This document shows, piece after piece, positions 1 to 64,000 of a stretch of 64,000 nucleotides of DNA. The notes under the pieces were generated by a model. The model did no database searches. It worked only from the letters and a program-made list of their open reading frames with translations, and had not been told where the DNA came from. How positions within the stretch are numbered: position 1 is the stretch's first letter; each line of letters starts with the position of its first letter. Source of the DNA: Ignavibacteriota bacterium (GTDB lineage: Bacteria; Bacteroidota; Ignavibacteria; UBA10030); the NCBI GenBank assembly GCA_963727825.1, contig CAVSHO010000009.1, positions 320,001-384,000 of the forward strand, in the 5' to 3' direction. Position numbers and translations under genes: made by a program.

Positions 1-96
1 TGTTCTTCAGGCGGAATTATTTCAGTTTTCCTGCAATGATCCGGCTTTTCCTTGCCCGCTTGTCGCGGAGCAATGTTTGATTCATTGGAGAGTGAT

Positions 97-1437
97 TCAG
101 CCCGTATTCGCTGTTTTTCTTGCGACACTGATTGTTGCTAACTTCATGCGAAAGGTGTGTTTCGTATACATCAAATTTTTCTGAATAATTATTTGCCACT
201 TCCTTGTACATACAAATTCCGTTTTAATCTCATCTTCCAATCTTAGCAATGGATCTGCGCCAGTGAACGGATAGCGTCTCGTTTTTCCTTCCGCCGTTGT
301 AAAAGCCCCTGCACGTTGAAATTGTTTCGCCCTGAAATCTATAAAAGAAATTGCATTCAAAAGACGTTCCCGGAATTCATTACCGCCATGCTTCTGCACA
401 AACGAATCCGGATCGTCACCTTCGGGCAATTCAACTATTCGGACATTCAAATCATGCTCAAGCGCAAGATCAATCCCGCGCACAGTAGCGCTGGAGCCGG
501 CAGTATCTGCATCGTAAACAAGCGTAAGATTCTTAGAATAACGCCCGATGAGAACAAGTTGTTCTTCAGTCAACGCCGTGCCGCTGGATGCGACAACATT
601 TTTAACCCCCGCTTGGTAAAGCGAAATCAAATCCGCATATCCTTCCACCATCAGTGCATTGTCTTCCTGGCGAATGGAATCTTTCGCGTGGAACAATCCG
701 TATAACACCCGGCTTTTATTATAAACGGGAGTTTCGGGTGAGTTGATATACTTGCCTGCGATGGTATCGTCCTCACGCATCTTGCGCGCACCAAAACCGA
801 TAACCCGCCCTTGTGTAGAAAGGATCGGGAACATTGCTCGTCCGCGGAAATAATCGTACGGCGAACCATCATCGCGCACTCGTGCAAGTCCGACTTTGGC
901 AATGTCTTCTATTTTAAAACCTTCTGCCCGTGCTTTAAGAGCAAACGCATCCCACGAGTTCAGCGAATATCCAAGGCCAAAAGTTCGGATGGTTTCATCC
1001 GAAAATCCACGCTTGTAGAAATACTGAAGCGCCTCTTTGCCTTCGTCCGACTCTGTGAGATTCTTAAAGAAGTGCATTCCTGCAAATCGGCAAATAGCGT
1101 AATAATTTTCAAACTCTGTTTGTTCTTCAGCCATCGGCTTGCTCTCTTCCGGAATGGTAATACCGGACTTTGAAGCAAGCGATCGTACAGCTTCTACAAA
1201 TGATATCTTATCCATCTCCATCAAAAAAGTAAAAATGTTTCCGCCCTTGCCGCAGCCGAAACAATGATACATCTGTTTCTCGGCACTAACCGTGAAAGAC
1301 GGCGTCTTCTCTGTGTGAAACGGACACAGCCCGAGATAATTCTTGCCGCGCTTTTTCAAGTGAACATAGGCGGCGATTACTTCTACGATGTCGGCGGAGT
1401 TTCGGACTTCATCAATTTTATCATCTGAGATACGCAT
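97..1437 (-). CDS. dnaG: DNA primase (C-terminus frameshifted near 200-280; probably continues via the 17..211 frame toward the window edge)
   Basis: CPFHTEKTPSF...CFGC zinc finger, KYINSPET, and TOPRIM motifs VEGYAD and YDADTAG...DPD. Confidence 0.95.
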   Translation of the reverse strand: MRISDDKIDEVRNSADIVEVIAAYVHLKKRGKNYLGLCPFHTEKTPSFTVSAEKQMYHCFGCGKGGNIFTFLMEMDKISFVEAVRSLASKSGITIPEESKPMAEEQTEFENYYAICRFAGMHFFKNLTESDEGKEALQYFYKRGFSDETIRTFGLGYSLNSWDAFALKARAEGFKIEDIAKVGLARVRDDGSPYDYFRGRAMFPILSTQGRVIGFGARKMREDDTIAGKYINSPETPVYNKSRVLYGLFHAKDSIRQEDNALMVEGYADLISLYQAGVKNVVASSGTALTEEQLVLIGRYSKNLTLVYDADTAGSSATVRGIDLALEHDLNVRIVELPEGDDPDSFVQKHGGNEFRERLLNAISFIDFRAKQFQRAGAFTTAEGKTRRYPFTGADPLLRLEDEIKTEFVCTRKWQIIIQKNLMYTKHTFRMKLATISVARKTANTG

Positions 1438-1495
1438 TGCGGAAGAAATCTACCCAAATATGTGTGTACAAGCAAGATTTCAAAAAGCGCAAGCC

Positions 1496-1552
1496 GTAGA
1501 ATCCTTGTCCTTAGTTCGGGAGAATATCTCCCTCACAACTTGAGGATTCTAC
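1496..1552. repeat. GTAG-type REP-like element (GTAGAATCCT...AGGATTCTAC) enclosing a GGGAGAATATCTCCC hairpin
   Basis: 10-bp terminal inverted repeat. The internal segment CCTTAGTTCGGGAGAAyATCTCCCTCACAAC recurs at ~3598-3628 and in related form at ~57787 and ~58530. Confidence 0.7.
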
Positions 1553-1630
1553 TCCTCAACTTTCTTCTTGTTTCCCTACAGCATTTCTGTTATTTTTCAC
1601 CAGTTTCAATTTAGCATTCATTACTAGAAA

Positions 1631-1673
1631 ACCTTCCGAAGGTCAACGCGAATCCAAAGAGACCTTCGGAAGG
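1631..1673. repeat. Inverted repeat CCTTCCGAAGGTC / GACCTTCGGAAGG (REP-like)
   Basis: 13-bp perfect inverted repeat directly upstream of the methyltransferase. Confidence 0.6.
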
Positions 1674-1696
1674 GTACACGAAAGATCATACCCTTT

Positions 1697-3420
1697 ATGA
1701 ACACACTTTATCTTGGCGATTGTCTCAATGTGCTGCGCGATAGCGTGGCAGACGAATCGGTGGATTTGATTTATATCGACCCGCCATTTAACAGCAAGCG
1801 CGACTACAATATTTTCTTTGACGATAAAGAAATACAATCCCAGCGGCTGGCGTTTGAGGATACATGGTCGCTCAAGAACGTTTTGGATTCACTGCATGAA
1901 TTACAAACGATGCGCACGGAAAACATACACTTGCTGCTTGCTGTATACCAAAAAGTTGCGCCGCATGCTTTTCCGTATTTGGTGATGATGGCACTGCGGA
2001 TTGTAGAACTGCATCGCGTTCTCAAACCGACCGGTAGTTTCTATCTCCATTGCGATCCGACTATGAGTCATTATTTGAAGACAATTTGTGACACTGTATT
2101 TGGAGAAAAATATTTTCACAGTGAAATAGTATGGAGAAGAACGAATTCACATAACAAGTTATCAGATCAATATGGCCCAATACACGACATAATTCTTTTC
2201 TATTCCAAAACATCTGAATTTATATTTCATCCCGGAACTCGTCCATATTCGGAAAAATATATAGAGGATAGGTTTACCAATAAAGACAAAAATGGAATAT
2301 ATCAATTAAACTATCTAACAGGCCCAGGTACTCGGAAGGGTGAAAGTGGAATAAAGTGGAAAGGATTCGATCCGACAAAGGCGGGAAGACACTGGGCAAT
2401 TCCGAAATCATTGTTAAAATATCTCCCAGAAAACAGCGAAAAACTTGGCACTATTGCAAGACTCGAACTTCTATATAAAAAAGATTTCATTGTATTTCCA
2501 AAGAAGAAGGACGGGCAACCGATGTACAAACAATATGTCGGTGAAGGAATGGTATATCAAGATATTTGGGCCTACCAACCAAATACAACTGGGGCATTAT
2601 ATAAAAGTGATGAGTGTATCGACCAAGATGTAAAATATTTAGAGGGCGAGGATGAAAAACTTGGCTTCCCCACACAAAAACCAGTTGGACTATTAAAAAG
2701 GATAATCGAAACATCATCCGATGTAGGTGATATAGTGTTAGATGGTTTTTGCGGCTGTGGCACAACCATCGATGCGGCAGAAGGATTGCATCGCAAATGG
2801 ATCGGCATAGATATATCGCCAATCGCCATCTCGCTTATCAAGCGGCGTTTGCATCACACGTACAAAAAAGGCCTTGCCGAGTTTGAGGTGCGCGGCACTC
2901 CCACAGACGAACAAAGCGCGCAGAGATTGTGGAAAGAGAATGCGTTTGCGTTTCAAGATTGGTGGATTACAGAGTTTGAAGCGTTCTCTTCTACCTTTGG
3001 CACAAAAGGCGCAGATAAAGGCGTAGACGGCATCGCCCTCTATGCAATGGATAACAAGGATACAACCGCGCGAGTTGCGTTTCAGGTAAAGGGTGGCGAG
3101 AAAGTGCAATCCAAAGATATCGATGCGCTTCTTGGTGCAATCGAAAAGCACAAATGCGATATGGGCGTCTTCCTTACAACCGCAGAACCAACTAAACCAA
3201 TGTTGGATACCGTTGCAGGACGCGGGATGGTCGAATTTACCGATCAAAAAAAGAAATCTGATCCGGATGTTGAATTTTGCCTATCCGAAACTACAGATTC
3301 TTACGCTAAAAGAATTTTTTGCAGGCAAACGTCCGAAAGCTGCCGAGCACCAACATCACATTCAAAGCAGCGCAGCACAGCGGAAAGAAAAAAGAAAATC
3401 AGGAAGCGCTGGAATTATAA
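1697..3420 (+). CDS. N6-adenine/N4-cytosine DNA methyltransferase fused to a C-terminal Mrr-like PD-(D/E)xK domain; two apparent frameshifts near the 3' end
   Basis: DPPF and LDGFCGCGTT motifs (beta-class order), then ADKGVDG...QVKGG. The conserved tail YPKLQILTLKEFFAGKRP and KLPSTNITFKAA...ALEL* lies in other frames and ends at TAA 3420 (the ORF track ends at 3439). Confidence 0.85.
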
Positions 3421-3482
3421 AAAATTGCAAGAAAAGTAAAAGTACAGTTCAATCGGAACTGGGGAGGTCGACAAATGTAAAT

Positions 3483-3506
3483 AAGGCTCAGAATATTCTG
3501 AGCCTT
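3483..3506. repeat. Perfect 24-bp palindrome AAGGCTCAGAATATTCTGAGCCTT
   Basis: Read directly between the convergent MTase and glnA genes. Confidence 0.7.
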
Positions 3507-3570
3507 GCGCTTGTACTTTGTTATTGATCTGAAGAAATTTTAACCCAGATTAATATGTTGGAAGATCTTA

Positions 3571-3631
3571 GCTGGAAGGGAGTTCCACTCCCGACCTCCT
3601 TAGTTCGGGAGAACATCTCCCTCACAACCTT
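3571..3631. repeat. REP-like doublet (GGGAGTTCCACTCCC ... GGGAGAACATCTCCC), same family as the RAYT-flanking repeats
   Basis: Close similarity to 57752-57811 and 58496-58555. Confidence 0.75.
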
Positions 3632-3640
3632 GGATGGTGA

Positions 3641-3673
3641 ACCTCTGCGATCGCTCAAAGCGGTCGGAGAGGT
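3641..3673. repeat. Imperfect hairpin ACCTCTGCGATCGCT-CAA-AGCGGTCGGAGAGGT (REP-like or terminator)
   Basis: About 15-bp stem just downstream of the glnA stop. Confidence 0.5.
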
Positions 3674-3708
3674 AATATGACGAAGTTCAAATATTTTTTG
3701 AAGTGGCC

Positions 3709-5058
3709 TTAATACGTCGGAAGATATTTTTCTAATTCCCAGGGAGTCACTTCTAATCGGTAATCTTCCCACTCTAAGCGTTTCGCACTGATGAAACGTT
3801 CGAATATATGTGCGCCCAACGCTTCCCGTATAACGGTATCTTTCTCAAATTCTGAGATTGCCTCTTCGAGCGAACCGGGTAATATATTCAAGTTGGATTT
3901 CTTTTTAGTGTCATTGGAAATGTAAATATTTTCTTCGGAAGCTTCAGGAACTTCCAATTGCCGGCGAATACCATCTAATCCGGAAGCAAGCATTACTGCA
4001 AAGGCAAGATATGGATTGCAGCTTGGGTCGGGGCAGCGCAATTCAATACGGGTTGATTCCGGAGTATGGGCACGCGGAATCCGAATCAATGCAGATTGGT
4101 TAATACGTCCCCAGCTAATATTGACCGGCGCTTCATATCCGATGACAAGGCGTTTATAGGAATTTACAAGCGGTGCAAGCACAGCACACATTCCGCGAGC
4201 ATGAGCAAGTTGGCCAGCTATAAAGTGTTTGGCAATTTTGGAAAGGCCATGCGAATCACCGGGATCCGAAAACGCATTTCCGCCGTTGGCTTTATAATTT
4301 AGTCCCTGATGCACGTGCATACCGCTGCCGGCAAGTCCGCGCAATGGTTTTGGCATGAAAGATGCGTACAAACCCTTCTGCTGGGCGAGTCGTTTCATAA
4401 CAATACGGAAAGTAACGGCATCATCGGCAGTCTTTAATGAATTTGCATAACGCAGATCCATTTCATATTGGCCCTTTGCAACTTCGTGGTGCATTGCTTC
4501 GGCTTCAATTCCAAAGGCTAAAAGAGTTTCCGAAGTTTGCCGCCAGAGATCGGTCGCAACCATATCAGTCGGCATATCAAAATAACTTGCGCTATCGTGC
4601 GGCTGAGGAGGAATAACCCCGCCTTGTTCATTTGGTTTTAAAAGAAAGAATTCCAACTCCGGCCCCGTATTATATACGAACCCCATCTTTTCTGCTTCGC
4701 CCATCATCCTCGCAAGCACTGCCCTCGGATCTCCTAAAAATGGCTGGCTATCCGGTGTATAGACATTACAAATCAACCGCGCGGTCATTTCATTATCCTT
4801 CAACCAGGGAAGGACAGCAAAGGTCGAAGTATCCGGGACCAGATACATATCGCTCTCTGCGGTTCGTGCATATCCTTCGATGCAGGAACCATCAAACCAA
4901 ACACCATGGCTAAGTGTAGTTTCCAATTCCTTCGTTGGGATGGTGACATTCTTCACCGCTCCGCCGACATCAGTAAATTGTAGATCAATGAATTGAATCT
5001 TGCGCTCAGCAACCAGCGCCAGAAGTTCTTTATGCGAATATTGGGGGTATGTTGGCAT
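3709..5058 (-). CDS. glnA: Glutamine synthetase type I family protein
   Basis: FDGS, ESDM, GPELEFF, HHEVA.GQ.E, GSGMHVH, YKRLV.GYEAP and RIELRCPD motifs. Confidence 0.9.
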   Translation of the reverse strand: MPTYPQYSHKELLALVAERKIQFIDLQFTDVGGAVKNVTIPTKELETTLSHGVWFDGSCIEGYARTAESDMYLVPDTSTFAVLPWLKDNEMTARLICNVYTPDSQPFLGDPRAVLARMMGEAEKMGFVYNTGPELEFFLLKPNEQGGVIPPQPHDSASYFDMPTDMVATDLWRQTSETLLAFGIEAEAMHHEVAKGQYEMDLRYANSLKTADDAVTFRIVMKRLAQQKGLYASFMPKPLRGLAGSGMHVHQGLNYKANGGNAFSDPGDSHGLSKIAKHFIAGQLAHARGMCAVLAPLVNSYKRLVIGYEAPVNISWGRINQSALIRIPRAHTPESTRIELRCPDPSCNPYLAFAVMLASGLDGIRRQLEVPEASEENIYISNDTKKKSNLNILPGSLEEAISEFEKDTVIREALGAHIFERFISAKRLEWEDYRLEVTPWELEKYLPTY

Positions 5059-6026
5059 TAGCGTATCGCCTGTAATAGTAGACCAAGGAGTGCAAGTAAT
5101 ATTAATATTCCCAATCCTGCACCAATAGAAAGAAAGATCGATGATTTATAAAATGGAACTGGTATGGATTCTTCATATAACTTATCAAAAACAGAAAGAT
5201 CAACAGACTCCAGATTATCCAAATCATGTAATAATGCTTTCATGTCCGGATACCGATCATCCGGATTTTTCATTAAGCATTTTGCAACAACTGCCGCAAG
5301 CTGCGGAGTGATTTCCGGGCGCTCTTTATCCAGCCGCGGAATTGTTCCGTGCATTTGTTGTGCCATTACTGCTAGATTATTATCTCCGCTGAATGGAGTA
5401 TGCCCGGAAAGAAGTTCAAAAAATATTACACCAAGAGCATAGAGATCAGTTCGTTTATCGCCGCGCTTTCCTTCCACCTGTTCTGGCGCCATATAATCCG
5501 GAGTTCCGGCTGTGCCGCTCAGGTTCGCATAAGTAACCCTGTATGCTCCCTTTGTGAGGGCAAGTCCAAAGTCTAAAATTATCGGTTGACCACTTTCCGT
5601 AAGGAGAATATTTTCCGGTTTCATATCCCTATGTATAATATTATGTTCATGGCAATGAGCAAGCCCATCGGCAATTTTACGGATGAGCTCAACAGCTTCA
5701 TCTATTGGCATTGGCGCAGACCTGCGAATCAATTCCCGCATTGATTCTCCGGTAACCAATTCCGTGATGAGATATGGAGTGCTGTTATATTTTCCGGAAC
5801 CCAATCCTTTTTGGATGGCAGGATGATTTAATGTACGCATCACTTCCAGCTCACGTTGAAATCGCTCATATTGCGCAGGATCTCCTATCGTCATCCGATC
5901 CGGAACTTTTAACACAACATCCTTACCGCTTATAAGATCGTACGCGCGGTAAATATCACTCATTCCACCCTGAGCTATATGCCCGCGTATCTGAAAATGG
6001 TCAAATTGATCGCCTATTTGCAGCAT
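5058..6026 (-). CDS. Hanks-type Ser/Thr protein kinase with C-terminal transmembrane helix
   Basis: GGMS.IY, VVLK, HRDMKPEN, DFGLA, GTPDYMAPE and DLYALG motifs. Confidence 0.93.
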   Translation of the reverse strand: MLQIGDQFDHFQIRGHIAQGGMSDIYRAYDLISGKDVVLKVPDRMTIGDPAQYERFQRELEVMRTLNHPAIQKGLGSGKYNSTPYLITELVTGESMRELIRRSAPMPIDEAVELIRKIADGLAHCHEHNIIHRDMKPENILLTESGQPIILDFGLALTKGAYRVTYANLSGTAGTPDYMAPEQVEGKRGDKRTDLYALGVIFFELLSGHTPFSGDNNLAVMAQQMHGTIPRLDKERPEITPQLAAVVAKCLMKNPDDRYPDMKALLHDLDNLESVDLSVFDKLYEESIPVPFYKSSIFLSIGAGLGILILLALLGLLLQAIR

Positions 6027-6135
6027 ATTATTCTTTTTTCTTCATACTATTACTATGGTGAATAAAAAAATATACTATTGTTTTTTCTGAAAAGCGAATA
6101 TCGCTGCTTCTCTTCATTTTTCGGCATTTTGATAC

Positions 6136-6963
6136 TTAGTGACGGCTTAAGAATTGTTTTACTATTCTCGAAAACTTTGAGCTTTTTATTGATTTTCGTT
6201 TTGCCAATCTATGCAATATAACAGTGACTACAGAAACATTATCATCACTTCCACGTTTCATCGCAAGATCGACAATTGTTTGGCTTAGCTGCTCTGCCGA
6301 AATTGCTTTTAAAGCTAATGTGCCAAATTCGTCATCATCAATCACTGACCATATTCCATCGGAGCAAAAGATAATTACATCGCCATCTTGCACTTGGACT
6401 TCAAAAATATCGGGCTGCACAAAAAGATCTAAACCAAGACATTTGCTGAGAACGGATCGCTGACTATGGGTTCGTACTTTATCTGGTGACAATACTTTCA
6501 TCCGCACGAGTTCTCCAACACGCGTATGATCCTTCGTTAGACATATTGAGATTTTTCCGCGAATCAAATATGCACGGCTATCGCCTACATGAGCAATATG
6601 GAATTTATCTTCTTTAAGCAACCCTGCTGTCAGTGTCGTTCCCATTCTCCCGACACCTAGTTCCCGCGCTTTCTGATAGATATTCAGATTTGCATTCTGC
6701 ACTGCCTGTTTCATTTTTTGAGGAATCGATAATCCATTGCTTGAATACACTGTCTCAAATAAAGTAAGCAATGCCAATGAACTCGCCACACCGCCCTGCG
6801 CATACCCGCCCATGCCATCCGCGACGCCAAAAAGATGTCCGTTTGATGCAGTCAACTCATCATGTTGATCGATAATACGCACAGAGTCCTGATTATCCTC
6901 ACGCACATTTCCGACGTGCGTCAAGCAATGGGATTCTATTTCGGGCAATTCAATATGTGTCAT
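6136..6963 (-). CDS. PP2C/Stp1-family Ser/Thr protein phosphatase
   Basis: GNVREDNQD, VADGMGG, HVGDSRAY, CSDG and DN motifs. Likely start MTHIEL at 6963. Confidence 0.93.
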   Translation of the reverse strand: MTHIELPEIESHCLTHVGNVREDNQDSVRIIDQHDELTASNGHLFGVADGMGGYAQGGVASSLALLTLFETVYSSNGLSIPQKMKQAVQNANLNIYQKARELGVGRMGTTLTAGLLKEDKFHIAHVGDSRAYLIRGKISICLTKDHTRVGELVRMKVLSPDKVRTHSQRSVLSKCLGLDLFVQPDIFEVQVQDGDVIIFCSDGIWSVIDDDEFGTLALKAISAEQLSQTIVDLAMKRGSDDNVSVVTVILHRLAKRKSIKSSKFSRIVKQFLSRH

Positions 6964-7103
6964 GTAAAATTCACAATATAGAATAAGAAAGAAGAAGCCG
7001 CTCGCACGGCTTCCTAATTGTGCTTCGTGAATCAATACCATTCAATTCAAGCTGCTATATCCCATCAACCTTCTGATTATAGTGAAGGAAGAGATGGAAA
7101 AAA

Positions 7104-8627
7104 TTATTCCGATGCTGGACTTACCTTCGGAATAATCGCCCTCCCCGATTTTTTACTGTTCCAGACTAAATAAGCGACGCTGATTGCACCCCATCCCGCC
7201 GTAACCCACAATGCCATCTGAGTTGCGTCTGCTGAAACTCCGGGCGTCATTAGTCCGATAACCACAATGCCAATCAACATTCCTATATTTCCTATAAGCC
7301 CTAAAAATGGGATGACTGCATGTTTAATGCTATGGAATTCTTTCCGTCCGACAAATGTAACGAATGTCAGGAAACAAATGAGCGCATAAAGGGCAAATGT
7401 TCCTATGTTCGAAGCCAGCGTGACACCGGTCAATGCCGTAACATTGAGAACACCGACGGCGCCGATAATCGAAGAGACGGCAACGAGAACCCATACACCT
7501 TTATGCGGTGTTGCATGTCTTGAGTGCAGCGCACCGAGCAGGCCAGGCATTTCATTATCCTGTGCCATGGCAAAGCTTATGCGTACTGCCGTATTGATGG
7601 CTGCGAGAGTGGTACCCAGAACAGCAAGTCCGACAGTAAATGCGATAACGATCATTAGTGCAAAACCGTTCCCGCCAAGAAGAGCGTTACCGATCATAAT
7701 TGTCATATCGCCGATAGGTGCGCCCGATGCAGCGGCGGCGTCCATACCGGTAAGGATCGAACCGTCAGGGTTCGTGAATGTCAGTTTCTCACACATTGCA
7801 TAATTCGCAGCAAAATATTCAAGCAAATATGCGAACAAGCCCTGGATAATGAGCGAGAGTATAATCCCTCGCGGAATATCCCGTTTCGGATTGATTGCTT
7901 CTCCGGCAAGTGAAGTGGACGATTCAAATCCGACCAAAATGAGAATCGCAATGGTGGATTGGAAAAGCATCGCCGTTAAGCTATGCGGAAATACTATCGA
8001 CGGTGCGGCTGCATGCGTCCATTGTGTCGCATGAAGCGGATTCGAAAACCGAAAAGCAATTGCGAGCGCACTAAACCCGATCAATGAAACCAATTGGATA
8101 ACGTTGATCACAATTGCGACATTCGTCGAGCCGCTGATGCCGCGGACGGCAATAAAGCCTACGATGACGGCAAAAATTACGGCAATCAATATTTGAAATG
8201 GAACGGTAAGAGTGACACCGAACTGTCCAAAAATATACGTTACTAAAATCGCCATAAAGGCTACCATCACGCCGGGGTAAACCCAATAGAAGAGATGTGC
8301 TGCCCAGCCCGTGAGAAATTTCGAGATCCGCGCAAATTTCTGATGATGAGCTTTGTCTCGATCGAGGAATGCCCTTTCTGCAAAATAGTATGAGCCCCCC
8401 GCCCCAGCTTCTGGATAGCGGCGTGCCATCTCGGAAAATGACATCGCCGTTAAAAATGCCACGATAAGTGCGGCAACAATTCCTGTCCACATATCAGTCG
8501 CTCCGCCCGTATTTGCTGCTTGGATCTGAAATGTAATCCATAAAAATGCGCCCGGGGCAATGAGTGCCATTGCGTTTACCGTTACTCCGGTTAAGCCGAG
8601 AGTTTTTTTCATGCCTGTGTCTGCCAT
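7104..8627 (-). CDS. APC-family amino acid/amine permease
   Basis: About 12 transmembrane segments, with YPEAGAGGSY and GFESSTSLAGEA.NPKRDIP motifs. Confidence 0.88.
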   Translation of the reverse strand: MADTGMKKTLGLTGVTVNAMALIAPGAFLWITFQIQAANTGGATDMWTGIVAALIVAFLTAMSFSEMARRYPEAGAGGSYYFAERAFLDRDKAHHQKFARISKFLTGWAAHLFYWVYPGVMVAFMAILVTYIFGQFGVTLTVPFQILIAVIFAVIVGFIAVRGISGSTNVAIVINVIQLVSLIGFSALAIAFRFSNPLHATQWTHAAAPSIVFPHSLTAMLFQSTIAILILVGFESSTSLAGEAINPKRDIPRGIILSLIIQGLFAYLLEYFAANYAMCEKLTFTNPDGSILTGMDAAAASGAPIGDMTIMIGNALLGGNGFALMIVIAFTVGLAVLGTTLAAINTAVRISFAMAQDNEMPGLLGALHSRHATPHKGVWVLVAVSSIIGAVGVLNVTALTGVTLASNIGTFALYALICFLTFVTFVGRKEFHSIKHAVIPFLGLIGNIGMLIGIVVIGLMTPGVSADATQMALWVTAGWGAISVAYLVWNSKKSGRAIIPKVSPASE

Positions 8628-8674
8628 ATTATATCTCCAATATAATTTTGAGTGATATTATAAATTCTTGTTCA

Positions 8675-9763
8675 TTAGAAAGTTACCACTGCGCCAACCG
8701 TAAGGGTTAGCTGACTGGTTTCTGTATTTGAAAGTGCTTTATTATATGCCGGATTCACTGCGAAATCATCTCTCAATTCACCACGCAACAGTAACTGGTT
8801 GAATAATTTATGTTCAAGCGTCAACGTCATTTCTTTGTATGTATTTGGAATCATGGTTGCAGTCGCATAACCGATCGGATCAGCGAATACTTCAGCACGA
8901 ACGGCGACAGCGGAGAGCGTATCAATAGTATATCTTCCATAAATGTCGACGCCTTTCCAAGTAGCGAGTCCGGCTGAGGTTCCTGCTTCGCCGTAATCGG
9001 CATTCAATGCGAGAGAAAGATTATCGGTAACCGTTTGGCTTACAATGAAATCATAGACATTTCGTGCGCCGATTTCATATCCGGTGTGCCCCCATATCCA
9101 ATTAAAGATAATGCCCGTTGAAGATGTAGCGGCATAATTCAATGTCGCGCCAAGATTCGCTGACTTGACCGCGTCTGTTTCTGAATTCCACCCATCGACG
9201 ACATGAAGTGTCGCTGTAAGATTGCTGAAAACTGGATAGGTAAAACGCATTCCAGTGTGATAATACGGAATAGCATAGGCGAATAAATATGAGCGACTGT
9301 AGTTCCAATTGACATTTGATTCAATCACTTCGTTGCCCATATGCGTTACAAACTTACCGGCATCGACCGTCAAGCCGCCGCCGACAGGAAGAACCGCTGT
9401 GACGTACGCTTGCTGCACAGTAGAAAGTGTTGAAGTGGTCGCCGGTTGAACTATATCGTTCGTGGTTCCGTAATCGAGATCCATACGGAATCCTATAGGA
9501 GATGAAACCGATGTAGCTTTTTGAATGACAAGCTCTACCTGACTCAATGTAAAAGAGTTTGTATTCACATCGAAATTCCTGAGCGCATTAGTGTTACTAC
9601 TCGGTCCGGCAAAATTATAATCATAGTAGGTATCAATTAGTCCGGTGTAAGTTACGGATTGTGATTGTGCCGATTGAGAAAGCATCATTATTGCCACAGA
9701 AAGTACTGCTATCATTCTAAGTTCGTGGAAAATCACAAGTGTACTCTTTTGAATCGATTTCAT
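8675..9763 (-). CDS. Outer-membrane beta-barrel porin (OmpL-like / DUF1597 type)
   Basis: Signal peptide, DAGKFVTHMGNEVIES..NWNYSRS..F.YAIPYYHTG motif, and C-terminal Phe. Confidence 0.8.
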   Translation of the reverse strand: MKSIQKSTLVIFHELRMIAVLSVAIMMLSQSAQSQSVTYTGLIDTYYDYNFAGPSSNTNALRNFDVNTNSFTLSQVELVIQKATSVSSPIGFRMDLDYGTTNDIVQPATTSTLSTVQQAYVTAVLPVGGGLTVDAGKFVTHMGNEVIESNVNWNYSRSYLFAYAIPYYHTGMRFTYPVFSNLTATLHVVDGWNSETDAVKSANLGATLNYAATSSTGIIFNWIWGHTGYEIGARNVYDFIVSQTVTDNLSLALNADYGEAGTSAGLATWKGVDIYGRYTIDTLSAVAVRAEVFADPIGYATATMIPNTYKEMTLTLEHKLFNQLLLRGELRDDFAVNPAYNKALSNTETSQLTLTVGAVVTF

Positions 9764-9981
9764 TTTATTTTCCTTTAAGTTCTTGAAAATTTTATTTTTC
9801 TCATCGAAAGTTGTTTTCTGTTATCGTTGACAAGTCAGTATTAAAACTTGAGCTGCACAAATCCCGGTGGAAAAATGGATGCTACTAAATGGCATCATAT
9901 TCGTTATAGAATTCTTCAATTAAGACCTTTTATACATTATATTTATGTGTTCGTTGAACAATTGTTAATACTCTTCATTCG

Positions 9982-10317
9982 TCAAACGGATTCTTCTATT
10001 TCGGTCGAGAATGTTTGGCTAACATTATTTACATTCGATACCAATATTTTGTCAGATCCTTTTTCCCCGATCTGCGCGTTTTTCATAATAATCGATATAA
10101 CTTTAGGAGCTAAATGCTGTGGCACGATAGTTTCTATCCTTATCTTCAAGAGATAGTCAACCTTATATTCATCTCCGCGATAAACTTCCTTATGTCCCTC
10201 CTGTTTTCCAAAATCGCGAACCTCTGTAATCGTGATTTCATTAATCCCTATTGCCAAAAGCGATTTACGGACTTCTTCGAGTTTATAAGGTTGTATAATT
10301 GCCTCTATTCTTTTCAT
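9982..10317 (-). CDS. P-II family nitrogen regulatory protein (atypical)
   Basis: MKRIEAIIQPYKLEEV and T-loop YRGDEY; B-loop and C-loop motifs are degenerate. Confidence 0.85.
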   Translation of the reverse strand: MKRIEAIIQPYKLEEVRKSLLAIGINEITITEVRDFGKQEGHKEVYRGDEYKVDYLLKIRIETIVPQHLAPKVISIIMKNAQIGEKGSDKILVSNVNNVSQTFSTEIEESV

Positions 10318-10657
10318 GGTTTTCCTTTCCAGTTAAGAAATCTATCCTTATTAACGTTTATACTTTCTTATTATAATGTCGTATTCATATATTACCTTAT
10401 AATATAATGATAAATATTATAATGTCAATAGTAATTAAGTATATTTTATATTATTCCTTTATTAACTAAATATTATCATGTTGCATGCCTTTTTAAATAA
10501 TTCTATTGGCATAATCTCGAAAATAATTTTCTCCCCAGAATAAAGGAACATTTATCTTATGTTGAAAAGCAAGTGAGGAGTGTGTTGCCTCCCTGCCATT
10601 CAAAGCGTACATTGAAACCCACAAACATTAATCAACGTATTGAGGTAGTAATTTATT

Positions 10658-12592
10658 ATGTCTCAATTAATTCAAGGTGATGAAATGCATCCATTCGCAA
10701 AATTTGCGGTGCCACTTCTAAGTCTAGCATTTTTAACATCAGGTACTTCTCTGTCACAAGAACGCGATCGCAATAAAATTGCCGATCAGTATAAATGGAA
10801 CCTTGCCGACCTCTACCCATCTGATGCAGCGTGGAAAGAAGCTGAGCAACGGCTTACAGAGACTAATCCAGCAGCCGAGAGAAGTGTTTCAATTCCTGCG
10901 CTTAAAAAATATAAAGGAACATTAGGCTCATCTGCCCATCAGTTGCTTGAGTGTCTCGATCTCGTTACAGAACTCAATAAAGAATTCGCCCAGCTTAACG
11001 CATATGCCAGTATGAGTTTTGATCAGGATACGAAAGTACAATCATATCTTGGAATGCAGCAGGAAATAAGTCAGCTTGGAACATCGTTCGGTGCACAAGC
11101 AGCATTTATAGAACCAGAAATTCTCAAGATCGATCCGGCGAAGATACAAGGATTCTTGAAAAGCGAAAAGAAGCTTGAAATTTATCGCCATTATTTGGAT
11201 GACTTACTTCGCCGTAAAGCTCATACAGGCAGCGAGGGTGAAGAGAAGATTATCGCAGATGCTGGATTGATATCAGGTGAACCTTATAATATTCACAGCA
11301 TCTTCGCTAATGCGGATTTCCCCTACCCAGAAGTTGCGCTGAGCGACGGGAAGATCGTAAAGCTTGATGCGGCAGGATTCGCTCTTCAGAGGGCTTCTGC
11401 AAACCGCGAGGACCGCAAGAAAGTATTTGCAGCATTCATGGGTAAGTTGAATGATTACCAGCGCACATATGGCACGGTATTGAATGCGCAAGTAAAGACA
11501 GAACTCTTCTATAAGAATGCAAGGAAATATAATTCGTGTCTTGAAAGTGCACTCGATGCCAGCAACATCCCAACACAGGTTTATTACAATCTAATAGATA
11601 ACGTCAATAAGAACCTTAGCACTTTCCATCGCTATTTGAAACTGCGCCATCGCATTCTCGGCGTCGATACATTGCATTATTATGATCTCTATGCGCCGCT
11701 GTTGAAAGATGTCGATCTTAAATACACTTACGAAGAAGCACAACAGCATGTCCTTGAAGCATTGAAGCCGTTAGGTTCGGATTATACTGATGTTCTTAAA
11801 AAGGGATTTGCGGAACGCTGGTTGGACGTCTATCCGACCGAAAGCAAACGTTCCGGTGCGTACTCCAATGGCTCCGCATACGATGTGCATCCATATATGT
11901 TATTGAACTACAATGGCAAATACGATGATATGAGTACCGTTGCGCATGAATTCGGACACTCGATGCAAAGTTATCTTTCCAATAAAAATCAGCCGTATGC
12001 CACGTCACAATATCCGATCTTTGTTGCAGAAGTCGCTTCTACATTTAACGAAGCCTTGTTAATCGATTATATGCTGAAGCAAATCAAAGACGATGATGCC
12101 CGACTCTCGCTGCTCGGCAGCTACCTCGAAAACATCAAGGGAACTGTCTTCCGGCAAACGCAGTTCGCAGAGTTTGAACTTCGCATTCACGAGATGGCAG
12201 AAAAGGGCGAGCCACTCACCGGCGATGTGTTGAATAAAATATATGACGAAATCGTTAAAAAATATTACGGCCATGAGAAAAACATTTGCATAGTTGACGA
12301 CGAAATAAAAGCCGAGTGGATGTATATTCCGCACTTCTATTACAACTTCTATGTTTATCAGTACGCGACATCATTTACAGCTTCAGCTGCATTATCGGAA
12401 CGGACAATTGCCGGCGATAAAGCCTCCACTGAGAAGTATATTAAATTCCTTTCTTCCGGCGGCTCCGATTATCCAATTGAATTGTTGAAAAAAGCCGGTG
12501 TCGATATGACGACCTCCGAGCCATTCGATCTAACAATGAAAAAAATGAACCGCGTAATGGATGAGATGGAGAAGATACTAGATAAGAAGTAG
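10658..12592 (+). CDS. pepF: Oligoendopeptidase F (M3B) with signal peptide
   Basis: KWNLADLY, KRSGAY, HEFGH, AEVAS and IPHFY motifs. Confidence 0.92.
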   Translation: MSQLIQGDEMHPFAKFAVPLLSLAFLTSGTSLSQERDRNKIADQYKWNLADLYPSDAAWKEAEQRLTETNPAAERSVSIPALKKYKGTLGSSAHQLLECLDLVTELNKEFAQLNAYASMSFDQDTKVQSYLGMQQEISQLGTSFGAQAAFIEPEILKIDPAKIQGFLKSEKKLEIYRHYLDDLLRRKAHTGSEGEEKIIADAGLISGEPYNIHSIFANADFPYPEVALSDGKIVKLDAAGFALQRASANREDRKKVFAAFMGKLNDYQRTYGTVLNAQVKTELFYKNARKYNSCLESALDASNIPTQVYYNLIDNVNKNLSTFHRYLKLRHRILGVDTLHYYDLYAPLLKDVDLKYTYEEAQQHVLEALKPLGSDYTDVLKKGFAERWLDVYPTESKRSGAYSNGSAYDVHPYMLLNYNGKYDDMSTVAHEFGHSMQSYLSNKNQPYATSQYPIFVAEVASTFNEALLIDYMLKQIKDDDARLSLLGSYLENIKGTVFRQTQFAEFELRIHEMAEKGEPLTGDVLNKIYDEIVKKYYGHEKNICIVDDEIKAEWMYIPHFYYNFYVYQYATSFTASAALSERTIAGDKASTEKYIKFLSSGGSDYPIELLKKAGVDMTTSEPFDLTMKKMNRVMDEMEKILDKK

Positions 12593-12622
12593 GCATTTAA
12601 TAAGTATAGTGCAACCTTCGAG

Positions 12623-13036
12623 ATGACTGCAATGGAATGGATTGAAAAGTCAAAAGGAAAAAATCAAACACCTAAGACCATTTTATGTCCCGATCTGAAG
12701 GTACGATGCTATAATTTCTCTGTGGCAATCATCCGATTCGTGGATAAGCTTCAGGTGCGAAGGTTGCACTATTCAATTATTGATCAACTCATTCGTTCAT
12801 CAACTTCAATTGGTGCCAATATCATCGAGGCAAAATCCGCCAGTTCAAAGAAGGACTTTATACGATTCTATGAGTACGCATTGAAATCTGCAAATGAGAC
12901 CAAGTACTGGCTTGCATTGTTACGTGATGCGCTTGGAGTTGATAAAGGAATCATCCACAATTATTTACAGGAAGTTACCGAGTTATCAAAAATCATTGCT
13001 GTCTGCATCTTAAAGCTCAAGCAACGGTCAGTTTGA
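12623..13036 (+). CDS. Four-helix-bundle protein (23S rRNA IVP family)
   Basis: QLIRSSTSIGANIIEA...SKKDF...ALKSANETKYWL signature. Confidence 0.88.
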   Translation: MTAMEWIEKSKGKNQTPKTILCPDLKVRCYNFSVAIIRFVDKLQVRRLHYSIIDQLIRSSTSIGANIIEAKSASSKKDFIRFYEYALKSANETKYWLALLRDALGVDKGIIHNYLQEVTELSKIIAVCILKLKQRSV

Positions 13037-13087
13037 CTTTTGACTTTTAACTTTTGCTTTTTCTATATCCATAGCTTATCGTTCGAT

Positions 13088-13694
13088 ATGAATGCAAAAG
13101 CAATAAATTCTGCCTCATTTCCCCATATTGCTGTCATTGTTCTCGCCGCTGGCGCATCTAATCGACTCGGCGTACCAAAGCAACTTCTAAAATATAACGG
13201 AATTACTCTTCTTCGCAGAACAGTGGAAACAGTTTTGCTTTCTAAGGTGAAATTTGTTCATGTGGTTTTGGGATTTGAGGCAGAGAAGATAAAATTGGAA
13301 ATATGCAAACTTGCCAGTCGATATTGTCGTAAATCCAAGTTGGCAGAATGGCATCAGCACATCTATTCATTCAGGCATACAATCACTCGGGCCGAACATT
13401 GACGCAGCAATCGTCGCTCTTTGCGATCAGCCAAAGTTATCAACGGATATTCTGAACACACTTATCAATACCTATACTTCAACACGAGCACCCATAATCA
13501 CCTGCAAATACGCGGGAACAGTCGGCGTGCCGGCATTGTTCGACCATCGCATTTTTCCCGAATTGTTATCGCTTGAAGGCGATCTTGGTGCAAAAAAAAT
13601 AATTGAGCAGCACGCAAAAGAAAGATTTGAGATTGATTTTTTAGATGGAGAAATAGATATTGATACTATCGCCGACCAAAAACAAATTAGTTAA
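13088..13694 (+). CDS. MocA/YgfJ-like nucleotidyltransferase (molybdenum cofactor cytidylyltransferase family), frameshifted near 13310
   Basis: LAAGASNRLGVPKQLL in one frame; VVNPSWQNGISTS, LCDQP, GVPALF, GDLGA and DIDT in another. Confidence 0.85.
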
Positions 13695-13724
13695 ATAGCG
13701 CAAACTGAGAAGAAGGAATTTATT

Positions 13725-14378
13725 GTGTTCATCGGCCACTTCGCTGTTGGACTTAGTGCAAAGAAAGTTGCACCTCAGGTAAAATTAGGAACGCTGTTCT
13801 TAGCAGCTCAATTTCTCGATTTACTCTGGCCAATCTTCCTAATTCTTGGCATTGAACATGCCCGAATAGCCCCCGGTAATACTGCCTTCACTCCATTCGA
13901 TTTTTACGATTACCCATTCTCGCACAGTTTACTAGCGAGTATTATATGGGCGGTTCTTTTCGGGAGAATATATTATTATGTGAAAAAAAATCTCCGCAAT
14001 TCGATCATTGTTGGCTGCGTTGTTTTTAGCCATTGGTTGCTTGATTTTATCTCACACAAACCTGATCTAGCGATTGCGCCAGGTATTCATATTGCCCTGG
14101 GTCTTGGATTATGGAATTCCATTATAGGCACCATATTTATTGAAGGGTTTCTTTTCATTGGTGCAGTCTGCATTTATATTAGAGCAACGAAATCTATTGA
14201 TCGTATCGGAAATTATGCCTTTTGTGGATTGATTGCATTGCTTCTGATTTCCTACATCGCAAACATTACATCGCCGCCACCACCAAATATGACAGCAGTC
14301 GCTTACGCAGGATTCGCTCAATGGCTCTTCATTGCTTGGGCATATTGGATAGACCGGCATAGGACTTGCCATGACTGA
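13725..14378 (+). CDS. Membrane-bound metal-dependent hydrolase-like protein
   Basis: MFIGH, PFSHSL and SHWLLDFISH motifs with multiple transmembrane segments. Confidence 0.75.
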   Translation: MFIGHFAVGLSAKKVAPQVKLGTLFLAAQFLDLLWPIFLILGIEHARIAPGNTAFTPFDFYDYPFSHSLLASIIWAVLFGRIYYYVKKNLRNSIIVGCVVFSHWLLDFISHKPDLAIAPGIHIALGLGLWNSIIGTIFIEGFLFIGAVCIYIRATKSIDRIGNYAFCGLIALLLISYIANITSPPPPNMTAVAYAGFAQWLFIAWAYWIDRHRTCHD

Positions 14379-15396
14379 ACATATACGTATCGAACATAAA
14401 AAGTTGATTCTACAGGTTGAAGAAACGCTTCAAAAAGCTGGCGTGGCGCCGCACATAGCTCACGTCGAAGCGGAGATTATGGCGGAATCAGACCTTATGG
14501 GAGTTCCTTCACATGGAGTTCGTATGTTGCCTGATTTATTGAAGGGAATTCAGAAAGGCAAAGCCACGGCAAATCCGAATATTAGAATTATGAAAGAGAA
14601 TAAAGCAACATGCGTGATTGATGGTGACAACGGCCCCGGTCGCTTCGTATCACTTCATGCAATGAGCATCGCAATTGAGCGAGCGAAGGAATTCGGTATC
14701 GGCGCTTGCAGTGCGATAAATGTAACTCACTGGGGGCGTGCATTCGCTTATACATATAGAGCCGCTCAAGACAATACAATTGGTATCTGCACAACGAATG
14801 CACTTCCAATTACCTTGGGCTGGAATTCTACAAAACCATTATTAGGTAATAATCCCCTTAGTATCGGTGTACCTCGATATGGCAAAGATCCTATTGTTCT
14901 CGATATTTCAATGAGCCAAGCAGCACATGGAAAAATTGCAACATATGCCCGCGAAGGAAAAGAAGTACCGTTAGGCTGGGGATTGGATTCCGAAGGGAAG
15001 CCCACAACAAATCCAAATGAAATATTGAAGAGCTTTCGGCTTCTCCCGTTTGGCGACCATAAAGGTGCAGGGCTTGCTATTATGATGGAGCTTCTAACCG
15101 GCGCTCTTTCCGGAAGTAAGCTCTCGCACGAAATTCTCCAAATTGAACGAGGCGCTCTCAACCCTGGGAGTACCAAGTTGTTTATAGCATTGGATGTAAG
15201 TTCATTCGGTTCGCTTGAAGCTATGGGCACAAAGATCGAACAATATATTCGCTGGCTTCATGAAACGGAGCCGGATATTCACATCACTCTTCCCGGCGAT
15301 AGGAGCTGGCAAGCGCGGCAAGAGAATTTGCAGAATGGAATTCCCATTCACCCCGACATAGCAGCTGAATTAATAAAAATTGGTCTAAACCTCTAG
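14371..15396 (+). CDS. Ldh_2-family (YiaK/AllD-like) NAD(P)-dependent oxidoreductase
   Basis: GVPSHG, HWGR, LGNNP, LDISMS and HKGAGL motifs. Confidence 0.88.
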   Translation: MTEHIRIEHKKLILQVEETLQKAGVAPHIAHVEAEIMAESDLMGVPSHGVRMLPDLLKGIQKGKATANPNIRIMKENKATCVIDGDNGPGRFVSLHAMSIAIERAKEFGIGACSAINVTHWGRAFAYTYRAAQDNTIGICTTNALPITLGWNSTKPLLGNNPLSIGVPRYGKDPIVLDISMSQAAHGKIATYAREGKEVPLGWGLDSEGKPTTNPNEILKSFRLLPFGDHKGAGLAIMMELLTGALSGSKLSHEILQIERGALNPGSTKLFIALDVSSFGSLEAMGTKIEQYIRWLHETEPDIHITLPGDRSWQARQENLQNGIPIHPDIAAELIKIGLNL

Positions 15397-15419
15397 CACA
15401 TTCTTAAAGGAGATTTATT

Positions 15420-15917
15420 ATGTATCGCACAATTCAAGATTTTTTGACTGATTGGGCTCAAGAGAATGATTCTACACTCAAAGTTTTTAAGAATCTCACT
15501 GATGCCTCGCTCAAACAGAACGTATCGGCGGAAGGTCGCTCACTGGGTCATTTGGCATGGCACATTGTTCTAACACTTGGTGAGATGGGAGATAAAGCCG
15601 GACTTAAAGTCAATGCACCACCTGAAAATGCACCTGATCCAAACACTGCATCGGTAATTGTTGCAGCATATGAGAAAGCAGGAGCATCGCTTGCAGTAGA
15701 AGTGAAAAAGTGGAATGATGGAATGCTACCAGAAGAAATCGATATGTATGGACAAAAATGGACACGCGCTGCTACACTCGCATCGATCATAAAACATCAG
15801 ATACATCACAGAGCGCAAATGACGGTGCTTATGCGGCAGGCAGGACTTAAAGTTCCTGGCGTTTATGGACCATCACGCGAGGAGTGGTCGCAATTCGGTA
15901 TGCCATCGCAAGAATAA
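15420..15917 (+). CDS. DinB family protein
   Basis: LAWHI...HQIHHRAQMTVLMRQAGLKVPGVYGP. Confidence 0.85.
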   Translation: MYRTIQDFLTDWAQENDSTLKVFKNLTDASLKQNVSAEGRSLGHLAWHIVLTLGEMGDKAGLKVNAPPENAPDPNTASVIVAAYEKAGASLAVEVKKWNDGMLPEEIDMYGQKWTRAATLASIIKHQIHHRAQMTVLMRQAGLKVPGVYGPSREEWSQFGMPSQE

Positions 15918-15925
15918 TCCTGACT

Positions 15926-15959
15926 AAACATTGCAGGTTTTCAGACCTGCAATGTTTTT
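15926..15959 (+). terminator. Rho-independent terminator
   Basis: AAACATTGCAGGT-loop-ACCTGCAATGTTT followed by TT, 9 nt after the stop codon. Confidence 0.75.
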
Positions 15960-16282
15960 CTGAAAGTCATCTTAAATGATTATAGTTCTTCATGGCTGTG
16001 TACTTTGTTCTTTTGGATTCCATTTTCATCAGCATATAACATGTTTTTGTGTAATATAAGTCATGCTACATTTTTAGAATGAAATGCAGATTTCCCCCAC
16101 CATTTACCGATTTCTCCTCGCCGCTCGCCGAAATCGCCGAAACTTCCTTCTCAATTCTATGTATCATTCTATGGAACAAAATTAAAGACATTCATACGAA
16201 CACCTTGGTATCGATTTTTTTCTCATAGACGGTGTTGCTATGATGCTGAATATAGTTGGACTTAAAAAGGAAACTTTGATAA

Positions 16283-16774
16283 ATGGAAAAAATGAGTAGA
16301 TGGGGTATTGGACCAATCTTTGCCGCTTTATCAATTATGTATGGATTTATAATAGCTGTAATAAGCCGATATTATCATCCATTATTTAAAATAGAATTCA
16401 TTCAAGAGCATATATTGTTCCTGTTTGGCGTAATCCTTATCATCATTGGTATTCCATTTTATATTGTTTCTGCGAGAGTGGTAATGAAAGCATACAATGC
16501 TGATAAGCTTATTACAGGAAACATTTATAGATGCTGCCGTCATCCTCTATATGCATCTTGGGTAGTATTTATTGTGCCGGGCTTAGTTTTATTGATCAAT
16601 AGTTGGATTGGTTTAACCGCGCCTATATTTATGTACATCTTATTACGCATTCTAGTTAAAAAAGAAGAAATATATTTAGAAAATAAATTTGGAACAGAAT
16701 ATTTAAATTACAAAAATATGGTTCCTTGCATATTGCCTTATGGTCTATTTCTAAAAAATAAATATGAGATATAA
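16283..16774 (+). CDS. Isoprenylcysteine carboxyl methyltransferase (ICMT/PEMT) family membrane protein
   Basis: LITGNIY..CRHPLY...EE.YLE.KFG.EY..YK..VP motif. Confidence 0.85.
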   Translation: MEKMSRWGIGPIFAALSIMYGFIIAVISRYYHPLFKIEFIQEHILFLFGVILIIIGIPFYIVSARVVMKAYNADKLITGNIYRCCRHPLYASWVVFIVPGLVLLINSWIGLTAPIFMYILLRILVKKEEIYLENKFGTEYLNYKNMVPCILPYGLFLKNKYEI

Positions 16775-16841
16775 CATTGCCGGACTTTTATCCGGCACCA
16801 GCCGATAAAGTCTCGGATGGCTTCATTTAAGGAGAAATATT

Positions 16842-17213
16842 ATGGAACAAGATAGACGACATTACTATGGTCATCTCGGTATCGGACTTTTCTTATTGTT
16901 TGCCGGTATTGCATTGATGCTGGATAAATTCGATATTTTTAATGCTGGACCAGTTTGGCACTATTGGCCAATAATTATTATTGCTGTCGGATTGGGAAAA
17001 TTGTTGGATGCACAATTTGCGTGGGAATACCGAAAAGCTTGCTCGACACTTTTTATCGGAGCATGGTTCTTCATATCAGAATTACATATATTCGGGTTAG
17101 ATTATCATAACTCATGGCCAATTCTGCTTATCGGTGTTGGTATAGGCATGTTATGGAAATCTGCTTACCCTTCACATTTTAGATTTGCTAAGGATCACTG
17201 CAATGGAAACTAG
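16842..17213 (+). CDS. LiaF/LiaI-like transmembrane protein (DUF5668)
   Basis: Repeated 'WPIIII..G' transmembrane motifs. Confidence 0.7.
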   Translation: MEQDRRHYYGHLGIGLFLLFAGIALMLDKFDIFNAGPVWHYWPIIIIAVGLGKLLDAQFAWEYRKACSTLFIGAWFFISELHIFGLDYHNSWPILLIGVGIGMLWKSAYPSHFRFAKDHCNGN

Positions 17214-17904
17214 ACAAAGTTTATTTTATGCTCCAAGGCTTATATTAGGGCTGGGGATTATTCTTATTGGCATTCTCTTCCTACTCGGCAACATGGACAT
17301 AATTGATCCGCATGACTATCTGCAGTATTGGCCGGTAATAATTATGATTATCGGAATAGCATACCTCATTCAATGTCAGCATGGCCCCGGACGGATCTGG
17401 GGTGCCATTCTAACTTTTGTTGGGGCGGCAATGTTGTTCGATCGAATGTATTTTATTCATTTCAGTTTGTGGGATTACTGGCCTCTCATTCTCGTCGTTG
17501 CAGGAATCATGATGATTGTAAGATCATTTTCACATCATCACCGAGTGCCTTTTTCAAATGTCGAGACTAATGACGCAAATTCCTTTATTAAAGCCGTTGC
17601 AATTATGGGTGGATTCAAGCGAATGAATAACTCTCAAGATTTTAAAGGTGGAGAATTTACTGCCATTATGGGCGGAATCGAACTCGATCTGCGAGACGCT
17701 TCTATTAAAGAAGAAGCTAGTATCGATGTCTTTACATTGATGGGTGGTATGTCTATGCGTATTCCGGAAGATTGGCTTGTCATCATCGACGTTTCTCCTT
17801 TTATGGGTGGATATGATGACAAAACTCGCCATCCGTTAGAAAACACAAAACGCCTCCTTATTAGAGGAACAACAATTATGGGCGGCATCGAGATTAAGAA
17901 CTAA
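17203..17904 (+). CDS. LiaF-like membrane protein (DUF5668 plus DUF2154-like C-terminal domain)
   Basis: YWP transmembrane repeats, then AIMGG..LDLR.A...MGG..IPEDW repeats. Confidence 0.8.
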   Translation: METRQSLFYAPRLILGLGIILIGILFLLGNMDIIDPHDYLQYWPVIIMIIGIAYLIQCQHGPGRIWGAILTFVGAAMLFDRMYFIHFSLWDYWPLILVVAGIMMIVRSFSHHHRVPFSNVETNDANSFIKAVAIMGGFKRMNNSQDFKGGEFTAIMGGIELDLRDASIKEEASIDVFTLMGGMSMRIPEDWLVIIDVSPFMGGYDDKTRHPLENTKRLLIRGTTIMGGIEIKN

Positions 17905-17906
17905 CC

Positions 17907-18965
17907 GTGCATCCGATTCTTTCCAACAGGCGAACGCTCGCCCTCTATCTTATCATCTGGTTATCTGTCGGACTGCTGATTGAAATACCGTTTATTTTTT
18001 CATACAAAAGCCAATGGGCAGCGTTTCTGTTATCCGATATACCACTGAATATTTTCTTTGCATTCATCTGCCTTTCTTCGTATTACCTGTGCAGAATTTT
18101 TCCCGTTAAAACAACACAATGGTATAATCTACTTTCTATGTTCATCGTAGCCGCTTTTATTGCAGCAGGCACTGAACTCGTTATTGGATACGGCTGGGTG
18201 CATTTAATTGATTCCTTAAAAATCGCTTCATCCATATCATCGCTTTACGAACCTTGGATTGCTGGAATTTTCAGCACACTCGTACTCATCTTTCTTCTTG
18301 TAGCATCCTTGCATTATGTCATAATCGGATTTGAACGGTCCAATGAATCTGAACGGCAAGCATTTGAGCTTAGATTGCTCGCGCAAGATGCGGAGCTTCG
18401 CGCACTTCGTGCTCAAATTGATCCCCATTTTCTTTTCAACAGCCTCAATTCAATTAGTGCTCTAACTACGAACGACCCGGCCAAGGCACGGACAATGACG
18501 TTAATGCTTGCAGATTTTTTTAGGAAGAGTCTCGAGCTTGGATCCCGCAGCAACATTCCTCTTAACGATGAGTTGGCACTCGCTTTTGAATTCCTAACCA
18601 TTGAGCAAGTAAGGTTTGGAGCACGATTAAAGGTCGAGCAGGATATAAAGGAAGAATGCCAAAAAGTTATGGTACCACCTCTTATCCTGCAGCCGCTTGT
18701 TGAGAATGCTGTTCGCCATGGTATTGCCCATTTAGTGAATGGCGGGACAATTCGGATTCATTGTGAAAGACACGGCGACCGGCTTATCATTCAAATCGAG
18801 AATCCTGTCGATATCGATCGGCCGCGCCGCAAAGGAAGTGGACTTGGATTGAAGAATGTCCGTTCGCGTCTCGACACTTTTTACGGTAATGAAGCTCGAG
18901 TGGATGTTGAGGAAACCAATACGTATTTTCAAATAAAGCTTTCATTTCCTATTCATAGGCAGTAA
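17907..18965 (+). CDS. LytS/YehU-family sensor histidine kinase
   Basis: LRAQIDPHFLFNSLN, LQPLVENAVRHG and GLGLKNV motifs. Confidence 0.92.
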   Translation: MHPILSNRRTLALYLIIWLSVGLLIEIPFIFSYKSQWAAFLLSDIPLNIFFAFICLSSYYLCRIFPVKTTQWYNLLSMFIVAAFIAAGTELVIGYGWVHLIDSLKIASSISSLYEPWIAGIFSTLVLIFLLVASLHYVIIGFERSNESERQAFELRLLAQDAELRALRAQIDPHFLFNSLNSISALTTNDPAKARTMTLMLADFFRKSLELGSRSNIPLNDELALAFEFLTIEQVRFGARLKVEQDIKEECQKVMVPPLILQPLVENAVRHGIAHLVNGGTIRIHCERHGDRLIIQIENPVDIDRPRRKGSGLGLKNVRSRLDTFYGNEARVDVEETNTYFQIKLSFPIHRQ

Positions 18966-18968
18966 ACC

Positions 18969-19721
18969 ATGTCATCAAAAAACAACAGTATCCGCACAAT
19001 CATCGTAGATGACGAAGAACCAGCACAGCTTGTTCTGCGAGAATTTCTTTCTGCTCACGAGGAAATCAAGATCATTGCTGAATGTTCCAACGGATTTGAC
19101 GCCGTGAAAGCTATAACCGAATCCAAACCCGACCTTGTCATACTCGATATCCAAATGCCAAAGCTGAACGGTTTTGAAGTGCTAGAACTTGTCGAACAAC
19201 CGCCATCTATCATCTTTGCAACTGCTTACAATCAGTATGCTATAAAAGCTTTTGAAGTTCATGCTGTGGATTATCTTCTTAAGCCCTTCAGTAAAGAACG
19301 ATTGGCAGAGGCACTGGAACATGTTAAAGAACGATTAAAGAAGAAAATATTTATTCCCATTCAAGATATCGCTTCCGCCGCAGGAATGAAACTATCTCCC
19401 TTGGAAAGAATTCTAGTGAAGGATGGCTCTAAGGTGCATGTCATTCCAGTAGATAAAATAGATTACATCGAAGCACAGGATGATTACGTGGCAATTAAGT
19501 CGGATGGTAAAACACATTTGAAGCAGGAACGCATGGCCGAATTAGAAAAAGAATTGGATACATCTAAATTCGTCAGAGTCCACCGATCATATATTATAAA
19601 CCTCGAACGCATCGCCCGCATTGAGCTTTATGCGAAAGACAGCCGCATGGCAATTCTGAAAGATGGAACGAAACTCCTTATCAGCCGTGCCGGATATGAT
19701 AAGTTGAAAGGATTGTTGTAG
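18969..19721 (+). CDS. LytTR-family response regulator
   Basis: REC domain (DDE, LDIQMP, DYLLKP) plus LytTR motif FVRVHRSYIIN. Confidence 0.93.
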   Translation: MSSKNNSIRTIIVDDEEPAQLVLREFLSAHEEIKIIAECSNGFDAVKAITESKPDLVILDIQMPKLNGFEVLELVEQPPSIIFATAYNQYAIKAFEVHAVDYLLKPFSKERLAEALEHVKERLKKKIFIPIQDIASAAGMKLSPLERILVKDGSKVHVIPVDKIDYIEAQDDYVAIKSDGKTHLKQERMAELEKELDTSKFVRVHRSYIINLERIARIELYAKDSRMAILKDGTKLLISRAGYDKLKGLL

Positions 19722-19893
19722 CAACAATTTCCGATCTTCAGCATCCCTTTTATCACAATGCCGTCTTTAAAAAGAAATCTTTGGACACATTCCCGATCAC
19801 TTCTCTTAGTACTAATCCTTTTATTATCATTGCACTTCCTATCCTTTTTGCCGAGATTTCATAAACCATAACAAGAATAAATAGGGTGGTAAA

Positions 19894-20367
19894 ATGAAAA
19901 TGATAATTAATATATTGATACTTATGATTATTCCACTAGCGTTTGCAATAGGACAGGAAAAGACCGACGAAGCAGCATTGTTGATGCAGCTCGACCGTGA
20001 TTTTGATATAGCCACTGCCGAAAAAGGCGTCGATGGCTGGGTAGCGTACTTCGCACCCAACGGCTCAATGTTAAGCGACACAAGCAAGCCGAAAACAGGT
20101 CCCGCCGAAATTCGTGCAGAGATGGCACCTGTTTTTAAAGATTCGACTTTTTCCCTCCGCTGGCATCCTACAAAAGGTGAAATAATGATCCCCGGCGTTA
20201 TCGGGTATACTGTAGGCAGGTGGGAAAGAATACGAAAGAACGAAGAAGGCAAATGGATGAAATTCACCGGCACATACTCGACCACTTGGAAGAAACAGCC
20301 GGATAGTTCTTGGAAGATCGTTCTTGATTCCGGTATTTCAGATGGGCCGCCTGTAGAAGTGAAATGA
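19894..20367 (+). CDS. NTF2/SnoaL-like (DUF4440) exported protein
   Basis: Signal peptide and G.Y.TTWKKQPD.SWKIVLD motif. Confidence 0.75.
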   Translation: MKMIINILILMIIPLAFAIGQEKTDEAALLMQLDRDFDIATAEKGVDGWVAYFAPNGSMLSDTSKPKTGPAEIRAEMAPVFKDSTFSLRWHPTKGEIMIPGVIGYTVGRWERIRKNEEGKWMKFTGTYSTTWKKQPDSSWKIVLDSGISDGPPVEVK

Positions 20368-20393
20368 AATATTTAAAACTATAAGAATGAAAA

Positions 20394-21839
20394 ATGGATA
20401 AAGAAACTTTTGGCGGAATGAATCCCGAAGAATTTCGCAAGATCGGAAAAGAACTTGTGGATTGGATTGCCGATTATCTGAATAATGCAGAAATATATCC
20501 GGTGTTTTCACAAGTAAAACCAGGCGACATAAAAAAACAATTGCCCGCGGCACCGCCTACATCACCGGAGAAAATGGAAACTATTCTTGCGGACTTCAAT
20601 CGTATCATACTTCCCGGCATCACGCACTGGAATCATCCCGGTTTCCTTGCATATTTTGCCAACAGTGCTTCGGCACCAGGAATTCTAGCGGAGATGCTTG
20701 CCACTGCATTGAATGTCAACGGGATGCTATGGCGAACCTCTCCTTCTGCAACAGAGTTGGAAGAAGTCGTGACCGACTGGCTGAGGCAAATGCTCGGACT
20801 GCCGGCGGAGTTTCACGGCGTAATCATTGATACGGCATCTGTTTCCACACTTGTTGCACTGACGGCGGCGCGTGAAGCAGTGCATAAGCAGGTTCGCGAA
20901 CAAGGTTTATCCGGACGGACAGATCTGCCTCGACTTCGTTTATATTGTTCCGAGCATGGGCATTCTTCTATTGAAAAAGCCGCAATCATACTTGGTATTG
21001 GACAAGAAGGTGTACATAAGATTTCGTCCGATGCAGAATTTAGAATGAATGCGAAAGCACTCGCTGCCGCCATCGAGGAAGATAAGAAAAACGGATGGCT
21101 TCCCTTTGCTGTAGTCGCAACTGTTGGAACAACTTCAACGACCAGTATCGATCCCATACCGGCAATTGCCGATATTTGTCAGAAAGAAAAAATTTGGCTT
21201 CATGTGGATGGCGCTTACGGCGGAGCTGCAGCAATTATGCCGGAGATGCGTAATGTTCTTGACGGCTGCGATCGCGCCGATTCCTTCGTCACAAACCCGC
21301 ACAAGTGGCTCTTCACACCGATGGATTGCAGTGTGCTCTTCACACGACACGTCGGTACTCTGAAGCAAGCATTCAGTCTTGTGCCGGAGTATCTCAAAAC
21401 CACTGATGGTGAAGTAAACAATTACATGGATTGGGGTGTTCAGCTTGGCCGCAGATTCCGCGCACTGAAACTTTGGTTTATTATTCGTTCGTTTGGCGTT
21501 GATGGACTCGCATCGCGGCTTCGTGAACATTGCCGTCTAGCGCAGGAGTTTGCGTCTTGGGTCGATGCAGAAAAAGATTTTGAGCGGCTCGCGCCGGTTC
21601 CGTTCAGTGTCGTTTGTTTCCGTTATCATCCAAGTGGAATTTCAGATGAAACAAAGCTCGAGCAATTCAATTCACAGATTATAGAACAAGTAAATGCAAC
21701 GGGCGAGGCATTTCTTTCCCACACAAAGCTGAATGGCCGTTTCACCATCCGGATTGCTATTGGGAATCTTTCTACCGCCGAAAAGCATATTGCACGAGCG
21801 TGGGAATTGATAAAAATTGAAAGCGCTAAATTGAAATAG
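20394..21839 (+). CDS. Group II PLP-dependent decarboxylase (aromatic L-amino acid decarboxylase-like)
   Basis: PGITHWNHP, HSSIEKA, HVDGAYGG, NPHKW and GRRFRALKLW motifs. Confidence 0.92.
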   Translation: MDKETFGGMNPEEFRKIGKELVDWIADYLNNAEIYPVFSQVKPGDIKKQLPAAPPTSPEKMETILADFNRIILPGITHWNHPGFLAYFANSASAPGILAEMLATALNVNGMLWRTSPSATELEEVVTDWLRQMLGLPAEFHGVIIDTASVSTLVALTAAREAVHKQVREQGLSGRTDLPRLRLYCSEHGHSSIEKAAIILGIGQEGVHKISSDAEFRMNAKALAAAIEEDKKNGWLPFAVVATVGTTSTTSIDPIPAIADICQKEKIWLHVDGAYGGAAAIMPEMRNVLDGCDRADSFVTNPHKWLFTPMDCSVLFTRHVGTLKQAFSLVPEYLKTTDGEVNNYMDWGVQLGRRFRALKLWFIIRSFGVDGLASRLREHCRLAQEFASWVDAEKDFERLAPVPFSVVCFRYHPSGISDETKLEQFNSQIIEQVNATGEAFLSHTKLNGRFTIRIAIGNLSTAEKHIARAWELIKIESAKLK

Positions 21840-21945
21840 GGGGCAATTCAAATCCAATAAGGCATCATAATGGGCTTGCGCTTCAGCAATCCTCTCCATA
21901 GATTACCTTTAAGTCCTTCCATTCTTACTTTAAAAAGGAGTATTT

Positions 21946-23622
21946 ATGAAACCCATTATTCTTTTTCTTCCTATTCTCTTCTCGTTTGCATTGATATCCT
22001 GCTCTATGCATAACGATGAGAAAGATTTTCGTGCTTTTATTGAGCAGCATGTTAAAATCTATGCGCCAAAATTTAAATCGATGAATCTTGCTGATTGGAA
22101 TGCCAACGCAACCGGTGAAAAGAAATTTTACGAAGAGAAAGCTGCGCTCGAGATAGAGATCAGAAAAATCTATTCTAATAAGCAGGAATTCGAACAACTT
22201 AAAAAATGGAAAGAGTCAGGAAATATCAAAGACTCACTTCTTCAACGTCAATTAATCATTCTCTTCAATAATTATCTCACAAATCAAGTAGATACAACAT
22301 TAACACGAAAAATGGTGGAAAAAAGCTCGGCAATTGCAAATAAATTTAACATCTTTCGTCCTGTCCTCGATGGCAAAGAGGTTGATGATAATACCATCGA
22401 GAATATTTTAAAGAATGAGAAGAATTCTGCCAAACGGAAAAAAGCATGGGAAGCAAGCAAAGAAGTTGGTAAAGCTGTTGCCTCTAATGTTATAGAATTA
22501 GTGAAGCTGCGAAATGAAGCCGCGCGTCAGCTGGGTTATAAAAATTATTACGAAATGTCCTTAGCAACAAACGAACAAACGGTTGATGAAATTGTTGCAA
22601 TCTTCGATGAATTAAAAACTTTAACCGATGAGCCGTTCAAAAAACTGAAATCAGAGATTGATGCTGAACTGGCAAAAAAATACGGCATAAAACCATCACA
22701 AATGATGCCTTGGCATTATCAAGATCGGTTTTTCCAGGAAGCGCCGCAAATCGGTTCCATCGATCTTGATAAATATTTCAAGGGAAAGAAAGTTGATGAA
22801 CTTGGGAGGACATTTTATGCCAACATCGGTCTGCCAGTTGACGACATTCTTAAGAACAGCGACATCTTCGGACGCAAAGGAAAATACCAGCATGCATTTG
22901 AGAATGATATGGATCGCGAGGGAGATATCCGCGTTATGCTGAGTATCATCGATAACCTAAATTGGATGAGCACGATGCTGCATGAATTAGGACATGCCGT
23001 CTACAGTAAAAATATCGCAAGAGATCTTCCATTCCTACTTCGTGTCGAAACACATACGTTTGTAACCGAAGCAATTGCAATGTTAATGGAACGGCAGCCA
23101 AGCAATGCCGATTGGCTACAAGCAATGGTTGGAATTCCTGATAAGGAAAAAGAAATGATCAGGAAAACCGGAGAAGAAAATTTACGTATGCATGCATTGA
23201 TTTTTTGCCGATGGACGCAAGTGATGATGAGGTTTGAGAAAGCGATGTATGAAAATCCAGATCAAGACTTGAATAAACTCTGGTGGAATTTAGTCCAGCA
23301 ATATCAAATGATTACGCCGCCTGAAGGGCGCAATGCGCCAGATTGGGCTTCAAAAATTCATTTAGTGCAGTATCCAGCGTATTATCATAATTATGAGCTT
23401 GGCGAATTAACTGCTTCACAATTGCAGCATTATATCGCGAAAAATGTTTTGAAACAAGAAAGTATTAAGGAGGTTTGCTTCGCTAATAAGCCTGAAGTCG
23501 GGACATACTTGAAAGAAAAGGTATTTGCACCTGGCGCCAGCTTGCGATGGGATGCTTTAATAAAAGAAGCAACAGGCGAGCCATTATCAGCTAAGGCCTT
23601 TGCAGATGAATATATGAAGTGA
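21946..23622 (+). CDS. M2/M3-family gluzincin metallopeptidase (peptidyl-dipeptidase-like), lipoprotein
   Basis: Lipobox LISC, HELGH, downstream EAIA, and H...YYHNY motifs. Confidence 0.85.
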   Translation: MKPIILFLPILFSFALISCSMHNDEKDFRAFIEQHVKIYAPKFKSMNLADWNANATGEKKFYEEKAALEIEIRKIYSNKQEFEQLKKWKESGNIKDSLLQRQLIILFNNYLTNQVDTTLTRKMVEKSSAIANKFNIFRPVLDGKEVDDNTIENILKNEKNSAKRKKAWEASKEVGKAVASNVIELVKLRNEAARQLGYKNYYEMSLATNEQTVDEIVAIFDELKTLTDEPFKKLKSEIDAELAKKYGIKPSQMMPWHYQDRFFQEAPQIGSIDLDKYFKGKKVDELGRTFYANIGLPVDDILKNSDIFGRKGKYQHAFENDMDREGDIRVMLSIIDNLNWMSTMLHELGHAVYSKNIARDLPFLLRVETHTFVTEAIAMLMERQPSNADWLQAMVGIPDKEKEMIRKTGEENLRMHALIFCRWTQVMMRFEKAMYENPDQDLNKLWWNLVQQYQMITPPEGRNAPDWASKIHLVQYPAYYHNYELGELTASQLQHYIAKNVLKQESIKEVCFANKPEVGTYLKEKVFAPGASLRWDALIKEATGEPLSAKAFADEYMK

Positions 23623-23636
23623 ATATTCATTAAAAC

Positions 23637-23668
23637 GATCAGACGAGATCACGCGATCTCGTCTGATC
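23637..23668. repeat. Perfect 14-bp hairpin GATCAGACGAGATC-ACGC-GATCTCGTCTGATC (REP-like)
   Basis: Read directly; intergenic, with no U-tract. Confidence 0.65.
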
Positions 23669-23725
23669 AACTTAATATATAGTGTTTCAGATAACCAATG
23701 TTTAATCATCTATAAGGAGACTACC

Positions 23726-24592
23726 ATGGAAGGGTTGTATATTATTGTCGGCATCGTTATTGTCCTTTTTTTCTTTTTTGGAATAAGAATTATTCGTCCG
23801 ACGCATCGCGGATTGGTAGAACGACTCGGAAAATATAGTCACTTTGCTCACCCCGGATTTAACTGGATCATTCCCGGCATTGACAAGATGTATCAAGTTA
23901 ATATTACAGAACAAATGGTCGACGCCGAGCCGCAGGAAATAATTACCAACGATAATCTGAACGCTGTTGTAGATGCACAAGTATATTTTAAAGTGAAAGA
24001 CGATGAACAAAGCGTCAAGAATTCACAGTACAATGTAAATAATGTCAATTTCCAGATTGTGAATCTTGCACGCACCACACTCCGCAACATTATCGGCACG
24101 CTGACATTAAAATCAGCCAATAGTGAGCGCGGCCGTATCAACGATGAACTTCATAAGATTCTGATTAAGGAGACAACGAATTGGGGTATTGACATTGTTC
24201 GTGCCGAGTTGAAACAGATCGATCCTCCCAAAGACGTTCAGGAGACAATGAACAAGATCGTCAAGGCGGAAAATGAAAAACTTGCAGCAGTCGATTTTGC
24301 CACCGCTGCAGAAACTGCCGCAGACGGTAAGAAGCGCGCCGCTATAAAAGAAGCGGAAGGAATTCGTCAGGCAAGGATTCTTGCGTCTGAGGGAGAAGCT
24401 GAAGCTATACGGTTGGTCAATGAAGCCGCAGAAAAATATTTTGTCGGAAATGCACAATTACTAAAAAGGCTTGAGACAGTTCAAGTTTCACTGCAGAACA
24501 ATGCAAAAATTGTTGTACCGGCAAACACCGAACTGGTTAATGTTATCGGTGAAATGGCTGGCGGTATTTTACCGCTGAAGAAAGAAAAGTAG
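23726..24592 (+). CDS. SPFH/band 7 (stomatin-like) protein
   Basis: N-terminal TM, VERLGKY, QEIITND, TTLRNIIG, and Ala/Glu-rich coiled coil. Confidence 0.92.
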   Translation: MEGLYIIVGIVIVLFFFFGIRIIRPTHRGLVERLGKYSHFAHPGFNWIIPGIDKMYQVNITEQMVDAEPQEIITNDNLNAVVDAQVYFKVKDDEQSVKNSQYNVNNVNFQIVNLARTTLRNIIGTLTLKSANSERGRINDELHKILIKETTNWGIDIVRAELKQIDPPKDVQETMNKIVKAENEKLAAVDFATAAETAADGKKRAAIKEAEGIRQARILASEGEAEAIRLVNEAAEKYFVGNAQLLKRLETVQVSLQNNAKIVVPANTELVNVIGEMAGGILPLKKEK

Positions 24593-24652
24593 TAAGTATT
24601 GACATGCGAGGCACAATCCAAAGTGCCTCGCACTATTAATTTTGAGAAAAAT

Positions 24653-25123
24653 ATGGATATCACAATACGCAGCGTACAATTCCAGGATGCTGAAGATATA
24701 ACCAGTATTATCCGAGATGTCGGCTGGTTCGAACATTTGAAATCTGAATCCGCTCAAACAACGGTAGAGCGTGTCCGTCAGCATATTTCACTCTGTCTCG
24801 CGGATGACAGTCATTCTACTTTCGTCGCGGAAAATGAAAAACATAAAGTCATCGGATATTCCTCCGTGCATTATCTTCCCTATTTTTTTCTACCCGGACC
24901 GGAGGGATATATTTCTGAACTTTTTATTTCTACAGAAGCTCGCGGACAAGGTATTGGCACAGCATTGCTGGAACAAATTATTGCAGAAGCACGAAGACGC
25001 GGCTGCGCACGCCTATCGCTCATTAATAGCCGCACTCGTGAATCATACCGGCGCAAGTTCTACGAACAGCACGGCTGGAACGAACGCACTGAAATAGCGG
25101 CATTTGTTTTACCGTTGATTTAA
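24653..25123 (+). CDS. GNAT family N-acetyltransferase
   Basis: ARGQGIGTALL motif A and FYE..GW. Confidence 0.85.
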   Translation: MDITIRSVQFQDAEDITSIIRDVGWFEHLKSESAQTTVERVRQHISLCLADDSHSTFVAENEKHKVIGYSSVHYLPYFFLPGPEGYISELFISTEARGQGIGTALLEQIIAEARRRGCARLSLINSRTRESYRRKFYEQHGWNERTEIAAFVLPLI

Positions 25124-25243
25124 AGCACTATCACATCTTCAATTTAATTGTGCATTGCGCTTCAAGCTACAAATTGTTAGCTTATTTCTATCTGAATTGC
25201 ATTTGTATTTAAATTAGAAAAACTGTGCAGGTTATTTAAGACG

Positions 25244-25897
25244 ATGCCGAATACCATACTTATTATAGATGATAATGTTGAATTCGTCTCTTTGTTACAG
25301 ATGCAATTAAAAATGGATGGATATATTGTAACTTCCGCACTGGATCCGATCAAAGGCTGGAAAGAAATGGAACGATGCCTACCAGATATTATTCTTGTTG
25401 ATTGGGAGATGCCGGAAATGAGCGGCATAGAATTAATAAAGCTCATTAAAGCTGATGCCATCCACCGCAGTCGCTATGTCATAATGATTACTGGCCATTT
25501 TGGAACGAAGGACATCGTGCTTGGATTAGATGCAGGTGCAGATGATTATCTTCATAAACCTTTTGAGACCGACGAATTGTTGGCAAGGATTCGTTCGGGA
25601 TTGCGTATCCGCTCGTTAGAGGAGCGCATTTCGGAAGAGACAAAACGATTAACTGCACTGGAAATGGCGCTCTCTGCTACAGATAAAATTGGCAATCCAA
25701 TTGCTGCCGCAAAAATCTATCAACAATTATTGATGAAAAATAAGGGTATTGCCAACCTTGCGGAAGTTTTAGATTCACTTAAAACGATTGGCAATCTTTT
25801 AGATGAAGCTCTTAATCTTATCAATAAGCTTCGTCCTTTAGATTCACTGAAATCGATTCCGGTATCGGATAGCACAACAACGATCACCCCGGAATAA
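25244..25897 (+). CDS. Response regulator with C-terminal degenerate HisKA-like helix pair
   Basis: REC domain (IIDD, DWEMP, DDYLHKPF) followed by LSATDKIGNP. Confidence 0.8.
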   Translation: MPNTILIIDDNVEFVSLLQMQLKMDGYIVTSALDPIKGWKEMERCLPDIILVDWEMPEMSGIELIKLIKADAIHRSRYVIMITGHFGTKDIVLGLDAGADDYLHKPFETDELLARIRSGLRIRSLEERISEETKRLTALEMALSATDKIGNPIAAAKIYQQLLMKNKGIANLAEVLDSLKTIGNLLDEALNLINKLRPLDSLKSIPVSDSTTTITPE

Positions 25898-25972
25898 CAA
25901 TATTATAACTTCAAAGAATAAAAAGATCAAACCGATAGAACAACATAAACACTGATTTCTGTTGGAGTATCT

Positions 25973-26998
25973 ATGTCAATTAAGACTATCCTTATAACCG
26001 GTGCTAACGGTGAAATCGGTCACGGACTGATTGAACAACTATCTGAGCTGGACGGAGTGCATATTGTTGCAATGGATATTGTTCCCTTAGATGAATCAGT
26101 GCGATCACGTTGTCATCGGATTGTTACAGGAGATATATTAGATTCACATTTACTCGAAACACTTTCAACTGAACATAACTTCGATACCATTTATCACCTC
26201 GCTGCATTGCTTTCTACACGAGCCGAACGCCAGCCAAATTTGGCGCATCGTGTGAATGTCGACGGTTCGCTGAATCTTCTGGAAATTGCCGTCACACAAT
26301 CGCATTTGCAAGGACGCGAAATTAAATTTATCTATCCGAGTTCTATCGCCGTTTATGGCCTTCCCGATATCACAACGAAACAGCGTGCCGGCAAAGTCAA
26401 AGAAGATCAATGGCTGACACCAAGAACCATGTACGGCATTAACAAACTATACACCGAACAGCTTGGCAGATACTATGCAAATTTCTATCGCCAATTAGAT
26501 GCAGAGCCTCCAAAAGGACAGGTTGACTTTCGTAGTGTCCGCTTCCCGGGATTAATCAGCGCTGCAACTCTGCCTACAGGAGGAACAAGTGACTATGCCC
26601 CCGAGATGCTACATATGGTGGCAAAGAATAAACCTTACACTTGTTTCGTTCGTGAGAATACACGCATAGCGTTTATGGCAATGCCGGATGCTATAACCGC
26701 ATTGCTGAAACTTCAATCTACTCCGCGCGAAAAACTGACAAGGATGATCTATAACGTAGGCGCTTTCAATCCGTCTGCTTTGGAGATATTCCAAATAATT
26801 CAGAAGGCATTTCCGAAAGCGGACGTTACATTTGCATCTGATTATAGGCGTCAGGCAATAATAGACAGTTGGCCTGCAGACGTGGATGATTCTGCAGCAC
26901 GCACTGATTGGGGCTGGCAGCCGAAGTACGATATGGAACTAGCATTTGCAGAATATTTAATTCCCGCGGTACAGAAGCGATATGCTATTAACGGATAA
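25973..26998 (+). CDS. NAD-dependent epimerase/SDR, L-threonine 3-dehydrogenase-like
   Basis: GANGEIG, YHLAALLS, MYGINK, PTGGTSDYA and RQAIIDSWP motifs. Confidence 0.85.
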   Translation: MSIKTILITGANGEIGHGLIEQLSELDGVHIVAMDIVPLDESVRSRCHRIVTGDILDSHLLETLSTEHNFDTIYHLAALLSTRAERQPNLAHRVNVDGSLNLLEIAVTQSHLQGREIKFIYPSSIAVYGLPDITTKQRAGKVKEDQWLTPRTMYGINKLYTEQLGRYYANFYRQLDAEPPKGQVDFRSVRFPGLISAATLPTGGTSDYAPEMLHMVAKNKPYTCFVRENTRIAFMAMPDAITALLKLQSTPREKLTRMIYNVGAFNPSALEIFQIIQKAFPKADVTFASDYRRQAIIDSWPADVDDSAARTDWGWQPKYDMELAFAEYLIPAVQKRYAING

Positions 26999-27132
26999 CC
27001 ACCCTTCCTTCTAAAAACCAAGAACAGATTATAAATCCTTTTATTCTATCTGGAATTATTGCTAAAAATTGATTTAATTAGATACAGTGTTAACAATATT
27101 CACTAAGATAAAAAAATAGAGAATTCAATATC

Positions 27133-28779
27133 ATGGCAATAAGTTCTTTACAGACAGTCAGAGCTGACTACAAACCAAAATTACCAGCAACTTTAACTGG
27201 CAATATGTTAGTTAAAGAAGGTACTGCAACTCAGTCTATTGCACATCAAAAAGAAATTCAAGAAATGTTTCCAAATACTTATGGGTTACCGATATTAAAA
27301 ATTGAGATCGGTTCAAAACCTTTGGAATCACCCGAAATAAAAGTTGGAGTTATTCTTTCCGGAGGCCAGGCTCCTGGAGGGCACAATGTAATCGCTGGGC
27401 TCTTTGACGGATTAAAAGCTATGAATAAAAATAGCCAATTATTCGGTTTCTTGGGCGGCCCATCAGGATTAGTAGATGGTAAATATATTGAATTGACTGG
27501 GCAATTGATTGATGAATACAGAAATACCGGAGGATTTGATATTATTGGAAGCGGCAGAACAAAATTAGAAGAAAAATCTCAATTTGATAAAGGTTTAGAG
27601 AATTGCAAAAAACTTGGAATAAATGCTATTGTCATCATCGGCGGAGATGATTCCAACACCAACGCCTGCGTTTTGGCCGAGTATTACAAATCAATCAATG
27701 CCGGTGTTCAAGTAATAGGCTGTCCAAAAACTATTGATGGCGATTTAAAAAATGAAATGATAGAAGCATCTTTTGGTTTTGATACAGCCTGCAAAATGTA
27801 TAGTGAACTTATTGGCAATCTTGAACGCGATGCTATGTCTGCAAAAAAATATTGGCATTTCATCAAGTTAATGGGGCGTTCTGCTTCACATATAACGCTG
27901 GAATGTACGCTTCAAACTCATCCAAACTATGCAATCATTTCTGAAGAAGTTCAAGAGAAGAGACTGACAATGGATCAGATTGTTGAAGATATTGCCAGAG
28001 TTATAAAAACACGTTCTGATAATAACGAAGACTTTGGAGTTTGCCTGATACCGGAAGGTTTGATAGAATTTGTGCCGGAGGTTAAAAAACTAATCGCTGA
28101 AATCAACGATTTGCTTGCCGAGAAAGCTACAGCTTTCAATGCGTTGGAAACTGATGACGAAAAATTCCAATTCGTTAACAGTCACATAAGCGCTGATTCA
28201 ACAAAAGCATTTAATTCATTGCCGAAAGATATACAGGTTCAGCTATTAATGGATCGCGATCCGCATGGAAATGTAATGGTTTCACGTATTGAGACTGAAA
28301 AATTATTGATTGAGATGGTAGAGGAAAAACTTAAGGAATGGAAGGCTGAGGGTAAATTCAAAGGAAAATTTACTGCACTGGCAAATTTCTTTGGTTACGA
28401 AGGCCGCTGTGCGGCACCATCTAATTTTGATGCCAATTATACTTATTCGTTGGGTTATGTCGCTGCCATTATTATTGAATCAGGAAGAACCGGTTATATG
28501 GCGTCGGTGCGAAATCTTACAGCTCCAGCTGACAGATGGATCGCGGGAGGTGTGCCAATTACTATGTTGATGAACTTGGAAAAAAGGCACGGTTATATGA
28601 AACCAGTTATTCAAAAAGCATTAGTGAAATTGGATGGCAGACCATTTAAGGAATTTACTAAAAACAGAGCTGAGTGGTCTATTAAGACTTCCTATGTTTT
28701 TCCGGGACCAATACAATACTTTGGACCAAGTGAAGTATGCGATGCAACAACAAAAACTTTGCAATTGGAAAAAGGTTAA
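27133..28779 (+). CDS. pfp: Pyrophosphate-dependent phosphofructokinase
   Basis: SGGQAPGGHN, GGDDSNT, PKTIDGD, KLMGRSASH and FGYEGR motifs. Confidence 0.95.
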   Translation: MAISSLQTVRADYKPKLPATLTGNMLVKEGTATQSIAHQKEIQEMFPNTYGLPILKIEIGSKPLESPEIKVGVILSGGQAPGGHNVIAGLFDGLKAMNKNSQLFGFLGGPSGLVDGKYIELTGQLIDEYRNTGGFDIIGSGRTKLEEKSQFDKGLENCKKLGINAIVIIGGDDSNTNACVLAEYYKSINAGVQVIGCPKTIDGDLKNEMIEASFGFDTACKMYSELIGNLERDAMSAKKYWHFIKLMGRSASHITLECTLQTHPNYAIISEEVQEKRLTMDQIVEDIARVIKTRSDNNEDFGVCLIPEGLIEFVPEVKKLIAEINDLLAEKATAFNALETDDEKFQFVNSHISADSTKAFNSLPKDIQVQLLMDRDPHGNVMVSRIETEKLLIEMVEEKLKEWKAEGKFKGKFTALANFFGYEGRCAAPSNFDANYTYSLGYVAAIIIESGRTGYMASVRNLTAPADRWIAGGVPITMLMNLEKRHGYMKPVIQKALVKLDGRPFKEFTKNRAEWSIKTSYVFPGPIQYFGPSEVCDATTKTLQLEKG

Positions 28780-28907
28780 GAAGTTACACACTCGCCCCCA
28801 TAAAGCGACCTCTTTATACTAATTCGATTTTTTAGTGATCGGCACTTTATTTTGAGTTCACCCAGAATAGTGACAATCACTTTTTAAATTTACAAAAAGG
28901 AAACATC

Positions 28908-29531
28908 GTGCAAGATGAAAAATATTTAGAAGAATATGTTTTGGTCTTTCCAACTCAATTGCTGGATCAAATTGGTAAGTTTCAGGGAGTATCGTTTGAG
29001 TTGGATAAATACTTAGACATCATTCTTAATCCTAAAAATCATACCTTCCTTAAAAGAAAAGATGCAGAAACTAATCCTGCCTACAAACAGTTGATTCCAT
29101 ACGCTCTTTTACAATTCAAAGACACATTTTTTGTATATCGCCGTGGAAAACTATTAGCAGAAAAAAGACTTTTTGGTAATTATTCGTTAGGTATAGGCGG
29201 ACACATTTCTGTCACTGACCCCGGTTTGTTCAGTACAACTTATGAAGACGGCCTTAAGCGTGAAATAAACGAAGAGGTCCTTATTGAATCCCATTACACG
29301 CAGCGAGTTGTTGCTTTGCTCAACGACGACTCCAACGATGTCGGGAAGGTTCACTTCGGCATCGTCCATGTTCTTTCGCTGGAAAAGCCGTTGGTCAAAC
29401 CACGAGAAAAATCAATTAATGAAACAAAATTTCTCAATATCAATACGCTTAAAAAAGATATTGAGACATTTGAAAACTGGTCAAAGATTTGTATTGAGAA
29501 TATGCAGCACATGATTGACCATGAAGAATAG
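28908..29531 (+). CDS. Predicted NUDIX-family phosphoesterase (COG4112-like)
   Basis: AETNPAYKQLIPY, SLGIGGH, REINEE and VGKVHFG motifs. Confidence 0.82.
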   Translation: MQDEKYLEEYVLVFPTQLLDQIGKFQGVSFELDKYLDIILNPKNHTFLKRKDAETNPAYKQLIPYALLQFKDTFFVYRRGKLLAEKRLFGNYSLGIGGHISVTDPGLFSTTYEDGLKREINEEVLIESHYTQRVVALLNDDSNDVGKVHFGIVHVLSLEKPLVKPREKSINETKFLNINTLKKDIETFENWSKICIENMQHMIDHEE

Positions 29532-29593
29532 AAAATCGGTAGAATTCCATGGTTAGTAAGTTCGAGTAAAATTCGTAGGATAAGTTTCTTTAT

Positions 29594-30421
29594 TTATTCC
29601 GGTGGATTCCAGCCTTTGCGGTTCCATTGTTTTAATTCGATTTTTACACTGCCGAGAATAACTTTCATTTCAGCGGTAATCGGAATTGCCGCAGTATCAT
29701 TGCTAAACCATCCTTTGAAATCACCTGTAAGACCCAATATACCTTCAAGTTTCATTTTGCCAGATAACTCCACAACATGAATAGGTTTTTTCCATGCTTT
29801 GATATTCACTTTCGAATGAGGACGGAGAGGATAGAACAGTGTTTCACCCAATTTTTCATTTGAGACAGTCGGATATGAAATCGAATCCTGGACGTGCGAT
29901 AGATCCCGTCCTAAGAAAACAAGCGATATCCCATCTTGAATTGGAATTCTTGTAATATAAAGGGTATCACGAACAGCAGAATATTGAGGCGGAGAATTTA
30001 AAGTTTCCTGAGTTTCTTCTTCGACTATGATCTTTTTTTCTAAAAATTGATACCAATATTGTACCTTTTGCCATCCTCCATCCTGCTTCTCATAAGAACA
30101 GGAATTAATTGAATTAAAAGAAGAATCCATTTCGGTATAAGCGACCAAATGAACATTCACAAATGGCAAGCCCGAACGAGAGTCGATATATGCCACAGCT
30201 TTATGCTTTCCTGCTTTTGACACCTCAGGCACAGATAGTGTCTGTAAGTTAATTGTTCCTATACTGATTCCAGACCAACTGACATCATACAATAATTCTT
30301 CACCCTCTGAATAGAAGGATGTATTTACTCGCTGTGGATGATCACCAGAAGCTGTCATTGACATTACCAGTATGGCTATTGGTAGTGCAAGGACAAATAA
30401 TATAGTAGACGATTTTATCAC
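29594..30421 (-). CDS. DUF3108-domain exported protein
   Basis: Signal peptide, GEELLYDVSW, and WFSND..AIP..AEMKVILGSV..EL motifs. Confidence 0.7.
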   Translation of the reverse strand: MIKSSTILFVLALPIAILVMSMTASGDHPQRVNTSFYSEGEELLYDVSWSGISIGTINLQTLSVPEVSKAGKHKAVAYIDSRSGLPFVNVHLVAYTEMDSSFNSINSCSYEKQDGGWQKVQYWYQFLEKKIIVEEETQETLNSPPQYSAVRDTLYITRIPIQDGISLVFLGRDLSHVQDSISYPTVSNEKLGETLFYPLRPHSKVNIKAWKKPIHVVELSGKMKLEGILGLTGDFKGWFSNDTAAIPITAEMKVILGSVKIELKQWNRKGWNPPE

Positions 30422-30436
30422 TACTGCAAGTTCTAA

Positions 30437-31552
30437 TTAAATAAAAGACTTCTTATCTACATACCGTGCAATTGCCGGCGAGGATGTTAATCCCGGCGAT
30501 TCAATTCCAATCAAATTTACAAATCCTGACAGACCACGAGCCGTTTCGTGAACTATGACAAAGTCACGCGCCGGTTTCCCTTTCTTCTGGAGTTTTGGAC
30601 GAATACCGCTCATGTCCGGCGTGATATCTTCATCATTGATCGCCGGCAAAATCCGTCGTATGGATTCTGCAAACGCATGCCGCTTACTCTCCGCCACGCT
30701 ATAATCGAGCTTGCGATCCTCAAGATATTCTAAATCAGGACCGAACTTCAACCTTCCTCCCAAATCCATTAGTGCATGTATGCCAAGTTCTTCATTGGAC
30801 GGCATTGGATAGACTAACCGCGATATGAGCTTCGCTTTAGATTGTGTGATTGAAAAGTACGAGCCTTTTGCATAACTCAACCGCAAATCTTCTTTATCGA
30901 TATCAATGCCTATCATCTGAGCGATGAGATCAGAACCAAGTCCAGCCGCATTGATGACAATCTCACTTGTAATGCTCGATCTGTTTCCAGCTTCATTAAA
31001 AACAATTTCATATTCACCATGAATCTGACGAATTCCAGTAACTTGACACCGAGGCTGAACTATCCCGCCATTTGATTGCGTTGTATGGAAAAAGTAGTCC
31101 ATCAGATCATGAACGCTGATAATGCCGGTGAGCGGCGAGAATAGTGCGCCTTCCGTTTGAATGTTCGGCTCTAATTTCAGCGCTGCTGTTTTATCCAGAA
31201 CATGCAGTTCTACTCCATTCTCTGCTGCATTCTGTCGAATATTATCGAATTCTTCTAATTCCGCTTTCGTCGTTGCAGTGATTAGTTTTGTCAACGGTTT
31301 ATATCCAATGCCATGCGCTTTGCAGAGAGAATATAATTCATCCCTTCCCTCAACACATAAAAGAGCCTTCAACGAACCGGGTTCATAATATAAACCTGCA
31401 TGAATCACCTCGCTATTTCGACTCGATGTCTCCATTCCATACTTTTCATTCTTTTCGAGAAGAACAAGATAGTGATGGTGTTGAGAAAGGCGTGCTGCAA
31501 TTGCAAGTCCAACCACGCCAGCACCGATTACTGCAACTTCAAAATCTGCCAT
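30437..31552 (-). CDS. FAD-dependent oxidoreductase, L-2-hydroxyglutarate oxidase (LhgO) family
   Basis: GAGVVG, TSSRNSEVIHAG, INAAGL and GIESPGLTS motifs. Confidence 0.88.
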   Translation of the reverse strand: MADFEVAVIGAGVVGLAIAARLSQHHHYLVLLEKNEKYGMETSSRNSEVIHAGLYYEPGSLKALLCVEGRDELYSLCKAHGIGYKPLTKLITATTKAELEEFDNIRQNAAENGVELHVLDKTAALKLEPNIQTEGALFSPLTGIISVHDLMDYFFHTTQSNGGIVQPRCQVTGIRQIHGEYEIVFNEAGNRSSITSEIVINAAGLGSDLIAQMIGIDIDKEDLRLSYAKGSYFSITQSKAKLISRLVYPMPSNEELGIHALMDLGGRLKFGPDLEYLEDRKLDYSVAESKRHAFAESIRRILPAINDEDITPDMSGIRPKLQKKGKPARDFVIVHETARGLSGFVNLIGIESPGLTSSPAIARYVDKKSFI

Positions 31553-31668
31553 TTTTTTCTCAGGCTAATACAATATTCATTTCAAACGTTATCAAAATAC
31601 TAAATCGTTGTTCAAAGGGCACTCAAAATCTTGATTGACTGCTTTTTGCTCCGTATGTTTAGAATACT

Positions 31669-32151
31669 ATGAAATCAAATAAAGAAATTCATCTTTTGCT
31701 TCAATTCATTGATGAAGCATACAAGAAGCGCGCGTGGCAAGGAACAAATCTACGCGGTTCTATTCGCGGCTTAACAGCACAGGAAGCGGCATGGCGGCCA
31801 GCTCCGGAGCGGCACAATATCTGGGAGATTATAATACATACAGCTTATTGGAAGTATATCATTCGACGGCGTCTACTTAGAGAGAAGAAAGGCTCATTTC
31901 CATTAAAAGGAAGTAATTGGATCAAACGTCCAATTGTTATGAGCGAGAATGCCTGGCTTGAAGACATTTGCCTGCTTGATGAAATGCATCGTTCGATGAG
32001 TGAAGCGATTGCTATGCTCAAGCCATCGGATCTCAACCGAAAACCTGCCGGCAGTAAATTCACAAATGCATCCATTATCTCCGGTATTGCCTGCCACGAC
32101 GTTTACCATACAGGTCAAATACAATTGCTTAAACGATTGATGAAGCAATGA
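31669..32151 (+). CDS. DinB family protein
   Basis: HNIWEIIIH...HDVYHTGQI. Confidence 0.82.
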   Translation: MKSNKEIHLLLQFIDEAYKKRAWQGTNLRGSIRGLTAQEAAWRPAPERHNIWEIIIHTAYWKYIIRRRLLREKKGSFPLKGSNWIKRPIVMSENAWLEDICLLDEMHRSMSEAIAMLKPSDLNRKPAGSKFTNASIISGIACHDVYHTGQIQLLKRLMKQ

Positions 32152-33389
32152 GCAACAACGCACCTTCTAAAAAACCAATCTGGCAAAAGACTTTTGCGGC
32201 GCTGAAACATAGAAATTACCGCCTCTGGTTCTGTGGACAAATGATATCATTATTCGGCACGTGGATGCAAACAACTGCCCAGGGATTTCTTGTTTATCAA
32301 GTGACACATTCTTCGGCATATCTTGGGTACGTAGGTTTTTTTTATGGCGTTCCTTCTTGGCTTTTTATGATGTACGCTGGAGTTGTTGCAGATCGCGTCT
32401 CAAAACGCAAGCTTCTCATCATCACACAATCTGTGATGATGACTCTCGCATTTATTCTTGCAGCACTTGTATTCACAGACACTGTCCGAGCATGGCATAT
32501 TCTTATGTTAGCATTCGGCCTGGGATTGGCTAACGCTTTTGACGCACCAGCGCGCCAGGCATTTGTATCAGAATTGGTGGACCGAGAAGATTTAACAAAT
32601 GCCGTTGCGCTAAATGCAACAATGTTCAACACAGCTCTTATCGTTGGTCCGGCAATTGCCGGCGTAATTTATGCCGCTTTCGGACCTGGGTGGTGTTTTG
32701 CTGTCAACGGGATATCATTCATTGCTGTCATCATCGCACTGGCAGCGATGCGTTTTCTGCCAATCAAAGAAACTTCACAACGCAGTTCTACTCTATCTGC
32801 ATTAAAGGAAGGGATTAATTATGTTCGTCATCAACCGACCATTCTTGCACTCATCGGATTGGTCGCGACAGCAAGTATATTCGGAATGTCGTTAGGCACA
32901 TTACTTCCTGCATGGTCGGTGAAAATACTCCATGGTAACGCAGCAACAAACGGCCTTCTCTTTTCTGCTCGCGGCGTCGGTTCTCTTTTTGGAGCATTGA
33001 CCATAGCCACGCTCGGAAGATCTCATGTCCGTGGCAAATTTATTACGTTCGGCTCCCTCTGCTTTCCCATTTTTATTACTTTCTTTGCATTAACATATTG
33101 GCTGCCGTTCTCGCTGCTATTCATGGTATTTGTTGGTATATCTATGATATTTGTTGTTAATTTTTCCAATGCCACCATACAATCGATTGTACCCGACTCG
33201 CTAAGGGGACGTGTTATGGGTGTGTACACCACGATCTTTATGGGATCGATGCCGATTGGTGCATTGATGCTCGGAACCATTGCCGAACATGCCGGTGAAG
33301 CAGAAGCGGCTTTGATAAGTGCAGCAGTGGCTTTTATTATTGCATGCCTTGTATGGTTCTTGATACCAAAAGTACGAGCGATAGAATAG
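32148..33389 (+). CDS. MFS transporter (MFS_3 / DUF894-like)
   Basis: AGVVADRVSKRK, DAPARQAF and LRGRV motifs; 12 transmembrane segments. Confidence 0.9.
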   Translation: MSNNAPSKKPIWQKTFAALKHRNYRLWFCGQMISLFGTWMQTTAQGFLVYQVTHSSAYLGYVGFFYGVPSWLFMMYAGVVADRVSKRKLLIITQSVMMTLAFILAALVFTDTVRAWHILMLAFGLGLANAFDAPARQAFVSELVDREDLTNAVALNATMFNTALIVGPAIAGVIYAAFGPGWCFAVNGISFIAVIIALAAMRFLPIKETSQRSSTLSALKEGINYVRHQPTILALIGLVATASIFGMSLGTLLPAWSVKILHGNAATNGLLFSARGVGSLFGALTIATLGRSHVRGKFITFGSLCFPIFITFFALTYWLPFSLLFMVFVGISMIFVVNFSNATIQSIVPDSLRGRVMGVYTTIFMGSMPIGALMLGTIAEHAGEAEAALISAAVAFIIACLVWFLIPKVRAIE

Positions 33390-33462
33390 ATATATAAAAA
33401 AAGGTGAAGCATTTATTTTCTTCTGCTTCACCCTTTGCAAACCCAATGTATATTATATTCTT

Positions 33463-34740
33463 CTACTGGGTGCCCAATGCGTTCACTAGCCACAAGCTTA
33501 ACTCGGGAATGTATGTAATTACCATTAAAGCGATTGCCTCAAACAAGACAAACATAATTACTGCCTTTGAAAGATGAATAATCGATTTCTCGAACCGAAG
33601 GCTGGAGAGAAACAAATTGAGTCCCATTGGCGGCATAAGGTAACCCAGCTCAAGATTTGTTAGGAAGATAATGCCAAGATGTACAGGGTTAATATTAAAA
33701 TGTTGCGCTATAGGTAAAATGATTGGAACCGAAACGATCGCCGAAAATATTTCCATCATCATACCGATAACAATGAGAAACACATTTAAAATCAGAAGAA
33801 ACATAATTTTGCTAGACACATATGTTTGCACGATTTCAAATAATCTTTGCGGCACCTGTTGATCGATCAGGAAGTTCATCAATCCTAAAGCGCAGCCCAA
33901 GATCATTAAAATAGCACCGACGAGGAGCATACTTCGTTTCATTACACGCGGGATATCACGGAAGATATGAAGATCACGATAGATGAATACTTCAACCACA
34001 AATGCATAAAACGCTGTAATTGCAGCAGCTTCCGTTGCAGTGAAGAAACCACCATAAATTCCACCGATCACGACAAAAGGCAATGGTATCTCCCAAATCG
34101 CTGCCCGTAATGAGGACCAGACGTTTTTCCAAAAGAAGGGAATTTTGGGAACCTTGTACTTGACGCTCACTCTAAAACTATATGCACATAAGAACAGAAT
34201 GAGAATAATTCCGGGAATAAGTCCGGCAACGAAAAGCTTATTAATGCTCACACCTGCAACAAATGCAAAAAGAATAATGGGAAGACTCGGCGGGAAAAGC
34301 AATCCGATGCTTCCTGAAGCCGTTACCAGTCCAAGAGAAAATTTCTCCGGGTATTTTTGTTTTATGAGAATCGGATAAAGAAGCCCGCCCAACGCAACAA
34401 TTGTTACACCGGACGCTCCAGTAAATGCTGTAAAGATTGCACAGGAGAACAGAGCTACAATCGCTAACCCTGCAGGCATCCACCCGAACAATGCTTCTGC
34501 AAGATTAACCAGTCGTTTTGGAGATTTACTTTCCGCAAGCAAATAGCCCGCAAAGGTAAACAATGGCACAGCGATGAGTGTCGGTTGATCAGCAATTTTA
34601 CTGTAAAAATCGATGATGAGGGCAGACGTATCTATATCAGCAGAGCTGAAAGCGTATAATCCCACAGCTCCAATGATCGTAAACAACGGCGCGCCAAAGA
34701 ACGCGATAAGCAGTAATCCTAAAATCAACCAGATGCTCAT
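33463..34740 (-). CDS. dctM: TRAP transporter large permease
   Basis: AVPLFT.AG, LFPPSLP, T.TEAA and PPMGLNLF motifs. Confidence 0.9.
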   Translation of the reverse strand: MSIWLILGLLLIAFFGAPLFTIIGAVGLYAFSSADIDTSALIIDFYSKIADQPTLIAVPLFTFAGYLLAESKSPKRLVNLAEALFGWMPAGLAIVALFSCAIFTAFTGASGVTIVALGGLLYPILIKQKYPEKFSLGLVTASGSIGLLFPPSLPIILFAFVAGVSINKLFVAGLIPGIILILFLCAYSFRVSVKYKVPKIPFFWKNVWSSLRAAIWEIPLPFVVIGGIYGGFFTATEAAAITAFYAFVVEVFIYRDLHIFRDIPRVMKRSMLLVGAILMILGCALGLMNFLIDQQVPQRLFEIVQTYVSSKIMFLLILNVFLIVIGMMMEIFSAIVSVPIILPIAQHFNINPVHLGIIFLTNLELGYLMPPMGLNLFLSSLRFEKSIIHLSKAVIMFVLFEAIALMVITYIPELSLWLVNALGTQ

Positions 34741-35231
34741 TCACCACCGCCTTTCGTGAGAGCATGTCCCCGGATTATTGCCCGGATGGCAAAATGTACT
34801 ACTAGCAGTCCAAAGCCGACCGGAATAATGATCTGGGCATACCACACGGGGATATTCTGATACATCATTTGTCCTGCCGCTTTTTCGGATTCAACAAAAA
34901 CCCGGGCAGCATTCATCAGAAAGTAACAGACAATCGCGGCGAAGAGGTCTGTAATAGCATCAACAGCAGAGCGAATACGAGGAGGAAGGAATCGCCGAAG
35001 GGCATCGATATTGATATGCCGTTTTTCACTGGTGGCAATTGCAGCACCAAGAAATCCAATCCAGAGGACAAGGTGTCGTAATAAAACATCTGCGCCATTG
35101 ATACCCGTATGGAATACATTTCGCAGCATGACCTGGCTGAATGCGACCAGCACCATGATAGAAAGCATCAGAATAAGCAGGGCGCCTTCAACTTTGTTGA
35201 GAGCAAGATCAAAAGATTTAAGTATCTTCAT
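34737..35231 (-). CDS. dctQ: TRAP transporter small permease
   Basis: Four transmembrane segments, LW.GFLGA..A....RHINID motif, and operon position. Confidence 0.88.
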   Translation of the reverse strand: MKILKSFDLALNKVEGALLILMLSIMVLVAFSQVMLRNVFHTGINGADVLLRHLVLWIGFLGAAIATSEKRHINIDALRRFLPPRIRSAVDAITDLFAAIVCYFLMNAARVFVESEKAAGQMMYQNIPVWYAQIIIPVGFGLLVVHFAIRAIIRGHALTKGGGE

Positions 35232-36235
35232 TTAGATTTACGGCTCTTTCTATAATCAGCAACTTCATTTTCTACGCGTTTTAAAAATCCTTCATCATAT
35301 AGTTTGCCGAGAAGCATTCTACGCGCGCGGGTGCCTGTTTCAATATATTCTTTTGTTGCTTTTGCATCTGCCTTAGTAAAAATAATGCCTCGCTTTTTTA
35401 ATTCAATCAACGAATTCTGGTTGTCCTTACGCCCAAGCTCAGTAAGCTTATTCATGTAGATTTTTCCATTACGAAGAAGAATTTCTTTGAGATCAGCGGG
35501 CAGGTTGTCGAAAAACTTTTTTGAGATGACAACAGCACCGGTCGAACAAGTTAATGGGAAATCGACGACATACTTCGCTTGTGTATACCATTGCAACGAA
35601 ATTCCTGCATAAGGCGTTGTATAGAACGCATTGATCAATCCCGTTTGAAGAGAAGTATAGACGTTATCGATGGAAAGTGGAATAGGCGTAAGGCCAATGG
35701 CAGCAAATGCGGTTTCAGCAACCGGGTCGCCTTCCCATACCCACATTTTCTGCTGCTTAATATCTGAAGGCTGCATAATTGGCGTCTTGCTGAACACATA
35801 CACAAATCCAATTTCAACTAAACCAAGTAATTCGTATCCGTTTGCTTCAAATGCCCCGCGAATTTCTCCGTCAAATTTATTATACAGATTATCGGCTTCA
35901 TCGCTCGTTTGAATGAGGAAGGGTGCATCGAACAATCGAATCTTCGGCGCTATTTCGCCAAGTCCGACACCTGTGAATCCGGCTGCGTGCAATTGGCCAA
36001 CAGAAATTTTTCGCACCACCGTTTTTTCATCTCCCTGTACCATACCCGGATACATTTTGAACCCAAGGCGTCCACCGCTCTCTTGCCGGATTGTTTTATC
36101 ATATTCATGCATCACATTCATCCATGTAGTACCTTCTGGAGAAATAGAAGCGAATTTGATTAAATATTGCTGGGAAAAGCAAGTGTAGAAGTAAAAGGTA
36201 AAAAGTAAAAAGTAACTTAAGTGTTTAATATTCAT
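35228..36235 (-). CDS. dctP: TRAP substrate-binding protein (DctP/TatP)
   Basis: IKFAS..PEGT.W, YPG.VQGDE, MWVWEGDP and SLQTGLI motifs. Confidence 0.88.
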   Translation of the reverse strand: MNIKHLSYFLLFTFYFYTCFSQQYLIKFASISPEGTTWMNVMHEYDKTIRQESGGRLGFKMYPGMVQGDEKTVVRKISVGQLHAAGFTGVGLGEIAPKIRLFDAPFLIQTSDEADNLYNKFDGEIRGAFEANGYELLGLVEIGFVYVFSKTPIMQPSDIKQQKMWVWEGDPVAETAFAAIGLTPIPLSIDNVYTSLQTGLINAFYTTPYAGISLQWYTQAKYVVDFPLTCSTGAVVISKKFFDNLPADLKEILLRNGKIYMNKLTELGRKDNQNSLIELKKRGIIFTKADAKATKEYIETGTRARRMLLGKLYDEGFLKRVENEVADYRKSRKSK

Positions 36236-36269
36236 TGTAATCCTTTGGGTTTTATTATTTCTTCATGCT

Positions 36270-37127
36270 CTAAAATAATTCACTCTCTTGAACTAACAAT
36301 CGTTGCGCCTTTTGCTTTGCGATAACATTCGCAAGCCGAATTTCAGGCACATCGTCTATTGAAGCAGCTTCAACTTGTTTCAGTAACGACTCAAATAACG
36401 ATTGATTCTGAGTTGCTACCGCATACGTCTTTGCATAATACAATTGCGTCATTAAAAACTTGCCGCCGTTTATTGTCAGACATTTCTCAAAATACTCTTT
36501 CGCTTTGTCGGGATTTCCGCCGAGCGCCCGAGGTGTGGCACCTTCTAAAACACCGAGAAATAAATATGCCCCGCCATGGTAGAACGATGGATCTTTTTCT
36601 GCCACAAATTCGATAAGAGCTTGCACTTTGTTCAAATCAGCAAGACCCGCAACATCTGTGCGTGTGATATTGACGTAACTACCCCAGCTAAATGCCGTCC
36701 AGAAAATTGCAGGTACATCTTCTTTATCAAATGTTTTTACTGCCTCTCGGAATGTTGTATTATCGCCATCCAATGCATCTTTAAATTTCTTGTTTTTCAA
36801 CAGAATATGCATCCCATATTCTTTTGCGCGCAAATAAAAAACACGGGCACGTTCTACGCTATCATCCTCACAAAACGCCAGCGCATAGGAATTATACCCC
36901 TGTGCAGCAAATAAAAGAAATTGCTCGTTCTCCGGATCGCTCTTGATCATTGCCTCGATCAGTTTGAGATTACTTCCGAGTGCTTCATGTGCTAGTTGTA
37001 GATCGGATTCCTCATTAAACGATGCCAATCCATTATCGAGAATTCCACCCATTGAACGCAACGCAATGGTCTGGATGCATCCCTCTAAGAGAAATGCTGC
37101 CGCCAGAAGCAACAATACATGCTTCAT
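36270..37127 (-). CDS. TRAP transporter TatT component lipoprotein (TPAT system)
   Basis: Lipobox LEGC, helical repeats, ESD..LA and LGGNP.KAKEYF motifs, immediately upstream of dctP. Confidence 0.82.
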   Translation of the reverse strand: MKHVLLLLAAAFLLEGCIQTIALRSMGGILDNGLASFNEESDLQLAHEALGSNLKLIEAMIKSDPENEQFLLFAAQGYNSYALAFCEDDSVERARVFYLRAKEYGMHILLKNKKFKDALDGDNTTFREAVKTFDKEDVPAIFWTAFSWGSYVNITRTDVAGLADLNKVQALIEFVAEKDPSFYHGGAYLFLGVLEGATPRALGGNPDKAKEYFEKCLTINGGKFLMTQLYYAKTYAVATQNQSLFESLLKQVEAASIDDVPEIRLANVIAKQKAQRLLVQESELF

Positions 37128-37413
37128 ATCACCATCCTATAATTACTATGTATAAAAAAATATAGGAAAAAAATGTGTGTGATTCAAAGACGACAAGATG
37201 AAGAGTTTTTCATCTGCGATCAAGTACGCTGAGAAATATTTGTTCCTTGTATATTTCTAGCTGCTCTTACTTATTGGGCATTTGTTTGAGGAAATGCGGT
37301 CAATTAACAGAGGATTGAACTTGTATAGAGAACGAAGGTGGTCTTTACGATAAAGATGATTTATATTTACTATGTTGGATATTAAAATCGATCTCATTAG
37401 AGAGAAAACGATT

Positions 37414-39045
37414 ATGAAAACATCATCCCTGAAGACCTTACCGGCTTGGAAAGCATTAGAAGCACATTACGCTAAGGTGCGATCTATGCATTTGCGGCAA
37501 TTATTTGACAATGATCCTAAGCGCGGAGAACAGTTTACCGCTGAAGCAGCGGGGTTGTATCTTGATTTTTCTAAAAATCGAATTACTGATGAAACGATTC
37601 CTTTACTGATACAACTTGCGGAGGCATGCGGTTTACGTCAGAGTATCGATGCAATGTTTAGCGGCGAGAAAATCAATACAACCGAACAGCGGGCTGTGCT
37701 TCATACCGCATTGCGCGCCCCAAGGGGGAAGAAAATTCTGGTGGATGGTACGGATGTAGTTCCTGAAGTGCACGCCGTACTCGAGCGAATGGAAGTGTTC
37801 GCAAATAAAGTCCGTAACGGCGAATGGCGAGGATATTCAGGCAAACCAATACGCAATATTGTCAACATAGGCATTGGAGGGTCTGACTTAGGTCCCGTAA
37901 TGGCGTACGAAGCATTACGATTTTACAGTCAAAGGGATATGACCTTCCGTTTTATCTCTAACGTGGATGGCTCCGACTTTGCAGAAGCGACACGTGATCT
38001 TAATCCCGGGGAAACGTTGTTCATTATTTGTTCAAAGACATTTACAACGGTAGAGACATTGGCGAATGCCAACAATGCACGCGCTTGGTGTTTGAAAGCA
38101 CTTAGTGATGAGAAAGCGGTGAGCAACCATTTTGTTGCCATTTCGACTAATGGCAAAGAGGTAGCAGCATTCGGTATCGATACTGCAAATATGTTCGGGT
38201 TTTGGGACTGGGTAGGCGGACGCTATTCGATGGATTCGGCGATCGGACTTTCGACAATGATTGCTGTTGGGCCGGAACGCTTTCGTGCTCTACTTGATGG
38301 ATTCTATGCGATGGATGAGCATTTTAGATCGGCGCCGTTCGAGAAGAATCTACCGGTACTTATGGGATTGCTGACAGTGTGGTATACGAATTTCTTTGGC
38401 GCCGAAACAACTGCTGTGCTGCCGTACGATCAATACCTTAAACGACTTCCCGCATACCTGCAGCAATTGACGATGGAAAGCAACGGCAAGCATATTACAC
38501 TTGACGGTGTGAACGTCGATTACCAAACGAGTCCGATTTACTGGGGCGAACCGGGCACCAATGGACAACATTCATTTTTCCAGCTTCTGCACCAGGGGAC
38601 AAAATTAGTACCGTGCGATTTTATCGGTTTCTGCCAAACTTTGAATCCCGTAGGAAGCCAGCATGCGATGCTCATGGCAAATTTCCTTGCGCAAACAGAA
38701 GCACTTGCGTTCGGGAAAACGGAAGAGGAAGTAAAAACAGACGGAACATCTGCTTGGTTAGCGCCTCACCGTGTGTTTGAAGGAAACAGGCCGACCAACA
38801 CTATTTTTGCAGAAAAGTTGACGCCGGAAGTGCTTGGAGCATTGATCGCCCTCTACGAGCATAGCGTTTATACTCAAGGAGTCATCTGGAACATTGATTC
38901 ATTTGACCAGTGGGGAGTTGAACTCGGCAAAGTACTGGCGAAACGAATGATACCAGAACTTGAAAATACGGATGAACCTGTGCTGAAGCACGACAGTTCC
39001 ACGAATACACTCATACGAAGATACAGGAAATTCAATTCATATTAA
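37414..39045 (+). CDS. pgi: Glucose-6-phosphate isomerase
   Basis: [30 protein letters not shown] and DQWGVELGK motifs. Start refined to MKTSS. Confidence 0.96.
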
Positions 39046-39195
39046 CATGAAGGAGAAATGACTTGGCTTTATTCTTATTACTCAAGTTATTCTACCCCAT
39101 CATCTTTTTACATTCTCCATTTGACACTTTTCCGATAAACGAGTAACTTCACCCTGCAATAAAAATTTAATAACCTCACCAAGAACAGGATCGTT

Positions 39196-39930
39196 ATGCG
39201 CATCCTCGTAATTGAAGACGAATTAAAAGTTGCCCGTTTCCTAAAAAAAGGTCTGGAAGCCGAAAGATATGAAGTAGAAACTGCTGCTGATGGAAAATCC
39301 GGCGAGAAGTTAGCCCGCACCGAAGCATACGACCTAATCCTGCTCGATGTCCTATTGCCCAAAAAGGATGGCTTTGAAATATTACGCGACCTTCGCAAAG
39401 ATGAAATCCGAACTCCTATATTGATGCTGACCGCGCGAAGCACAACTGAGGATATAGTTGGTGGATTGGATCAAGGCGCAGATGATTATTTAACAAAACC
39501 ATTCGCCTTCACTGAATTGTTGGCGCGCATCCGATCTCTCATGCGCCGGGGAACAGTTAAGACAAAACTCAAATATATCGATCTGACATTGGACACGATC
39601 GCACACAAAGCCAGCCGTTCCGGTAAACAGATCGAATTAACCGCCCGCGAATATGCTTTAATAGAATACTTTATGTGCAACCGTGGCAAATTGATTTCGC
39701 GACAGGAACTAGCAAAAGAAATTTGGGGATATAATTTTGATCCCGGAACAAATGTTGTTGATGTATACGTGAATCATTTGCGGAATAAAATAGATACTGA
39801 TTTCACAGTGAAGCTTCTACAAACAGAACGCGGCAAAGGGTACTACCTTTCAGACAAGAAGATTACATTCAAGCCCGCCAAGCAAACGGTGACCTACCCC
39901 GAAAAATTCGGGGCAGGCAAGTCGACATGA
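39196..39930 (+). CDS. OmpR-family response regulator (CusR/CzcR-like)
   Basis: REC domain plus LTAREY, NVVDVYV.HLR.KID and RGKGY motifs. Confidence 0.92.
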   Translation: MRILVIEDELKVARFLKKGLEAERYEVETAADGKSGEKLARTEAYDLILLDVLLPKKDGFEILRDLRKDEIRTPILMLTARSTTEDIVGGLDQGADDYLTKPFAFTELLARIRSLMRRGTVKTKLKYIDLTLDTIAHKASRSGKQIELTAREYALIEYFMCNRGKLISRQELAKEIWGYNFDPGTNVVDVYVNHLRNKIDTDFTVKLLQTERGKGYYLSDKKITFKPAKQTVTYPEKFGAGKST

Positions 39931-41414
39931 CAATTCTTCACTCCATCCGTACCAAGCTTTCGCTGTGGTACGCTGCAATTCTTGGTGTCACACTTCTCGG
40001 CTCAGGTGTTATTGCATATTTTGCATCGCGATCCTCGCTCCGTGATAATCTGGACTATTCCTTAAAGAATGAAGTGGAATGGGTGAACGAATTCATCGGA
40101 CCGCAAGCTAAGAAAGTAAAAATAAAACGCGCCGCACTCAAAGAACTGCAAGAACTTAAACGCACAGCCGCACAGCAGGAAGAGCAGCCGGAAGTAATTG
40201 ATACAAGCGCCGGTAAACGTACTGAAATAGATGAAATGTGGAATCAAATTTATCAGCACACTCTGCTGAGTCCACGTCGGCATTATATTCAAATTCTTGA
40301 CCGCAACGGCGACTTGCTGTACCGATCTCAAAGCCTCCGTGGGCACACGCTTAGCTACAACGAGATTCCATATCAATGGATCAATGTCGTCAGTACGAAG
40401 GGTCCGGATAATCAGGATATTCGCCTTGCATTGACACAAAACGATTATGTCAAAATTTTTGTGGCGTACCCGCTGGAACCGATCTATGAAGTTACGGATA
40501 ATGTCTTCTACAATTTTCTTTTTATCACACCATTTGCATTATTGATCTCTATTATCGGCGGATGGTTTCTGGCGCACAAATCACTCAAGCCTGTAGACGA
40601 ACTGACGAAGACTGCAAAAGAAATTACCGCGCAAAATCTTAGCCGCCGGCTTCCAACGCTCCGTGCCGATGACGAACTTAGCCGGCTCACAGAACAATTC
40701 AACGATATGATCAGCCGGCTCCAGGCATCATTCGCACAAATCCAGCAGTTTTCTGCCGATGCATCGCACGAATTGCGCACACCGCTCACGATTATGCGCG
40801 GCGAAATAGAAGTAGCGCTTCGCAACCAACGATTGTCTAAAGATTCACGCGAACTGCTCAACAGCATCAATGATGAACTTATCCGGCTTTCTTCTATTGT
40901 AGAAAGCTTAATGATTCTTGTTAAATCTGATACAGGTAGATTAGTGTTCAATGTGCAGCCAATAGCTCTTGATGAGTTCATAGAAGAACTTTTTGAAGAA
41001 ACGAAAGTACTTGCCGAATCAAAAAAAATAAAGGTGAAATTAGAAAGCTCACAGCCAATCCGAATCAATGGCGATGCAGTGCGCTTGAAGCAGCTCTTCC
41101 TCAATCTTATCGATAACGCCTTAAAGTACACGCCGCCGCGAGGACAAGTTACGCTGACACTCACAAAAAAAGAAGGCGACGCCGTATTGTCGGTGAAGGA
41201 TAACGGCATGGGTATTCCACGGAAAGACCTGACCAAAATATTTGAGCGCTTTTATCGCGTGGATAGAAGTGAAGATACCATTGAAGACGCAGGCGGCAGC
41301 GGGCTCGGTCTCTCGATCGCTAAATGGATTACTGAAGCACACAACGGCTCAATCGAAGTGAAAAGCAGAGAAGGTAAAGGCAGTACGTTTATCGTAAGAT
41401 TACCTTCGCTCTAG
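39927..41414 (+). CDS. Sensor histidine kinase with HAMP domain (CusS-like)
   Basis: Two TMs, HAMP, ASHELRTPL, NLIDNALKY, DNGMGI, FERFYR and GLGLSI motifs. Confidence 0.93.
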   Translation: MTILHSIRTKLSLWYAAILGVTLLGSGVIAYFASRSSLRDNLDYSLKNEVEWVNEFIGPQAKKVKIKRAALKELQELKRTAAQQEEQPEVIDTSAGKRTEIDEMWNQIYQHTLLSPRRHYIQILDRNGDLLYRSQSLRGHTLSYNEIPYQWINVVSTKGPDNQDIRLALTQNDYVKIFVAYPLEPIYEVTDNVFYNFLFITPFALLISIIGGWFLAHKSLKPVDELTKTAKEITAQNLSRRLPTLRADDELSRLTEQFNDMISRLQASFAQIQQFSADASHELRTPLTIMRGEIEVALRNQRLSKDSRELLNSINDELIRLSSIVESLMILVKSDTGRLVFNVQPIALDEFIEELFEETKVLAESKKIKVKLESSQPIRINGDAVRLKQLFLNLIDNALKYTPPRGQVTLTLTKKEGDAVLSVKDNGMGIPRKDLTKIFERFYRVDRSEDTIEDAGGSGLGLSIAKWITEAHNGSIEVKSREGKGSTFIVRLPSL

Positions 41415-41488
41415 TAGAGTCCAGTCATTGACTAGACTTTATTTCCATTGTTTTCCTTAAGTCGTCCAATCTGATGATCGGACTCTAC
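41414..41488. repeat. 75-bp GTAG REP-like element (GTAGAGTCC...GGACTCTAC), copy 1
   Basis: 9-bp terminal inverted repeat; colinear second copy at 44735-44809. Confidence 0.8.
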
Positions 41489-41489
41489 C

Positions 41490-41576
41490 GATACTGATGT
41501 CCATAAAGGCTCAATCGAAGTAAAATGCAGAGAAGGCAAAGGCAGTACACTTATCGAGCGGTTTTCCATATTATAA
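41490..41576 (+). pseudogene. Diverged duplicate of the last 29 codons of the upstream histidine kinase
   Basis: Aligns without indels to 41328-41414 (GGCTCAATCGAAGT.AAA.GCAGAGAAGG.AAAGGCAGTAC), with a stop codon at the equivalent position. Confidence 0.75.
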
Positions 41577-41621
41577 AAACCAATTCAATGCAAAAGTGCG
41601 ATATGCTCAACACTATTTTTT

Positions 41622-42789
41622 TTACACCAGAGGTAAGGCTATTTCTATTTGAATGCGGTTATCTGTATTGACATTCACATGGAAAGCGCCCCCTTGAGCT
41701 TCAATGATTCTTCGTGAAATTGCAAGATCTAAAGTGATTTCCATTGAGGTGTTATTGATATTTTTCCACTCGGTTTCCATTTCGGTCATTCCTACCAAAA
41801 GTCCGTCAGAAGTCATCGAACGATTTGAGTACTCGATTGTACAAAGCACACATTCAGATTGATCTCCATTCAAACCGATTTGAGATTTCGAGAGCGTTAC
41901 ATTCAGGAGATCCCCTTGTTTTGAAGCATTTATCCCAATCTCAAAAATGCTATTCAAGACTTGCTCAACTCGTTCAGCGTCACATTTTACATGGGGGAGC
42001 TGAGAATCGTTTAATTGCTTAAACACAATTTTCTTTTCTAAAATGCAAGACTCATATCGGTCGGTTATCCGTTTTATTAACGAACCAAGATCCGTCTCTG
42101 TTTGGCGTAGAAGAAAAAATCCATCTGTGTGATCGTATTCTTTTACATTTTCTTCATCTTTGAGTGCACAATCTGCACATTTATGAGAACGATCGCACAC
42201 TGCAAAATCATTGACCTTTGTGCTTTCTCTCAGTGTATGAGCAATTTGATCATTGATATCGAGTGCATACGAGAGCAACGCCCTATCTTTCTCAGATAAC
42301 ACAGATCCCATTGACTCAAGCGTATGGTTCATTATGAATTGAATACTTCGCAGTGATCCTCGTACATCAAACAACACGGTGGACTGCCATAAATTTCGGA
42401 GCGCTGAGAATCGTTGTTCAGAATTACGCACACGAAGCAACGAATTAATTCGCGAGACCAATTCTGTAAGATCGATGGGTTTTAATAAATAGTCTTTTGC
42501 CCCCTTTTCTATACACTCTGTAGCCATAGAATAATCGTCAATGCGCAGTCAACATAACCACGTCTGTATAAGGATGTTTTGCCGTAATAAATTCCAACAC
42601 TTGTATTCCATTCATGAGCGGCATTTTGATATCCAGAAGCACGATATCATAAGTTTTTTGTTCGATACGAGTCAGCGCCTCCTCACCATTCGCCGCTGTG
42701 TCGACATCATACCCCTGTGATTTAAGTTTGTATTGACTGGACAGTGCAATTGCTGCCTGGTCGTCAACGACAAGAATTGAAGCTTTCAT
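41622..42789 (-). CDS. Receiver domain fused to a degenerate histidine-kinase-like domain; frameshift near 42540
   Basis: REC N-half in 42538..42789 (LDIKMP, MLTA) continues as DDYSMATECIEKGAKDYLLKP in the 41622 frame. HATPase-like remnants DAERVEQVLNS and LAISRRIIEAQGG. Confidence 0.75.
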
Positions 42790-42851
42790 TCAAACACCTC
42801 TTTCTAACGACATATTAGTATTCCTATTAAAATCCTAAATCCTTTGGTTCA

Positions 42852-43226
42852 CTAAGAACCGATATATTTCTGAATAGTGTTCAGCAATTCCTCCGGATCC
42901 ATTGGTTTCGTATAATGCTCTACGCAACCAATCGAGCGCGTACGCGCAATATCTTCCGGACGAGCTTGAGCTGTAAACGCAACGATCGGGATTGAACGGT
43001 ACAATAGATCTCTTTTGATGACAGACACAGCCATATAACCATCCATAACAGGCATTTGCATGTCCATCAATATCAGATCAGGCCGTTTTATCTTGAGAGA
43101 ATCGATCGCTTCCTGACCGTTCATTGCAACTACACACTCGATGTCGATGCGGCTGCGAGCTATAACAAATTTCACTAATTCACGATTATCTTCGTCGTCA
43201 TCGACTATTAGAACAACTTTGCTCAT
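42852..43226 (-). CDS. Single-domain response regulator (DivK/CheY-like)
   Basis: IVDD, LMDMQMP, AFTA and TKP motifs. Confidence 0.88.
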   Translation of the reverse strand: MSKVVLIVDDDEDNRELVKFVIARSRIDIECVVAMNGQEAIDSLKIKRPDLILMDMQMPVMDGYMAVSVIKRDLLYRSIPIVAFTAQARPEDIARTRSIGCVEHYTKPMDPEELLNTIQKYIGS

Positions 43227-43280
43227 TGAATGAACCTCCATGTGAGCGCTGAGTGATAAAAATATTTTCTTTTTGAACGA

Positions 43281-44435
43281 TCATGTAAGCGATCCTATGT
43301 ATTCACGAATATACTGCAATTTTTCATTGACCAATATGCTGATCTCATCAAATTCACAAGTTTTAGGAATAAACCCTTCGGCAACTTTTAATTCAGAAGC
43401 GCGAATTTGATTTTCTTCAGACGGTTCGCACAACAAAATGAAAGGGACTGTTTGATTTTTTGAACGGGTGCGCCAAAAATGTAGAAACTTGAAACCGCTT
43501 AAACCACCCTTCTCAGACATTGTATCGCAGAGAACAATTGTTGGATTAAGTTTTTCAACTTTTTCGAGCGCTTCCTCGGCACTTGAAGCCGACGCAACTG
43601 CAAATCCGATTTCCTTAAATCGTGGAACGAACTCTCCCCGCAGCTTATTATCTGGCGATATAAACAACATGGTGCCCCTGAATTGACTTGTCACTAATTC
43701 TGTTAAGAAATGAGACTCATATTCGAGATATTCATTGATAGAGATCTGATAAATTTTCCGCAACCACTCGAGCGTGGATGATGAACTTCGCAATAATTTT
43801 CGTTTAGCAATTACTTCTTTCACAGCTTTGCCATACATCATCAATTTAACTTCACGCGTTATTGATGTTTCTACTTCGGGTGGTATATTGAGAATCCGTA
43901 CTAATCTCTGAAGTTCTTCCACTTCGTTGTTTTTTGGTGCGCCAAATTGCCATGCTTTCTCAAGCTCAGCACGCAGTTGCCGTACTGACGCTTCAAGCTG
44001 CTGGTTCACTATTTCTTCGCGAGCCACTTGTTCTAGTTTAAGTGCACGGTTCAGTTCAGCAATTTGCTGACGCATTTCCATAATTGTTGATGTGAGTGAC
44101 TCTTCTTTTGATGAAACTTGAATTGGCTCAAATGGAGAAGCTGGAGTCGGATTCACCAACAATACGGGCTGAGGTCTTGTGATGACCATTGTATCTTTTG
44201 CGTTGTGATCTCTGGGGGCAGCTTGCAGATTTATATTGTTATGTTGTTTTGTATACGCCTCTTCAAAAAGCTTTAGACGTTCTTCAAAAGCGGAGATGTA
44301 CGGATTAGTGGGATCAATCCGACAAGCGTTTTGTATTTCTTCACGTGCCTTGTCAAAGATGTTATTCTTAAGATACTTGTCGGAAGCAAGAAGATGATCC
44401 TTTGCGACCATCCTATTTTTATCCGGGATTGTCAA
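43281..44435 (-). CDS. Hypothetical protein: TPR-like N-terminus, coiled coil, atypical C-terminal receiver domain
   Basis: C-terminal ~130 aa resemble REC (SAEEALEKV...VLCD...LSGF.FL...VPFILL...IPK). Confidence 0.65.
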   Translation of the reverse strand: MTIPDKNRMVAKDHLLASDKYLKNNIFDKAREEIQNACRIDPTNPYISAFEERLKLFEEAYTKQHNNINLQAAPRDHNAKDTMVITRPQPVLLVNPTPASPFEPIQVSSKEESLTSTIMEMRQQIAELNRALKLEQVAREEIVNQQLEASVRQLRAELEKAWQFGAPKNNEVEELQRLVRILNIPPEVETSITREVKLMMYGKAVKEVIAKRKLLRSSSSTLEWLRKIYQISINEYLEYESHFLTELVTSQFRGTMLFISPDNKLRGEFVPRFKEIGFAVASASSAEEALEKVEKLNPTIVLCDTMSEKGGLSGFKFLHFWRTRSKNQTVPFILLCEPSEENQIRASELKVAEGFIPKTCEFDEISILVNEKLQYIREYIGSLT

Positions 44436-44734
44436 TTCAATTTTCCCTCGTAACTCATTGCTTTCCTTCTTGTATGTGCCTAATACTCATCTGCTTATTA
44501 CAACAAACGTTTTACATTTTCCGTTCGCCTATATAAAATAAGAAGCTATTATTTTACATTAAAAGTAATCCGAAAATGGCGGAGTTTGGAATAGGATTAT
44601 TCCTATGCATGTTGAATGATTGATTTATCGAGGATTTCCTAGCGAATTTTGTGTTATAAACAAAAAAGGCAAAGCCAACACGTTTCTCGCGAGATTGCCT
44701 GTTTTGTAGATAACCATTGAGCCTTTGAGCCATA

Positions 44735-44809
44735 GTAGAGTCCAGTCACCGAATGGACTTTCTTTCCATTGTAGTCTTTAAGTCATCCGATCTAATGATC
44801 GGACTCTAC
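44735..44809. repeat. 75-bp GTAG REP-like element, copy 2
   Basis: Direct-orientation homolog of 41414-41488. Confidence 0.8.
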
Positions 44810-44870
44810 ATTATCGTTTTTTTTTGTAAAGCAAGGGATTTTTTTCTTGTTTAATCGTCAGACAGTCCCA

Positions 44871-45770
44871 TTATTCTTCGTTAAAATAGTCTGAATCGAT
44901 CCGTTTAATTTCATAGTTGGTTACGGGTGTAACTCCGATATTATGATCAATCATATATTGCGCCAATTGTTGACCATCAATTAAGACAATTTTGCTATCA
45001 ATTTTTGCCGCGAAGTCATTCGCCTCTTTGGAAAAATCAGAAGTTGTTATAAAAACTCCCTTCTTGGCTCGCTGTCCTTGAAGTGCGCCTGCAAACTTTT
45101 GTATTTCAGGACGACTCACCGTGTTTTCCCAACGCTTGGCTTGAATATAAATGATATCGAGACCAAGGCGATCTTCTTTAATAATGCCGTCAATTCCTTC
45201 ATCGCCTGACTTGCCAACTGCTCTACCGGCATCTTTAAGACTGCCACCATAACCCATTGCGACAAGTAATTGAACTACAATTCTCTCGAATTGCCGTGGA
45301 GGGCTGGATTTAATCTGTTGGAGAATATCGCTCGCCAAACTTTGGCGCATACTAATGAAAGCACTTTCGAGAATTTCTTCCGGCGTATCACCGGCGGTAG
45401 GTAATACTTCTTCATCCTTTTCGTGTCTGATAGATTGAAATTCGACAAACTCAGGATATTGTTCAAGAAAGACACGATCTATTTTCTTAGGATTTGAAGA
45501 AAGAACATCTTGTCCACGTTTAGTAATAATGAAATAGGAACGTCGAGGTGATTCAAGCAATCCTGCTTTCTTCATATATGTTCTTGACCAACCTAATCGA
45601 TTGAAAAATACGGTTTGCTGACCACTCGGCAAGAGAATCCCTTGTTCCTGTTCACTAAGATTGAACACCTTAGCCAACTTCTCTTCTGCTTCGTGAAGTG
45701 TATGTTCTTTTGCATCTCCAGCAAATTTCAAGAGAGGGAGCATGATTGTTTGAAAATCTGGTATGGTCAT
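44871..45770 (-). CDS. mrr: Mrr restriction endonuclease (type IV)
   Basis: MTIPDFQTIMLPLL, NRLGW, GDEGIDG, IQAKRW and GVFITTS motifs. Confidence 0.95.
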   Translation of the reverse strand: MTIPDFQTIMLPLLKFAGDAKEHTLHEAEEKLAKVFNLSEQEQGILLPSGQQTVFFNRLGWSRTYMKKAGLLESPRRSYFIITKRGQDVLSSNPKKIDRVFLEQYPEFVEFQSIRHEKDEEVLPTAGDTPEEILESAFISMRQSLASDILQQIKSSPPRQFERIVVQLLVAMGYGGSLKDAGRAVGKSGDEGIDGIIKEDRLGLDIIYIQAKRWENTVSRPEIQKFAGALQGQRAKKGVFITTSDFSKEANDFAAKIDSKIVLIDGQQLAQYMIDHNIGVTPVTNYEIKRIDSDYFNEE

Positions 45771-45849
45771 AGTATTTATCCCTATTTTTATTGGAACCAT
45801 TAGCGAATATCAACTCCGCGCTACAAATTCATTCTCCACCATTATAATT

Positions 45850-46329
45850 TTACTTTTTATTTTTCTGCAGTAGCGCTTTAAGCACAATCGGCGGAACAAA
45901 ATTGCTTACATCGCCGCCCAGCCGGGCAATTTCCCTAACAAAATTTGAACTAAGGTAGGTGTATTTTTCATTAGGCATCAGAAAGATAGTCTCCATCGTT
46001 TCATCTAACTTCCGGTTCATCAGCGCCATTTGAAGCTCGTATTCGAAATCTGTCATCGCGCGCAAGCCACGTACGACCGAAATAGCCTTTTGTTTCTTTA
46101 CATAATCCACCAATAATCCTTCAAAAGAATCCACTTCTACATTTTTATATTTTTTCGTCACCTTCCGGAGAAGTGCGATTCGTTCCTTTTCCGTGAAAAG
46201 TGGGTCTTTGGCCGTGTTCCGCGCGATGGTGATAATGACTTTGTCAAATAGCTTAAGCGCGCGCTCGAGAATATCTATGTGACCGTTTGTTACAGGGTCA
46301 AATGTTCCGGGATAAATGGCAATTTTCAT
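45850..46329 (-). CDS. coaD: Phosphopantetheine adenylyltransferase
   Basis: YPGTFDPVTNGH, RGLR..TDFEYE and SS.VRE motifs. Confidence 0.96.
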   Translation of the reverse strand: MKIAIYPGTFDPVTNGHIDILERALKLFDKVIITIARNTAKDPLFTEKERIALLRKVTKKYKNVEVDSFEGLLVDYVKKQKAISVVRGLRAMTDFEYELQMALMNRKLDETMETIFLMPNEKYTYLSSNFVREIARLGGDVSNFVPPIVLKALLQKNKK

Positions 46330-46341
46330 TTTATGTCCTTG

Positions 46342-47349
46342 TTAATAATGGATCGCCTTTTTGAGATTCTGTTTTTGAATATTAAATGTGTTGCGTTCCC
46401 AGAAGACCTTTTCGACATATCCTTGAATCGAATTATCGGTATCCGTATTTAATATTCTTTTTTCGGCCCAAAGAGCATATTCCTGATTCATCTCAACGCC
46501 AAAATAGTTTCTTCCTAATTTTTTTGAAACAACAGATGTAGTTCCAGAGCCTAAAAATGGGTCAAAAACTAATCCATCTTTAGGACAACTTGCTAAAATC
46601 AATTTTGCAATTAACTTTTCCGGCTTTTGGGTAGGATGATCTGTGTTTTCAGGCATTGACCAATATGGGATAGTAATATCATCCCAAAAATTGGATGAAT
46701 ATGTTAATCGAAAATTCCCTTCTTCTGTTTCTTGCCAATCCTTTGGTTTGCCGTCCTCTCTATACGGCGCAATCACTTTCCTTTTCATCTTCACAGATTC
46801 AACATCAAAATAATAATTCTTTGGATCCTTTACTCCAAACCAAATGTCTTCCATACCATTTTTCCAGTTGCTTAATGCTCCTCTCCCTTTCTCCCTTTGC
46901 CATGTAATACGATTTAAAACGGTTAAATTTTCCTCCATTACTTGCTGTAATGCCGAAGTGCATTTCCAATCACCACACAGATAAAGAGAGCCATTCGGTT
47001 TTAGAATGGTTACCACTTTTGGGAACCAAGACCTTAGGTATTCAAGGTAATCTTTATCGCTAGACAATTTGAATTTATAACCATGAAAATCCTTTGTCAA
47101 ATTGTAAGGAGGATCAATGATAATTAAATCCGCTATGCCCTTTGGCAATAAATCAATTACCTCAAACAGATCGCATAATATCGTTTTGTTCAGGATTTCT
47201 TCTCTGGTAAAAATATTTTTCCTATTTGGTTTTACAATGTTCTTGAATAAAACTGATTTTTCTTTTTCTTTTATTGTCAAAGTCTGGTTTCTACCAGCTC
47301 TAACTTTTTCATTCAATTTGTTCATCTCTATTTTTTTGTCATTGTTCAT
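46342..47349 (-). CDS. Orphan site-specific DNA methyltransferase (N6A/N4C, beta class)
   Basis: DPPY, HPTQKP and DPFLGSGTT motifs; AT-rich. Confidence 0.9.
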   Translation of the reverse strand: MNNDKKIEMNKLNEKVRAGRNQTLTIKEKEKSVLFKNIVKPNRKNIFTREEILNKTILCDLFEVIDLLPKGIADLIIIDPPYNLTKDFHGYKFKLSSDKDYLEYLRSWFPKVVTILKPNGSLYLCGDWKCTSALQQVMEENLTVLNRITWQREKGRGALSNWKNGMEDIWFGVKDPKNYYFDVESVKMKRKVIAPYREDGKPKDWQETEEGNFRLTYSSNFWDDITIPYWSMPENTDHPTQKPEKLIAKLILASCPKDGLVFDPFLGSGTTSVVSKKLGRNYFGVEMNQEYALWAEKRILNTDTDNSIQGYVEKVFWERNTFNIQKQNLKKAIHY

Positions 47350-47903
47350 ACTGTTGGAACAATCGTTTTTAAGATGAGTACGGTCGTTTGGCCAAATGCT
47401 TTCTTTAGAACTTCATATTTTTGTTCGTCTAATTCAATTATAGATTCGCGGCTGTGTTCCATCACCACATACGTGCCGTTGCGTAAAACACCTGAATCAT
47501 AAATTGCATTCGGCAGTATACCTATGTTTTCCAATTTATACGGCGGGTCAATAAAGACAAGATCGTATTTCCGATTAATATTCTTCAGATACCAAAATAC
47601 ATCCGCTTGATAGACAGAACATTGCGATTCGCACCCTAGCGAAGCTATATTCTTCTCCAGCACGTCCAACGATTTGCGGGCTTTGTCTATAAAAGTGACA
47701 CTTTTGACACCACGGCTAAGTGCTTCCAATCCAAGACTGCCGCTGCCTGCAAATAAATCCAAAACATCCAAGCCGTCAAACTCGATTCGGTTTGATATAA
47801 TATCAAAGATGGTTTGTTTTGCGCGGTCTGTCGTTGGTCGGACGGACAAATCGCGCACAGATTCAATTGAACGGCCGCGGAATTCGCCTGCAATAATCCT
47901 CAT
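47346..47903 (-). CDS. rsmD: 16S rRNA m2G966 methyltransferase
   Basis: MRIIAGEFRGR, RPTTDR, LDLFAGSG.LGLEALSRG and DPPY motifs. Confidence 0.94.
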   Translation of the reverse strand: MRIIAGEFRGRSIESVRDLSVRPTTDRAKQTIFDIISNRIEFDGLDVLDLFAGSGSLGLEALSRGVKSVTFIDKARKSLDVLEKNIASLGCESQCSVYQADVFWYLKNINRKYDLVFIDPPYKLENIGILPNAIYDSGVLRNGTYVVMEHSRESIIELDEQKYEVLKKAFGQTTVLILKTIVPTV

Positions 47904-48820
47904 TTAGTGCGCAGCGCCAAACCGATTGCCGCAGCGAACCGGTAGCTTTCTTTCATAAACTGTTGTGATAAGTTGTTCACTGCACGGATTTTCCTCAACG
48001 AATTCATCGCAAGCGTTTGTTTTATACCAGTCGTCGTCCTGAGCGATACGACAAAATCCCTGGTGATGTCTATGCCGTGCAGAAGAATTGCCGCCGGTGT
48101 TTCGATGTCTTTCTGTTTAAGGTATTTCAAATATTTCATTATGGGTTTCGTCGGATCGGAATTGCCATTATAATGAAATGCCCTGTAATCCGTCATCGCA
48201 CCCTCGTGAATGAGGCTTGCATCTACTCCGTTTTTACGAAATCCGAAGAGTACAATTTCATGTTCGAGAATCTCTGGATAATTCGTGATGAGTGTTTTCT
48301 CCGTGCTGAACTGATCAATGTCAATGATATTCAGATTCATCTTTAATCCTGCTACGGCTTTTTGCAGGAACGCCGCTATTCCACGCCGTATAGCCACCAT
48401 AAACGTTTGTTGTGCCATTTTATTTTTAAGGGGCAGACTGTCTGCACCGATGAAGAACTCTTTCGGAGACGCGTTTGGAAAATACTGATTCATTTCCCAT
48501 TGCAGATATTGAGATAAATCTTTTCCCTTCAATCCTGGATCAGTAGGAATAATACTGATGAACATCGGATCAGGCGGAAGCGCAAAGGAAATGTTTTCCG
48601 CAATCACTTTCTGCTGTTTAATGATCCCCTTTAATTCCGACACAAATATTCCCAGCTGTGGATGCGTAGCCGATAGATTTGCTCCGGTTTGCGCAAAGTC
48701 TATTGCCGTTTCTCGTTCTGCCAATACCGTAACAGTTCGTTTTTTCCTCTTGTGTTCAACTTCGGCTAATTGGATTTTTCCTTTGAGGAACGAAACGCCG
48801 ACATATCTGATTGCTTTCAT
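47900..48820 (-). CDS. PilM-like actin-fold pilus assembly protein
   Basis: WE..QYFP, AGLK...IDIDQF and FAAAIGLALR terminal motif. Confidence 0.65.
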   Translation of the reverse strand: MKAIRYVGVSFLKGKIQLAEVEHKRKKRTVTVLAERETAIDFAQTGANLSATHPQLGIFVSELKGIIKQQKVIAENISFALPPDPMFISIIPTDPGLKGKDLSQYLQWEMNQYFPNASPKEFFIGADSLPLKNKMAQQTFMVAIRRGIAAFLQKAVAGLKMNLNIIDIDQFSTEKTLITNYPEILEHEIVLFGFRKNGVDASLIHEGAMTDYRAFHYNGNSDPTKPIMKYLKYLKQKDIETPAAILLHGIDITRDFVVSLRTTTGIKQTLAMNSLRKIRAVNNLSQQFMKESYRFAAAIGLALRTK

Positions 48821-48845
48821 GTAAAAATCTCTCGATGAGTGGTCG

Positions 48846-49271
48846 CTATTGAGTTGTAATCAACGGTCTAAGGTTTTCTATTTTTTTCTTACTCATTCCT
48901 TTTACAGCACGTAATTCATCAACGTTGGAGAACTTTCCTGTTTCTGTGCGATATGTGAGAATGCGATCTGCTGTCACTTCGCCAACGCCGGGCAAATCCA
49001 GAAGCTGCTGCTTTGTTGCTGTGTTGATATTAAGTTTGCCTGATGTATCTTCGATTCCTTCCTTGACCGCTTCAGCTGAACTATCTTCAGGTGCGGTACT
49101 CAATGCGGCGAATGTACTATCGGATGTATGATAATCAAATTGCGGCGCTGATGGAAACGTCGCTTGATACAACCGGATGCCGGCACCCGCAAGCAGTGTG
49201 ACAATGAGGAACAGAATTACCTTCCGTTCTGTATTAGTCAATGCAACCCAGTCTGCGATGCGCTTCAGCAT
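48846..49271 (-). CDS. comEA: ComEA-family helix-hairpin-helix DNA-binding protein
   Basis: N-terminal TM and NINTAT..QL..LPGVG...A.RI..YR...GKF...DEL..VKG. Confidence 0.85.
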   Translation of the reverse strand: MLKRIADWVALTNTERKVILFLIVTLLAGAGIRLYQATFPSAPQFDYHTSDSTFAALSTAPEDSSAEAVKEGIEDTSGKLNINTATKQQLLDLPGVGEVTADRILTYRTETGKFSNVDELRAVKGMSKKKIENLRPLITTQ

Positions 49272-49277
49272 GTCCGA

Positions 49278-50450
49278 TCAAGAAAAAGTATCTTTTACTT
49301 TATCAAAAAAACTCCGATCGCTATTGCGGAGATCTTCTTCGCTTGGATTGACGTGTTCGCAAGAAGAAAGAGTGCGCAGTAACTCCTTTTCTTTACTGTT
49401 AATTTTTGTCGGCACCCATACATTCACACGCACTAATTCATCTCCGCGGCCATAGTTGTTTAGATGCGGAATTCCGCGTTCGCGCATCCTTAGCAATCTG
49501 CCGGCCGGTGTTCCAGGATCAATTGTAAGTTTCGCTTTTCCTGTCAGTGTGGGGATCTCCACGCTGCCGCCGGTCACTGCGGTTGGATAACTGATCCATA
49601 AATCATAAACGATATCATCGCCGTTACGTTTGAAATTCTGATGTCGTTCTTCTTCAATGACGACAATTAAATCGCCGGCAGGGCCTCCGCGACGCCCGGC
49701 ATTACCTTGACCAGTAAGTGTGATATAATTACCTTCCGACACGCCAGCTGGTACTGTAACCTTAATAGTCGATTCGCCCTGTACTCTTCCTTCGCCAGAA
49801 CAAGTGAGGCACGGATCTTTGACAATACGTCCTTCACCTTCGCAATTTGGACAAGTGGTAATGTTCACAAATTGACCGAACATCGAGCGTGACACTTGGC
49901 GCAATTCCCCGCTTCCACCGCATTGTGGACATTCTGTTTTTCCGCTGGATGTTTTTGCACCGCTACCGTTACAAATATCGCACTTTTTTTGTCGCTTTAC
50001 CTTAATTTTCTTTTCGATACTACTGGCAATTTCTTCAAGCGTCAAAGATAGACGCACACGCAAGTCAGAACCCGGTTGTCCATGTTGCGAAGAAGAACGC
50101 CGCCGCGATCTTTGACCGCCGCCGAATACTTCATCGAAAATCGAGCCGCCAAAACCACCGGTAAAAATATCACCGAATGTGCTAAAGATATCGTTAATGT
50201 CATTAAAGTCACGATAGTTAGTACCGCGCAATCCTTCATGACCAAACTGATCATAACGTTGTTTCTTTTCCGGATCACACAGCACTTCATACGCTTCTGC
50301 TGCTTCCTTAAATTTTTCTTCCGATTCTTTATTTCCGGCGTTGCGATCAGGATGATATTTCATCGCCATTTGGCGGTATGCTTTCTTGATTTCATCCTGC
50401 GTAGCGTTTCGTTCAAGTCCTAACACTTCATAAAAATCTCTTTTCGCCAT
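49278..50450 (-). CDS. dnaJ: Chaperone DnaJ
   Basis: HPD J-domain, G/F region and four CxxCxGxG repeats. Confidence 0.97.
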
Positions 50451-50456
50451 ATCCGG

Positions 50457-51068
50457 TTATTCCTCTGAAGTGCTGATCGAAGATTTTGTCTGTTTTATTT
50501 CGCTCTGTTCTTCTGGCGGAGCGGAAGAAACAACTACCTTTGCATGGCGAATGATTTTATCGTCCAGCATATATCCTTTTTCAATTTCTTCGATCACTGT
50601 ATGAGGCGGCAGGTCTTTTCTCGGCATTTGCAATAACGCGTCATGATAATCGACGCTGAATTCTTTTCCTACTGTTTCAAATGTCTTCACGCCTCGTCCT
50701 TCCAGCACTTTCACCAATTTCAAATAAATCAATTCCACACCTTTTACTAAGGCATCAGATTCTTTGCTTTCTTTGCTGTGCTTGAGCGAGCGTTCAAAGT
50801 CGTCCAGCACCGGAAGCAAATCATCGATCAGTGATTCAGTCGCAAACTTGACAATGTTAGTCGTTTCATTTTCGATACGCCGTTTGTAATTATCAAACTC
50901 AGCCGCCTTTCTTAACAGCATATCTTTGTATTGATCAACTTGTTTCTGCAGTTCTTCTATCTGAAGCTTGGGTGATGCTGCCTCTGTCAATTCGGTTTGT
51001 GGTTGTGTTTCCGGTTTTTGTTCTTCTTTAGTTCCATTTTTCTTTTTTTCCAAATCGCTCATTTCCAT
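50457..51068 (-). CDS. grpE: Nucleotide exchange factor GrpE
   Basis: AEFDNYKRR, LLPVLDDFER and KGY.L...IIRHAKVVV motifs. Confidence 0.96.
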   Translation of the reverse strand: MEMSDLEKKKNGTKEEQKPETQPQTELTEAASPKLQIEELQKQVDQYKDMLLRKAAEFDNYKRRIENETTNIVKFATESLIDDLLPVLDDFERSLKHSKESKESDALVKGVELIYLKLVKVLEGRGVKTFETVGKEFSVDYHDALLQMPRKDLPPHTVIEEIEKGYMLDDKIIRHAKVVVSSAPPEEQSEIKQTKSSISTSEE

Positions 51069-51118
51069 TTCTTACCTAATGAATTTATCCGCATGGCAAT
51101 TCCTACGGTTTTTTTATT

Positions 51119-52168
51119 TTATGAATTTAACATCTTTGCAATCGCCTGCGCCACGTAATCGACTAACGGAATAACTTTGCCATAATTCATTCGTGTAGGG
51201 CCGATAATGCCAACACGACCTGTCACTCCGCCAACATCGTACGTCGCTGTAACAAAGCTGTATTCTTTTGTTGTTTCGTCTTTATTTTCTGTACCGATTG
51301 TTACTACATAATTCCTACGTGATTCATCATGCCTTTCCAATAAGTGAACTATGATATCTTCGTTTTCAATAAGTTCAATAACAGATCTAAAGTTTTTGGG
51401 ATCCACAAATTCCGGTTGATCTACTATGTTCTTCGTCCCGCCGATGATGACTTTTTCGCGATCTTTGGAATCAGTAAAAAGTTGATCTACCGATTCAATA
51501 AATAGCCGGATCAATCCGGTTTTTTCATTCTGCATGTCCCGAACCCGGTCAATGAACGAATCGCGTATTTCTTTAAGCGTCAATCCGGACAACCGCTCGT
51601 TGATGATACGACCAACTTGATCCAGATGATCGCGAGGGACTTCAGCACCGACTTCCAACATAATCGTTCGGATAATACCGGTACGAATTGAAATCACCAC
51701 GAGAAGCTTTGAGCTTGTTATAGGGATTAATTCAACTTTTTCAAATATCCCGCTGCTTAAATGCGGCGATGTTACAACACTAAGTTGATGTGAAATCTTC
51801 CCGAGCAATTTTGAGGTCTCACGCAGCATTTCATCTGCATCATTTGTCTGGTTCAATTGCTGCTGAATTCGCAGTTTTTCATCATCATCTAATTGCTGCA
51901 TCTCCATCAGATAATCAATATAAAACCTGTATCCCAGGTCAGTCGGTACCCTTCCTGCCGATGTATGCGGATGAGACAAGAACCCCGTTTCTTCCAAATC
52001 CGCCATAACATTGCGGATAGAAGCCGCACTGAGATTCTTTTCCAAATGTTTTGAAATATACCGCGAGCCGACAGGAATAGCCGTTTGAATATAATTGTAC
52101 ACAACGTGATGCAAAATGCTCTGTTCACGTTCGGTCAACTTTCCATTTTCTTTAGTTACTTCTACCAT
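51119..52168 (-). CDS. hrcA: Heat-inducible transcription repressor HrcA
   Basis: PVGS, SAASIRN.MADLE..G.L.HPHTSAGRVPT and GPTRM.Y motifs. Confidence 0.95.
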   Translation of the reverse strand: MVEVTKENGKLTEREQSILHHVVYNYIQTAIPVGSRYISKHLEKNLSAASIRNVMADLEETGFLSHPHTSAGRVPTDLGYRFYIDYLMEMQQLDDDEKLRIQQQLNQTNDADEMLRETSKLLGKISHQLSVVTSPHLSSGIFEKVELIPITSSKLLVVISIRTGIIRTIMLEVGAEVPRDHLDQVGRIINERLSGLTLKEIRDSFIDRVRDMQNEKTGLIRLFIESVDQLFTDSKDREKVIIGGTKNIVDQPEFVDPKNFRSVIELIENEDIIVHLLERHDESRRNYVVTIGTENKDETTKEYSFVTATYDVGGVTGRVGIIGPTRMNYGKVIPLVDYVAQAIAKMLNS

Positions 52169-52222
52169 CTTACACCTATATCTCCAATACAAAATTAACC
52201 ATTAAACGCTCCTTTGTCAAGG

Positions 52223-52249
52223 TAAGCACTCGATGAGTGCTAGTGCTCT
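52223..52249. promoter_or_regulatory. CIRCE-like HrcA operator
   Basis: TAAGCACTC-N9-TAGTGCTCT versus consensus TTAGCACTC-N9-GAGTGCTAA, about 55 bp upstream of hrcA. Confidence 0.65.
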
Positions 52250-52331
52250 GATATTGCAAATGAAATCTTACAACTCTCAAAATTTGCTGGAAATTGCATC
52301 GCCTTACATTTCTTCTTATCTTATCATAGTT

Positions 52332-53453
52332 ATGAATGCAAAACTTGTTCTCGAAAACGGCACTATTTTCAACGGCGAATCGTTCGGTGCAAATGGTGAA
52401 ACAACCGGCGAAGTGGTTTTCAACACCAGTCTTACCGGATATCAAGAAATCCTTACCGATCCATCGTACGCTGGGCAAATCGTAACAATGACGTATCCAC
52501 TTATCGGAAATTACGGCGTGAACACGGAAGATCTCGAATCGGTTAAACCGCAAGTAGCAGGATTCGTAGTAAAGGAATATAGTGAATTTCCAAGTAACTT
52601 CCGCTCGACCGAAAGCCTCGGCAATTGGCTCTCAAAGCACAATATTGTTGGTATTCAAGGTATAGACACAAGAATGCTGACGAAGATGATTCGTTCCGTC
52701 GGTGCAATGCGTGGAATTATTTCTACGGAAGATTCAGATGATAATAATTTGCTTGTTAAGGTGATGCAATCGCCGCAAATGGCGGGATTAGATCTAGCCA
52801 GCCGCGTTACAACGCTCCAACCATACAAATGGGATAAAGTTGATAAGACACAGTTCGCGCTTCCTTTAGCTAAGGCTGTTTCTGGAAAGAAATGGAATGT
52901 GCTTGTGTACGATTACGGCGTGAAGCAAAATATCCTGCGCCGGCTGACTTCCTACGGATGCAATTTAACCGTATTGCCCGCACAGACTTCTGCAGAAGAC
53001 GTATTAAAAATGAAACCGGACGGGATTTTTCTTTCTAATGGTCCGGGCGATCCGGCAGCAGTAACTTATGCCATCGATAACATTAAAAAGTTAATTGGAA
53101 AGAAACCGATCTTCGGAATTTGCCTCGGACACCAGCTGCTGGCATTAGCGCTTGGTGGAAAAACATTTAAATTGAAATTCGGACATCGCGGCGGCAACCA
53201 TCCTGTAAAGAATCTGATGACCGGAGCAATCGAGATTACCTCGCAGAATCATGGCTTCGCAGTCGATCCGGATTCACTCGATTCAAAATCTATTGAGATT
53301 ACTCACGAGAACTGGAATGACCACACGAATGAAGGATTTCGCCATCGTTCGCTGCCGATTTTCTCCGTTCAATATCACCCGGAAGCTTCACCCGGTCCGC
53401 ATGACAGCGATTATCTTTTCTCCCAATTCGTGGAAATGATGGGAAAACAGTAA
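52332..53453 (+). CDS. carA: Carbamoyl-phosphate synthase small subunit
   Basis: GEVVFNT..TGYQE.LTDPSY, SNGPGDP, GICLGHQ and QYHPE motifs. Confidence 0.96.
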
Positions 53454-53480
53454 CCATTCTAACTTCACAATTCAAAAGTG

Positions 53481-53510
53481 AGCCGAATGTAAAAGCATCC
53501 GGCTTTTTTG
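53481..53510 (+). terminator. Rho-independent terminator after carA
   Basis: AGCCGAATG-loop-CATCCGGCT followed by TTTTT. Confidence 0.7.
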
Positions 53511-53541
53511 TTTATTTCACTCAGTATTTCTTTATAAATAA

Positions 53542-53895
53542 TTATATGTAGTGCAAGGATTTAAGTAACTTTAAAATTGGGTTTAGGATGATGCCTAGTA
53601 CTGCTAAAATAAAAAGAATTTTGGCAAGTATTATTCCGTACTTCGACCAGATTTTTTGTTCGCGTTGGAATTGTTCAACACTCTCCCACCGTTTATTCTG
53701 CCAAGCCCATTCATTCCCTCTCATTCCCAGAACAATCATCATTATAAATCCAATAACCGGTATAAAACAAAGGAAAGCAATATAGGTCTTGTTACGAATT
53801 CCCCATATCCAATTCAGGAAGAAGGCACCCCAATTCCATCGGATAATTTCTCGAGGGACATCTGCCGCCTCTCCCTGTCCAGATGTGTTCTCCAT
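53542..53895 (-). CDS. Conserved small membrane protein (WNWGAF motif)
   Basis: NTSGQG, WNWGAFFLNWIWGI and GNEWAW...W.S.EQF..EQ..W motifs. Confidence 0.7.
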   Translation of the reverse strand: MENTSGQGEAADVPREIIRWNWGAFFLNWIWGIRNKTYIAFLCFIPVIGFIMMIVLGMRGNEWAWQNKRWESVEQFQREQKIWSKYGIILAKILFILAVLGIILNPILKLLKSLHYI

Positions 53896-54052
53896 AATTA
53901 CATTTCCATTATCGATGCTGTCGGTACATATGTTTCATAACACCTGCAAAGATGTTGTTTATAAAAACTGTTCGTTACTCTCAAGCCGCGGATAAGTTCC
54001 AAAATAAGTGTCGCATTTTATTACGTGCAACGCGGTCTCATTACTTTAACAT

Positions 54053-54673
54053 TTACCTATTTTTCAAGCCTTTTAAAATCGCATATAGGTCCCCATATTT
54101 AATTGGTTTTGTATAATCATTAATAAAGAGTCTGCTGAGAGATCTACGTATATTCTCCGGAAATACATTTATGTTTATTTCTCCGAGAATTCCACCCATT
54201 TCACGCGATGGATCGACGGAATACTGCATTGCCAGTTCATTAAAATTTTTACCTTGTTCAATTACATTATAGATGGAGTCGGCTTCTTCTTCTGTTGTGC
54301 AAAGTATTTCGCCGAGATTCATATACTGTGGACTCGCATAGCGTAAGACAGATTGCATATGAAACCATGAACCGATCGGTTTATTATCCATCCGTGCAGG
54401 AGCAAAACGCCATTGTTTCATCGAGGATAATGTAAGCGAATCCCAAGTAGCATCTTCACTGCCTTTGATCATACGTGCCTTTCCAACGGTTCCATCTTCC
54501 ATCACGAACAATACTACATCAAGATTTAATACGAGTTGTCGTATTGATTCCGGAATTGGAGGCAATTGGGATTGAATTAATAATTGTGGAACCGAGCTAT
54601 CTGAAGTTTGTTTTATAATAGATGAACAACCGATTAAACACACAAGGCACATGGTAAAAAAGATTGGTTTCAT
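54053..54673 (-). CDS. Lipoprotein with TonB C-terminal-like domain and PpiC/parvulin rotamase domain
   Basis: Lipobox LIGC; EDGTV...QWRFAPA; F.ELA.QYS.DPS...GG.LG. Confidence 0.7.
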   Translation of the reverse strand: MKPIFFTMCLVCLIGCSSIIKQTSDSSVPQLLIQSQLPPIPESIRQLVLNLDVVLFVMEDGTVGKARMIKGSEDATWDSLTLSSMKQWRFAPARMDNKPIGSWFHMQSVLRYASPQYMNLGEILCTTEEEADSIYNVIEQGKNFNELAMQYSVDPSREMGGILGEININVFPENIRRSLSRLFINDYTKPIKYGDLYAILKGLKNR

Positions 54674-54854
54674 AATCCACCTCCTAAAAATGTCAGTGAA
54701 TATCTAAACCTTATTTTACTATACAAGCCTTCCTAAAATACTTAAAAAGATACCAATCGGTTTTCCTTACAATCTCAAGCGGTTTAACACTATTTGACTG
54801 CATACGGATATTCGGAATTATAAGATTCAGGCAGAATGATAAAAAGAACGAGTT

Positions 54855-55244
54855 TTATTCAACGCCAAAGATCGACACGATTGTTGATACAATGATCGTA
54901 ATAAGAAACCAGTAAATGAATACGAAGACCACGATCGCAATAATAAAAATAACGGCATGTTCAATCAATATGCTTTTTAAGTCTTCAAACAATCTCTTTA
55001 TAGATCTAAAAGGCGTTATTAAGCCGATAAGCATCCAAATCGCTATGGAGACAATGAAATAAGTAGAAGATGATGTTTCGAATTCTGTTATATCAACATC
55101 AAGAAATGATATAACAACGTAACCCAATGGAATTAAGACAAAACCAAGTAGGGCACTAAGGAATGTCACAACAGATCTATATAATATAATCCCAAATAAT
55201 TCTTGTTCTGGTTCCTCTAGAGGGTCTTTTGGTATGTCGGACAT
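54855..55244 (-). CDS. Hypothetical membrane protein
   Basis: 129-aa ORF with three hydrophobic segments. Confidence 0.5.
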   Translation of the reverse strand: MSDIPKDPLEEPEQELFGIILYRSVVTFLSALLGFVLIPLGYVVISFLDVDITEFETSSSTYFIVSIAIWMLIGLITPFRSIKRLFEDLKSILIEHAVIFIIAIVVFVFIYWFLITIIVSTIVSIFGVE

Positions 55245-55621
55245 ATATATTCCATTCTATAATAGTACTCCTGTGTTTAAGAAATACTGAAACTGATGAA
55301 TGTCTAATAGCATCGGCAAGATTTGATTGACTGTTTCGTGCCGCATGCCGTTTTATTCAAGTGAGGCTTCTTTTATTCGCCCTGATATAGAACCATCCGA
55401 TGAAGCAATCTAAAAAGATACAAGGAACGAAATAAGTATATCCATCTTATCACTTGGATATTTTTAAACTAATGATGAAACAATGTAAAATCAACTTTTT
55501 ATCAATAAAGTTAATTACAAGACTATTCTTTTTTGGGCATTATGCCCACAAGCGATACTGGTAAGAATTATCAGCGTAATCAGCACAATATGCCTAGAAT
55601 TCATCTTAAAAATGATTTTAA

Positions 55622-55765
55622 GTCACGCTGAGCTATGCTGAGCAAAGTCGAAGCACGAAGGGTAACGGAATATATCACTGGTCAGACTTTGACAAGTGGC
55701 GCTTTACGCCATGTTGAAAACGGCGCAGTATGCGACGGCGCCAAAGGCGCTCACTCAGTCTGACA
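55622..55765. repeat. Degenerate GTCACGCTGAGC..GTCGAAG / CTTTGACAAG..CTCAGTCTGAC palindromic repeat with an interrupted right arm
   Basis: Both arms are recognisable. A GC-rich ~57-bp segment separates CTTTGACAAG from CTCAGTCTGAC. Confidence 0.5.
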
Positions 55766-56016
55766 GCAAGGAGTATTTTTGAGATAGATTATATTTGTCT
55801 TTTTTCGTGGATGGCTGAAATCCGTGGTATATCCTCACTACAACTGAGGCAAGAATATATGACACCAGCCAGTGAATGACTAAGCGAAGTACCAGTTTGT
55901 GTGTGATATAGATAATCAAAATCAGGAGCCATACTGCCGATGACAAGACTTGTCATATCCAAACGTGTTTTTCGGAAGGGAACGACTGCTAATGGATGAG
56001 CAAGAGTAAATGGCAT
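55755..56016 (-). pseudogene. Truncated DUF4184-family gene
   Basis: MPFTLAHP..V.P...LVIGSMAPDF.Y...SHSL.G, typical of the family N-terminus; truncated at about 75 aa next to the palindromic repeat. Confidence 0.7.
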
Positions 56017-56100
56017 ATTAGAACATGCCTGAAATCAATGTTTATCCGAATTTGCTTTTATTAACTTTATCTTACGCTGAAATGGTAGAAAGCTTTTAGC

Positions 56101-56139
56101 CAAAACACAAACGCCGATGTTGTTTCCAACACCGGCGTT
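56101..56139 (-). terminator. Terminator-like hairpin, member of a 4-copy repeat family
   Basis: Minus strand reads AACGCCGGTGTTG-GAAA-CAACATCGGCGTT-TGTGTTTTG, downstream of gdhA. Confidence 0.7.
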
Positions 56140-56174
56140 AATTTCGGCTATGACCGATGTTACATATTAAAAAT

Positions 56175-57545
<1,371 letters not shown>

Positions 57546-57745
57546 CTAAAATTTTTGATGAAGATATAAAATTATGATGAAAATATTTTGTGGAAGTGTA
57601 TCGCTATTTAATCAAAAACTCAAGCAAAGACCGATAATGATTTTATATAATGGGGAGAGATACTGAAAGTGTGAATTTAGCTGAAAACAAGGGAAAATAT
57701 GCGGTAATTATTTATAAATAAATTAAAATTCTACACAGCGACAGT

Positions 57746-57851
57746 CCTCATGTTGGAAGGGAGTTTCACTCCCGACCTTTGCTTGCTCGGGAGAACATCT
57801 CCCTCGCAACTTTGTTCCAAAACACAAAACGCTGATGATGTTTACACCACC
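57746..57851. repeat. ~106-bp direct repeat on one side of the RAYT gene (REP doublet plus terminator-like hairpin)
   Basis: Nearly identical to 58489-58594. Confidence 0.85.
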
Positions 57852-57877
57852 TGCACAATAATATCATTCTGGGTTTT

Positions 57878-58464
57878 TTAAAAGAATAGTACATCTTTTG
57901 GGGTTTCTTTGTCAAATGTCCATGTAATGACATTATTGGCAATGTAATCGCGGATGTTATTTAATTCTTTTTCATTGCGGATAATTCGGTCATAATATCT
58001 TGGCTGCCAAAGCGGTGTATCCCCCGCACCGGTTAAATGCATTTCATTGATTCGTTTTGTAACAGCAGATTTGAATGACCTCACAATTGTCGACAATGAA
58101 CCAGGTACTGGTTTCCTGAATTGTTCCAGTAGTAGGGACGCGGCATGCCGTGTCCCTACTGATTCATTCAATATTAATATTCCATGAATATGGTTCGGCA
58201 GCCGGAGGCCTTAGAATGTTGCCCCGCATCGTGGGGCACCTTCTTTTCATATTCATCCAATACAACATTCGAAAAATGCTCCGGAATTCCTTTCCAACAT
58301 CTATTAATAATATTTCCCTCCTCATTCAAATTCATCTTACCGTCTACAATTGCACCAAACCTGTGTTCATGATTTTGTGCACAAATTGTTACAAAATATT
58401 CTCCCGGCTGGGAATAATCAAATCCTTTAAGGCGAATCGTTTTTCTTTTATGCTTTTCTATCAT
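57878..58464 (-). mobile_element. REP-associated tyrosine transposase (RAYT / Y1 family), disrupted by a short frameshifting insertion
   Basis: RKTIRLKGFDYSQPGEYFVTIC; PNHIHGIL HUH motif in a shifted frame; SL.TIVRSFKS; WQPRYYDRIIRNE...IRDYI.NN; internal palindrome AGTAGGGAC...GTCCCTACT at 58131-58160. Confidence 0.88.
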
Positions 58465-58488
58465 CAACACGATTTCAAAACACAACCG

Positions 58489-58598
58489 CCTCACGCTGGA
58501 AGGGAGTTTCACTCCCGACCTTTGCTTGCTCGGGAGAACATCTCCCTCGCAACTTTGTTCCAAAACACAAAACGCCGATGATGTTTCCAACACCGGCG
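58489..58598. repeat. ~106-bp direct repeat on the other side of the RAYT gene
   Basis: Nearly identical to 57746-57851; ends in the CGCCGATGATGTTTCCAACACCGGCG hairpin. Confidence 0.85.
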
Positions 58599-58623
58599 GT
58601 TCATGACAGAAAGGGCTTTCTTC

Positions 58624-59991
58624 TTATATTCCAAGCAATCTTCGTATCTGCTTGGTAATTTTTTCGGCGACAGGCGGATCATAATTGCTCAGTACGACTA
58701 TCACATAGTCGGTTCGTTTGTTCCACTCCAGCGCCGCATTGACGCCGGCAGTTCCACCGGCAATTCCCATCCCGTTACGCGCTTCAAATGATTTTGGTGC
58801 AATTGCACTGTTCTGCAGTGCCTTCGTATACAAGAGTAAATCATATGCAGTAGAATATCCTCCACCGGCGGAACTTCCCTTCTGTGGCAGGAGTTCTGTA
58901 TTCCGATGTCGCACGCTATCCTTGCCGTTTCCTGTCGAGTAAGTATATCCGAAAGAACAATTCACCGGAATTGCAGTTCGTTCGTACCAATCAGTATTTG
59001 TCATGCCGGCAGGGATCAATAATTCCTTCTTTATATACTTATAATAATCCATTCCTGTTACGTGTTCGATGATCACCCCAAGAACGATATAACCACCGTT
59101 CGAATAACGGTTTCTTGTCCCGGGTTCAAACTCAAGCGGTTTATCGGCGAACAATGGGAGATAATCCTGTAAACTTCTGATCTTCTCTTTGTGGGCAGCG
59201 ATAAACCGTTCACCAAAGAAATCGCCAATACCGGACCTCATATCGAGCAAGTGTTGTATTGTCACTTTTACCGCAGCATCTTTATTAGGATATTCGGGAA
59301 GAAATTTTTGGATCGGATCGCTAAACTTTAGTTTTCCCTGCTCGGCTAATCTATGAATCGCAAGCGCTGTAAAACTTTTATCCATAGAGCCAATATTGAA
59401 TTTCGTATCGAGGGTATTGAGTATTTTATTTTCCTTATCGGCAAATCCCCATGCATGCTGATAGACTGGCTCGCCGTTTCGTGCGATCAGCACCACACCG
59501 GAAAAATCATCAGATGCCGCAAGCCTGTCGACATACTCTTCGGTCTTTGCTGCCAAATCGATATCGTTCTTTGCCGATTCTACGCTGCTCTCTCCTGTAT
59601 CCTCATCAATTCCGATACCGACGATTCCATGCGGGGCTTCTGGCTCAAACTCAAACGTCATCGCCAGTTTTTTTCCACTTCCATCTACAACAATCGTTTT
59701 CACAAAAGTTTGCTGAACAATGAGTGCTCTTTGGAATGTCAACCCTTTGGTCATAGAATAGAACTGTCTGTAGCGTTCGAGCCGTTGAGCAATAGGGGCT
59801 CCCTTCAAAACATCTGCAGCATAGTGCACAAGGATGAATTCCTTCATCACGGTTGTATCGCCTGAATTGAATGCTTTGAAATATTCCGCTGCCACCTGCC
59901 CTGATGGCGAATCTGACAGCGAAATCTGCTGCTGAGCATGTAGTGGATGAAGAAAGATGAGTAATAAAACCAAAACGGAACCAATGCGCAT
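58624..59991 (-). CDS. Exported serine hydrolase, beta-lactamase/S12 family
   Basis: Signal peptide, FNIGSMDK (SxxK), LLDMRSGI and YSN motifs. Confidence 0.88.
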   Translation of the reverse strand: MRIGSVLVLLLIFLHPLHAQQQISLSDSPSGQVAAEYFKAFNSGDTTVMKEFILVHYAADVLKGAPIAQRLERYRQFYSMTKGLTFQRALIVQQTFVKTIVVDGSGKKLAMTFEFEPEAPHGIVGIGIDEDTGESSVESAKNDIDLAAKTEEYVDRLAASDDFSGVVLIARNGEPVYQHAWGFADKENKILNTLDTKFNIGSMDKSFTALAIHRLAEQGKLKFSDPIQKFLPEYPNKDAAVKVTIQHLLDMRSGIGDFFGERFIAAHKEKIRSLQDYLPLFADKPLEFEPGTRNRYSNGGYIVLGVIIEHVTGMDYYKYIKKELLIPAGMTNTDWYERTAIPVNCSFGYTYSTGNGKDSVRHRNTELLPQKGSSAGGGYSTAYDLLLYTKALQNSAIAPKSFEARNGMGIAGGTAGVNAALEWNKRTDYVIVVLSNYDPPVAEKITKQIRRLLGI

Positions 59992-60120
59992 AGCGTTACT
60001 CCTTGTTTATAGAAATTGTACGTTTGACGTTGGCTGTAAAAGATTGTTCCGTCCGACCATTGTGCCATACTCTCCCGAGAGTCAAACTGATGCTCCGGAG
60101 TGATAAGGTAAGCCACTTTA

Positions 60121-60156
60121 AAACACAAACGCCGATGATGTTTCCACCACCGGCGC
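60121..60156 (-). terminator. Terminator-like hairpin of the same repeat family, downstream of the RT gene
   Basis: AAACACAAACGCCGATGATGTTTCCACCACCGGCG, homologous to 56101-56139 and 58561-58598. Confidence 0.7.
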
Positions 60157-60198
60157 ATTATAGTATTAAAAGAAGAAATGCTCTTTCATTTTGTAAAA

Positions 60199-61041
60199 TT
60201 AATCCGTGTCTTTTACCATTCTCTTTAGATCATCAGCCTGTTGAGGATTTACATATGCTATATAGTCAATTTTCCCTTTGATCGATTTATAGCTTCCTTT
60301 TAAGTTCTTTTTGTAGTCAACAATTTCATGTTTCACGGCATCAACATAACGTTGATTAACCCTTAGTTTAGGATATACTCCAATTCCCATTATCTCTCTT
60401 GGAGATTTGTTATTAAAGACCTCAAATTCATCAAGTAGAAATCCATGCTGTCTAAATATTTTTACAAATAATCTTTGAAACCCTGCTGGGTCAAAATCTG
60501 ACCCAATCACTAAATTGTCTGCATACAGACCGACTCGGAACGCCTCTTTTCCCGCCAATCCGTCGAGTCGAATTATTACAGGATTTAAAGTAAGTGCAGC
60601 AATTTTTGGACTTGTTGGAAATCCTTGAGGAAGTTCAAAATCAAAGGTTATTATTCTTGTAATTAGTTTTGCTGCAGGATTATCAAAATTCAAACCCATG
60701 AGTGTTTTTGTCACCATTGCAGGATAGATTGTAGGATAAAAATCATCGACATCCGCTGCAATCAAGAACTTCGACTTTGAAAATTGAGAAAGCATTTTGA
60801 TATGATTACATCCAGGTTGTAAAAAAAGGAATTTATGCAAAGTGAATTGGCTTAAGATCATCTTATTTATTTTGCGCAACAGATCTTTTAATTCCTCGTT
60901 TGGACATGTGATATCTCGATATCCTCCACTCTTCTTTGCCTTCTTCCGCTTTTTCACCATATAAGACAGATTGCGTGCAATAAAAGAAAGATACTCTTCT
61001 CTTTTATTAAGACGATTCGCAATCTCCTGGATTAAGATCAT
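60199..61041 (-). CDS. Divergent retron-like reverse transcriptase (YADN variant)
   Basis: KKSGGYRDI..P..ELK (RT1), DVDDFYPTI (RT3), LPQGFPTSP (RT4), YADNL (RT5), IMGI at the VTG position. ATG at 61041, or TTG at 61053. Confidence 0.88.
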   Translation of the reverse strand: MILIQEIANRLNKREEYLSFIARNLSYMVKKRKKAKKSGGYRDITCPNEELKDLLRKINKMILSQFTLHKFLFLQPGCNHIKMLSQFSKSKFLIAADVDDFYPTIYPAMVTKTLMGLNFDNPAAKLITRIITFDFELPQGFPTSPKIAALTLNPVIIRLDGLAGKEAFRVGLYADNLVIGSDFDPAGFQRLFVKIFRQHGFLLDEFEVFNNKSPREIMGIGVYPKLRVNQRYVDAVKHEIVDYKKNLKGSYKSIKGKIDYIAYVNPQQADDLKRMVKDTD

Positions 61042-61053
61042 TGAGGTGAACAA

Positions 61054-61296
61054 TTAATAAGATTGAATAAGTAGTGTTCGTTGGGGTTCTAAATAAGTTT
61101 TGTGGGAGAAGCTCACGATGATCGAGATTAACTTAGCAATAAATTCTAAAACTCTTAACAAAAAACCCAAAGGTTTTTCATTCCGATTTAAGAATTTAAC
61201 AAACTTACTTTTCTTTCTCGAATATCTATAAAGCTTCTCCCTTCTCCTGATTCGATTATAACATCGAATTAAGCGAAGTACAAGCTTCCTTTTCAT
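61054..61296 (-). CDS. 80-aa basic protein with a C-terminal hydrophobic/amphipathic helix (putative RT-associated effector)
   Basis: Strong Shine-Dalgarno (AGAAAGGAGG) 8 nt before the ATG; abuts the RT frame. Confidence 0.65.
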   Translation of the reverse strand: MKRKLVLRLIRCYNRIRRREKLYRYSRKKSKFVKFLNRNEKPLGFLLRVLEFIAKLISIIVSFSHKTYLEPQRTLLIQSY

Positions 61297-61581
61297 GTTC
61301 TTTTCCTCCTTTCTAATCGTTTAGTGGAACATATCATTATGAATCGATGATTAGTCGCCACAATGCCTGTACTTTCAAAACTTGAAAAAAAACGCATAGA
61401 GCGTTTCGTTTTATCCATGCATTGCACTGTATAAATTTCTGCAATTGCATAATTGTCTAATAAACAGATATATATTCTCCTATTTATTAGAAATTCTCAG
61501 ATTGGTTTGAACACATATACCCAAATCAACCGAGATACGGCTAGTTTCGCCGGGAAAAGAGGCTAACCTTAGAACATGAAA
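61291..61581 (-). ncRNA. Putative structured RT-associated ncRNA or 5' leader (~290 nt)
   Basis: 11-bp terminal inverted repeat TTTCATGTTCT/AGAACATGAAA plus a 9-bp inner helix enclose about six stem-loops; no ORF. Confidence 0.6.
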
Positions 61582-61689
61582 TTTCAAAGAACATCTAACA
61601 ACTAAAACAAAAAACATTTCTTAAAAAATATTATCAAGAAAAACCGTTCGTGTTTCCATCCCACCAAACAACGTCGGGACGTCAGCATA

Positions 61690-64000
61690 TCAGGAACATC
61701 CTGATGTGCTTCCACACTCCAGACATTTGTAACACGAGCCGCTTCGAATCATAATGCTTCCGCACTCGTGGCATGGAGGTGCATCGGATTGTGTTTCAAA
61801 TACAAATTTCTCGTTCTTCTCCAGCACCGAGGCAGCTTTTGTCGCCGCAGCATTGAGAATCGCACCCGGTTTTTTCGCAGTCTCTGCACTAATTTTTACA
61901 TCGCTCATTGGCGCCTCACCGCGATCCTCTATAAGGAACTTCTTACCAAGCCATCGGAAAATATAATCGCTAACCGACTTTGCAATCGGTATCTCCGGAT
62001 TGTTAGTAAAACCGGATGGTTCATAGCGCGCGTGGCTGAACTTATCCACCAGCACTTTCAGCGGCACACCGTACTGCAGAGCAATCGAAACAGACGTTGC
62101 CAGAGAATCCATTAATCCGGAAATCGTGGAACCCTCTTTAGACATCGTTATGAACAACTCGCCGGGTGATCCGTCTTCAAACATCCCGACGGTGATATAA
62201 CCTTCGTGGCCGGCAATACTGAATTTGTGCGTGATAGATTGGCGTTCATCCGGCAAATGCCGCCGGGCAGGTTTGTTACTTATCTGCAGTTTTTCCTTTT
62301 TCTTGTCGAGTGAAGTACTGAGAGGCTGTGTACGCTTGCATCCGTCGCGGTATACAGCAATAGCTTTTAATCCAAGTCTCCATGCTTCGGTATACGCTTT
62401 CATGATATCTTCTGCATTCACATCGGTCGGCATGTTCACAGTTTTGGAGATCGCACCGGAAAGGAATGGTTGTGATGCCGCCATCATCTTAATATGCCCC
62501 ATATAGGGAATGAAGCGCTTGCCGTTTGCCGGTTTGAATGCGCAGTCAAATACCCGAAGATGTTCTTCCTTCAAATGCGGCGCACCTTCGATTGTGTCGT
62601 TCTTATCGATATAAGAAATAATGTGTTCAATCTGTTCATCGTCGTAGCCCAATTTCGTGAGTGCTTCCGGCACTGTTTGGTTGACGATCTTCATCAATCC
62701 GCCACCGCTCATCTTTTTATACTTCACAAGAGCGATATCAGGTTCAATTCCTGTGGTGTCACAATCCATCATGAACCCGATTGTGCCTGTCGGAGCAAGA
62801 ACTGTCGTTTGCGAATTGCGGATGCCGTGCATTCGTCCAAGTTCAACAACATCTTTCCATACGTTACACTGCGCTTCCCATAGACTTGGTTCTACCGCAT
62901 TCTTATCGATGCGTTCTGCGTGAATGCCATGTTTCGCCATCACGTTCAACATCGGGTCTTTATTTACTGCGAATCCGCTAAACGGTCCTTGTGCTTGAGC
63001 AATCTTAGCAGATTGTTTGTACGCTTCGCCACTCATTAATGATGTGATAGCAGCGGTTAATGTTCTGCCCTCATCGCTATCGTACGCAACACCGCGGGAC
63101 ATCAGCATTGCGCCGAGGTTTGCATACCCGAGTCCGAGCGGGCGATAGTCGTGGCTGTTTTGCGCAATTGCCGGTGTCGGGTAACTCGAGTTATCAACGG
63201 ACATTTCCATTGCGGTAATTGTAACCTGAATAGCTTTTTTAAACGCTTCCACATCGAGATCGCCGTTTGCCCTACGAAACTTCATCAGGTTCAAAGATGC
63301 AAGGTTGCATGCACTGTCATCAAGGAACATGTACTCGCTGCAAGGATTGGATGAATAAATCGGTGCGGTACCGGAACATGTGTGCCAGTTGTTGATCGTT
63401 GTATCAAATTGAATACCCGGGTCGCCACATATCCATGCTGCATCGGCAATTTGTTTCATCAGATCGCGCGCGCGGAATTTTTCTACCGGCATTCCGCCTT
63501 TTACAGCTTTGGTCCAAAATTCCTTATCTTCCAGAACAGCTTTCATGAATTCATCGCTTACACGAATAGAGTGATTGGCGTTTTGATAGAACACAGAATC
63601 ATACGCGCCGCCTGGAACATTGAATCCACCGTCGTAACCCGCATCGATGAGCGCACAAGCTTTTTTCTCTTCTTCCGCTTTACAATTGATGAAACTGATA
63701 ATATCCGGATGGTCGACATTTAATATTACCATCTTTGCAGCGCGGCGTGTCTTGCCACCGGATTTAATCACGCCTGCAAACGCATCGTACCCTTTCATAA
63801 ACGAAACCGGGCCGGATGCAGTACCGCCGCCGGTAATGCGTTCCTTGGAAGAACGAAGTGTCGAAAGATTAGAACCTGTGCCCGAACCGTACTTAAAGAG
63901 CATACCTTCTGTCTTTGCAAGCTCCAGTATGGAGGTCATTGAATCTTTCACTGAATTAATAAAGCAGGCCGAACATTGCGGCATTTTTTCTACACCCACA
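61690..64000 (-). CDS. nrdJ: Class II (adenosylcobalamin-dependent) ribonucleotide reductase, 5' end outside the window
   Basis: PQCSACFI, RRAAKM, SNPCSEY, APTGTI, TSCPD-like domain and C-terminal Zn ribbon. Confidence 0.94.
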   Translation of the reverse strand, partial: VGVEKMPQCSACFINSVKDSMTSILELAKTEGMLFKYGSGTGSNLSTLRSSKERITGGGTASGPVSFMKGYDAFAGVIKSGGKTRRAAKMVILNVDHPDIISFINCKAEEEKKACALIDAGYDGGFNVPGGAYDSVFYQNANHSIRVSDEFMKAVLEDKEFWTKAVKGGMPVEKFRARDLMKQIADAAWICGDPGIQFDTTINNWHTCSGTAPIYSSNPCSEYMFLDDSACNLASLNLMKFRRANGDLDVEAFKKAIQVTITAMEMSVDNSSYPTPAIAQNSHDYRPLGLGYANLGAMLMSRGVAYDSDEGRTLTAAITSLMSGEAYKQSAKIAQAQGPFSGFAVNKDPMLNVMAKHGIHAERIDKNAVEPSLWEAQCNVWKDVVELGRMHGIRNSQTTVLAPTGTIGFMMDCDTTGIEPDIALVKYKKMSGGGLMKIVNQTVPEALTKLGYDDEQIEHIISYIDKNDTIEGAPHLKEEHLRVFDCAFKPANGKRFIPYMGHIKMMAASQPFLSGAISKTVNMPTDVNAEDIMKAYTEAWRLGLKAIAVYRDGCKRTQPLSTSLDKKKEKLQISNKPARRHLPDERQSITHKFSIAGHEGYITVGMFEDGSPGELFITMSKEGSTISGLMDSLATSVSIALQYGVPLKVLVDKFSHARYEPSGFTNNPEIPIAKSVSDYIFRWLGKKFLIEDRGEAPMSDVKISAETAKKPGAILNAAATKAASVLEKNEKFVFETQSDAPPCHECGSIMIRSGSCYKCLECGSTSGCS

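Follow-up and report, generated by a model that had tools for sequence, protein, structure and literature searches.

The reverse transcriptase (RT) encoded on the minus strand at 60199..61053 of the window—the whole 64,000-nucleotide stretch of an Ignavibacteriota genome analyzed here—carries YADN at motif C, where YADD is the usual form. Across its homologs, YADN appears as an inherited trait of a small and rare clade of retron-type RTs from retron-like defense modules, in which it is fixed and maintained by selection. We cautiously favor the reading that the enzyme is still active, in an altered or throttled form, over that of a dead RNA-binding scaffold, because the other active-site residues are invariant in the family and Asp and Asn have been interchanged within the clade. 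According to a published survey, no RT departs from Asp at the second motif C position (PMC3394715). The present RTs are intact and under selection, yet an entire clade of them has Asn there, and further retron-like lineages show this replacement again. Our literature search found nothing relevant on YADN/YxDN motifs in reverse transcriptases, and the UG/Abi and SPIRE retron papers make no mention of YXDD or YADD.

Motif C and the YADN family

All features described here lie on the minus strand. The plus strand at 60514..60525 reads attgtctgcata, and its reverse complement, TAT GCA GAC AAT, encodes Y177-A178-D179-N180, confirming the codons of the original prediction; a single transition (AAT to GAT at N180) separates the motif from YADD. 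The RT ORF, defined by translation, profile searches, homolog alignment and a structure model, comprises 284 codons plus a stop without an internal stop codon, and its start is likely the ATG at 61041-61039, where the homologs begin. Pfam RVT_1 matches residues 40-196 with 46.6 bits (cut-off 29.6). As also predicted, the first catalytic Asp and the remainder of the ORF are intact: motif A, DVDDF (60739..60753), includes the catalytic D101 and the steric-gate F105, both present in 22/22 family members, and motif B, LPQGFPTSP (residues 141-149; 60607..60633), is invariant from L141 to S148 in the same set. The full list of residues invariant in 22/22 members, whose overall identity is only 33-40%, consists of K40, R46, I48, P51, D101, F105, P107, T136, L141-S148 (including Q143-G144), Y177, A178 and D179.

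The single base between AAT and GAT would suit a misread or a newly arisen inactivating mutation in one genome, an alternative that the original prediction had kept in play. Conservation of YADN across the family excludes it. The motif is invariant in the close homologs (10/10 in the alignment), and Asn occupies the N180 position in 21 of 22 full-length members, with YADD in the remaining one; these sequences come from independent assemblies, reach down to 33% identity and use two Asn codons (AAT in five family loci, AAC in two). A separate tally of 20 family sequences found xxDN in all of them, as 18 YADN, one YGDN and one FADN. Contigs from two runs cover the motif C site. The spanning contig from run X1 is 96.6% identical to the window at a depth of 243, and the only motif C difference among the 41 of 82 differences listed is 60520 T>C, a synonymous change of the Ala codon (GCA to GCG). 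The ORF is intact, and RT dN/dS values of 0.09-0.14 (six pairs) indicate that the gene is under purifying selection. An error or a fresh lesion in a single genome thus retains a practically negligible probability.

In a careful phylogenetic tree, the YADN family forms a clade with 100/99 support. Its YADD member, L033 (Asp codon GAT), is nested within the clade as sister of a YADN protein, P0013 (support 100/100), and a clade restricted to YADN sequences was rejected by the AU test (p 0.00045). This topology indicates that the YADD of L033 is a reversion and that Asp and Asn have been interchanged within the family. L033 retains the small ORF and the anti-SD helix described below. A further sequence, P0055 (FSDN), is placed as sister of the family with a support of 98 in a quick tree, and its position has no resolution in the careful tree. 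At a broader level, Asn replaces the second motif C Asp in 26 of 143 retron-like RTs, which requires a minimum of seven changes; the well-supported branches force at least three independent ones.

The family is sparsely distributed. It was not found in plasmids (best matches at 25-28% identity), phages (24-27%) and viral contigs (one locus, 23%), in 60 related genomes, or in 400 sampled genomes of the phylum, in which the two other matches are II-A and III-A loci.

Retron affinity and the divergent NAxxH and VTG positions

By modeled fold and sequence, the window RT is a retron RT. A PDB profile search matched the Ec86 RT with an E-value of 1.8e-33 over positions 4-291 of 293, and Foldseek of the structure model (pLDDT 91.5) returned only retron RT chains in its top 17 listed ranks (TMq 0.63-0.81), namely those of Ec86, Eco2/Ec67, Eco7, retron I-A, Ec78, Ec83 and Eco8. 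Over its full length, the protein lies nearer in fold and sequence to retron RTs than to group II intron, DGR, DRT9 and Abi-P2 RTs. In PADLOC, 39 RT models match it, led by RT_II-A (118 bits), RT_VI (117) and III-A (110); of 10 family members scanned, 5 score highest with RT_VI.

Retron-Ec86 (Eco1), whose RT (PDB 7v9u/7v9x) is a full-length homolog and the best structural match (TMq 0.78-0.79), provides the closest point of comparison. It differs in having YADD, NAxxH (as NATPH) and VTG at the aligned positions. Ec86 is a type II-A retron whose effector is nucleoside deoxyribosyltransferase-like, and no gene for such an effector lies beside the window RT. The loss of NAxxH and VTG noted in the original prediction extends to the entire family. 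In region X, where the family alignment columns and the profile alignment to Ec86 place NAxxH (residues M87-F91; 60781..60795), the window has MLSQF; N-A occurs in 0/22 members and the His is retained in 9/22. In region Y, located through the same two alignments (residues I221-M222-G223; 60385..60393), the window has IMG; V-T-G occurs in 0/22 members, which carry IMG or IMN, with the Gly retained in 13/22. The roles proposed for these motifs in retron RTs are initiation for NAxxH and msr recognition for VTG. With both missing from 22/22 members, the RT may not carry out canonical 2'-OH-primed msDNA synthesis.

The three sequence features diagnostic of retrons are all off the norm, which lends something to the idea of an active enzyme that is not a classical retron RT and that uses another priming mode or makes another product, such as short or non-branched cDNA, or works by template-independent synthesis, as is known for some defense RTs. 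The family scores of 116-161 bits, below those of neighboring RTs (up to 245) on each of the PADLOC retron RT models, point the same way, as does the lack of an Rfam family for the leader RNA of the module (four matches, all far below the gathering score). Nevertheless, retron RTs are the nearest match to the enzyme in full-length fold and sequence, and the gene order and RNA logic match those of Type VI retrons; we regard such an enzyme as rather improbable.

Leader RNA, small ORF and predicted start-site pairing

The RT gene is the last element of a module of about 1.5 kb in all, ordered as structured leader RNA, small ORF and RT. The locus is a low-GC island, and the module is horizontally acquired. 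The small ORF (61054..61296) encodes 80 aa with a net charge of +18, and its TAA stop abuts the RT frame; across the family, the small ORF, present in seven family loci at 80-110 aa, ends next to the RT start or overlaps it. The window protein is basic in its N-terminal part and hydrophobic in a helix at 49-63; its model consists of three helices (pLDDT 79.7), and the hydrophobic 15-mer reaches KD values of 1.6-2.5 in the family loci. No HTH match was found in the ORF upstream of the RT in the window, L028, L032 or L033; in the reference loci, HTH_3 was matched in 6/6. Comparison of the small ORF family with type VI SPs by hhalign gave no similarity (probability 0.8%). Downstream, 43 nt past the RT stop, the hairpin scan identified a terminator-like hairpin (60129..60156), a segment that is also a 36-bp repeat common to unrelated contigs.

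Upstream of the small ORF, folding and alignment delineate a conserved structured leader (61297..61600), a candidate retron ncRNA or 5' part of a 'hybrid RNA'. Its fold has a z-score of -5.24, and 0/100 shuffles fold as well. The translation start of the small ORF (61291..61313) comprises the SD GAAAGGAGG (61305-61313) and the start-codon stretch AGAACAUGAAA (61291-61301). Their predicted partners lie about 260-285 nt upstream, near the 5' end of the leader (61554..61581), as an anti-SD CCUCUUUUC (61554-61562) and an anti-AUG UUUCAUGUUCU (61571-61581). This two-part helix is predicted in 7/7 family loci, and its anti-AUG half covaries. The pairing was judged by per-locus duplexes and a cross-locus control, because the MAFFT whole-leader alignment is out of register at the anti-AUG and anti-SD in distant loci. 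The anti-AUG duplexes average -12.7 kcal/mol within their own locus versus -6.6 for 34 cross-group pairs. Under a mononucleotide-shuffle control, the observed duplex is stronger than the shuffle mean in 7/7 loci, with the best shuffle equal to or stronger than it in 6/7 (all but L029) and the L032 energy within one standard deviation of the mean.

The leader has further elements. Directly 3' of the anti-SD lies a CGGC-loop-GCCG hairpin (61538..61552) with compensatory changes in two relatives; over the leader hairpins, 5 of the 10 pairs predicted are compensatory. A second hairpin (61390..61406; AAACGC..GCGUUU), some 90 nt ahead of the small ORF, precedes a U-run. The terminator-type scan caught it on the plus strand only, and in the aligned family leaders UUUCAAG-like sequence comes after a hairpin. 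The leader alignment also reveals an invariant motif, GUUCUUUG (61585..61592), at the 5' end of the conserved part; its GTTCTTT is unchanged across seven aligned family leaders, is located at 61592 in the window and lies 263-342 nt upstream in six related loci. The 8-mer GTTCTTTG has a base rate of one per 27.5 kb. RNAalifold on the whole-leader alignment pairs the SD instead with the invariant GUUCUUU, without covariation, and the two SD pairings may be alternatives.

We could assign neither an a1/a2 pair nor a branching G. An a1/a2-like pairing, GAUCGUUC/GAACGAUC, was seen in L028-L033, is weak in the subclade of the window and was not adopted. A covariance model of the leader recovered only its seven training loci and L001, which has the L032 sequence, and 0/26 RT_VI-model loci. 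Just upstream of the leader, a weak sigma-70-like promoter match (9 of 12; 61630..61658) is no evidence on its own, because eight such sites were found against 6.4 expected.

Catalytic meaning and comparison with known systems

With D101 and D179, the two universal metal ligands, and the dNTP-binding residues intact, the RT would still be a DNA polymerase. Replacement of the second Asp by Asn most likely lowers or re-tunes its activity, for example its metal-ion preference, without abolishing it. Reports on other polymerases bear on both sides of this question. Mutation of the second Asp is described as diminishing activity or changing the metal requirement without inactivating the enzyme (PMC3394715, PMC4634563), and natural Asn forms exist in birnaviruses (ADN) and Mononegavirales (GDN); in HIV-1 RT and other polymerases, most or all Mg2+ activity is reportedly lost when this residue is changed. 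Birnavirus VP1 and the Mononegavirales L protein are active right-hand polymerases with Asn for the second motif C Asp, and the rise in activity on converting the birnavirus ADN to GDD has been read as a built-in throttle (PMC3394715, PMC4634563). Both are viral RNA-dependent RNA polymerases without an evolutionary or functional link to retrons, and the analogy is one of chemistry only.

The main alternative, considerably less probable in our view, is a catalytically dead RT that makes no cDNA and acts as an RNA-binding scaffold, sensor or antitoxin, holding the leader RNA or the small protein repressed. It draws on the survey that calls the second Asp invariant and on the strong reduction or abolition of activity upon its mutation in several polymerases (PMC3394715), and the loss of NAxxH and VTG throughout the family would also fit it. 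The literature on Type VI retrons offers further precedents: the toxin-antitoxin pair of Retron-Sen3 is reported to work without the RT and ncRNA, the RT-HTH association to be independent of catalysis, and msDNA to have gone undetected for six Type VI retrons tested in E. coli (10.64898/2026.04.27.721009); a dead RT of Vpa2 is described as not toxic (10.1101/2025.10.22.683967). However, a scaffold would have no need of F105, K40, R46, Q143, D101 and D179, yet all of them are invariant at the low identity of the family, and the nested L033 has YADD. In the natural ADN/GDN polymerases, Asn is reported to be still able to coordinate metal (PMC3394715, PMC4634563). Moreover, the other xxDN retron-like lineages keep the His of NAxxH and ITG/VTG-like triplets. 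Of the 'catalytically altered or pseudo-RT' proposed originally, the altered enzyme is accordingly the better reading, whereas a pseudo-RT serving as a mere sensor or antitoxin is not favored, given the invariant active site and the YADD member.

For an active but altered enzyme, the layout of the module suggests a possible mechanism. The long-range helix between the leader and the small ORF would lock the SD and AUG of the small protein; if the analogy with Retron-Vpa2 holds, cDNA copied from the leader would open this helix, and the small protein, presumably a toxin, would then be translated when a phage infects. If translation of the RT is coupled to that of the repressed small ORF, the supply of RT before activation has no explanation in this scheme. 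A more specific and rather doubtful extension is that, in this branch of Type VI-like retrons without an HTH, the Asp-to-Asn change has evolved as a throttle, or as a conditional switch, of reverse transcription. Asn would keep basal cDNA too low to open the helix over the toxin start, and activity and toxin translation would rise only under a condition of infected cells, for example altered metal-ion availability or an altered trigger protein. Taken more broadly, the 'invariant' second Asp would be dispensable and repeatedly replaced, and the xxDN enzymes would constitute a natural class of low-activity RTs.

Should the YADN enzymes be active, they would show how far nature can re-tune an RT active site, and retron research and engineering would gain RTs that are attenuated or metal-switched by nature. 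Should they be inactive, they would clearly exemplify a retron RT retained for something other than catalysis. Either outcome bears on how Type VI retrons hold cDNA synthesis low until infection.

In Type VI retrons, the ribosome-binding site and AUG of the SP are reported to be hidden in the RNA, with msDNA derepressing translation (Zhang 2025, 10.1101/2025.10.22.683967; Garcia-Rodriguez 2026, 10.64898/2026.04.27.721009), and a Cro/C1-type HTH is reported in about 78% of these systems (Garcia-Rodriguez 2026, 10.64898/2026.04.27.721009). Like Retron-Vpa2 and Retron-Sen3, the window module has a small retron-type RT (about 280 aa) and a gene for a small helical protein that is preceded, within about 280-340 nt, by a conserved structured RNA; the ribosome-binding site and AUG of that gene are paired within the RNA (here predicted). 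Further common traits are a hydrophobic C-terminal helix in the small protein and tightly packed or overlapping genes. The window module also shares the GTTCTTTGA motif with 7/8 SP-HTH-RT-type loci; in the loci of Type VI architecture that carry it, the distance from GTTCTTT down to the small ORF is 266-343 nt. In the quick tree, where types IV and V were not among the labeled rows, the family groups, at a support of 97, with SP-HTH-RT loci in a clade that is separate from III-A and II-A RTs.

In contrast, the window module has no Cro/C1 HTH gene, its RT lacks NAxxH and VTG, and its motif C is YADN where Vpa2 is reported to have YADD and Sen3 to have DD at 193-194. The small protein is unlike type VI SPs in sequence, and the leader covariance model misses type VI leaders. 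Two other SP-RT loci without an HTH, L095 and L099, likewise have a small basic/hydrophobic ORF immediately before an RT of 273-278 aa, with the GTTCTTTGA motif upstream. They differ in their normal xxDD motifs (FIDD in L095, YVDD in L099) and in their placement outside the YADN clade, each as sister to an HTH-bearing locus. Loss of the HTH does not, therefore, require the Asp-to-Asn change. With the near-tie of the VI, II-A and III-A models in PADLOC, the absence of an HTH, and a divergent SP and leader, membership in Type VI is not clean. In the arrangement of its parts, the window module nonetheless resembles a Type VI retron minus its HTH protein.

Asparagine in motif C of the YADN family

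The RT ORF (60199..61053, minus strand) runs for 284 codons with no internal stop and matches Pfam RVT_1 at 46.6 bits, against a cut-off of 29.6. Its codons TAT GCA GAC AAT (attgtctgcata on the plus strand) confirmed that motif C, Y177 A178 D179 N180 (60514-60525, minus strand), is YADN. The first catalytic Asp and the rest of the ORF are intact, as originally predicted, with D101 in motif A, DVDDF (60739-60753, minus strand), and motif B, LPQGFPTSP (60607-60633, minus strand), also present. The asparagine proved conserved among homologs: a word-indexed search and alignment gave YADN in all 10 sequences, the window RT and nine homologues at 91-42% identity. Among 1.84 billion cluster representatives searched exhaustively, 10 proteins scored E <= 1e-30 and the next best lay at 1e-27; of 159 sequences tallied, the 20 belonging to the family were all xxDN (18 YADN, with a single YGDN and a single FADN). 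Further YADN loci came from metagenome and genome scans, at 71% (L026), 61% (L027) and 37-41% identity (L028-L032 and L001). YADD, which the original prediction set against its own reading if found in reads or close homologs, was absent from the close homologues (10/10 YADN) but present in one distant locus recovered by these scans, L033 (40% identity).

A single transition separates AAT from GAT at codon 180, and the original prediction had allowed for a read error or a recent inactivating mutation. We give this explanation almost no credence: asparagine is present in 21/22 full-length family members, five loci encode it as AAT and two as AAC (L033 has GAT), and the RT has a dN/dS of 0.09-0.14 (six pairs; dS saturated). 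The motif C site is also covered by a contig from sequencing run X1 (depth 243; 53 differences in 1581 bases) and by one contig from run X2; among 41 of 82 differences listed, the sole change within the 12 motif bases is 60520 T>C, synonymous for Ala. As judged from these sequences, Asn180 is neither an error nor a private mutation.

For phylogenetic placement, we used a tree of 38 rows from which the N180 column was omitted, excluding P0008, P0018 and P0026 (each <250 aa) and the duplicates L026 and L027. All 22 full-length members of the family grouped in one clade (bootstrap/SH-aLRT 100/99), within which L033 (YADD) was sister to the YADN protein P0013 (100/100). An AU test rejected a tree uniting the 21 Asn rows without L033 (p 0.00045), a grouping named after the tree was seen. 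The simplest history suggested by this topology is that D became N once, where the family arose, and reverted once.

Counting sequences both inside and outside the family, Asn at the second position of motif C is recurrent among retron-like RTs: it occurs in 26 of 143 (230-420 aa), and the corresponding FastTree phylogeny needs a minimum of seven changes, at least three of them forced by well-supported branches. The non-family xxDN set comprises nine cluster representatives (P0055, P0071, P0077, P0089, P0109, P0129, P0138, P0150 and P0152) with FSDN, YVDN, YADN, WIDN, YSDN or WVDN; in most of these the NAxxH histidine is retained, and four also have an ITG triplet. In a separate locus, L069 (3540-6894), an RT with YGDN immediately follows Prok-E2_D, Prok-JAB and ThiF (E1-like) genes, a ubiquitin-like conjugation cluster paired with an RT. 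A full-text literature search for YADN/YxDN-type motifs with reverse transcriptase returned nothing relevant; the words YXDD, YADD, 'catalytic motif', 'catalytic aspartate' and 'inactive' do not occur in the UG/Abi paper, nor do YXDD, YADD and 'catalytic' in the SPIRE retron paper.

A retron RT fold with a polymerase site intact but for N180

All PADLOC retron RT models match the window RT, the best being RT_II-A (118 bits), RT_VI (117) and RT_III-A (110), while NCBIfam retron_St85_RT scores 104 bits, under its cut-off of 235. The family profile matches the Ec86 RT in PDB at E 1.8e-33 over positions 4-291 of 293; in this alignment YADD of Ec86 corresponds to YADN, VTG to IMG and NATPH to a stretch of region X. 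An AlphaFold2 model of the window RT (pLDDT 91.5, pTM 0.83) places motif C in the usual beta-hairpin (E173-177 and E180-185). In Foldseek searches against PDB, the top 17 listed ranks were all retron RT chains (Ec86, Eco2/Ec67, Eco7, retron I-A, Ec78, Ec83 and Eco8; TMq 0.63-0.81), with group II intron, DGR, DRT9 and Abi-P2 RTs ranking behind them.

NAxxH and VTG are described as retron-diagnostic (Mestre et al. 2020), and their loss, noted in the original prediction, extends to the family: in the alignment, N-A is found in 0/22 members (H retained in 9/22) and V-T-G in 0/22, which have IMG or IMN instead (G retained in 13/22). Family members score 116-161 bits on retron models, against up to 245 for neighbouring RTs, and are lower on every model. 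The original prediction took the loss of NAxxH and VTG as consistent with a catalytically altered RT or a pseudo-RT acting as an RNA-binding sensor or antitoxin. The first part is the one we prefer; that the RT is a dead scaffold or antitoxin we consider rather unlikely, since an RNA-binding-only protein would not be expected to hold all polymerase residues invariant. Across 22/22 members at 33-40% overall identity, these comprise K40, R46, I48 and P51 (fingers, dNTP binding), D101, F105 (steric gate), P107, T136, L141-P-Q-G-F-P-T-S148, and Y177, A178 and D179.

According to the polymerase literature (PMC3394715, PMC4634563), all right-hand polymerases share two metal ligands, the motif A Asp and the first motif C Asp; the second motif C Asp is a ligand of a third ion close by and sometimes of metal A. 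Substitution of the second Asp is described there as lowering activity or shifting the metal requirement, with Mn2+ rescuing the substituted HIV RT and poliovirus polymerase; ADN of Birnavirus and GDN of Mononegavirales are naturally occurring forms with Asn, and activity rises when ADN is replaced by GDD.

Leader RNA, small ORF and genomic setting

Directly upstream of the RT lies a small ORF (61054..61296, minus strand) encoding 80 aa with a net charge of +18, a hydrophobic stretch at residues 49-63 and a predicted three-helix structure (pLDDT 79.7, pTM 0.34). Its homologues, 80-110 aa long, are encoded ahead of the RT in L026, L027, L028, L029, L032 and L033 (dN/dS of the small ORF 0.21-0.46), and a profile search yielded 13 such proteins, all unnamed and none with a Pfam domain. 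The RT start abuts or overlaps the small-ORF end by 0-41 nt in 7/7 loci, none with a clear Shine-Dalgarno (SD) of the RT's own. In the window (61054-61056) and L026 (3796-3798), a single TAA separates the two in frame; read-through fusion is not a family feature, because the frames differ in L027, L028, L029, L032 and L033. In L030 and L031 (5091-6008), the place of leader and small ORF is taken by a lipoprotein-like ORF of 305 aa, which matches Exo_endo_phos weakly (24 bits, cut-off 24.5); the YADN RT is intact, and only the last ~40 nt before it still resemble L029.

The leader locks the start site of this small basic helical protein. The ~300 nt 5' of the small ORF have a mean column identity of 80% among the window, L026 and L027, above the proteins' conservation, and share blocks with distant loci; for the window leader together with the small ORF, the folding z-score is -5.24, and 0/100 shuffles were as stable. 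In minimum-energy folds of the window and L026-L029, the SD and AUG stretch pairs with two adjacent elements 250-330 nt upstream (in the window, anti-SD at 61554-61562 and anti-AUG at 61571-61581, minus strand). In L032 only the SD half does so, its AUG stretch pairing ~470 nt upstream, and local anti-AUG pairing was seen in RNAduplex analysis; L033 pairs as the window and L026-L029 do, given correct start-codon placement. The anti-AUG half covaries with the codons that follow the AUG: the mean duplex energy within a locus is -12.7 kcal/mol, compared with -6.6 across 34 between-subgroup pairs (outlier -13.6, window element with L028 AUG). Compensatory changes affect 5 of 10 predicted pairs in two local hairpins. 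An invariant GUUCUUU (61585-61592) can also pair with the SD stretch 61305-61313 (RNAalifold, 8 pairs, covariation absent), and the two possible upstream partners of the SD might be alternative states.

The RT sits in a low-GC island (0.33-0.37 over 60000-61600; 0.42-0.50 on both flanks), with a class II ribonucleotide reductase gene upstream, and is the sole RVT_1 match in this 96.8%-complete genome. Searches of 60 related genomes, 400 genomes sampled from the phylum, plasmids, phages and viral contigs turned up no family member; among 185,579 species genomes, a single MAG, of another phylum, carried one. Located 3' of the RT, a 36-bp GC-rich hairpin (60120-60155; hairpin 60129-60156) is common to many otherwise unrelated contigs of runs X1-X3, diverging on either side, and looks like a REP-type repeat doubling as terminator. 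An IS200-like or REP-associated tyrosine transposase gene (57878-58593, minus strand) is apparently split into a 97-aa C-terminal ORF matching Y1_Tnp (24.5 bits) and a 139-aa upstream ORF without a match; in L026 the RT is immediately followed by an intact Y1_Tnp gene of 204 aa.

Comparison with Type VI retrons

Retron-Vpa2 is reported to use a hybrid RNA carrying both the template and a translationally repressed small accessory protein (SP), whose translation requires msDNA, while an HTH regulator restrains reverse transcription (Zhang et al. 2025). By analogy, we lean slightly towards an active RT of altered or lower activity, which would still copy part of the leader into DNA, this cDNA freeing the small-ORF start site during infection as in Vpa2; an active enzyme with a non-retron product appears improbable.

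The Retron-Sen3 report describes an HTH in 78% of Type VI retrons, a conserved RNA within ~280 nt of the SP start and an SP ribosome-binding site in the basal stem (Garcia-Rodriguez et al. 2026). No HTH was found in the window or three relatives scanned, which counts against membership of Type VI. Across 401 genomes of the phylum, the RT_VI model found six SP-HTH-RT loci (HTH_3 49-59 bits in 6/6) and two HTH-less SP-RT loci, L095 (FIDD) and L099 (YVDD). These two have a small ORF directly before the RT, and each is sister to an HTH-bearing locus; they have lost the HTH independently inside the Type VI lineage. That Asn is a brake replacing the missing HTH is attractive, but weakened because L095 and L099, without an HTH, keep xxDD.

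The small ORF shows no profile similarity to reference Type VI SPs (hhalign probability 0.8%), and a covariance model of the family 5' leader found 0/26 RT_VI-model loci; both also count against membership. In a quick tree (III-A/II-A root; Types IV/V unlabelled), the YADN family is nested in a 97-supported clade with SP-HTH-RT and HTH-less loci. GTTCTTT (within GTTCTTTGA) is invariant in 7/7 aligned family leaders, the next base varying, and lies 266-343 nt upstream of the small ORF in 7/8 reference Type VI-lineage loci; the 8-mer GTTCTTTG has a base rate of 1 per 27.5 kb. We rate the family as Type VI-like: an HTH-less retron family with a conserved YADN motif.

Follow-up and report, generated by a model that had tools for sequence, protein, structure and literature searches.

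A conserved leader RNA predicted to hide the translation start of a small protein encoded beside a retron-type reverse transcriptase

A small-protein gene and a retron-type reverse transcriptase in one operon

The window, by which we mean the whole 64,000-nt stretch of Ignavibacteriota DNA analysed here, carries on its minus strand an operon of a leader RNA, a small protein (SP, 80 amino acids (aa)) and a retron-type reverse transcriptase (RT, 280 aa), in that order (Table 1). A 393-nt intergenic leader precedes the SP open reading frame (ORF). An ORF ending at 61690 on the same strand presumably encodes a class II ribonucleotide reductase-like protein, judging from its translation. In addition to the putative promoter of the window, we read a TTGnTn-17-TA(T/C)ATT promoter-like element from the sequence of four distant related loci, about 7 nt before their 5′ stem-loop; plus-strand promoter-like sites were at chance level (8 found, 6.2 expected). 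The RT ORF begins twelve bases past the SP stop codon. Because five of the nine RT homologues are exactly 280 aa long, we placed its start at the ATG in Table 1, an in-frame TTG at 61053 being also possible. No evident Shine–Dalgarno (SD) sequence precedes the RT start, a point that we count against the explanation favoured below.

The RT matches Pfam RVT_1 (4.2e-12), 39 PADLOC retron RT models, the best being RT_II-A (1.1e-34, 118 bits) and RT_VI (2.3e-34, 117 bits), and NCBIfam retron_St85_RT (1e-29), for which its 103.8 bits lie below the 235-bit cut-off. A profile of the RT recovered retron RTs in 12 of 12 PDB hits, with Ec86 on top at 3.5e-20. By these homologies the protein is a retron-type RT, as an initial annotation of the locus had proposed, and the PADLOC retron models leave it without a type assignment.

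The YADN of motif C aligns to the YADD of Ec86. In RTs, the second aspartate of this motif belongs to the catalytic triad that binds metal. YADN is found in seven of the eight RTs of the clade described below, L033 keeping YADD, and xxDD in 38–39 of the 40 non-clade RTs of alignment A3, in which L069 reads YGDN. Since L033 groups with the window's subclade in the tree, the change to YADN arose twice or reverted. An RT with YADN may make little DNA or none, and this too weighs against our favoured explanation. In the literature on retrons, we found nothing on YADN or on a substitution of the second aspartate. The motifs NAxxH and VTG, which we take to be retron motifs, align to different residues in this RT.

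Among 5.8 billion clustered proteins the RT has nine relatives, with 42–91% identity, and scans of genomes, metagenomes and viral contigs gave at least 86 loci. The relatives at 77–91% identity are known as proteins and are absent from the DNA loci listed. The window's RT falls in a clade of at least eight distinct loci, namely the window, L026 (71% RT identity to the window), L027 (61%), and, all at 37–41%, L028, L029, L030 (the same as L031), L032 (the same as L001, a Wenzhouxiangella MAG) and L033. Support for the clade was 100/100 in a careful 43-row tree that omitted five long-branch rows, and SH-aLRT 97 in a quick tree of 48 rows. Its hosts are uncultured peat and sediment bacteria. No clade member came from the viral contigs, whose single hit is 23% identical, and the RT gene was found in none of 60 related genomes searched, as expected of a mobile defence gene. 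Flanking genes vary between lineages, with no third gene in common.

An SP homologue of 80–110 aa, abutting or overlapping the RT start, is present in seven of the eight clade loci and is kept down to 37% RT identity. In its place L030/L031 have a 305-aa protein that weakly matches Exo_endo_phos (24.0 bits, the cut-off being 24.5). A dN/dS of 0.21 between the window and L026 shows purifying selection on SP as a coding gene. AlphaFold, given a seven-row alignment, models it as all-helical (pLDDT 79.5, pTM 0.34; helices 2–27, 31–38 and 40–79). The N-terminal half is basic; a hydrophobic/amphipathic helix, LGFLLRVLEFIAKLISIIVSF (about 43–63), comes later and is followed by a conserved S-x-K-T. 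SP has 13 relatives in the protein collection, none of them functionally named. It matched no family in Pfam, PADLOC or NCBIfam, which we also count against the favoured explanation, and a protein atlas search gave no usable hit. By analogy with the retrons discussed below, SP is presumed to be a toxin.

Table 1. Features of the locus and of its leader RNA. Sequences in the leader are written as RNA.
Feature	Position	Strand	Remarks
Promoter-like site, TGGAAA, 17 nt, GATAAT	61630..61658	-	Putative; 9 of 12 consensus matches; upstream of the structured leader
P0 5′ arm, UUAGAUGUU	61590..61598	-	Candidate true a1; overlaps the GUUCUUU block
GUUCUUU block	61586..61592	-	Sole invariant 5′ block in 7 of 7 leaders; columns G13–T19 of alignment A2
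Anti-start-codon arm, UUUCAUGUUCU	61571..61581	-	Exact reverse complement of AGAACAUGAAA
Anti-SD, CCUCUUUUC	61554..61562	-	9 bp with the SD, one of them G-U
Hairpin H1	61552-61538	-	RNA fold
Hairpin H2	61535-61495	-	RNA fold
Hairpin H3	61491-61456	-	RNA fold
Hairpin H4	61451-61417	-	RNA fold
Hairpin H5 and U-run	61408-61390	-	RNA fold
Small hairpin	~61389-61373	-	RNA fold
Hairpin H6	61362-61325	-	RNA fold
P0 3′ arm, AACGAUUAG	61313..61321	-	Abuts the SD and shares its first G
SD of the SP ORF, GAAAGGAGG	61305..61313	-	Strong; pairs with the 5′ 75 nt at probability 0.994
3′ arm, AGAACAUGAAA	61291..61301	-	Holds the AUG (61296-61294); AUG paired probability 0.999
SP ORF	61054..61296	-	80 aa; basic N-terminal helix, hydrophobic/amphipathic C-terminal helix; presumed toxin
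Retron-type RT	60199..61041	-	280 aa; motif C is YADN; start ATG at 61041
Terminator-like hairpin	60129..60156	-	3′ of the RT gene; 12 pairs, 7 of them G-C; T-rich tail

Fold and conservation of the leader RNA

Two helices close the domain of 61590–61285 in both its minimum free energy (MFE) and its centroid fold. One is an 11-nt inverted repeat, 100% matched with 269 nt between its arms, that pairs the 5′ part of the leader with the SP start codon; the other pairs an anti-SD with the SD. We refer to them together as the lock. Both pairings had been claimed in the initial annotation and proved correct, the first as an exact reverse complement and the second as nine base pairs with one G-U. The six hairpins named there all appear in the MFE fold, within 1–2 nt, and the small hairpin of Table 1 is one beyond those six. 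The MFE of the domain is −82.8 kcal/mol, compared with a shuffle mean of −60.56 (s.d. 4.01; z = −5.55), and 0 of 100 shuffles folded as well. An Rfam scan of 60000–62000 at E up to 10 returned four weak hits only, all far below gathering scores. In Logan contigs from four DNA runs, we found a few near-identical variants of the locus, none of them from run X3. One, in run X4, has a U>C at 61558 that turns the sole G-U of the anti-SD helix into G-C.

In looking by eye for a conserved 7-nt direct repeat such as that of Retron-Vpa2, we found the 5′ segment CGUUCUUU to be only loosely similar to the 3′ arm and U-run of H5.

Complementarity of this kind could be a functionless accident of an AT-rich intergenic region. 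Of 500 dinucleotide-shuffled versions of the 306-nt stretch, 11 contained a perfect inverted repeat of at least 11 bp, so the repeat is modestly unusual and, taken alone, weak evidence; 12 inverted pairs are listed in 701 nt. What raises it above chance is that it lies on the SD and AUG and is conserved among relatives. Given also the z-score of the fold and a lock conserved in four lineages down to 37% RT identity, we regard an accident as very improbable. The leader is, moreover, 88% identical between the window and L026, despite RTs that are only 71% identical in protein and have a dS of 1.57. In SP, dS between the same two loci is 0.42. The low SP dS and the leader identity of 88% fit RNA-level constraint across leader and SP.

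Seven homologous leaders (window, L026, L027, L028, L029, L032 and L033) are alignable at both ends and form alignment A2. They represent at least seven distinct loci from at least four lineages. The small number of independent lineages among the matches listed, at least four, is a further point against the favoured explanation. A leader-profile search with nhmmer over 87 loci and the window hit, among the matches listed, only the seven distinct source loci; with E-values allowed up to 1, it found nothing in L030, L031, L035 and L069, and L030/L031 are without such a leader. The invariant GUUCUUU block is followed by G in five of the seven loci and by C in two. Other conserved elements of A2 are the anti-SD, C(C/U)UC(C/U)UUUC; H1, with two compensated pairs across loci; a UUGGGnAUnU block; a hairpin followed by UU(U)CAAGU; and (G)AACGAU(C/U)AG beside the SD. 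L027 differs in the sequence of H3/H4, and the hairpins still form. RNAalifold on a MAFFT alignment gave fragments only, the variable middle being misaligned, and included a third alternative pairing, of an a2-like segment with the 5′ arm of H6.

The proposal that the leader is a multi-hairpin RNA burying the SD and AUG held in all seven homologous loci. When each leader is folded on its own, the MFE structure pairs 62 of the 63 SD positions, and 20 of the 21 AUG positions, with the 5′ segment. Ensemble probabilities of pairing to the first 75 nt are 0.95–1.0 for the SD in 7/7 loci and 0.63–1.0 for the AUG. The anti-AUG spacer is unalignable between lineages, yet it matches its own start region. 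Cognate anti-AUG duplexes (in brackets, shuffled spacers as good, per 1,000) have energies of −13.8 kcal/mol in the window (1), −10.8 in L026 (9), −13.0 in L027 (8), −11.6 in L028 (10), −18.5 in L029 (0) and −11.9 in L033 (3). Duplexes within lineages have −10.8 to −18.5 kcal/mol for three lineages, compared with only −1.5 to −9.4 kcal/mol for cross-lineage pairs. Start-codon pairing thus beats 99% of shuffles in six of the seven loci. The anti-AUG helix of L032 is no better than chance (−8.6 kcal/mol, 156/1,000 shuffles), which again counts against the favoured explanation. Anti-AUG compensation is lineage-specific in 6/7 loci. The SD helix shows one-sided changes only (U-G to C-G and so on), because the SD itself is constrained, and this likewise weighs against the favoured explanation. 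Taken together, the seven leaders and their predicted folds show that the SD and AUG of SP, itself a conserved gene for a small helical protein upstream of a retron-type RT, are concealed by an RNA fold that is conserved too.

A competing closure and the possible role of the reverse transcriptase

Retron non-coding RNAs (ncRNAs) are closed by a1/a2 repeats. The initial annotation saw the 11-bp repeat in this role. It does close the domain in the MFE fold, but a rival conserved closure, P0, overlaps the invariant 5′ block. In A2, P0 has 10 pairs, with 81.4% of cells paired and one pair with AU/GC compensation, and slid controls fall to 24–52% for the whole tested structure (P0 and H1). P0 consists of GAUCGUUC(U) with (A)GAACGAUC in L028, L029, L032 and L033 (7–9 bp) and of UAAUUGUU with AACGAUUA in L026; it is weaker in the window, where it has one A-A mismatch, and in L027. 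Just upstream of its 5′ arm, L028, L029, L032 and L033 have a 6–7-bp stem-loop with an AAG-containing loop, and the arm, coming after this stem-loop, occupies the position of the 5′ inverted repeat of Retron-Sen3. From its conservation, P0 appears at least as good an a1/a2 candidate as the 11-bp repeat, and may be the real a1/a2. A further element of the initial annotation found no support: the sequence AAGGUUAGC, read as a branching-G context, follows the 5′ arm but varies among relatives. It is replaced by GAUGUUUGC in L026 and L027 and by wholly different sequence in the four distant loci, and the run X4 contig carries a G>U at 61568.

P0 has its 3′ arm directly beside the SD and its 5′ arm upstream of both the anti-AUG and the anti-SD, so that it cannot nest with the lock; as predicted structures the two are alternatives or a strained pseudoknot. 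The lock is the MFE fold in 7/7 leaders, and forcing P0 costs 4.8–17.6 kcal/mol relative to it. Because the conserved P0 competes with it, the lock may not be the sole functional fold, and we set this, too, against the favoured explanation.

These structures bear on whether the leader could be an ordinary msr-msd RNA, in which the inverted repeat would serve for priming alone, would overlap the SP start only because the operon is compact, and would play no part in regulation. The general use of a1/a2 closure in retrons and the retron-type RT speak for this possibility, as do the variable hairpins H3 and H4, which resemble msd stems and which we infer may be the msd template. The locus shares with Ec86 (type II-A) a homologous RT and an upstream structured RNA closed by inverted repeats. 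In Ec86, however, the effector gene lies outside the ncRNA, the msDNA is the antitoxin and motif C is YADD, compared with YADN here. We hold an ordinary msr-msd to be quite unlikely, in that the pairing tracks the SD and AUG in 7/7 loci even though the anti-AUG sequence shifts between lineages, a separate conserved closure, P0, is available for priming, and Type VI retrons, in the available accounts, use such sequestration functionally.

Another possibility is that the leader silences a small hydrophobic toxin independently of the RT, which would not copy the RNA and may be non-polymerising. In type I toxin mRNAs (hok/sok, tisB/istR), long-range pairing hides the SD and keeps the mRNA inert. 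A leader of this style, or an attenuator, would agree with the replacement of YADD by YADN, with the hairpin and U-run of H5 inside the leader and with the lack of any retron or other match in Rfam. The likeness to type I toxin–antitoxin systems extends to the small hydrophobic/amphipathic protein, but those systems have an antisense RNA antitoxin, mRNA processing and no RT, whereas the locked mRNA here is fused to a retron RNA and always stands beside a retron RT. An RT-independent leader is unlikely for several reasons. Among the matches listed, the RNA and SP occur only beside this RT clade. L033 keeps YADD with the same RNA, and the architecture (5′ stem-loop, 5′ inverted repeat, variable long stem, ribosome-binding site (RBS) in the basal stem) is like that of Sen3 as far as its available description goes.

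In a further reading, the RNA of this HTH-less lineage would be the only antitoxin and a two-state switch between P0, the true a1/a2 used for priming, and the lock. As the two use adjacent, topologically conflicting strands, the priming fold would free the SD and so tie RT engagement directly to translation of the toxin; the YADN RT would have altered or minimal polymerisation and perhaps act mainly as an RNA-remodelling sensor. We consider this switch possible, if rather doubtful.

Relation to Type VI retrons and proposed mechanism

In the available part of the defining study, Type VI retrons have a Cro/C1-type helix–turn–helix (HTH) protein (cluster 2_1) encoded upstream of or overlapping the RT (Mestre 2020). 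About 78% of Type VI entries carry the HTH, and the ~22% without it are noted but, in the accessible text, not characterised (bioRxiv 10.64898/2026.04.27.721009). A Type VI HTH gene was found at no clade locus, another point against the favoured explanation, and the seven SP loci have no ORF between SP and RT. Elsewhere in the genome the HTH_VI model picks up six HTH ORFs of generic type, of which the closest one on the window's contig lies ~100 kb away; as 13 of 14 control genomes also give matches, the model is unspecific. The RTs of L001 (158.5 bits) and L033 (130.3 bits) score best against RT_VI. Scores on RT_VI across the clade, 116–158 bits, are level with those of the III-A and II-A models, and we count this against the favoured explanation.

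Outside the clade, L035 has an RT for which RT_VI is the best model (157 bits), with a Cro/C1 HTH upstream overlapping the RT; this HTH matches PADLOC HTH_VI (2.5e-20) and also Pfam HTH_3. L035 forms the sister branch of the clade with moderate support (UFboot 79/SH-aLRT 92), in a tree without named Type IV, V and VI RTs. In its MFE fold, a long-range 5′ segment buries the AUG and part of the SD, and its SD region, GAAAGGAGGAUAUAG, is identical to that of L033. Aligned with hhalign, the SP profile showed no similarity to the upstream ORF of L035, which again speaks against the favoured explanation. With RT_VI as best or near-best model and L035 as sister, the clade appears, on sequence grounds, to be related to Type VI retrons.

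Several traits of known retrons recur at the locus. The RT is of the retron group, and a structured ncRNA with two candidate closures is conserved in seven loci. As in Type VI, a small helical SP lies between ncRNA and RT, and its RBS and start are buried, by prediction and comparison. Published Type VI SPs are 75–79 aa long and helical, with a hydrophobic C-terminal helix, as far as the available descriptions go (Mestre 2020; bioRxiv 10.64898/2026.04.27.721009). The predicted physico-chemical picture of our SP matches theirs, without sequence similarity.

The nearest functional precedent is Retron-Vpa2, in which, according to the accessible part of the preprint, SP is toxic and translationally repressed in a hybrid RNA and its translation needs msDNA (bioRxiv 10.1101/2025.10.22.683967). 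The sequestration of its RBS and start codon is a predicted fold in that text (bioRxiv 10.1101/2025.10.22.683967). So far as that account allows comparison, both loci join on one transcript a structured retron RNA and a small-protein coding sequence, toxic in Vpa2. Both have a base-paired SP RBS and start codon, an RT of ~280 aa and a small helical SP with a hydrophobic C-terminal helix, essential in Vpa2. They differ in that Vpa2, as there described, has an HTH between SP and RT that represses reverse transcription and is toxic if mutated, whereas our locus lacks one. The RBS and AUG of Vpa2 are located in local stem-loops, and its SP coding region is spanned by an a1/a2-like repeat; at our locus, the 5′ end of the leader engages the SD and AUG by long-range pairing. 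The Vpa2 RT reads YADD, compared with YADN here, and the SPs have no sequence similarity.

With Retron-Sen3 (cl2075), in the available description, the locus shares an ncRNA less than ~280 nt from the SP start, terminal inverted repeats, an SP RBS predicted in the basal stem, a long variable internal stem and predicted alternative conformations (bioRxiv 10.64898/2026.04.27.721009). A 5′ stem-loop as reported in Sen3 occurs in four of our seven loci (L028, L029, L032 and L033). The Sen3 SP is described as a helical protein of 79 aa with a hydrophobic core at ~47–69, close to the 80 aa and the hydrophobic helix at ~43–63 seen here. Sen3 belongs, in the same description, to another RT clade, with another SP family and hosts in the Proteobacteria, whereas the hosts here are uncultured peat and sediment bacteria. 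The Sen3 SP is reported to be made constitutively, with the HTH neutralising it after translation. As our locus lacks an HTH, control must lie elsewhere, presumably in the RNA.

We consider it likely that the locus is a two-gene retron of a rare, Type VI-related lineage in which an RNA lock silences a presumed toxic SP. A single transcript would carry a structured non-coding domain (the retron template RNA), SP (the presumed toxic effector) and the RT. In the most stable fold, the 5′ leader segment would pair with the SD and start codon of SP, so that SP is transcribed and left untranslated and the leader acts as a cis-acting RNA antitoxin. By analogy with Vpa2, an event of phage infection tied to reverse transcription or to the RT–RNA complex would open the lock; candidate triggers, by analogy with Vpa2 and Sen3, are msDNA synthesis, a switch to the P0 fold or unbinding of the RT. 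Without the HTH, which in canonical Type VI is an antitoxin or RT repressor, the RNA lock would be the sole safeguard. From these analogies we infer that SP is toxic, that the RT copies the RNA as its template and that the lock is triggered and released as just outlined. The interpretation in the initial annotation, a retron RNA scaffold doubling as a translational lock on a toxin, is partly supported, and experiments on Type VI retrons have demonstrated this principle, in the portions of those reports available.

The translational lock itself is not new, since it has been published for Type VI retrons (Vpa2 2025 and Sen3 2026, as far as their accessible texts go). Our literature search found no description of an HTH-less, YADN, two-gene retron with its own SP family and a long-range lock, and this architecture appears to be undescribed. 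The locus extends the hybrid RNA logic of Type VI, in which a toxin mRNA is fused to and silenced by a retron RNA, to a divergent, rare lineage. The HTH, an antitoxin in Sen3 and a repressor of the RT in Vpa2 in the accounts available, has either been lost from that lineage or was never part of it. If functional, the system would mean that an RNA lock alone suffices to silence a retron toxin, and it would be a minimal system of two genes in which to ask how the lock is opened by reverse transcription, with the YADN active site and the two competing closures as testable handles.

Possible RNA-level constraint and the start of the RT gene

The leader RNA is 88% identical between the window and L026, another locus of the reverse transcriptase (RT) clade. 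Across the same pair, synonymous divergence in the small-protein gene (dS 0.42) is far below that in the RT gene (dS 1.57). Together, these values suggest that constraint at the RNA level extends into the small-protein coding region. In the window and L026–L033, RT start codons abut or overlap the 3′ end of the small-protein gene, and no clear Shine-Dalgarno sequence was found at them. For this reason, translation of the RT under the predicted lock, in which the leader buries the small protein's Shine-Dalgarno and AUG, is hard to explain.

The putative small-protein start also lies buried in a predicted long-range helix at L035, a Type VI-like sister locus encoding HTH_VI and an RT, with its pairing partner ~170 nt upstream. 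The Shine-Dalgarno regions of L035 and L033 are identical across 15 nt. Inside the leader, hairpin H5 is followed in the window by an eight-U run and a conserved CAAGU, an arrangement that looks like a weak intrinsic terminator. Most of the seven loci with leader and small protein keep the hairpin and CAAGU (L027 has UAAGU instead); the U-run is not kept.

Coordinates of the features discussed
Feature	Location	Strand	Basis
RT gene	window 60199-61041	-	
Small-protein gene	window 61054-61296	-	
RT start region	window 61041-61056		
H5, AAACGC...GCGUUU, then U-run and CAAGU	window 61383-61408	-	sequence
Adjacent repeated ORF sets	window 57723-58682	-	translations
Shared peptide, e.g. ...FVFWNKVAREMFSRASKGRE	window 57766-57942 and 58509-58682	-	translations
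Two large ORFs upstream of retron copy, Wenzhouxiangella MAG	L032:57-3079 (= L001)		
Locus with 305-aa protein	L030:3091-4882 (= L031)		
Stretch of sister locus	L035:1-300		
Putative buried start in L035	Shine-Dalgarno at 261, AUG at 276		

Genomic surroundings

Judged from translations, a repeated mobile element lies ~2 kb downstream of the retron: two adjacent ORF sets have near-identical peptides in common, and 97-aa and 139-aa ORFs resembling an IS200/RAYT-type transposase adjoin them. A pair of large ORFs lies upstream of the retron copy in the Wenzhouxiangella MAG. The translation of one contains an NPPY-type motif; such motifs are typical of DNA methyltransferases, and this copy may therefore sit in a defence-island context.

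Variation in the RT and its partner protein

Motif C reads YADN instead of the catalytic YADD in seven of the eight clade RTs (the window, L001 and L026–L030). YADD is retained in L033, and L069, an RT outside the clade, has YGDN. On the tree, the YADD/YADN change has either two origins or a reversion.

Neither the small protein nor the leader RNA was found at clade member L030, where the start of the YADN RT is overlapped by a protein of 305 aa that carries a lipoprotein-like signal. This protein has a weak endonuclease/exonuclease/phosphatase match (24.0 bits against a cut-off of 24.5), and its presence in place of the small protein may represent an effector swap.
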